From the IMG/VR virus record IMGVR_UViG_3300045988_001675, positions 1-5,714 of that record: 5,714 nt of DNA; one strand, given 5' to 3'. The position numbers and the translations under genes are program-made. Source of the stretch: a virus. The notes under the pieces are model-generated. The model was not told where the DNA came from. It made no database searches and was given only the letters and a program-made list of their open reading frames with translations. Below are positions 1 through 5,714 of the stretch, in pieces (positions within the stretch are counted from its first letter, which is position 1; the number at the start of each line of letters is the position of its first letter).

Positions 1-55
1 TCAACGGAGCGATAACAGAAGAAGCAGAAGTAAGCGTAACACCAAATTACGCAGA
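1..55. repeat. Left copy of an exact 55-nt terminal duplication (identical to 5660..5714); a circular-contig overlap, not a biological repeat
   Basis: Direct comparison: tcaacggagcgataacagaagaagcagaagtaagcgtaacaccaaattacgcaga is present at both ends. It lies inside the capsid reading frame. Confidence 0.95.
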
Positions 56-872
56 CTTCGCATGCAAACAATCGGGAAGGGCATATTTAGGCGCAGACCT
101 AAGCACTGTCACAGCAACAACAATTAACGACTTGCGAAACGCAGTTGCAGTACAGCAGTATTACGAAGCACTGGCGCGTGGTGGCAGCAGATACCGCGAA
201 CAGGTACAAGCACTGTGGGATGTGACAATCAGCGACAGAACGGTACAGATTCCCGAATATTTGGGCGGTGGACGCTATCACGTCAACATGAATCAAATCG
301 TCCAGACCAGCGGACAGCAGAGCGACAAAGATACCCCCATCGGCGAAACTGGCGCAATGTCAGTAACACCGGTGAACGAAGGATCCTTCACAAAGAGCTT
401 TGAAGAACATGGTTTCGTAATTGGTGTACTGTGCGTACGTCATAACAGAAGCTATCAGCAGGGACTTGAACGTTTCTGGAGCAGAACCGATAGACTTGAC
501 TACTATGTACCGCAGTTCGCAAATCTGGGAGAACAACCGGTTAAAAAGAAAGAAATCATGCTCACAGGCACGTCAACGGACGAAGAGACGTTCGGCTATC
601 AGGAAGCCTGGGCGGACTACCGAATGAAACCAAACCGTGTATCCGGCAAAATGCGCTCAAACGCATCAGGGACACTAGACTTCTGGCATTATGCTGACAA
701 CTACAAAGAAGTGCCAACACTGTCACAAGGCTGGATGATGGAAGACAAAAAAGAAATTGAAAGAACACTCATTGTTCAGAACGAACCGCAGTTCTTTGGA
801 GCAATCAGAGTGGCAAACAAGACCACACGTTGTATGCCGTTGTACAGTGTGCCGGGACTGAACAAGCTGTAA
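1..872 (+). CDS. VP1: Major capsid protein (Microviridae VP1 / F-family), C-terminal part; 5'-partial in this linear window and continuous with 4876..5714 across the circular junction
   Basis: The frame is open from base 3 to TAA at 870-872. The ORF-track start at 132 is only a TTG inside the open frame. The translation ...INDLRNAVAVQQYYEALARGGSRYREQVQALWDVTISDRTVQIPEYLGGG...GEQPV...YRMKPNRVSGKMRS... shows conserved blocks of microvirus capsid proteins. The reading frame matches 4876..5714 once the 55-nt duplication is collapsed (position p equals p+5659). The joined CDS is 1656 nt, 551 aa. Confidence 0.95.
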   Translation, partial: NGAITEEAEVSVTPNYADFACKQSGRAYLGADLSTVTATTINDLRNAVAVQQYYEALARGGSRYREQVQALWDVTISDRTVQIPEYLGGGRYHVNMNQIVQTSGQQSDKDTPIGETGAMSVTPVNEGSFTKSFEEHGFVIGVLCVRHNRSYQQGLERFWSRTDRLDYYVPQFANLGEQPVKKKEIMLTGTSTDEETFGYQEAWADYRMKPNRVSGKMRSNASGTLDFWHYADNYKEVPTLSQGWMMEDKKEIERTLIVQNEPQFFGAIRVANKTTRCMPLYSVPGLNKL

Positions 873-882
873 GAAAGGAGGA

Positions 883-909
883 AGCCCGGGTTTTGCCCGG
901 GCTATTTTT
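883..909 (+). terminator. Rho-independent terminator immediately after the capsid gene
   Basis: An 8-bp GC-rich stem, agcccggg (883-890) pairing with cccgggct (896-903), has a loop ttttg and is followed by a T5 run (905-909). It starts 11 nt after the VP1 stop codon. Confidence 0.8.
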
Positions 910-911
910 AA

Positions 912-1796
912 ATGGCAGGCTTAACAAAACTCTTAACCGCACTTAACATAGCAGGAAACGTTGCGAACACAGTCGGAACATTCGCAAATGCTGGAAAACA
1001 AATCGCAGGAGCGTTTGGAGGATGGGGGCAAACAGGCAACAGCCAAAGCAGCGGAGGAAGCACACAGCAAGGCGGTGGACACTCTGAAAGCGGAAGCCAA
1101 GCAGGAACAAACGTAAAACAAGTTGATGACTGGCTTAAACAGGCATATGCATACCAAGGACAAGAAAGCGCCATGCAGGGCAAATACAACAGCCAAAGTA
1201 TGTTAAAACAGATGGGATACAACACCTTACAAGCAATTATGCAGGGCGTATATAATCACATCGAAAATAACGTAGCCATGAACTACAACAGTGCAGAAGC
1301 ACTAGCAAACAGAGAATGGCAAGAACATATGTCAAACACGGCATATCAGAGAGCCGTAGAGGACATGAAAAAAGCAGGGATTAACCCAATACTTGCCTTT
1401 GCAAACGGAGGAGCAAGCACACCGGGAGGAAGTGCAGGGACAATCAGCGGAGCAAGTATGGGACTGGCAAGCAGCAGCGCACTTGGAGTAAGTCGAAGCG
1501 GTGGATTTGTCCCAAATGCATACGAAAGTTCGAGTTGGTCACAAAGTGACTGGTTTAACGCTGCACAAAGCTGGCAACAGATGCTCAGTACAACAAAAAT
1601 GACACCTTACGGACTACAGAAAACCTTAACCGAAATCGAAGACGGCACCGAAAAAGCAATCCAAAAGAGCGTAAACACCAATGCAAACAAAGGAAAAATC
1701 CAAGGAAGCACACACGGAAACAGAAAAAACGAAATGAGACAAGACAAAACGGGAAGTTACGGAGAAAAGAGAAAGCCAGGTGATTACTTAAAATGA
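912..1796 (+). CDS. VP2: Minor capsid / DNA pilot protein (Microviridae VP2, phiX174 H analogue)
   Basis: This is a 294-aa ORF directly downstream of the capsid gene. It has a hydrophobic/Gly-rich N-terminus followed by a G/S/Q low-complexity tract. The block NREWQEHMSNTAYQRAVEDMKKAGINPILAF is the conserved signature I recognise from gokushovirus VP2 proteins. The stop overlaps the Rep start (ATGA at 1793-1796). Confidence 0.9.
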   Translation: MAGLTKLLTALNIAGNVANTVGTFANAGKQIAGAFGGWGQTGNSQSSGGSTQQGGGHSESGSQAGTNVKQVDDWLKQAYAYQGQESAMQGKYNSQSMLKQMGYNTLQAIMQGVYNHIENNVAMNYNSAEALANREWQEHMSNTAYQRAVEDMKKAGINPILAFANGGASTPGGSAGTISGASMGLASSSALGVSRSGGFVPNAYESSSWSQSDWFNAAQSWQQMLSTTKMTPYGLQKTLTEIEDGTEKAIQKSVNTNANKGKIQGSTHGNRKNEMRQDKTGSYGEKRKPGDYLK

Positions 1797-2812
1797 GTTG
1801 TTACAAGCCATTAATAAGGCTGTACAACCCGAACGATAAAGACATTAGCGGGAGGGTGTATTCACTCTCCCGCTATTCTCAGTTAGCGGGAAAGCAGCTG
1901 AAATATGAAGATTTGATGTACAGAAAAGATGTCATGTTAATACCATGCGGACAATGCATCGGATGTAGAATCAGACAACGCGAGGACTGGACAACACGCA
2001 TAGAGCTAGAAGCAAGAGATTATCCGAAAGAAGAAGTATGGTTTATTACACTAACCTATAATGACGACAATGTACCGGGTATAATAGTCAAAACAGGGGA
2101 AATAATGCGAAAAGTGCAATACGTCTGGAAGCCGGGTGAGAAGCGTCCTGAAAGCGTCCAAACGTTGCTGTATACTGACGTTCAAAAGTTCTTAAAACGT
2201 CTCAGAAAGGCTTACAGGGGCAAACTACGCTATTTTGTAGCGGGAGAATACGGCGAACAGACAGCAAGGCCGCATTACCACATGATACTATATGGATGGA
2301 GACCGACAGACCTAGAGAATCTATACAAGATACACCACAACGGATACTATACCAGTAAATGGCTAGAAAATCTATGGGACATGGGTCAAATACAGATAGC
2401 GCAAGCAGTGCCAGAAACATATAGATACGTTGCAGGGTATGTAACCAAAAAAATGTATGAAATAGACGGAAAGAAGGGAAATGAATATTATGAACTAGGA
2501 CAACAAAAACCGTTCGCATGTATGAGCCTTAAACCGGGTCTAGGAGATAACTATTACCAAGAGCACAAAGCAGAGATTTGGAAACAAGGCTACATCCAGT
2601 GTACAAACGGAAAACGCGCACAAATACCACGCTATTATGAAAAAATGATGGAAGCTGAAAACCCACAAAGATTATGGAGAATTAAACAGAACAGACAAGC
2701 AGCAGCAATAGACGCAAACCGTAAAAAATACGAAAACACAGACTTTGCAGAACAATGCAAAACGAAAGAAAGAGTAATCAAAAAGCAGATGAAGAAGAGA
2801 GGGACACTTTAA
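1793..2812 (+). CDS. VP4: Rolling-circle replication initiator (Microviridae VP4, phiX174 A analogue; HUH endonuclease)
   Basis: This is a 339-aa ORF with a Cys cluster PCGQCIGCR near the N-terminus. Motif I is FITLTY (aa 84-89). The HUH motif is RPHYHMILYG (H161-Y-H163). The two-tyrosine motif III is YVAGYVTKK (Y212, Y216; compare phiX174 A YVAKYVNK). A SD-like aggtga lies 9 nt upstream of the ATG. Confidence 0.95.
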   Translation: MSCYKPLIRLYNPNDKDISGRVYSLSRYSQLAGKQLKYEDLMYRKDVMLIPCGQCIGCRIRQREDWTTRIELEARDYPKEEVWFITLTYNDDNVPGIIVKTGEIMRKVQYVWKPGEKRPESVQTLLYTDVQKFLKRLRKAYRGKLRYFVAGEYGEQTARPHYHMILYGWRPTDLENLYKIHHNGYYTSKWLENLWDMGQIQIAQAVPETYRYVAGYVTKKMYEIDGKKGNEYYELGQQKPFACMSLKPGLGDNYYQEHKAEIWKQGYIQCTNGKRAQIPRYYEKMMEAENPQRLWRIKQNRQAAAIDANRKKYENTDFAEQCKTKERVIKKQMKKRGTL

Positions 2813-2830
2813 AAGTGTCATGGTGTCACT

Positions 2831-2864
2831 TAGCCCAGTACCTATCAAGTAAGGTACTGGGCTA
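2831..2864 (+). terminator. 13-bp perfect hairpin 19 nt after the Rep stop; candidate terminator or structural element
   Basis: tagcccagtacct (2831-2843) pairs with aggtactgggcta (2852-2864) around the 8-nt loop atcaagta. The following sequence tattagatt is only moderately T-rich, so terminator function is uncertain. Confidence 0.4.
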
Positions 2865-2923
2865 TATTAGATTAAAAGCTCCATGTATCGCTTTATCCAG
2901 TCTATCAAATAGCTATACCTTAT

Positions 2924-2966
2924 CGCGTGTGCACACGCGCACGAAACGCGCACGCGTGCACGCGCG
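2924..2966. repeat. GC-rich imperfect inverted repeat made of two 20-nt perfectly alternating pyrimidine-purine tracts separated by aaa
   Basis: cgcgtgtgcacacgcgcacg (2924-2943) and cgcgcacgcgtgcacgcgcg (2947-2966) can pair over 20 positions: 16 Watson-Crick pairs, 1 G-T and 3 mismatches. The region contains nested perfect palindromes gcgtgtgcacacgc, gcacgcgtgc and gcgtgcacgc. Its composition contrasts sharply with the A-rich remainder of the genome. Confidence 0.75.
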
Positions 2967-3043
2967 GCCTTTTCGGCGCTATAGTTCGCAAGCTCACAAG
3001 CGCCGTATATTATATAAGTTGTTGTAGCCGTAGTAGTAGGAAT

Positions 3044-3218
3044 TGTGGAAAAGTTGATAAGTACTAAAATTTAACGTTAAAACGTAAATAAAAAAGAAAA
3101 AACCATGTTGAAAGTTTTGTTAAAAACTTGTTGAAATGTTAAAAGTTAGTCAAAATGACGAAAAACATTATGCAACATTTTGTGGAAAACCTGTTGAAAC
3201 TGTTGAAACTGTTGAAAA
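3044..3218 (+). repeat. Iteron-like array of about 10 same-orientation TGTTGAAA-type motifs, ending in a 3x tandem 9-mer (ctgttgaaa, 3191-3217)
   Basis: Exact tgttgaaa occurs at 3106, 3129, 3192, 3201 and 3210. The variant tgttaaaa occurs at 3118 and 3137, tgtggaaa at 3044 and 3181, and gttgataa at 3053. All copies are on the + strand in an AT-rich stretch that has no ribosome-binding sites. Confidence 0.8.
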
Positions 3219-3314
3219 CGCGCACGCGCGCAAGGAGTGGATTTAGCCGAGCTCCGCATACGCTACGCACGGCAAGGCGCTAAAGCGCCATTCAAACCAA
3301 AGGAAAAATAAAGC

Positions 3315-3343
3315 TTGACAAAACCAAAAAGGGATAATATAAT
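3315..3343 (+). promoter_or_regulatory. Consensus sigma70-type promoter for the peptidase/late gene block
   Basis: TTGACA (3315-3320), a 17-nt spacer and TATAAT (3338-3343) match the consensus at both hexamers with optimal spacing. This is followed by SD aggag (3364-3368) and ATG at 3377. Confidence 0.8.
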
Positions 3344-3376
3344 CAAAACAGCATAAGACAGAAAGGAGAAAACAGA

Positions 3377-3766
3377 ATGATTACAAGTTACATCGTAGAC
3401 ACAGACGGAAACGAAAAACTTGCAAGACACTTTAAGGTAAAAGAATTTGCTTGCAAAGACGGAAGTCCAATTGTATTCATTGATAACCATCTATACACCA
3501 TTCTAGACATCCTAAGACACGAGCTAGGAAAACCGATCATCATCACCAGCGGATACAGAACGCCAGAGTGGAACGCAAAATGCGGAGGAGCAAAATACAG
3601 CTACCATATGCGCGGTATGGCTGCAGACATCCGAGTCAATGGCATGAGCGCAAAAGCGCTTGCAAACAAACTAAATGAAATTGTACCGGATGAATGCGGA
3701 ATTATCGTATACAATGGCTGGGTGCACTTTGATGTGCGCAAAAGCAAATACAGAAAGGGGGTTTAA
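3377..3766 (+). CDS. Zinc D,D-/L,D-peptidase of the M15 (LAS / Peptidase_M15A-like) family; putative cell-wall hydrolase (endolysin-like)
   Basis: This 129-aa ORF has a strong SD. The motif order is typical of phage/bacterial M15 peptidases: FKVKEFACKDG ... LGKPIIITSGYRTPEWNAKCGGAKYSYHMRGMAAD ... GWVHFDVR. That gives the H-x6-D ... H zinc triad (H77, D84, H117, plus D119). There is no signal peptide or TM segment. Confidence 0.85.
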   Translation: MITSYIVDTDGNEKLARHFKVKEFACKDGSPIVFIDNHLYTILDILRHELGKPIIITSGYRTPEWNAKCGGAKYSYHMRGMAADIRVNGMSAKALANKLNEIVPDECGIIVYNGWVHFDVRKSKYRKGV

Positions 3767-3768
3767 AA

Positions 3769-3873
3769 ATGGCACTGGTTAGCCTGAAAGACATTAAACA
3801 GGCAATTGCAGTAATGCAGGAAATTCTCGAAAAGCTGGATAAAATCTACCACGCTCTGCACGACAAAAACTAA
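3769..3873 (+). CDS. Small hypothetical protein (34 aa), predicted amphipathic helix
   Basis: ATG at 3769 lies 2 nt after the peptidase stop and is preceded by aaggggg about 8 nt upstream. The translation is MALVSLKDIKQAIAVMQEILEKLDKIYHALHDKN, with TAA at 3871-3873. It is too short to appear in the ORF track. It fills an otherwise non-coding gap in a compact genome. No recognisable family. Confidence 0.45.
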   Translation: MALVSLKDIKQAIAVMQEILEKLDKIYHALHDKN

Positions 3874-3888
3874 GAAAGAAGAACAACA

Positions 3889-4113
3889 ATGATGAAATCA
3901 TGGAATGTACGAGACCAGACCAAAGAAGATCTTGAAGAACTTTTAAAACGCAAAAATAAGGAGATAGACGGCAACTTCATAATGCTGAAAAAAATCTCAA
4001 ACATCAACGATACAAAGAAGCTGCTAGAAGAAATCTGGTACATGAAGAGATTTGCAAATGCAATTGAAATGGAACTAATCAGAAGGGAATACAGAAATGG
4101 CAAAACATCGTAA
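3889..4113 (+). CDS. Hypothetical protein (74 aa), charged and helical/coiled-coil-like
   Basis: The ORF is on the ORF track and on the same strand as all phage genes. Only a weak purine-rich SD (gaaagaag) is present. The sequence MMKSWNVRDQTKEDLEELLKRKNKEIDG... is lysine/glutamate-rich with no TM segment and no motif I recognise. Confidence 0.55.
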   Translation: MMKSWNVRDQTKEDLEELLKRKNKEIDGNFIMLKKISNINDTKKLLEEIWYMKRFANAIEMELIRREYRNGKTS

Positions 4114-4219
4114 AAAGATGAACGGCGCAAAAGACCGCCGTATGTTCAACATAACCGCACGCAAAACCAAAACTATCAACCTCAGTCAAAAGCCTATGCG
4201 CGGCGGCATCCGGCTGTAA
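4097..4219 (+). CDS. Small basic DNA-binding/packaging protein (phiX174 J / gokushovirus ORF8-like), 40 aa
   Basis: Manual translation from ATG 4097 gives MAKHRKKMNGAKDRRMFNITARKTKTINLSQKPMRGGIRL, with TAA at 4217-4219. It is very basic (K/R rich) with a C-terminal PMRGGIRL, which I recognise as typical of the tiny basic proteins of gokushoviruses. It overlaps the 3' end of the 74-aa ORF by 17 nt in another frame. It is below the ORF-track size cut-off. Confidence 0.8.
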   Translation: MAKHRKKMNGAKDRRMFNITARKTKTINLSQKPMRGGIRL

Positions 4220-4236
4220 AAGAAAGGAGCAAAACA

Positions 4237-4476
4237 ATGGGACACAACTACTACGGAATCTGGGATAACGTGGCAAAGTGCTACGCATGGGTAGGCGAAA
4301 GCAAGAACAACGCCACCTTTGCACGTATGTGCAACGTGATGGCAAAAGACGAAAAGACCTTCATCGGGCAGAGTCCGCAGGACTACACCGGCTTTAAGCT
4401 GGCAGTCTTCGAAGACGAAATCGGCACGTTCACGAACGACACAGAGAAGGTATGGGAGGGCAAGCCGAATGAATAA
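4237..4476 (+). CDS. VP5-like non-structural protein (79 aa), putative role in ssDNA synthesis/packaging
   Basis: SD aaggag sits 7 nt upstream of the ATG. The pattern YGIWDNVAKCY...NNATFARMC...SPQDYTGFKLAVFEDEIGTF resembles the conserved layout of gokushovirus VP5 proteins (x-D-x-K-A-x-x-Y ... A-x-R-x-F ... P-E-D-(F/Y) ... G-x-F-D-x-x-x-G). The assignment is from memory of the family, not from a search. Confidence 0.6.
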   Translation: MGHNYYGIWDNVAKCYAWVGESKNNATFARMCNVMAKDEKTFIGQSPQDYTGFKLAVFEDEIGTFTNDTEKVWEGKPNE

Positions 4477-4879
4477 ACGATACGAAGAAGGGCGAAAGCC
4501 CTTCTTTTCAAATCCGGGCGAAAAAGAACAGAAACAATACGTCTGGGCAAAAGACGAAAACGGGAAAGAGTACCTTCAGGAAACAGAACCTATCGACATT
4601 CAAGCCGAAATCGAAAGCTATGCAGACGAGTGCGATATAAAAAGCATCGTACGAAAAGCAAGTTTCGACCCGGAATTTCTAAAAAGTCTGTCACAAGGCG
4701 CATTAACCACAGAAGAAACGCCACTCGTGGACATCACGGAATTTCCGCAGAATATCCACGAATACCATCAAATGATTGCAACGGCACAGGCAAATGCCAT
4801 TAAACTGGCAAAACAACAGGAAATGGCAAAAGCAGAGCCTGAGCAGAAAACCGAAGTAAAGGAGGAAAAGAAAGAATGA
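4469..4879 (+). CDS. VP3: Internal scaffolding protein (gokushovirus VP3-like), 136 aa
   Basis: It sits immediately upstream of the capsid gene and is translationally coupled to it (ATGA at 4876-4879). It overlaps the preceding ORF by 8 nt. It is an acidic, helical protein with a K/E-rich C-terminal tail, of size and character typical of VP3 scaffolds. Motif-level recognition is moderate only. Confidence 0.7.
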   Translation: MNKRYEEGRKPFFSNPGEKEQKQYVWAKDENGKEYLQETEPIDIQAEIESYADECDIKSIVRKASFDPEFLKSLSQGALTTEETPLVDITEFPQNIHEYHQMIATAQANAIKLAKQQEMAKAEPEQKTEVKEEKKE

Positions 4880-5714
4880 ACAGAAACAACGAAAGGCACT
4901 TTCTGAACGTACCACAGATGCACACCAGCAGAACACGTTTCAATCGTGACCAAACGATTCTTACCACGTTCGACAGCGGAGCACTAATTCCATTCTTTGT
5001 AGACGAAGTATTACCGGGCGACACCTTCCAAGTGAATACAAGTGCTATCATCCGTATGAGTACGCCAAAATATCCGGTTATGGATGACGCATTCATTGAC
5101 TTCTACTATTTCTACTGTCCAAACAGGATCATCTGGGATGACTTCAAAAAGTTCATGGGAGAAGCAGATGAAACGCCTTGGGAACCCAACAAGACGTATA
5201 AAGTGCCACAAATCCAGCTTGGAACCGGAGAAAAAGACGGATTAGCACAACCGTACGAAGGAAGCGTGCTTGACTATATGGGAGTGCCTACAAAAAGCAT
5301 ACCATCCGGAACTAAAGCGGAAAAAGTCAACGCACTGCCGGTAAGAGCATATGTAAAAATCTGGAATGAATATTTCAGGGATCAAAACGTAGACAATCCG
5401 GCAACGCTGAGAACGAACAGCGAGGACATCGATTACGGTGACCGTGCCGACAGCACGAGCTTAGAATTGGGCTGGGCAACAGCATACAGCGGTGGCAGAT
5501 GCCTACCGGTAAACAAATTCCACGACTATTTCACAAGCTGTTTGCCATATCCACAGCGAGGACCGGAAATTAAATTGCCGATATCAGGAAATGCAGCAGT
5601 AAGAGGATATAAAGACTTGAATTACAAAAATGTAATCCAAGCAAACGTCATACCCGTAATCAACGGAGCGATAACAGAAGAAGCAGAAGTAAGCGTAACA
5701 CCAAATTACGCAGA
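4876..5714 (+). CDS. VP1: Major capsid protein (Microviridae VP1 / F-family), N-terminal part; 3'-partial in the window and continues at 1..872
   Basis: ATG at 4876 is preceded by aggagg (4860-4865). No stop occurs before the window end, which is why it is absent from the ORF track. The translation MNRNNERHFLNVPQMHTSRTRFNRDQTILTTFDSGALIPFFVDEVLPGDTFQVNTSAIIRMSTPKYPVMDDAFIDFYYFYCPNRIIWDDF...ALPVRAYVKIWNEYFRDQNV... is an unmistakable microvirus capsid N-terminus. Confidence 0.95.
   Translation, partial: MNRNNERHFLNVPQMHTSRTRFNRDQTILTTFDSGALIPFFVDEVLPGDTFQVNTSAIIRMSTPKYPVMDDAFIDFYYFYCPNRIIWDDFKKFMGEADETPWEPNKTYKVPQIQLGTGEKDGLAQPYEGSVLDYMGVPTKSIPSGTKAEKVNALPVRAYVKIWNEYFRDQNVDNPATLRTNSEDIDYGDRADSTSLELGWATAYSGGRCLPVNKFHDYFTSCLPYPQRGPEIKLPISGNAAVRGYKDLNYKNVIQANVIPVINGAITEEAEVSVTPNYA
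5660..5714. repeat. Right copy of the exact 55-nt terminal duplication (identical to 1..55)
   Basis: A base-by-base match to 1..55. The capsid reading frame is preserved through the junction. Confidence 0.95.

Follow-up and report, generated by a model that had tools for sequence, protein, structure and literature searches.

The window, i.e. the whole stretch of DNA that was analysed (5,714 nt), has a terminal redundancy of 55 nt and represents a circle of 5659 nt. It encodes an HUH Rep (VP4), a capsid protein, a scaffold protein, a pilot protein, a peptidase and four small ORFs, and it lacks a plasmid-type Rep and a recombinase. A small basic protein is encoded at 4097-4219. The VP4 ORF ends at position 2812 and the peptidase M15 ORF starts at position 3377. 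The gap between them spans 564 nt, ~10% of the circle, whereas the remaining gene junctions overlap or are 2-39 nt long. A preliminary description had singled out this gap as oversized and devoid of ORFs preceded by a Shine-Dalgarno (SD) sequence, and both points stand, since none of its small ORFs has such a sequence. The features of the region are given in Table 1.

Table 1. Features identified from the end of VP4 to the promoter of the peptidase gene (positions in the window)
Feature	Position	Strand	Details
Palindrome GACACTTTAAAAGTGTC	2803-2819	.	Overlaps the VP4 stop codon (2810-2812); picked up only as a weak terminator-like site on the minus strand
GGTGTC(A) motif and 13-bp perfect hairpin, loop ATCAAGTA	2822-2864	+	Arms 2831-2843 / 2852-2864
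Second copy (9/10) of the hairpin-loop motif, CTATCAAATA	2902-2911	+	Repeat analysis
Two 20-nt alternating pyrimidine-purine GC tracts, AAA between them	2924-2943, 2947-2966	.	Left module boundary
Hairpin CGGCGCT / AGCGCCG, 7 bp, 18-nt loop	2974-3005	+	Abuts the AT tract; MFE and centroid ssDNA fold
Candidate DNA-unwinding element TATATTATATAA	3006-3017	.	12 nt, 100% A+T
DnaA-trio run	3019-3039	+	TTG TTG TAG CCG TAG TAG TAG
4-nt spacer	3040-3043	.	GAAT in the window; family consensus GGGC
Candidate DnaA box 1, TGTGGAAAA (reverse complement TTTTCCACA)	3044-3052	-	Perfect match to TTWTNCACA
Candidate DnaA box 2, AGTTGATAA	3052-3060	-	In tandem with box 1; 2 mismatches
Palindrome TTTAACGTTAAA	3070-3081	.	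Inside the module; conserved as TTTAACG
Second box-like group	3106-3145	-	3106-3114 TGTTGAAAG; 3118-3126 TGTTAAAAA (degenerate); 3129-3137 TGTTGAAAT; 3137-3145 TGTTAAAAG (degenerate)
Palindrome GTCAAAATGAC	3149-3159	.	Stem conserved, loop variable
Third box group (3181-3218), first member TGTGGAAAA	3181-3189	-	Perfect
Third box group, head-to-tail 9-nt array (TGTTGAAAC / C / A)	3192-3200, 3201-3209, 3210-3218	-	Unit x3 in tandem (3191-3217)
Right-hand alternating tract CGCGCACGCGCGCA	3219-3232	.	Right module boundary; 16/17 nt in common with 2944-2960
Hairpin with compensatory changes	3246-3273	+	Always in the same orientation as the genes
Hairpin GGCGC-TAAA-GCGCC	3276-3289	+	Outer pair GC/GU/AU, inner 4 pairs invariant
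Promoter TTGACA-17 nt-TATAAT	3315-3343	+	Only 12/12 sigma-70 consensus match in the genome

No coding signal was found in the gap: variable columns show no periodicity by codon position (22/20/19), and the length differences among relatives are not multiples of three. A Rfam scan (E-value up to 10) and ARAGORN revealed no RNA family and no tRNA. One could argue that the region encodes small proteins, e.g. at 3155-3283 (42 aa) or in minus-strand ORFs, as most relatives share the ATG at 3155 (59/65) and an open frame from there to the end of the module (59/65). However, this open frame follows from composition, because two of the three frames of the TGTTGAAA repeat have no stop codons, and many genomes carry the segment inverted or at another site. 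We rejected these ORFs as genes on periodicity, indels and the missing SD sequence, and regard this explanation as extremely improbable.

The GC content drops to 21-29% over 3000-3200, where the preliminary description had rightly placed an AT-rich repeat field. Folded as ssDNA, 2800-3376 reaches -82.6 kcal/mol, against -63.4 +/- 4.8 kcal/mol for shuffles (z = -4.0). The region is kept in more than 150 related gokushovirus genomes. The gap is a conserved and organised replication-control region, and not junk.

Hairpins, GC tracts and promoter around the module

The GACAC/GTGTC half-sites described at the Rep stop codon lie at 2805-2828, and the 13-bp hairpin next to them was also recovered, with perfect arms. 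The sequence of its stem is wholly different between lineages and its pairing is kept. In a set of sequences pre-selected for having a hairpin, compensatory changes were found in 8 of 12 pairs and 93% of the cells pair, a level reached by none of 500 shuffles. The loop CAAG is conserved and GGTGTC stays 5' of the stem. Read on the minus strand, the loop of this hairpin (2831-2864) gives the sole copy of CTTGATA in the genome. We take CTTGATA to be the nick-site core of phiX174 and pC194-type origins, and the match extends here over 7-8 nt of the non-coding strand. Like the double-strand origins of HUH Reps (phiX174 gene A, pC194-type plasmids), 2822-2864 has a covarying stem and a conserved loop beside the Rep gene; unlike in those origins, its CTTGATA match is on the non-coding strand. 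We found no mapped nick site for any gokushovirus in the literature. The GGTGTC-hairpin is our candidate for the Rep (VP4) origin and probably serves as such. A role of the hairpin as a terminator is less likely and was set aside: the terminator scan did not flag it, because it has no T run, and in one lineage the GGTGTC-hairpin lies upstream of VP4, downstream of a separate and canonical terminator.

The alternating GC element reported at 2924-2966 resolves into two perfect 20-nt tracts, which are prone to Z-DNA or cruciform formation, and the second CG tract does repeat the sequence of the left one. Imperfect inverted repeats (2950-2962 / 3219-3231, 85% complementary) flank the module. The GC/AT/GC layout had been proposed as the frame of the region, and it is not essential, given that many relatives lack one or both GC tracts. 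The left tract has a different sequence in many relatives and is absent in others (L001, L019, L085, L086). The hairpin at 2974-3005 is missing from several relatives.

Downstream of the module, an RNAalifold analysis of 22 variants found pair 3246-3273 as GC/UA, pair 3251-3268 as GC/AU (7 sequences) and pair 3252-3267 as UA/CG (9 sequences), with no broken pair. The 3246-3273 segment is never reversed, even in genomes where the module is. The hairpins at 2831-2864, 3246-3273 and 3276-3289, with their fixed orientation and compensatory changes, may have strand-specific origin functions. As described before, the last of them is followed by the promoter; the SD sequence AAGGAG (3363-3368) and the ATG of the peptidase gene (3377) lie downstream of it.

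Parts of the module and their likeness to bacterial origins

Judged by its sequence, the segment 3006-3218 (213 bases) is a look-alike of the unwinding module of a bacterial oriC, with predicted DnaA sites. The preliminary description knew of no such element in gokushoviruses, and we also found no earlier description of an oriC-like module of this kind for these phages in the searchable literature. Perfect 5'-TAG-3' trios (i.e. 3'-GAT-5') occur at 3025-3027 and, three in a row, at 3031-3039. The AT tract of this genome is short (12 nt) and enclosed by GC-rich DNA, and its position (3006-3017) matches that of the AT-rich region adjoining the trios of bacterial origins (PMC8235120, PMC7561715). 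The spacer between box and trios in bacteria is GC-rich and about 4 bp long (PMC8287927, PMC8235120). With the family-consensus spacer, the string reads GTAGTAGTAG-GGGC-TGTGGAAAA. Box 1, read as TTTTCCACA on the minus strand, has 1 mismatch to TTATCCACA and none to TTWTNCACA. The arrangement ...TGTGGATAAGTTGATAAG... of the trio-side boxes is also found, in canonical form, on a contig of a dsDNA phage (L208).

Besides the two tandem boxes, the module contains eight box-like 9-mers (TGTKGAAAN), all in one orientation, which makes ten same-strand boxes within 175 nt. The minus strand thus presents the eight 9-mers, the two tandem boxes, the 4-nt spacer, the CTA-CTA-CTA trios and the AT tract in this order (box-box-ATTC-CTACTACTAC-...-TTATATAATATA). 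When the module is folded as ssDNA, only two small palindromes pair and the boxes are unpaired in the centroid structure; they are unable to pair with one another because all ten repeats are direct. TTTCMACA occurs seven times, always in 3044-3217 and on a single strand, whereas 0.57 occurrences are expected genome-wide and none of 200 shuffles reaches this number. Under the strict consensus, the window holds only two perfect DnaA boxes, and TTWTNCACA with up to 1 mismatch is not enriched genome-wide (11 found vs 13 expected). The DnaA-box signal is a local one that depends on the variant form of the box. The most frequent 9-mer, TGTTGAAAN (reverse complement NTTTCAACA), deviates where the consensus DnaA box normally has a conserved C.

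The published search rule for the basal unwinding system (BUS) of oriC combines a box with at most 2 mismatches, a spacer of 0-16 bp and at least 3 NAN trios (PMC8287927). In the window, the box at 3044-3052 adjoins the trios and is within 2 mismatches of TTATCCACA, the spacer has 4 nt, and TAG TAG TAG at 3031-3039 gives three consecutive trios with a central A and the consensus 3'-GAT-5'. Box, trios and A+T-rich DNA lie on one strand, with a polarity that agrees with the annotated E. coli oriC, the canonical phage copies and the literature. A BUS belongs to a chromosomal origin, usually beside dnaA, and the module sits between VP4 and the peptidase gene; given this location, we class it as an element that would work like a BUS, and not as a chromosomal oriC. 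The combination of a box, a spacer of up to 16 nt and at least 3 GAT trios was found in 0 of 2000 shuffles of the module and nowhere in the rest of the phage genome. Among 68 relatives found through VP4 alone, the box-spacer-trio rule (three or more GAT trios, 1-nt or 4-nt spacer) holds in 58, and the spacer has 4 nt in 56. The trio-adjoining box has at most 1 mismatch to TTWTNCACA in 64/68, and 58 of the 64 relatives giving a match have the 4-nt spacer.

The module has the same parts, order and polarity as the BUS of B. subtilis incC, C. difficile oriC2 and H. pylori oriC2: a consensus box with a weaker tandem box, a 4-nt spacer, 3-5 trios (3'-GAT-5') and A+T-rich DNA. In C. difficile, the trio is 5'-CACCTACTACTATTACTACTATGA-3', with the boxes upstream and the unwinding element downstream. 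Unlike these systems, the module lies in a 5.7-kb ssDNA phage, away from dnaA, has an AT tract of 12 nt, most distal boxes of the TTTTCAACA variant, and behaves as a portable cassette found at two positions and in both orientations. The left half of the E. coli oriC has same-orientation low-affinity DnaA sites beside R1. There, as in the module, the AT-rich element is 5' of a box read TGTGGATAA. The module also resembles this half (unwinding element, R1) in having one or two strong boxes and weak 9-mers of the same orientation about 9-12 bp apart, an arrangement that suggests cooperative filling. In contrast to the E. coli oriC, it has no 13-mers, no recognised IHF or Fis sites and no opposing right half.

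The repeats might also be iterons for a protein other than DnaA (VP4, the small basic protein or another host factor), in which case the likeness to oriC would be coincidental or partial. The dominant repeat is indeed not a consensus DnaA box, and, as in iterons, the direct repeats are short with a spacing of about one helical turn. Yet iteron-type plasmid origins have iterons of about 17-22 bp and a replicon-encoded initiator, and here the repeats are 9-mers in a 5.7-kb genome without a plasmid-type Rep. Within single alignment columns, some relatives have the consensus box and others the variant, and the perfect trio geometry is hard to explain by coincidence. A partner encoded by the phage would be expected to co-vary with its sites; the module is nearly unchanged across phages with VP4 36-58% identical, which argues against a phage-encoded binder. 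The Spo0A-type C (TGTCGAA) is absent among about 1400 boxes in 146 modules, which speaks against a non-DnaA binder and excludes Spo0A boxes. Iterons of this kind are, in our opinion, quite unlikely.

Conservation, orientation and position among relatives

In 65 unique relatives, found via VP4 only, the trio columns are invariant or at least 90% conserved and the boxes 90-100% conserved, compared with 40-70% for the spacers. Trios and boxes are the best-conserved columns of the module, and the intervening spacers drift. The module is better conserved than the genes or any protein of these phages: a 23-nt core is exact in genomes with 36-58% VP4 (Rep) identity, and in some GenBank genomes (H21-H24) the module is the only part that megablast detects. 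At the variable box position, G and T alternate within the same alignment columns, and some relatives (L091) have the canonical TGTGGATAA in this column.

Relative to the genes, 31 of 167 genomes carry the module on the other strand, and one lineage has it at a second intergenic site. Genomes L004, L030, L033, L046 and L061 carry it inverted between the alternating tracts. From its two orientations and two positions we argue that it would act on dsDNA. In 123 of 131 genomes (94%), the module turns its AT/trio end towards the GGTGTC-hairpin; 7 genomes break the rule, which rests on two or three independent rearrangements only.

The preliminary description had likened the layout of the gap to replication origins and ssDNA-to-dsDNA conversion signals such as those of phiX174, G4 and M13. 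In this model, the AT field and the GC hairpins would be a complementary-strand (ssDNA to dsDNA) origin on the packaged strand. The idea of an organised and conserved control region stands, whereas the ssDNA primosome or complementary-strand model does not hold for the AT field. Several observations are in line with this model. The gap as a whole folds better than shuffles as ssDNA, three hairpins have compensatory changes and a fixed orientation, and the majority orientation would put the TAG-trio strand, the one that DnaA binds as ssDNA, on the packaged coding-sense strand. The module also shares its setting, the largest intergenic stretch of an ssDNA replicon, and the presumed recruitment of host factors with the phiX174 PAS, the minus origins of G4 and M13, plasmid sso and the A site. 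However, those signals are strand-specific folded ssDNA, while the field has almost no structure of its own; its boxes are all direct repeats, unpaired in the fold. It is on the other strand in 31/167 genomes and has moved to a different site in one lineage, relatives can do without the GC tracts, and its anatomy matches that of a double-stranded oriC unwinding module. A strand-specific ssDNA signal would not survive inversion or relocation, hence we do not place the AT field with the phiX174 PAS, G4 or M13 signals. Within the region, stable and conserved ssDNA structure is found only in the separate hairpins at 2831-2864 and 3246-3289, and 3006-3218 has neither such a structure nor a fixed orientation, on the assumption that these phages package the coding-sense strand like known Microviridae. 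We consider the model very unlikely for the AT field; an ssDNA signal may be sought in the three fixed-orientation hairpins (2831-2864, 3246-3273, 3276-3289). In the ABC primosome, a DnaA box located in the stem of a hairpin (the A site) allows DnaA to initiate priming on ssDNA. A convergent and potentially hairpin-forming pair of boxes occurs in two relatives (L085, L086), and no box of the window lies in a hairpin stem.

Considering that the module is flanked by inverted repeats, that both orientations occur among close relatives and that the inverted allele has been exchanged among VP4 backgrounds, one may think of an invertible switch, or of a selfish cassette or recombination hotspot without a role in replication. 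The inverted copies are mostly about 88-92% identical to each other (about 80% for L030) and 71-78% identical to the forward type. The two orientations are thus distinct sequence types, which indicates old alleles, and active inversion was set aside as the main explanation. The inverted allele is found on interspersed VP4 backgrounds, which indicates exchange by recombination. No recombinase is encoded, and outside gokushoviruses no copies of the module were found in plasmids, nor in genomes except as box arrays. Purifying selection acts on individual sites of the boxes and trios while the spacers drift, which points to a sequence-specific function. We regard a switch or a selfish cassette as highly improbable.

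Comparable sequences were found elsewhere. The family consensus GTAGTAGTAGGGGCTGTGGAAAA equals canonical copies on dsDNA phage contigs (GTAGTAGTAGGGGCTGTGGATAATGTGGATAA), except for an A/T position inside the box, and these copies occur in clusters of up to 10 boxes. A 38-nt stretch of the third box group is 92% identical, with the same spacing, to arrays in intergenic regions of two Ruminococcus MAGs. On these two contigs, 21-24 boxes, a mixture of TTTTCCACA and TTTTCAACA, occupy an intergenic region of about 700 bp with divergently transcribed flanking genes. The flanking genes are not dnaA or dnaN, the box cluster shows no clear TAG-trio run, and GC skew over 8 kb was uninformative on whether it is a true oriC. 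The matches of the module pattern in genomes amount to one free 5.8-kb microvirus contig, two bacterial box clusters and one coincidence in a coding repeat (L192, a VENVEN repeat inside an ORF beside chemotaxis-receptor genes). One pattern scan found no canonical-box version in other microviruses, the small contigs matched being single chance matches. A plasmid origin was discarded, as a blastn search of 72,556 plasmids with the module as query returned no match.

Gokushoviruses have dif-like motifs for XerCD integration in their non-coding region (Kirchberger and Ochman 2020, PMC7062461), and the module is likewise a motif in such a region. Unlike for the dif-integrated gokushoviruses, a VP4 search in 185,579 species genomes revealed no prophages or integrated relatives, nor did the module pattern beyond the free 5.8-kb contig. 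An XerCD/dif attachment site was discarded on these grounds, and a dif-like resemblance noticed by eye at 3006-3020 was dropped since it had no support.

Possible use of host DnaA by the phage

We favour, with moderate confidence, the view that the gap is a replication-control region of the phage and that its core (3006-3218), a portable imitation of a bacterial chromosomal origin, is opened by host DnaA on the double-stranded replicative form. In the proposed sequence of events, the incoming ssDNA would be converted to this form, and host DnaA-ATP would then bind the perfect boxes and spread cooperatively onto the weak boxes of the same orientation. The DnaA oligomer on the TAG-trio strand would melt the adjoining AT tract. 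The opened DNA could serve as a loading site for the host helicase and primosome, and the initiation machinery of the host would then copy the replicative form. Alternatively, or together with helicase loading, it could expose the GGTGTC-hairpin for nicking by the phage Rep (VP4). The flanking GC tracts would be accessory, possibly as supercoil-sensitive boundaries or recombination joints, and so would the two downstream hairpins, possibly as a strand-specific priming signal. Points against opening by DnaA include the deviation of the commonest 9-mer from the box consensus, the lack of genome-wide enrichment of strict boxes, the short and GC-enclosed AT tract, the few rearrangements behind the orientation rule and the lack of a canonical-box version in other microviruses in the one pattern scan. 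Moreover, it is not obvious why a phage that encodes a rolling-circle Rep should need DnaA, and the Ruminococcus clusters used for comparison lie away from dnaA and are not an established origin.

As a side effect, ten boxes on a multicopy replicative form would soak up DnaA. Titration of this kind is known from bacterial loci such as datA in E. coli and the DnaA-box clusters of B. subtilis, and the module resembles these in being a dense DnaA-box cluster outside the chromosomal origin. It might be a sponge only, which titrates host DnaA and blocks host re-initiation or alters DnaA-regulated transcription, with no opening of phage DNA. The number and density of same-strand boxes fit this idea. 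A sponge would function independently of orientation and position, as expected from the flipped and relocated modules, and the Ruminococcus clusters, away from dnaA, could be titration loci. However, a sponge requires neither trios nor an AT tract, and titrating loci are not described with a trio run and an unwinding tract, whereas the trio run, the 4-nt spacer and the AT tract are the most invariant part of the module. The polarity of the AT/trio end towards the hairpin is kept as well. A pure sponge is in our view unlikely.

A bolder version of the origin-mimic reading is that the module is a working miniature oriC, at which host DnaA and the helicase loader would start replication of the double-stranded form as in a minichromosome, with no need for the phage Rep. 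We put this forward tentatively, as a doubtful but real possibility. If true, integrase-less gokushoviruses would have a plasmid-like carrier state alongside lytic rolling-circle replication, and the box variant would report the host lineage. It would be the first ssDNA virus shown with a chromosomal-type DnaA-trio origin, and would offer a ready-made minimal replicon for uncultured gut Firmicutes.

Gokushoviruses are among the most abundant gut phages. The gap in the knowledge of their origins is now turned into concrete sites: a candidate Rep hairpin, a DnaA box/trio module and two strand-fixed hairpins. As the module is conserved above any protein of these phages, it is a practical marker. 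The box variant TTTTCAACA, mixed with TTTTCCACA and common to the Ruminococcus MAG loci, is a new kind of clue to the host, and a self-contained unwinding module of 213 bp is of interest for research on minimal origins. If DnaA acts on the module, a rolling-circle ssDNA phage would also be plugged into the chromosomal initiation system of its host. Long-term carriage of circular gokushovirus DNA without integration has been reported (PMC7062461), and the action of DnaA could help to explain how integrase-less phages persist for long as circles.

Genome organization and the non-coding region

The window spans a complete gokushovirus genome, a circle of 5659 nt whose two ends repeat exactly over 55 nt (1-55 = 5660-5714); an overlap of the same type is found in many related contigs. 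All its genes are carried by the plus strand. The gap between VP4/Rep and the peptidase M15 gene contains the sole perfect promoter of the genome (TTGACA-17-TATAAT), and the only plus-strand terminator-like site is a canonical intrinsic terminator between VP1 and VP2 (AGCCCGGGTTTTGCCCGGGCT then ATTTTT), which suggests one long transcript attenuated past the capsid gene.

The gap (564 nt) gave no coding signal, in agreement with the preliminary description, and no tRNA or Rfam family match. Every feature named in that description was recovered in its place: GACAC/GTGTC sites around the VP4 stop, a perfect 13-bp hairpin, two perfect 20-nt alternating GC tracts, an AT-rich iteron field (21-29% GC), a second CG tract sharing 16 of 17 nt with the first, and a GGCGC-TAAA-GCGCC hairpin. 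Folded as ssDNA, the gap is more stable than its shuffles (z = -4.0). The motif TTTCMACA has seven copies, all within the field and on one strand, for 0.57 expected genome-wide, and the set includes a 9-mer in threefold tandem.

Positions of the features in the window and in other genomes and contigs
Feature	Sequence	Position	Strand
VP1	window	4877 across junction to 872	+
VP2	window	912-1796	+
VP4/Rep	window	1793-2812	+
Peptidase M15 (then four small ORFs, then VP3)	window	3377-3766	+
VP3	window	4469-4879	+
Intrinsic terminator	window	883-903	+
Inverted repeat in VP4 gene (hairpin)	window	1843-1911 (~1847-1874)	
Gap	window	2813-3376	
GGTGTC(A) and hairpin	window	2822-2864	
13-bp hairpin	window	2831-2864	
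Loop motif, and its repeat	window	2842-2851, 2902-2911	
Alternating GC tracts	window	2924-2943, 2947-2966	
Module (213 bp)	window	3006-3218	
TTTCMACA copies	window	3044-3217	
Downstream hairpin	window	3246-3273	
GGCGC-TAAA-GCGCC hairpin	window	3276-3289	
Promoter	window	3315-3343	
Box cluster	L194 (Ruminococcus MAG)	~2680-3280	
Box cluster	L193 (Ruminococcus MAG)	~530-1110	
Canonical copy	L238	~12777-12801	
Canonical copy	L208	~1208-1232	
Canonical copy	L230	390-411	
Canonical copy	L210	3822-3843	
Canonical copy	L197	711-732	
Convergent boxes	L085	~1855-1885	
Convergent boxes	L086	~3165-3190	

Conservation and mobility of the module

We searched 50,697 phage records by megablast with the whole genome and by blastn with the gap. 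Dozens of unannotated gokushovirus genomes (human, pig, and monkey gut) proved to carry the gap, and for several of them megablast detected 3006-3304 and nothing else. A VP4 protein search of IMG/VR gave 80 close relatives (VP4 identity of 86-95%), and here the gap is present almost throughout. Of the layout described earlier, the A+T-rich block (hereafter the module) proved constant, being present in every close relative, whereas its flanks are modular: in many of these genomes one GC tract, both tracts, or 2865-3005 are missing or replaced. The module is reversed relative to its flanks in 6 of 71 relatives. We aligned 65 unique copies, a sample unbiased as to the gap since it was found through VP4 alone. 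Columns that are invariant or conserved to at least 90% form TAACTTGTTGTAG-nn-GTAGTAGTAG and ten 9-mers TGTKGAAAN in a single orientation, with drifting DNA between them, and the same pattern is seen in 146 unique copies.

Over 120 more genomes were recovered with a 23-nt core pattern. Compared with the window, they show 36-79% identity in VP4 and about 34-56% in VP1, so that conservation is far stronger in the DNA module than in the proteins. L086 and GenBank KT264784 belong to a lineage with ~37% VP4 identity, where the module occupies the space from VP2 to VP4 and runs opposite to the genes. The reversed copies of the close clade make up a sequence type of their own, mostly ~88-92% identical to each other (~80% for L030) and 71-78% identical to the forward type. 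Their VP4 backgrounds are scattered among those of forward-type genomes: L019 and the forward-type L024, for instance, share 96.8% identity in VP4. From these sequences, we read the orientation pattern as cassette exchange by recombination, not in-place flipping. Such exchange would be intolerable for a signal on one packaged strand and tolerable for a duplex-DNA site. The preliminary description had likened the layout to replication origins and to ssDNA-to-dsDNA conversion signals such as those of phiX174, G4, and M13; the module has neither the structure nor the fixed orientation of ssDNA complementary-strand origins.

Among close relatives (e.g., L024, L019, L004, L033, L061), the VP4 stop and the peptidase start are ~440 to ~1000 nt apart. 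The additional DNA sits past the conserved hairpins and bears more promoter-like sequences and small ORFs. The module-peptidase junction looks like a gene-gain hotspot. Where VP4 is 86-95% identical (L001-L080), the peptidase is 47-87% identical to that of the window. It has therefore been exchanged independently of Rep, which is a further sign of mosaicism around the non-coding region.

Likeness to bacterial origins of replication

The left end of the module reads, on the minus strand, TTATCAAC-TTTTCCACA-ATTC-CTACTACTAC-GG-CTAC-AACAAC-TTATATAATATA. Here, TTTTCCACA fits the DnaA-box consensus TTWTNCACA without a mismatch; the genome has two such perfect sites, both inside the module. The succession of tandem boxes, 4-bp spacer, DnaA-trios (TAG, i.e., 3'-GAT-5'), and A+T-rich DNA matches published accounts of the basal unwinding system in bacterial origins (PMC8287927, PMC8235120, PMC7561715). 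The trio run of C. difficile, 5'-CACCTACTACTATTACTACTATGA-3' (PMC7561715), contains CTACTACTA, which is also found in the module. The polarity is that of the annotated E. coli oriC, where the AT-rich 13-mers are on the 5' side of R1 (in its TGTGGATAA reading): the plus strand of the window has TATATTATATAA and TAG trios 5' of TGTGGAAAA. A scanner following the published rule (box with at most one mismatch, spacer of 0-16 nt, at least three NAN trios) picked up at least three perfect GAT trios in 58 of 68 relatives, the spacer being 4 nt in 56 of them and 1 nt in the others. Neither the remainder of the genome nor 2000 shuffles of the module gave anything comparable. The module has every sequence-level feature of a basal unwinding system. 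It is not a chromosomal origin, and the long iterons and initiator gene typical of iteron plasmids are absent.

The weak point is the identity of the common repeat as a DnaA box. In TGTTGAAAN (reverse complement NTTTCAACA), the normally conserved C of the consensus is replaced, and the strict consensus shows no genome-wide enrichment. The DnaA reading of the repeat seems reasonable on four observations. One is that TGTCGAA, the Spo0A-type box and most obvious rival, is absent from the boxes. Among relatives, G and T alternate at the deviant position in the same alignment columns, and some relatives have the canonical TGTGGATAA or TGTTGATAA there. When the tandem-repeat pattern was scanned against one genome per species, it matched two syntenic Ruminococcus MAG contigs. 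These loci are intergenic (~700 bp, with divergently transcribed genes on either side) and carry 21-24 box-like 9-mers in both orientations, perfect TTTTCCACA being interleaved with the TTTTCAACA variant in the same head-to-tail arrays. One flank carries an 87-aa ORF, DUF6512, and a SpoU methylase, and the opposite flank a VTC-domain gene, with no phage genes near the clusters and no dnaA beside them; the cluster could be a displaced oriC or serve to titrate DnaA.

When viral contigs were scanned for TAGTAGTAG-N(0-8)-TGTGGATAA, canonical copies turned up on dsDNA phage contigs, in clusters of up to ten boxes that also include TGTTGATAA. These copies read AT-rich DNA, (TAG)n, GGGN, a TGTGGATAA box, and a second box (TGTGGATAA, or GTTGATAAG in L208), as in AT-rich-GTAGTAGTAG-GGGC-TGTGGATAA-TGTGGATAA. 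The gokushovirus consensus GTAGTAGTAGGGGCTGTGGAAAA differs solely at the A/T position inside the box, and the second box of L208 is that of the gokushovirus module. L238 has genes for a DnaB helicase and a phage O-type initiator, and L208 has one for RecT; L197, L210, and L230 are contigs of 95-160 kb where ORFs neighboring the copies had no Pfam matches. DnaA-trio origins may be widespread in phages.

Associated hairpins and proposed mechanism

GGTGTC(A) followed by a hairpin is found in all lineages. The stems are wholly different between lineages with pairing kept, and the loop always includes CAAG. Compensatory changes affect 8 of 12 stem pairs, a value equaled in none of 500 shuffles, for sequences that were pre-selected for the stem. 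In the lineage with ~37% VP4 identity, the hairpin lies just upstream of VP4, past a separate canonical terminator, and is thus unlikely to be merely the VP4 terminator. For the Rep origin, it is our best candidate. CTTGATA occurs in the genome only here, when the loop is read on the minus strand. This heptamer is the nick-site core of phiX174 and pC194-type origins; since it is on the non-coding strand, it counts for us as no more than a lead. The loop motif CTATCAAGTA is repeated 60 nt downstream as CTATCAAATA, outside any hairpin. An inverted repeat in the 5' part of the VP4 gene (AGCGGGAG...CTCCCGCT) has in its loop GGTGT, an echo of the GGTGTC before the origin-like hairpin; its weak, sub-threshold Rfam match (Termite-leu, E = 0.75) is probably due to chance.

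The AT/trio end of the module is turned towards this hairpin in 123 of 131 genomes, of which 101 have the module downstream (median of 138 nt) and 22 upstream (26 nt), and the polarity is opposite in 7; these counts, which reflect few independent events, suggest that DnaA-driven opening is functionally coupled to the hairpin. The two downstream hairpins keep the gene orientation even beside a reversed module and show compensatory changes with zero broken pairs. These two remain our best candidates for a signal specific to one strand, e.g., complementary-strand priming. In two divergent lineages (L085, L086), convergent boxes TGTGGAAAA ... TTTTCCACA at the distal module end could, as ssDNA, form a hairpin with a DnaA box in the stem, a layout that resembles the DnaA-dependent "A site" priming signal; the window lacks such a pair.

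Our full-text search of the open-access literature found no paper linking Microviridae or gokushoviruses to DnaA boxes and no description of DnaA-trios in phage genomes. The parts of the module, their geometry, selective conservation, and mobility, and the comparable arrays in bacterial and dsDNA-phage DNA were established computationally, and on sequence grounds we find it rather probable that this is a DnaA-recruiting, oriC-like opening module. On the double-stranded replicative form, host DnaA-ATP would bind the two strong boxes, fill the same-orientation weak boxes cooperatively, extend onto the TAG-trio strand, and melt the AT tract. The opened DNA would then load the host helicase and primosome, and/or present the nearby hairpin to VP4, with DnaA titration as a by-product. 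That the module would support Rep-independent, minichromosome-like replication and a carrier state is a tentative idea, and we consider it unlikely.

Follow-up and report, generated by a model that had tools for sequence, protein, structure and literature searches.

The complementary-strand origins of the Bullavirinae are the n′/PriA primosome site in phiX174 and a primase origin with three hairpins in G4. Gokushoviruses count among the commonest ssDNA phages of animal guts, and to our knowledge their cis-acting replication signals are essentially uncharacterised. In supercoiled plasmids, alternating (CG)n and (CA·TG)n inserts form Z-DNA, and anti-Z antibody sites have been mapped on the phiX174 replicative form. 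We know of no single-strand origin (sso) that is made of strictly alternating purine-pyrimidine sequence. Rolling-circle replication, whose general background is available elsewhere (PMC5714925), involves in Firmicutes plasmids such as pMV158/pLS1 and pE194 sso elements (ssoA and ssoU types) that are non-coding and rich in hairpins (PMC5714925, PMC4598088).

The locus described here, a pair of alternating pyrimidine-purine (YR) tracts in a gokushovirus, resembles these elements in its non-coding, hairpin-rich character, in its place beside the Rep gene and the double-strand origin, in being modular and exchangeable between replicons, in its orientation, fixed relative to the displaced strand, and in being dispensable, for sso at a cost. 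It differs from ssoA, an imperfect palindrome of ~150-200 nt with the RS_B (TTATGCCGAGAAAATTT) and CS-6 (TAGCGT) motifs (PMC4598088). Neither motif lies within the tracts at 2924-2966; an RS_B-like TTTAGCCGAG (8/10) occurs 276 nt downstream of them, and TAGCGT is found on the - strand only, near 3256-3261. The Bullavirinae origins belong to the same virus family and are likewise intergenic hairpins of the packaged strand, recognised by host priming enzymes (see also PMC5714925), and the three hairpins of G4 have a counterpart in relatives of class C, where the YR hairpin closes a row of three; unlike the tract pair, which is missing in close relatives, they are fixed, and the two share no sequence similarity. 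We suggest by analogy that the tract pair may work like an sso or the phiX174-G4 origin hairpins; it is likened to these families and not placed in them, because their defining motifs are absent.

Two further comparisons bear on the duplex form. Like the Z-DNA-forming inserts, the tracts show strict alternation, CG, CA and TG steps, lengths of 20 + 20 bp and a transition predicted at physiological to purified supercoiling, but they are natural, conserved in evolution and arranged as an inverted pair with covarying arms. As an inverted repeat rich in GC that lies near iterons, within the control region of a replicon with an HUH Rep, the pair also recalls the pT181 IR-II cruciform, hairpin I of pMV158 and the CRESS-DNA stem-loops; unlike in Rep nick-site hairpins, its loop is too short and too variable for a nick motif, for which a neighbouring stem-loop at 2823-2864 fits better.

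Results

Genome context

The window, meaning the whole 5,714-nt stretch of DNA analysed here, is a circular assembly because its ends carry an exact 55-nt terminal direct repeat (1-55 = 5660-5714), and represents a complete gokushovirus (Microviridae) genome with 5,659 unique nt. All its long ORFs lie on the + strand: in the ORF list they include VP1, which spans the genome ends, VP2 (912-1796), VP4/Rep (1793-2812) and a gene at 3377-3766 annotated as peptidase M15 in GenBank relatives. The sole long non-coding region, 564 nt at 2813-3376, holds the tract pair. The coding strand shows a strong base skew (A 37.8%, T 18.2% over the whole window; A 46%, G 25%, T 15%, C 14% at 4-fold sites), opposite to that of the phiX174 and M13 virion strands, which are T-rich. 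Coding DNA is depleted in GGCC (1 observed vs 8.7 expected) and GATC (5 vs 13.8), which suggests restriction avoidance.

The tract pair

Arm 1 (2924-2943, CGCGTGTGCACACGCGCACG) and arm 2 (2947-2966, CGCGCACGCGTGCACGCGCG) are each a (YR)10 tract, and flank an A-rich spacer, AAA (2944-2946), which would be the loop of a hairpin. Five CG, three CA and two TG steps make up arm 1, seven CG, two CA and one TG arm 2, and the four mismatches between the arms are all of transition type on the + strand, one T·G and three A·C. The preliminary description, which had reported two strict tracts complementary at 16 of 20 positions, was exact in coordinates and sequence; its nested palindromes, put at 10-14 nt, stood in broad terms, with arm 1 holding a perfect one of 16 nt (2924-2939). 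The shorter tract that it had placed beyond the iterons is present on the + strand as a 15-nt run at 3218-3232 (ACGCGCACGCGCGCA), at the right boundary of the iteron cassette. This third tract is a direct repeat of 2944-2960, matching at 16/17 positions; in most relatives the site reads ACGCGCACAGCGC, and alternation there is not strict.

The tract pair is non-random. The three longest YR runs of the 5,659-nt genome measure 21, 20 and 15 nt. Over 1,000 genomes simulated under a first-order Markov model, the longest run averaged 13.2 ± 1.9 nt and was at least 20 nt in 0.8% of cases, and the second-longest was never above 17. The CpG density of the genome peaks at the tract pair.

Conservation and distribution

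A search based on VP4 returned 80 related viral contigs (designated by L numbers below), which with the window form a clade of 81 genomes. The tract pair occurs in 69 of the 81, the window included, with arms of 16-28 nt lying 110-180 nt past VP4 and with alternation kept in all 69 genomes; most of the remaining 12 are truncated contigs. Relatives carry spacer variants of 0-5 nt (none, A, AA, AAA, ATA, GTA or AAAAC). The pair is also found in GenBank gokushoviruses from human, pig and raccoon faeces, deposited by different laboratories. Divergent versions are present in GenBank records and in dozens of assemblies made independently, which excludes an assembly or amplification artefact, a concern raised beforehand. 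The expectation that homologous genomes would carry an equivalent structure was borne out by this clade and the GenBank records, but not throughout: L001, whose VP4 is the nearest to that of the window (95% identity), and L019 lack the pair, as do about two-thirds of the genomes of a second VP4 clade, in which only about a third have it. Most of arm 1 is lost in L048, and arm 2 is broken in L011. The tract pair is dispensable, since it is missing in L001 and L019 and partly deleted in L048 and L011. In the unusually long contig L017 (IMGVR_UViG_3300045988_086966, 8,781 nt), unrelated sequence from ~4120-4400 onwards stands in place of the tracts and the cassette, which could be due to an insertion or to an assembly that is chimeric or concatemeric.

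A full-text literature search returned nothing on such tracts in Microviridae, no plasmid homologue of the control region was found, and an Rfam scan of the window gave only a sub-threshold chance match at 1843-1911, outside the tracts. In searches of bacterial genomes for a host or prophage, a 19-mer of the cassette gave chance matches only and a 22-mer of the tract matched GC-rich genomes only; tract 20-22-mers are widespread in unrelated GC-rich phages and bacteria. Several GC-rich (~60%) viral contigs of 11-36 kb (L087, L099, L104, L105, L108, L119, L124, L125, L133, L153, L177, L183, L185), all but one from a single human-gut dataset, carry the exact 20-mer CGCGTGCGCGCGTGCGCGCG, the reverse complement of the common arm 2. 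It sits there at a conserved intergenic spot, apparently after a stop codon (...TAAGGAAT-tract-ACATTACTTG...). Because the motif is generic in GC-rich DNA, we draw no inference from its occurrence in these ~30-kb gut phages, and the sharing may be coincidence.

Alternation and pairing

In an alignment of 55 genomes, 30 of the 40 arm columns (75%) are variable. The ratio of transition-only to transversion-containing columns is 24:6 in the arms; for the cassette it is 36:75, and for the left flank 28:56. The six transversion-containing arm columns are attributed, putatively, to phase shifts between length classes. Alternation is thus conserved while the sequence drifts, since arm columns vary mostly by transitions only.

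To compare pairing, 40 distinct arm pairs were aligned on their centres, with the natural spacers swapped for AAAA, which gave 800 pair cells. Standard pairs filled 80.0% of the cells in register, compared with 78.0 ± 0.4 in shuffled pairs and with 68.6% and 74.3% when the arms were slid by two. Watson-Crick pairs filled 77.6% of the cells across relatives, the window itself having 16/20 around its 3-nt spacer. A·C mismatches on the + strand occupied 20% of the cells, and some are nearly fixed: 32 of the 40 sequences have C·A at pair 15-30. Changes on both sides of a pair filled 31 cells; shuffles gave 14.7 ± 3, and the two slid registers 13 and 5. Such changes affect 10 of the 20 pairs and are all transitions, and the effect is modest, in sequences that are related to one another. 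These cells answer the earlier question of whether compensatory changes keep the hairpin in relatives: some changes are compensated, one of them in the window itself (G10-C34 to A10-T34). The arm covariation score reached 0.140, against 0.104 in the control. None of the 800 cells holds a compensated transversion, which the neighbouring hairpins do have. Alternation breaks number 0, compared with mismatches in 20% of the pair cells: arm pairing matters somewhat, alternation more.

CpG methylation followed by deamination was considered as a source of the transitions-only pattern and set aside, 5mC deamination being no easy cause because coding DNA is not depleted in CpG (observed/expected 1.02). 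A restriction-site decoy was also rejected, CGCG and GCGC not being notably avoided elsewhere in the genome.

Folding and supercoiling

The hairpin that had been proposed for the packaged strand forms in silico, as ssDNA, with -17.4 kcal/mol on the + strand, but this energy is not beyond that of dinucleotide shuffles (z = -1.46), 17 of 200 of which fold as well. The - strand reaches -20.6 kcal/mol (z = -2.19 against such shuffles). Against shuffles that preserve alternation and steps, a control of little power since CG-rich YR pairs all fold well, the mean z over 51 distinct tract pairs of relatives was +0.15 for the + strand (+0.58 in the window) and -1.14 for the - strand. The - strand was the more stable in 50 of the 51 pairs, because mismatches on the + strand are A·C (160 cells) and seldom G·T (19 cells). 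This asymmetry needs no special cause, since the A:T ratio of the tracts, ~3.2:1, matches the 3.0:1 at 4-fold sites (A 0.46, T 0.15), and a hairpin of the - strand or of an antisense RNA was discarded as unnecessary on the same grounds. The whole 564-nt intergenic region is significantly structured (z = -3.75), and its centroid fold keeps four hairpins, the YR hairpin among them.

The proneness of the tracts to Z-DNA or cruciforms, asserted earlier from composition, agrees with rough estimates made with literature parameters, which predict a transition at sigma ~-0.04: in a two-state calculation each arm would pass from B to Z at sigma ~-0.036 to -0.040 and both at ~-0.042, and a cruciform would extrude at ~-0.04 to -0.06 at this circle size.

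Neighbouring stem-loops and promoter

A GTGTCAC box with a perfect 13-bp stem-loop (2823-2864, + strand, loop ATCAAGTA) follows VP4. Every related genome examined has both the box, as GTGTCA(C/A), and the stem-loop, without exception on the gene strand; they sit immediately past VP4 in the window clade and immediately ahead of it in the second clade. The stems covary and are fully different between lineages, and the loop core is conserved. This stem-loop is likely a better candidate for the Rep origin than the tract pair. As to the Rep signal first proposed, a nick-hairpin role of the tract pair is unlikely, the loop of 0-5 nt being A-rich and variable, and the pair was rejected as an HUH nick site since such a loop holds no conserved nick motif. 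The complement of the 2823-2864 loop reads TACTTGATA; the phiX174 origin is nicked at AACTTG^ATA, which this sequence resembles, but it lies on the strand opposite the genes.

Directly after the tracts stands a further + strand hairpin (2974-3005; stem CGGCGCT/AGCGCCG, 18-nt loop), with compensatory changes in L045 and L064 (GGCACT/AGTGCC) and in L039 (AACGCT/AGCGTT); it is limited to the window-like class A and deleted in L020. In class C relatives (L005, L007, L012, L014 and others), two hairpins, hp1 and hp2, precede the YR pair (consensus ...CCCCTTGCGnCnnGCGCCCC...GGGGCTGnCGCT), and both show Watson-Crick covariation; the window has neither. The second clade has the same arrangement, for example in L085 (5290-5385) and L245 (1000-1045), and the order hp1-hp2-YR and its gene-strand orientation are constant even where the cassette is inverted. 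The identity of this order in two VP4 clades suggests a three-hairpin module gained and lost as a unit.

Beyond the third tract, a conserved block (3233-3305) keeps its orientation even when the cassette is inverted. It contains the RS_B-like sequence noted above at 3242-3251, an 8/10 match to the ssoA motif TTATGCCGAG, and a small hairpin, GGCGC-TAAA-GCGCC, at 3276-3289. Ahead of the 3377-3766 gene lies a perfect 12/12 sigma-70-type promoter (3315-3343; TTGACA, 17-nt spacer, TATAAT), which, with strong Shine-Dalgarno-like AAAGGAG sites, one of them before that gene, hints at a Firmicutes-like host.

The iteron cassette

The AT-rich cassette of ~210 nt (3006-3217, + strand) contains TATATTATATAAGTTGTTG and about ten repeats of the TGTTGAAA type; it is conserved across many gut gokushoviruses, with TATATTATATAAC/GTTGTTG and the same ~ten repeats, and it is common to ~50 GenBank records and 67 of the 80 contigs. 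The tract pair always accompanies it and may adjoin either of its ends; in the window, YR tracts bracket the cassette. The window clade has the cassette downstream of VP4, inverted relative to VP4 in six contigs (L004, L019, L030, L033, L046, L061), and the second clade (L082, L084, L085; L230-L277) has it always inverted, between VP2 and VP4. Since inverted copies are more divergent (72-79% identity vs 80-91% for forward copies), the inversions appear old and stable; their junctions do not fall cleanly within the tracts. Control of the packaged strand, and with it of base skew, by cassette orientation was rejected, AT and GC skews showing no difference between inverted and forward genomes. 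A dif/Xer site at 3006-3020 was likewise dismissed, its resemblance being weak when judged by eye (for context, PMC7062461).

Discussion

Within the replication-control region, the tract pair is probably a DNA-structure element, optional and not an essential signal. As to its nature, we tentatively favour a dispensable non-B-DNA element that would be a hairpin in ssDNA and Z-DNA- or cruciform-prone in the replicative form, comparable to an accessory single-strand-origin module. Selection or a homogenising process would keep two inverted blocks, one on each side of a short A-rich spacer, strictly alternating and rich in CpG. In the single-stranded genome the arms would snap into a GC hairpin of ~20 bp in almost any register, and this hairpin is the one structure to be expected directly from the sequence and the life cycle. 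It could serve as a stable duplex landmark that resists single-strand-binding protein and aids the conversion of ssDNA to the replicative form, a role that we infer from the sso/ssi modules of rolling-circle plasmids and phiX174/G4-type phages, which are modular and of help but can be dispensed with. Once in the supercoiled replicative form, this sequence would be prone to Z-DNA or cruciforms and probably also a recombination hotspot. The patchy presence of the tracts (L001, L019, L048, L011 and the second clade) fits the behaviour of sso elements. Priming at the hairpin by host primase or RNA polymerase, as put forward in the preliminary description, is plausible, any priming role being one deduced by analogy; neither promoter-like hexamers nor primase-site evidence was found in the tracts. 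A hairpin alone needs no alternation, yet the tracts lack compensated transversions, which speaks against this reading.

The readings considered here are not mutually exclusive, and we rank them in the order sso-like hairpin, Z-DNA, simple repeat, protein site and RNA or coding element. The strictness of alternation relative to pairing, with only transitions and no compensated transversions, is what an element acting at the duplex level would predict, and it is possible, if on the whole unlikely, that a Z-DNA (or B-Z/cruciform) element tunes melting of the origin and iterons or the promoter at 3315-3343. One or both tracts would then flip to the left-handed form in the 5.7-kb replicative form and absorb ~4-9 superhelical turns. 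The dominance of CG, CA and TG steps and the uninterrupted alternation of 20 + 20 nt (a length of at least ~12 bp being the criterion) agree with this, as do the estimated B-to-Z thresholds; a flexible position, on either side of the cassette and beside a stem-loop, would suit a global supercoil sink, and the undepleted CpG of coding DNA leaves 5mC deamination a poor source of the transitions. Z-DNA requires, however, neither inverted symmetry nor two blocks, yet arm covariation exceeds controls; moreover, the tracts are out of phase across the spacer, the genome encodes no bacterial or phage Z-DNA reader, and the threshold would lie at the upper edge of in vivo unconstrained supercoiling. The variation in arm length (16-28 nt) and spacer length (0-5 nt) and the deletions within or across the tracts in L048, L011, L020 and L001 could instead reflect a recombinogenic simple repeat with no dedicated function, an explanation we regard as doubtful. 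Here a self-complementary CG microsatellite, purified by slippage or template switching, would persist at module boundaries through recombination that shuffles, inverts and deletes the cassette. Left- and right-flank classes have indeed been recombined on either side of the tracts, and the classes come out mixed when genomes are ranked by VP4 similarity; CG-rich YR sequence lies on both sides of a cassette that is inverted in six contigs, and the 20-22-mers look like a generic low-complexity motif of GC-rich phages and bacteria. Yet a capsid-limited genome of 5.7 kb retains these ~43 nt in ~90% of the clade and in diverged lineages, and the half-decayed copies with transversions that neutrality predicts were not seen; the greater divergence of inverted cassettes makes inversion old and rare, not ongoing, and its junctions are not cleanly inside the tracts. 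It is less likely still that the quasi-palindromes combine both properties, as functional non-B-DNA switches gating the origin or promoter and as crossover points that invert or relocate the cassette independently of enzymes; if so, they would explain why lineages differ in the orientation of the cassette and in the side of the Rep gene on which it lies.

The near-invariance of arm 2 in classes A and B (GCGCGCACGCGCGCACGCGCG), the recurrence of the same core at 3216-3232 and the inverted symmetry could also betray a duplex site bound by a protein that is dimeric or recognises repeats, be it VP4/Rep itself or a host factor. Candidate motifs would be the GCGCAC/CGCGCAC repeats, of which three are direct and one is inverted, along with a further copy in the third tract. 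We consider such a site improbable: overall, 75% of the columns in the arms are variable, the sequences of class C and of the second clade are different ones, the motif is of low complexity and ubiquitous in GC-rich genomes, and no candidate binding protein was identified. Most improbable is an RNA-level or coding element, be it a terminator after VP4, an antisense or primer RNA hairpin or translation of the 90-aa ORF at 2755-3027, a reading that is largely refuted. A - sense transcript would pair at 97.6% when G·U pairs are counted with Watson-Crick pairs, and the ORF overlaps the tract, where some GenBank records annotate a 'hypothetical protein'. The scan called no intrinsic terminator on the + strand at 2924-2975 and no - strand promoter was found; no conserved U-run follows the stem, whose 3′ flank is not the same from class to class. 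The excess of A·C over G·T mirrors the genome-wide A:T bias, there is no Rfam match, and coding of the ORF is excluded by indels that are not multiples of three and by the complete absence of the tracts in L001.

The non-coding region of these viruses can be mapped in three parts: the GTGTCAC stem-loop, which is universal and the candidate for the Rep origin; a set of hairpins around the YR pair, which is optional and the candidate for a complementary-strand or non-B-DNA element; and an iteron cassette of variable orientation. The YR pair is linked to the cassette and to other, genuine hairpins. The conservation of alternation above base pairing is unusual. A functional YR pair would give a bacterial virus a Z-DNA- or cruciform-prone element that occurs naturally and is maintained by evolution; should the pair be a recombinogenic repeat and nothing more, it would still explain the modular shuffling of gokushovirus control regions.

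Follow-up and report, generated by a model that had tools for sequence, protein, structure and literature searches.

The TGTTGAAA repeats in the intergenic region downstream of the VP4 gene of a gokushovirus are probably DnaA boxes of a variant type used by the host, and, together with DnaA-trios, a G cluster and an AT stretch, would constitute a copy of the basal unwinding system (BUS) that opens bacterial origins. The sequence suggests that the phage recruits the machinery with which its host starts replication. The layout of the motifs, its conservation across divergent gokushoviruses and its identity with the layout of host dnaA-dnaN spacers were observed directly. Literature searches, in which subscription journals were incompletely covered, returned nothing linking Microviridae or gokushoviruses with DnaA boxes, DnaA-trios or oriC-like elements, in agreement with the preliminary description of this DNA, which had called such arrays undescribed in Microviridae; a search for the putative variant box TTTTCAACA returned unrelated primer sequences only. 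The BUS-type DnaA module as such is known; new are its setting in a rolling-circle ssDNA phage, boxes pointing in one direction only and a phage-specific sequence block.

Genome context

The window (the whole stretch of DNA analysed here, 5,714 nt) begins and ends with the same 55 nt, and the genome is therefore circular, with a length of 5,659 nt. Every gene in the window is encoded on the + strand (Table 1). The closest records are gokushoviruses from human and pig gut (e.g., KX513868, ∼80% identity over 86% of the genome). VP5 matched a family that PHROG annotates as DNA-binding; for the 36- and 42-aa ORFs overlapping the array, neither Pfam nor PHROG gave a match. A tRNA search found none, and an Rfam search (E ≤ 1) gave a single sub-threshold match (1843-1911) and none in the module region. 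Microviridae are textbook examples of rolling-circle replication, with a phage nickase acting at a single short site. Microviruses already possess a complete rolling-circle system.

Table 1. Coordinates of genes and sequence features in the window.
Feature	Position	Strand	Remarks
VP1	4876, across the junction, to 872	+	
VP2	912-1796	+	
VP4 replication initiator	1793-2812	+	
Intergenic region	2813-3376		564 nt
Hairpin	2831-2864		just after VP4; candidate VP4 feature
GC-rich alternating purine/pyrimidine near-palindromes	2921-2975		left flank of module
17-nt repeat AAACGCGCACGCGTGCA	2944-2960		left-flank copy, family D5
AT-only stretch TATATTATATAA	3006-3017	+	candidate DUE, on the opposite side of the trios from the boxes
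Block TTGTTGTAG	3019-3027	+	microvirus-specific, at the DUE/trio junction
DnaA-trio run TAG-CCG-TAG-TAG-TAG	3025-3039	+	three perfect trios nearest the box
Spacer GAAT	3040-3043	+	4 nt, between trios and first box
Double box	3044-3060	+	TGTGGAAAA (3044-3052), one-base overlap with AGTTGATAA (3052-3060)
Box cluster II	3106-3145	+	four co-oriented 9-mers, columns kept in alignment A1: TGTTGAAAG (3106), TGTTAAAAA (3118), TGTTGAAAT (3129), TGTTAAAAG (3137)
Box cluster III	3181-3218	+	includes perfect 3x tandem 9-mer, conserved in A1: TGTGGAAAA (3181), TGTTGAAAC (3192), TGTTGAAAC (3201), TGTTGAAAA (3210)
17-nt repeat AAACGCGCACGCGCGCA	3216-3232		right-flank copy; shares three bases with the end of the last box
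M15 endolysin	3377-3766	+	
74-aa ORF	3889-4113	+	
VP5	4237-4476	+	
VP3 scaffold	4469-4879	+	

Number and arrangement of the repeats

Exact TGTTGAAA occurred five times (3106, 3129, 3192, 3201 and 3210), always on the + strand, and nowhere else in the window on either strand; in 200 dinucleotide-preserving shuffles its mean count was 0.28 and its maximum three, so that none reached five. The preliminary description, which had proposed a comparison with the rest of the genome, was thus correct about the exact copies, their strand, their confinement to 175 nt of AT-rich DNA (GC 0.28 over 3001-3200) and the 9-nt phasing of the last three, which belong to a perfect 3.0-copy tandem of the 9-mer CTGTTGAAA (3191-3217). 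Where it had listed five one-mismatch variants, four were counted within 3044-3218 (3044, 3118, 3137 and 3181, all + strand); its fifth was probably AGTTGATA (3052-3059), which carries two mismatches. The total is nine at up to one mismatch, or ten if AGTTGATA is included. The degenerate form TGTKGAWA had seven same-strand copies within 175 nt, whereas the largest cluster was two in 1000 Markov-1 genome simulations and three in 5000 simulations under the local AT-rich composition. The repeat array is thereby confirmed as real and far above chance. A coding repeat was rejected, since spacings of 8, 11, 12 and 23 nt break any reading frame; the overlapping small ORFs lack a family match, and TGTTGAAA yields TGA in one frame.

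A module with the layout of an unwinding system

The array is the box part of a module of ∼210 nt (3006-3218), in the order AT-rich stretch, (TAG)n DnaA-trios, G cluster, double box and two more box clusters. BUS elements have been defined as a box within 2 mismatches of TTATCCACA, separated by a spacer of ≤16 bp from at least three NAN trios (3′-GAT-5′ being preferred), plus a tandem co-oriented box pair (PMC8287927; PMC10721633). The spacer between trios and box averages ∼4 bp (PMC8287927), and B. subtilis requires a proximal, orientation-fixed box pair as well as distal boxes (PMC6669920). In the window, the reverse complement of 3044-3052 reads TTTTCCACA, which has one mismatch to TTATCCACA, fits the relaxed consensus TTWTNCACA and lies 4 nt from the trios. 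The latter, given here as 5′-TAG-3′ (equal to 3′-GAT-5′), comprise (TAG)3, found only once in the genome (3031-3039), and a further TAG at 3025; they are on the same strand as the TGTGGAAAA boxes, and trios and boxes have the same orientation as in host dnaA-dnaN spacers. The tandem pair is written TGTGGAAAA followed by (A)GTTGATAA, both in the same direction, and its second member, AGTTGATAA, is a host-type box with two mismatches to the E. coli consensus. Relatives, large phages and the host origins L090, L218 and L219 likewise have the pair GTGGAAAAGTTGAAAAC after their trios. The opposite strand of the window gives TTATCAAC-TTTTCCACA-ATTC-CTA-CTA-CTA-...-AT-rich; this complement of the TAG strand carries CTA/TTTCAACA.

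Additional distal boxes are provided by clusters II and III, with start-to-start spacings of 12, 11 and 8 nt and of 11, 9 and 9 nt, respectively. The GC cluster is weak in the window, where the spacer retains a single G at the position at which relatives and hosts have GGG or GGGG. The AT element is a 12-mer of A and T only; its counterpart in relatives has the consensus 'ttatataTaA', and a run rich in A and T occupies the corresponding position in host origins. A BUS-like pattern arose in none of 1000 simulated genomes. Judged by these elements, the layout is that of the basal unwinding system of a bacterial oriC. As the module lies between the phage genes for VP4 and the M15 endolysin and not beside dnaA and dnaN, it represents a mimic or a captured copy of a chromosomal origin rather than such an origin itself.

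Between the AT stretch and the trios, most relatives have the block ACTTGTTGTAG, which reads AGTTGTTGTAG in the window. It is invariant in an alignment of 14 relative loci (A1), was present in 82 of 83 microvirus modules, occurs once in the window and was absent from the host and large-phage modules compared. The left flank of the module contains repeat families D2 and D5 and inverted pairs I1, I4, I7 and I11, and is predicted to form a stable hairpin in the folded + strand; similar flanks were present in L008 and L012. The right-flank copy of the 17-nt repeat is 94% identical to 2944-2960 and 85% complementary to 2950-2962 (pair I4).

The elements beside the boxes bear on what else dense boxes might do. 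The datA locus titrates host DnaA. In the same manner, the many copies of the replicative form, each with ∼10 boxes, could titrate DnaA and stop host initiation, or DnaA could tune phage transcription. Dense co-oriented boxes (∼7.6 per module) and the perfect sigma-70 promoter ∼100 nt downstream would suit such a sink or sensor; it is nevertheless improbable, as it needs neither trios nor a G cluster nor an AT element, whereas these elements belong to the best-conserved columns and stand in exact BUS register, and the boxes do not overlap the promoter.

That promoter (TTGACA-17-TATAAT, 3315-3343, 12 of 12 matches) is the only strong one; the other nearest promoter-like site (2985-3013) has 9 of 12 matches. 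The preliminary description had offered stacked weak promoters or a sigma-factor sink as an alternative, and each copy indeed contains the −35-like TTGAAA; the promoter scan, however, found no −35/−10 pair within 3044-3218, and thus neither a −10 partner nor a promoter-like site inside the array. Another host regulator with a similar half-site could be considered along with such an RNA polymerase sink. The 0A box of Spo0A is TGNCGAA, and TGTTGAA differs from TGTCGAA by one base; yet TGNCGAA is not enriched (two matches against 3.0 expected, one of them in the module). Since, moreover, DnaA boxes 6 and 7 occupy the trio-adjacent site at the host oriC, a regulator of this kind and a polymerase sink are both scarcely credible.

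Conservation in gokushoviruses and occurrence in other phages

When the intergenic region alone was used in blastn, 50 phage records matched, and in many of them the match was limited to 3006-3219 (72-87% identity), yet VP4 was only ∼45-55% identical. In total, gokushoviruses with the module number about 50 in GenBank and at least 73 in IMG/VR, and their VP4 shares only 45-95% identity with that of the window; the IMG/VR set resulted from a search with two stringent BUS patterns, which returned 73 microvirus-sized contigs. All 14 relative loci that were fetched carried three to eight exact TGTTGAAA copies on one strand; a comparison with relatives had been proposed in the preliminary description. 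The consensus of the 14-locus alignment A1 reads TATAATATATAACTTGTTGTAG-nAG-TAGTAGTAGG-GAn-TGTGGAAAAGTTGAAAAC followed by four boxes and then by TTGTGCAAC-TTTTGTGGAAAACC plus three boxes; trios and boxes are invariant columns. At homologous box positions, TGTTGAAAA, TGTGGAAAA and TGTGGATAA interchange, the last of which, reverse-complemented, is the perfect DnaA box TTATCCACA. Modules contain ∼7.6 boxes, with start-to-start spacings concentrated at 8, 9, 11 and 12 nt, which suits a head-to-tail protein array.

The module is not a general feature of gokushoviruses; it is absent from the cultured phiMH2K, Chp2 and SpV4 and is therefore not essential to the family. Conversely, the same layout was found in three dsDNA phage contigs of ∼140 kb and in one viral contig of 23.6 kb, where it reads AT-rich-(TAG)3-4-GTCG-(T/A)GTTGAAAAGTTGAAAAC. 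In the 140-kb contig examined (L176), the module is intergenic, and genes for RNA ligase, dCMP deaminase and topoisomerase II are nearby, which identifies it as a large dsDNA phage; tblastn for VP4, VP2 and VP1 found none in the ∼140-kb phages.

In the genomes of the first IMG/VR scan, the module was on the gene strand just downstream of VP4 in 61 of 61 cases, and it was on the gene strand in 12 of 14 GenBank genomes; in the other two, KT264784 and KT264801 (metagenome assemblies), it is inverted relative to the genes. This constant strand could reflect a strand-specific role on ssDNA or simply common descent. The former leads to the main rival explanation, in which the same DnaA module acts on ssDNA as a complementary-strand origin, and DnaA on the trios of the packaged or displaced + strand loads helicase and primase in a manner resembling the ABC primosome. 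The strand to which DnaA would bind (TAG) is the gene-sense one in 61 of 61 and 12 of 14 of the genomes just counted; the gene strand is taken to be the packaged one, as in characterised Microviridae. In the folded + strand, the module is predicted to be largely unstructured between strong hairpins, and DnaA-dependent priming by the ABC primosome at the M13 A-site is an in vitro precedent (PMC6127211). However, both the ABC primosome and the BUS filament require a platform of double-stranded DnaA boxes, the boxes here all point in one direction with none in a stable predicted stem, and the two inverted modules do not follow the gene strand. A complementary-strand origin is accordingly considered rather unlikely.

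The same layout at host origins

To find the motif elsewhere, one genome per species from 185,579 bacterial and archaeal species was scanned for three closely spaced TGTTGAAA copies, which yielded at least 120 loci. Many of these are unrelated tandem repeats of fixed period. In 11 loci among the matches listed, however, the array lies between dnaA and dnaN (tblastn; the genes of L031 were confirmed by Pfam), and all 11 are MAGs of Oscillospiraceae, Ruminococcus, Eubacteriales or Clostridia. On the strand opposite dnaA, the order in most of these spacers is AT-rich, (TAG)3-5, GGG(G), TGTTGAAAcTGTTGAAAa and more box clusters, and the 11 spacers hardly ever contain the perfect E. coli box. Because these loci had been found through the motif, the test was repeated without it, on six origins fetched only by the identity of their DnaA protein (61-85% identical). 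Their dnaA-dnaN spacers contained 28 exact TGTTGAAA in 3.4 kb, compared with four in the ∼35 kb around them; a perfect TTATCCACA was found in none of the six. The arrangement of trios and double box was clearest in L216, L218 and L219 (e.g., [TAG]5-GGGCG-GTGGAAAAGTTTAC), whereas L217, L220 and L221 have degenerate versions.

The host DnaA proteins differ from that of B. subtilis. All 17 have RDHST(I/V/M) where B. subtilis has RDHTTV, and 15 of the 17 read RDHST(I/V)VY; in E. coli numbering, the changes are T435S and H439Y or H439T, with variation at P423. A published residue list marks these positions as base-contacting (PMC7561715). The substitutions would fit an altered box, TTTTCAACA, which lacks the conserved C6 of the relaxed consensus TTWTNCACA, and the location of the motif argues for its being bound by DnaA. 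The phage hosts are probably members of the Oscillospiraceae/Ruminococcus group, an assignment made by motif matching only. Homology through a prophage or integration at the host oriC was discarded as an explanation of the likeness: tblastn found no match to VP1, VP2 or VP4 in 120 host loci, and blastn similarity between phage and host origins is limited to stretches of up to ∼117 nt, mostly 23-50 nt, made of repeated boxes.

The preliminary description had read the repeats as an initiator-binding array, comparable to iterons or to Rep-binding repeats of HUH replicons, with VP4 among the proteins suggested for binding tests. Repeated sites for a replication initiator are retained here; the initiator, by contrast, is most likely host DnaA, as the motif is shared with the host oriC. 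Iterons should be private to their replicon, and the same 8-mer with its neighbours and layout stands in host dnaA-dnaN spacers and in ∼140-kb phages in which tblastn found no VP4, which makes host DnaA the likeliest binder. Binding by a phage protein, be it VP4 or a small one such as VP5 or the 74-aa product, could draw on the position of the module just downstream of VP4 in nearly all genomes, on the microvirus-specific block ACTTGTTGTAG adjoining the trios and on the PHROG annotation of VP5; since motif and layout recur unchanged at host oriC and in large phages in which tblastn found no VP4, VP2 or VP1, and since Chp2 and phiMH2K have annotated VP4 and VP5 but no array, it is very improbable.

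Proposed mechanism and candidate VP4 features

From the layout we infer DnaA binding, unwinding and a benefit to the phage, as follows. Host DnaA would bind the co-oriented boxes on the double-stranded replicative form, with binding nucleated at the double box (3044-3060) and clusters II and III serving as distal boxes. Starting at the double box, ATP-DnaA would then oligomerise along the + strand TAG trios and thereby melt the AT-rich stretch (3006-3017). In the opened DNA, loading of the host helicase and priming could start synthesis on phage DNA, either theta-like or as lagging-strand synthesis, and/or ssDNA could be exposed for the rolling-circle initiator and nickase VP4.

Two features of the intergenic region look like candidates for VP4, namely the block ACTTGTTGTAG and the hairpin at 2831-2864. 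The hairpin was found in 38 of 80 related genomes, with covarying stems and a nearly invariant loop, TATCAAGTAA (33 of 38). The complement of the loop, TTACTTGATA, contains ACTTGAT, the core of the phiX174 origin CAACTTG/ATATT; Chp2 has a similar hairpin with ACTTGAT in the loop, but on the gene strand. Hairpin and block motivate a further reading, that of a hybrid origin, in which DnaA on the captured module melts the AT-rich/ACTTGTTGTAG junction so that VP4 could cut ssDNA there, or else starts replication of the replicative form in a theta mode like that of plasmids. This is possible, although we regard it as doubtful. If true, an entire gut-microvirus clade would need the initiator of the host cell cycle and be licensed by it, a carrier state might perhaps be allowed, and the module would be a tag for Oscillospiraceae hosts that can be read from sequence.

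Significance

A complete, host-matched origin-opening module in more than 100 genomes of gut gokushoviruses would add a step dependent on the host initiator to the rolling-circle picture. It would also give a testable handle on the replication and persistence of uncultured, very abundant gut phages, and hosts in the Oscillospiraceae/Ruminococcus group could be predicted for the clade from sequence. On the bacterial side, a major gut family would have a variant DnaA box, TTTTCAACA, with matching changes in the base contacts of DnaA. The same mimicry in unrelated phages of ∼140 kb suggests a wider phage strategy.

Comparison with known systems

One of the closest described systems is the BUS of B. 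subtilis incC (Richardson/Pelliciari/Murray), with which the module shares order, orientation and spacing of the elements, i.e., co-oriented tandem boxes, a 4-nt spacer, 3′-GAT-5′ trios, an AT-rich stretch and distal boxes. The trio strand of C. difficile, CACCTACTACTATTACTACTATGA, resembles the trios of the window, and with origins of Oscillospiraceae the likeness extends to the sequence (AGTAGTAGTAGTAGGGAGCCGGAAAAAGTTGAAAAG in host L090 compared with the phage consensus GTAGTAGTAGGGAnTGTGGAAAAGTTGAAAAC). In contrast to a chromosomal BUS, which lies between dnaA and dnaN, the phage module is part of a 5.66-kb rolling-circle ssDNA phage; its boxes point one way only, whereas their orientation is mixed in host origins, and it has the block ACTTGTTGTAG and GC-rich palindromic flanks in addition.

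Recruitment of host DnaA by a mobile replicon has parallels. The origins of P1 (oriR), F, pSC101 and RK2 recruit it via boxes beside the origin of their own initiator; they have one to few boxes plus Rep iterons and replicate in theta mode. Use of host DnaA boxes would be common to these origins and the phage, but no iterons were seen here, and the phage's own initiator is an HUH nickase. To our knowledge, a full, trio-containing BUS has not been described for origins of plasmids or phage-plasmids. The phiX174 origin is a single 30-nt site inside gene A, without repeats; the array described here shares its intergenic region with the candidate VP4 features, i.e., the ACTTGAT hairpin and ACTTGTTGTAG.

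The A-site of the ABC primosome (Masai & Arai) is a single DnaA box in a hairpin on ssDNA (PMC6127211), and the common theme, as proposed here, would be DnaA-dependent loading of helicase and primase on the DNA of an ssDNA phage. Instead of one box paired in a hairpin, the phage has ∼10 unpaired boxes on the same strand plus trios; in the centroid fold of 2813-3376, the array is almost entirely unpaired, with no box in a stem. Finally, while the iterons of plasmids are private to their replicon, TGTTGAAA is held in common with the chromosomes of hosts.

Host origins and larger viruses with the module layout

Boxes and initiators of the host were compared using the dnaA genes and dnaA-dnaN spacers of loci found either by the box motif (L031, L037, L042, L054, L055, L068, L084, L087, L090, L098, and L117) or through the DnaA protein alone (L216-L221). 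The boxes of Oscillospiraceae/Ruminococcus origins were of the TTTTCAACA type, and TTATCCACA almost never occurred. Domain IV of DnaA in this set reads RDHST(I/V/M), mostly RDHST(I/V)VY, with the changes (E. coli numbering) T435S and H439Y or T, and with P423 being variable. Judged from these sequences, TTTTCAACA-type boxes and RDHST(I/V/M) DnaA apparently form a variant box/initiator pairing, a description of which was not found.

The layout AT-rich-(TAG)3-4-GTCG-(T/A)GTTGAAAAGTTGAAAAC was also present, in intergenic position, in three related viral contigs of ∼140 kb and in one of 23.6 kb, where (T/A)GTTGAAAAGTTGAAAAC is followed by boxes in both orientations (see the table). Genes near the layout in L176 encode an RNA ligase, a dCMP deaminase, a phosphoesterase, and a GyrB-like topoisomerase. 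The contigs look like large dsDNA phages that likewise mimic the host origin. The block beside the trios is microvirus-specific; 82 of the 83 phage modules contain TTGTTGTAG, which was missing from the host and large-phage versions. This block could be the site where VP4, the rolling-circle initiator, acts on DnaA-melted DNA.

Coordinates of the features
Feature	Location	Remarks
Perfect hairpin, 12-13 bp	window 2831-2864	loop TATCAAGTAA; directly 3′ of VP4 stop codon
GC-rich alternating purine/pyrimidine near-palindromes	window 2921-2975 and 3216-3232	on both sides of module
17-nt direct repeat	window 2944-2960 and 3216-3232	at each module edge
Microvirus-specific block	window 3016-3027	junction of AT-rich stretch and trios; relatives read ACTTGTTGTAG
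Perfect sigma-70 consensus promoter	window 3315-3343	TTGACA-17 nt-TATAAT
Inverted module	L008 (KT264784) 901-1107	
Inverted module	L012 (KT264801) 901-1100	
Module-like layout	L154 2053-2313	
Module-like layout	L176 2301-2560	
Module-like layout	L190 3906-4170	
Module-like layout	L194 ∼930-1211	minus strand
Chp2 intergenic region	L201 (Chlamydia phage Chp2) 2816-2945	

Module boundaries and genome context

The 17-nt repeat, AAACGCGCACGCG(T/C)GCA, and the GC-rich flanks look like a cassette boundary or like clamps confining unwinding. In two GenBank gokushoviruses (KT264784 and KT264801), the entire module is inverted relative to VP4, VP2, and M15, and the near-palindromic flanks could be either mediators of this inversion or a source of assembly confusion. 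The VP4-proximal hairpin of KT264801 remains on the gene strand.

An exact 55-nt terminal redundancy (1-55 = 5660-5714) identifies the window as a closed circular assembly, 5,659 nt in length, with VP1 crossing the circle junction (4876 to 872). Between VP1 and VP2 there is a strong terminator-like hairpin (AGCCCGGG-TTTTG-CCCGGGCT; 883-903), after which comes a T-rich tail. The sigma-70 promoter precedes a GGAG ribosome-binding site and the start of the M15 endolysin gene at 3377, an arrangement that fits a Firmicutes-type host rather than Bacteroidota.

The hairpin downstream of VP4

The VP4-proximal hairpin was looked for at 80 loci of related microviruses and was present at 38; among these, its stems covary, and the loop is near-invariant (identical in 33). 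The complement of the loop, TTACTTGATA, includes ACTTGAT, which is the core of the phiX174 origin (CAACTTG|ATATT), and the hairpin is a candidate nick or recognition site for VP4. The strand on which ACTTGAT lies is puzzling; the loop of a similar Chp2 hairpin also contains this sequence, but there the gene strand carries it. In the Chp2 intergenic region, trios are absent; after two TGTGCAAAA 9-mers, which lie 12 nt apart and match the relaxed DnaA-box consensus, come phased A-tract repeats and the ACTTGAT hairpin, in this order.

Follow-up and report, generated by a model that had tools for sequence, protein, structure and literature searches.

The open reading frame at positions 3377–3766 (+ strand) of the window analysed here, a 5,714-nt stretch of viral DNA, encodes an M15A zinc peptidase of the LAS fold, as assigned by sequence family and predicted structure. 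This gene, hereafter pep, is a functional and fixed gene of a large gokushovirus clade, in which it evolves under purifying selection. We propose that its product is probably the cytoplasmic endolysin (lysis enzyme) of a mammalian-gut gokushovirus, captured from a tailed (pro)phage of Clostridia and acting after the membrane has been breached, and that the membrane step on which it depends is not a classical holin.

The window represents a complete gokushovirus genome, which closes into a 5,659-nt circle through a 55-nt terminal overlap. It contains the capsid gene VP1 (Phage_F match, E = 4.5e-135) as well as Rep VP4, the pilot protein VP2, the scaffold protein VP3 (Chlamy_scaf) and VP5 (Phage_ORF5). 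A circle of ~4.5–6 kb carrying VP1, VP2, VP4, VP3 and VP5 on one strand defines the gokushovirus type, and the GenBank relatives of the window are classified in Gokushovirinae; the circular genome and its gene set thus bear out the earlier note's attribution of this DNA to a microvirus. The non-coding spacer from VP4 to a promoter (2813–3314), which holds hairpins and TGTTGAAA repeats, is the slot into which pep was inserted and a hot spot where relatives carry various unrelated accessory ORFs of small size. Downstream of pep on the + strand lie s34 (3769–3873), s74 (3889–4113), s40 (4097–4219), VP5 (4237–4476), VP3 (4469–4879) and VP1 (4876–5714, continuing at 56–872 of the circle). The genes s74 and s40, which separate s34 from VP5, are small and encode proteins that are not hydrophobic, that of s40 being a basic 40-aa protein with a net charge of +12 (phrog_10695). 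Their order relative to s34 varies among relatives, where both pep-s40-s34 and pep-s74-s40-s34 are found, and s74 is shortened in some. An Rfam scan of the window returned nothing relevant.

The ATG-initiated pep product is a single-domain protein of 129 aa with a predicted mass of 14.6 kDa. It matched Peptidase_M15_3 (PF08291) at E = 8.8e-24 and 84.2 bits, against a curated cut-off of 23.2, over positions 2–108 of the 108-position profile, and PHROG 894, ‘endolysin’, at E = 2.5e-42. The other Pfam match at E up to 0.1 was Peptidase_M15_2, and the VanX and VanY models (M15B, M15D) gave no match at that threshold. An NCBIfam search yielded solely a sub-threshold match to MepK, a peptidoglycan L,D-endopeptidase (NF053624), and this identity was rejected at 45.3 bits versus an equivalog cut-off of 185. 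Read from the sequence, the motifs are S75-Y76-H77, D84 and V116-H117-F118-D119, and the proposed Zn ligands are H77 (cat, 3605–3607), D84 (gac, 3626–3628) and H117 (cac, 3725–3727). The putative H77-x6-D84 motif aligns with SRHMYGHAAD of the Protein Data Bank entry 1lbu (sequence E = 1.2e-6, profile E = 4.5e-9). A weak profile match to the Hedgehog N-domain (E = 0.37) likewise aligned H-x6-D and the third His, H117.

Structure prediction agrees with this assignment. An AlphaFold model built on a deeper alignment (pLDDT 96.7, pTM 0.90) superseded an earlier one based on 35 near-identical sequences, which had a pLDDT of 77 and weak fold matches. In a Foldseek search of the PDB, the best match of the model was again 1lbu (E = 1.2e-5, rmsd 2.2 Å over 89 columns, 29% identity), and all of the top 50 matches have the LAS fold, among them Hedgehog N-domains, VanY, VanXYc, Ply500, LdcB, LysB4, LysECD7 and ChiX. 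VanY and VanXYc are neighbors at the fold level only, with 18–20% identity. Matches in BFVD were M15A peptidases of tailed phages, with TM scores of up to 0.96. The earlier note had proposed an M15/LAS zinc peptidase, with HMM searches and structure prediction as checks; significant Peptidase_M15_3 and PHROG 894 matches, the conserved triad and the predicted LAS fold all agree with that proposal.

This gene class is already known for exactly this gokushovirus group, and pep is therefore not an element of a new kind. Roux et al. 2012 (PMC3394797) described a PF08291 gene in human-gut Gokushovirinae, its horizontal acquisition and its affinity to Faecalibacterium prausnitzii, and proposed an endolysin role with a Gram-positive host as a possibility. 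In GenBank, the relatives with pep in the same slot after VP4 include KX513868 (‘Human gut gokushovirus’, with the gene annotated ‘peptidase M15’), KT264791 and MG945447; the GenBank gokushovirus peptidases are 65–87% identical to that of the window. At the genome level, the best nucleotide identity among the GenBank matches listed is 80–83%, and two further records fall in the 95–99% band. The pep product is 98% identical to the peptidase of IMG/VR contig L001, and the exact protein is present in public JGI and Logan assemblies. The remark, in the earlier note, that M15-type peptidases occur in metagenomic microviruses was therefore correct. In the literature that we searched, no M15 peptidase from a gokushovirus had been assigned an activity, a substrate or a host by experiment.

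The gene is strongly conserved. In a survey of 80 relatives found through the peptidase, pep was intact in all, always in the same slot and never disrupted. Among 80 closest relatives picked by capsid alone, 77 carried pep and the other three are linear fragments broken exactly at the pep slot, so that the gene is present in every relative with this slot on its contig (~150 genomes). R61, H77, D84 and D119 are invariant among the pep relatives and H117 is retained in 80 of 81 sequences; in a 64-sequence alignment that includes Faecalibacterium-type homologues, H77, D84 and H117 are all invariant. The dN/dS of pep is 0.14 versus 0.17 for VP1. Databases hold more than 1,300 homologues, of which the top 120 are 78–95% identical and sit mostly on 5–6 kb contigs. 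Two allele classes exist, 40–47% identical to one another. With base fractions of 0.37 for A and 0.20 for T, pep has the A-rich, T-poor codon style noted previously; its relative synonymous codon usage correlates with that of the microvirus core genes at r = 0.74, versus r = 0.12 for the nearest tailed-phage homologue. Because its codon usage has ameliorated to that of the core genes, the insertion appears to be old. An N-terminally extended, 200-aa form of the peptidase called in some relatives was rejected as a gene-calling artefact, since the upstream frame in the window is closed by a TAA at 3281–3283 and the extension lacks codon periodicity; the supposed extension spans a DNA repeat element and the promoter.

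Outside the microviruses, the nearest homologues are endolysins of Faecalibacterium (pro)phages (44–50% identity), mostly located beside holin-like genes. By tblastn, phages FP_oengus and FP_Toutatis carry homologues with 46% and 43% identity, respectively, which are annotated as endolysins and followed by transmembrane or holin proteins. The closest cellular homologues come from Faecalibacterium, Lawsonibacter, Lachnospiraceae and Oscillospiraceae, and small transmembrane ORFs adjoin 8 of the 13 that were checked. Orthology with the Faecalibacterium phage endolysins, judged by sequence, suggests an endolysin role for pep, and the gene would be an ancient acquisition, with the lysis cassette of a Clostridia tailed (pro)phage as its source.

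An alternative is a role at entry, in which pep would travel with the virion, either inside it or bound to it, and would open the wall locally at DNA delivery, with no part in exit. Such an enzyme would be an advantage on a host with a thick, Gram-positive-type wall, a kind of host that the Clostridia affinity suggests, and, being virion-borne, it would require no holin. Tailed phages use the domain at entry, with M15A fused to Gp5-type tail-hub proteins and to giant structural proteins, and a trace of Gp7 of the microvirus Ebor was detected in virions. However, pep is collinear with free endolysins, has no extra segment for binding the capsid or pilot protein and is not fused to VP2. A T=1 capsid, moreover, leaves very little room, and a peptidase-less relative with the same backbone exists (L223). 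We regard a role at entry as very unlikely.

The expression signals around pep are well defined. A sigma-70/sigma-A-type promoter, TTGACA-17-TATAAT (3315–3343, + strand), is the sole 12/12 site in the window; the expected number of chance sites with at most one mismatch is 0.03, and 5 of 200 shuffles contain such a site. In 77 of 124 relatives, the 700 nt upstream of pep hold a site that scores 11/12 or better, most genomes having exactly one, and in those with an extra inserted ORF the promoter lies ~190–280 nt upstream of pep. The perfect promoter reported earlier is thus real, but it is not pep's own: it is the one near-consensus promoter of the genome and heads the entire co-directional block pep-s34-s74-s40-VP5-VP3-VP1; the label ‘late’ for this block is an assumption. 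A terminator-like hairpin with a 9-bp stem (7 G-C pairs) and a T-run at 883–903 (+ strand), 11 nt past the VP1 stop, probably marks where the unit transcribed from 3315 ends. As previously claimed, pep is preceded by a strong Shine-Dalgarno sequence, read as AAAGGAG at 3362–3368 (+ strand), 8 nt before the ATG, and GGAG-type sites are also present upstream of VP1, s34, VP5 and VP3. As the first gene behind a consensus promoter, and with a strong ribosome-binding site, pep is presumably expressed from the outset of infection, and nothing that could time its synthesis is evident.

Translation of pep is linked to that of s34, because the ribosome-binding site of the latter (AGAAAGGGGG, 3752–3761, + strand) lies within the last pep codons (R-K-G-V) and the s34 ATG at 3769 begins 2 nt past the pep stop codon. 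The C-terminal TACAGAAAGGGGGTnTAA is common to both allele classes, and in almost all relatives the next ATG follows within 0–4 nt. The s34 product (MALVSLKDIKQAIAVMQEILEKLDKIYHALHDKN) is a 34-aa amphipathic-helix protein that is not transmembrane and is conserved in relatives. We considered whether it might aid endolysin export as a non-transmembrane, membrane-disrupting partner. In addition to the overlap of its ribosome-binding site with pep, s34 is present in 78 of 80 relatives at a dN/dS of 0.08, and its helix is strongly amphipathic (hydrophobic moment 0.58). Nevertheless, two more distant microviruses lacking an M15 peptidase, L223 (a circular genome) and L228 (a linear contig), encode a 76%-identical s34, which is therefore not peptidase-specific; on this basis a dedicated export partner was rejected. 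Its position relative to pep shifts among relatives, its net charge is 0, unlike that of typical membrane-lytic peptides, and its heptad-like pattern suits a coiled coil equally well. Assistance from s34 in the release of pep is accordingly improbable.

We next consider how the enzyme could reach the wall. Transmembrane segments were detected by Kyte-Doolittle hydropathy (19-residue window, KD19) at a threshold of 1.4, and as a positive control the neighbors of pep homologues scored 1.4–2.6 in Faecalibacterium phages, where they are holin-like proteins, and 1.4–2.7 once prophages were included. The pep product contains no signal peptide or SAR segment by this measure; its maximum KD19 is 0.76, at residues 39–57 within the fold, and its N-terminus, MITSYIVDTDGNEKLARHFK, is acidic and polar and collinear with those of cytoplasmic tailed-phage homologues. 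No plus-strand ORF of at least 25 aa, in any frame of the whole genome, reached a KD19 of 1.4, no conserved transmembrane ORF was found among the first 80 relatives, and the additional ORFs that relatives carry ahead of pep are not hydrophobic. By hydropathy, then, the earlier statements that pep lacks a signal peptide and has no transmembrane neighbor hold, the latter for the coding strand of the entire genome. An overprinted lysis gene was rejected as well, pep containing no conserved +1/+2 ORF of at least 30 codons; the three conserved alternative-frame ORFs found elsewhere (in VP2, VP4 and VP3) are polar. Hydrophobic minus-strand ORFs are plentiful, but no conserved one lies opposite pep, and antisense genes were rejected. 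We treat these ORFs as compositional artefacts, because the minus strand is T-rich and its conserved open frames face codons of the capsid, Rep and pilot genes that are themselves conserved. The muralytic-type enzyme gene of a canonical holin-endolysin cassette is thus present in the window whereas the adjacent transmembrane holin or pinholin is absent; pep lacks the N-terminal hydrophobic segment of signal-peptide and SAR endolysins, and the window has no small overprinted membrane protein without a hydrolase domain, as in phiX174 E. With no holin, signal peptide, SAR, overprinted or antisense candidate, pep appears as a canonical cytoplasmic endolysin without a visible route to the wall.

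One way to dispense with that route would be an enzymatic ‘amurin’: pep would stay in the cytoplasm and act on wall precursors, whether soluble or lipid-linked, for instance by taking the terminal D-Ala off UDP-MurNAc-pentapeptide or by splitting free D-Ala-D-Ala, whereupon synthesis would collapse and growing cells would lyse with no need for a holin. The outcome would be like that of phiX174 E, by catalysis instead of MraY inhibition. Besides the lack of an export signal and of a holin in ~150 genomes, several observations fit this mechanism. The 1lbu prototype was deposited as a muramoyl-pentapeptide carboxypeptidase/zinc DD-peptidase, the folds closest to that of the model include those of VanY and VanXYc, both cytoplasmic, and early, strong expression suits a slow-acting block of synthesis. 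Over-expressed cytoplasmic VanX, a D-Ala-D-Ala dipeptidase, is reported to lyse E. coli by starving wall synthesis (Sohya et al. 2014, as cited in a review). If true, this mechanism would explain why a clade of ~150 genomes keeps an endolysin-like gene without a holin, signal peptide or overprinted membrane protein, and would make pep a catalytic counterpart to phiX174 E, Qbeta A2 and LysM. It is nonetheless unlikely. The closest homologues (44–50% identity, collinear) are tailed-phage endolysins beside holin-like genes, which points to an enzyme that works on the finished wall, beyond the membrane; pep has no Pfam VanX or VanY match at E up to 0.1; and the characterized PF08291 phage enzyme digests sacculi.

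We therefore favor a cytoplasmic endolysin acting after a membrane breach. As infection proceeds, the enzyme would build up in the cytoplasm, and a breach of the membrane would then let it cut peptide stems or cross-links of the wall, so that virions leave the cell. Its muralytic activity, its role at exit and the bond that it cleaves are what we infer for pep. The membrane agent is most likely an unrecognized membrane-active viral product or a basal lysis function that peptidase-less gokushoviruses also need.

Gokushoviruses are among the most abundant phages in the mammalian gut, and the pep clade offers a clean case of a fixed, selected and strongly promoted endolysin-type enzyme with no recognizable membrane-crossing helper. 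The answer to its mode of action would be either a new route of endolysin release or an M15 peptidase that kills from inside the cell, and it is not easily tested yet because the host of the virus is uncultured. The Faecalibacterium affinity keeps open Clostridia, which are important and hard-to-study gut bacteria, as hosts of some gokushoviruses. To look for a host through prophages, we searched 185,579 GTDB representative genomes with the capsid protein; no relative turned up, and the search hence gave no direct host evidence. A ~5.7-kb microvirus contig (L136) in the ‘Bacteroides sp. CAG:545’ metagenome-assembled genome was rejected as a host clue, since the microvirus is a distant one and being binned with a genome does not identify a host.

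Among known systems outside the microviruses, the nearest to pep are the endolysins of phages FP_oengus and FP_Toutatis and of Faecalibacterium, Lawsonibacter and Oscillospiraceae prophages. They are single-domain Peptidase_M15_3 proteins of 137–138 aa, collinear with pep from N- to C-terminus, with the same triad and the equivalents of R61 and D119. They differ in a 7-residue insertion before the WVH motif, in ending with SRWKG rather than the YRKGV of pep, in their G+C-rich codon usage and in adjoining transmembrane or holin genes. The H-x6-D zinc motif is common to pep and 1lbu, the zinc D-Ala-D-Ala carboxypeptidase of Streptomyces albus G and MEROPS M15A prototype, but the 1lbu chain has 213 residues and its C-terminal catalytic part alone aligns with pep; the 1lbu enzyme is secreted and has an additional N-terminal wall-binding domain. 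Single-gene lysis, by phiX174 E and other proteins of this type, provides a parallel in another respect, that of a tiny ssDNA or ssRNA phage breaking the wall with minimal coding space. The E protein, encoded by an overprinted gene, is a small membrane protein that acts by blocking MraY rather than as an enzyme, whereas the pep clade has no transmembrane or conserved overprinted ORF but does have a true hydrolase domain. According to the literature, gokushoviruses carry no gene like phiX174 E.

Likened by description, the peptidase M15A (PF08291) of Burkholderia phage ST79, for which zymogram and turbidity assays showed peptidoglycan degradation, is a small (18 kDa), single-domain, 1lbu-modelled enzyme of the same Pfam family; it differs in belonging to a holin-LysB-LysC-endolysin cassette of a tailed phage with a Gram-negative host. 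Gp7 of Ebor, a Tainavirinae microvirus, has peptidoglycan hydrolase activity verified by zymogram and can be compared with pep, again by description, as an accessory gene of peptidoglycan-hydrolase type in a microvirus. Ebor, however, belongs to another microvirus lineage with an Alphaproteobacterial host and encodes Gp1, a predicted membrane protein of 45 aa, which has no equivalent in the pep clade. From the gokushoviruses of Roux et al. 2012 the window differs in nothing of substance, and it represents another member of that group.

The open reading frame at 3377-3766 (plus strand), its motifs, its promoter and its ribosome-binding site all lie where the earlier note had read them. The 129-aa product is a full-profile match to Pfam Peptidase_M15_3 (E 8.8e-24, scoring 84 bits where the cut-off is 23), and it also hits PHROG 894, "endolysin" (E 2.5e-42). 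Its sole solved sequence relative is the zinc DD-peptidase of Streptomyces albus, 1lbu (profile E 4.5e-9). An initial AlphaFold model, for which 35 near-identical sequences were used, had a mediocre pLDDT of 77; a second, from an alignment enlarged with Faecalibacterium-type homologues, reached a pLDDT of 96.7 and a pTM of 0.90. All 50 of the 50 best PDB matches have the Hedgehog/DD-peptidase fold, with 1lbu at the top (E 1.2e-5, rmsd 2.2 Å), followed by Hedgehog N-domains, VanY, VanXYc, Ply500, LdcB, LysB4, LysECD7 and ChiX.

The window is a circular genome of 5,659 nt, 55 nt of the 5,714 bases being assembly overlap, and its recognisable genes all lie on the plus strand. The pilot protein VP2 (912-1796; phrog_8742, E 1.3e-122) and the Rep protein VP4 (1793-2812) precede a non-coding spacer of 564 nt. 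Beyond it lie the peptidase, the small ORFs s34 (3769-3873), s74 (3889-4113) and s40 (4097-4219, basic), VP5 (4237-4476; Phage_ORF5), the scaffold protein VP3 (4469-4879; Chlamy_scaf) and the capsid protein VP1 (4876 across the junction to 872; Phage_F, E 4.5e-135). Among the matches listed, the closest GenBank genomes are gokushoviruses of human and pig gut (~80-83% nucleotide identity). TTGACA-17-TATAAT at 3315-3343 is the sole 12/12 promoter match of the window; with one mismatch allowed, chance would give 0.03 sites per window. Most relatives have exactly one site of at least 11/12, located 20-49 nt before the peptidase or, in genomes that have gained an unrelated small ORF there, ~190-280 nt upstream. 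The co-directional block under this promoter ends at a terminator-like hairpin (883-903) just past VP1. The perfect promoter described earlier stands, but it is not private to the peptidase and heads the whole block. VP2 starts 9 nt beyond this strong hairpin and, unlike VP1, the peptidase, s34, VP5 and VP3, has no recognisable Shine-Dalgarno sequence.

Several further elements were seen in the spacer. A perfect 13-bp hairpin 19 nt past the VP4 stop codon (2831-2864) and the G+C-rich palindrome cluster after it (CGCGTGTGCACACGCG...; 2924-2975) are candidates for a complementary-strand origin, Rep site or terminator of the ssDNA genome. At least five copies of TGTTGAAA lie at 3100-3225, three of them in tandem (3192-3217), ~100-200 nt upstream of the promoter. 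The nucleotide sequence here is conserved in ~80 relatives and lacks codon periodicity; rather than a gene, it resembles a DNA element, for example iterons or regulator/origin sites. Gene callers nevertheless predict ORFs over it (3136..3246 and 3155..3283) or, in some relatives, join it to the peptidase as a 200-aa product. The spacer is also an insertion hot spot: directly upstream of the peptidase, many relatives have a polar ORF of 50-120 aa, of which there are several unrelated kinds, ending 6-15 nt ahead of the peptidase ATG (contigs L003, L005, L009, L015, L016, L019, L022, L026 and others).

IMG/VR relatives were gathered via the peptidase, the capsid and s34 (80 each), giving ~150 distinct microvirus contigs. 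All 80 members of the peptidase-selected set have an intact peptidase, in which H77, D84, D119 and R61 never vary; H117 is kept by 80 of 81 sequences. Its median dN/dS is 0.14, versus 0.17 for VP1 and 0.06 for VP4. The slot is constant, with VP4 on one side and the small-gene/VP5/VP3/VP1 block on the other. In the capsid-selected set, which carries no ascertainment bias for peptidase presence, 77 of 80 contigs have the gene, and the other three are linear fragments with ends exactly at the peptidase slot; no peptidase-less contig spanning the slot was found among these relatives. Within the clade the gene is fixed and not sporadic. The order of s34, s74 and s40 varies between relatives (L019, L022, L036, L008 and L031), and s74 appears dispensable because only a 21-26-codon remnant is left in several. 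Contigs with the same gene set but far above microvirus size (L011/L221, 10.9 kb; L217, 10.7 kb; L105, 8.8 kb) are probably chimeric or concatenated assemblies; one part of L011 is biased the opposite way in composition and is rich in hydrophobic ORFs on the plus strand.

A second peptidase allele class, only 42-50% identical, occupies the same slot in 14 of the 77 carriers; compared with each other, the two classes are 40-47% identical. The last nucleotides, TACAGAAAGGGGGTnTAA (window 3752-3771 region; protein ...YRKGV; relatives L095-L128), are identical in both classes, and the next gene's ATG follows 0-4 nt on, indicating that the final peptidase codons double as the downstream ribosome-binding site. 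That two allele classes in closely related backbones end identically suggests that cassettes are exchanged by recombination here, the junction probably also marking the swapping site.

As judged earlier, base composition and codon usage of the peptidase match the core genes (RSCU r = 0.74, versus r = 0.12 for the nearest tailed-phage homologue against the core), so its acquisition is old. Outside the microviruses, the nearest homologues are the proteins annotated as endolysins in Faecalibacterium phages FP_oengus (46%) and FP_Toutatis (43%). Equally close are proteins of Faecalibacterium (isolates F. tardum and F. intestinale included) and of Lawsonibacter, Lachnospiraceae, Oscillospiraceae and other Clostridia, at up to 47% (44-50% in the pairwise comparison). 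By pairwise identity, the window's allele is slightly nearer to these proteins than to the second microviral allele class. Homology supports Clostridia as the donor, in agreement with the 2012 result discussed below, and more weakly as the host, which it does not prove. No prophage relative was found in GTDB genomes scanned with the capsid protein. Two ~6-kb peptidase contigs are binned in GTDB MAGs, L134 (Faecalibacterium; no VP1 or VP4 match) and L136 ("Bacteroides sp. CAG:545"; a distant microvirus, VP1 42% identical); because the contigs are so small, these bins are not host evidence.

The peptidase has no signal peptide, as noted earlier, and its acidic N-terminus is collinear with cytoplasmic tailed-phage endolysins. 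The best-supported reading, which we consider likely, makes the protein a cytoplasmic endolysin that acts at exit: the enzyme would accumulate in the cytoplasm and gain access to the wall through a non-holin membrane lesion, which may be the same function as used by peptidase-less gokushoviruses. An entry role is improbable in our judgement; what suggests it is that tailed phages have tail-hub proteins with a fused M15A domain.

No annotated window protein exceeds a KD19 (Kyte-Doolittle score over 19 residues) of 1.3, and no plus-strand ORF of at least 25 aa in any frame reaches 1.4, in line with the lack of a transmembrane neighbour first reported. Hydropathy revealed no conserved transmembrane ORF in the first 80 relatives, and accessory ORFs directly upstream of the peptidase in some relatives are all polar. 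Neither a conserved alternative-frame ORF of at least 30 codons inside the gene nor a conserved antisense ORF of at least 40 codons opposite it was found; three conserved alternative-frame ORFs elsewhere (in VP2, VP4 and VP3) are all polar. Hydrophobic ORFs are numerous on the minus strand owing to its T-rich composition. Positive controls show that the method does pick up holin-like proteins: they score 1.4-2.6 beside the Faecalibacterium phage homologues and were also detected at 8 of the 13 bacterial prophage loci. This holin-dependent context of the closest homologues speaks against the most interesting alternative, a precursor-cleaving enzyme lysing from within the cell, which we hold to be unlikely despite the precedent of VanX, whose over-expression lyses E. 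coli.

The product of s34, coupled to the peptidase, is amphipathic (hydrophobic moment 0.58, net charge 0) and conserved at 34-47 aa (MAL.S.KD.K.AI..M..ILEKLD.IYHALHD; dN/dS 0.08), with no family match. That it assists peptidase export has, in our estimate, as slim a chance as an entry role and is weakened by its occurrence in two more distant peptidase-less microviruses, L223 (circular; s34 at 1251-1394) and L228 (linear), which shows that s34 is not a dedicated partner. It looks like a conserved small gene of this gokushovirus lineage that has escaped annotation.

Roux et al. 2012 (PMC3394797) found PF08291 peptidases in the genomes of 5 human-associated Gokushovirinae and of 6 Alpavirinae. 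For 4/5 of the gokushoviral genes they reported horizontal acquisition and an affinity to F. prausnitzii, and they put forward a role as endolysin and a possible Gram-positive host. Kirchberger et al. 2022 listed peptidases with the few accessory genes of microviruses and showed one crossing between families by recombination, and Kirchberger and Ochman 2020 stated that gokushoviruses have no E-like gene, some having instead acquired peptidases. The gene of GenBank relatives is annotated "peptidase M15", and the identical protein is already present in one JGI and one Logan assembly. The earlier note was right that such peptidases occur in metagenomic microviruses; its observation is confirmed and its interpretation supported (ORF, family, fold, promoter and absent membrane partner), and the window peptidase is a further member of a published and annotated group, a feature already known. 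Our analysis adds that the gene is fixed in its clade, that two allele classes share one dual-purpose junction, that the consensus promoter belongs to the entire block, that a conserved transmembrane partner is absent (first 80 relatives; window in all plus-strand frames), and that s34 is not peptidase-specific. No experimental work on a gokushovirus M15 enzyme was found in the literature searched. Among known systems, the PF08291 endolysin of the tailed phage ST79 digests peptidoglycan, and Gp7 of another microvirus, Ebor, was biochemically verified as a peptidoglycan hydrolase in 2025; Ebor also encodes a small membrane protein.
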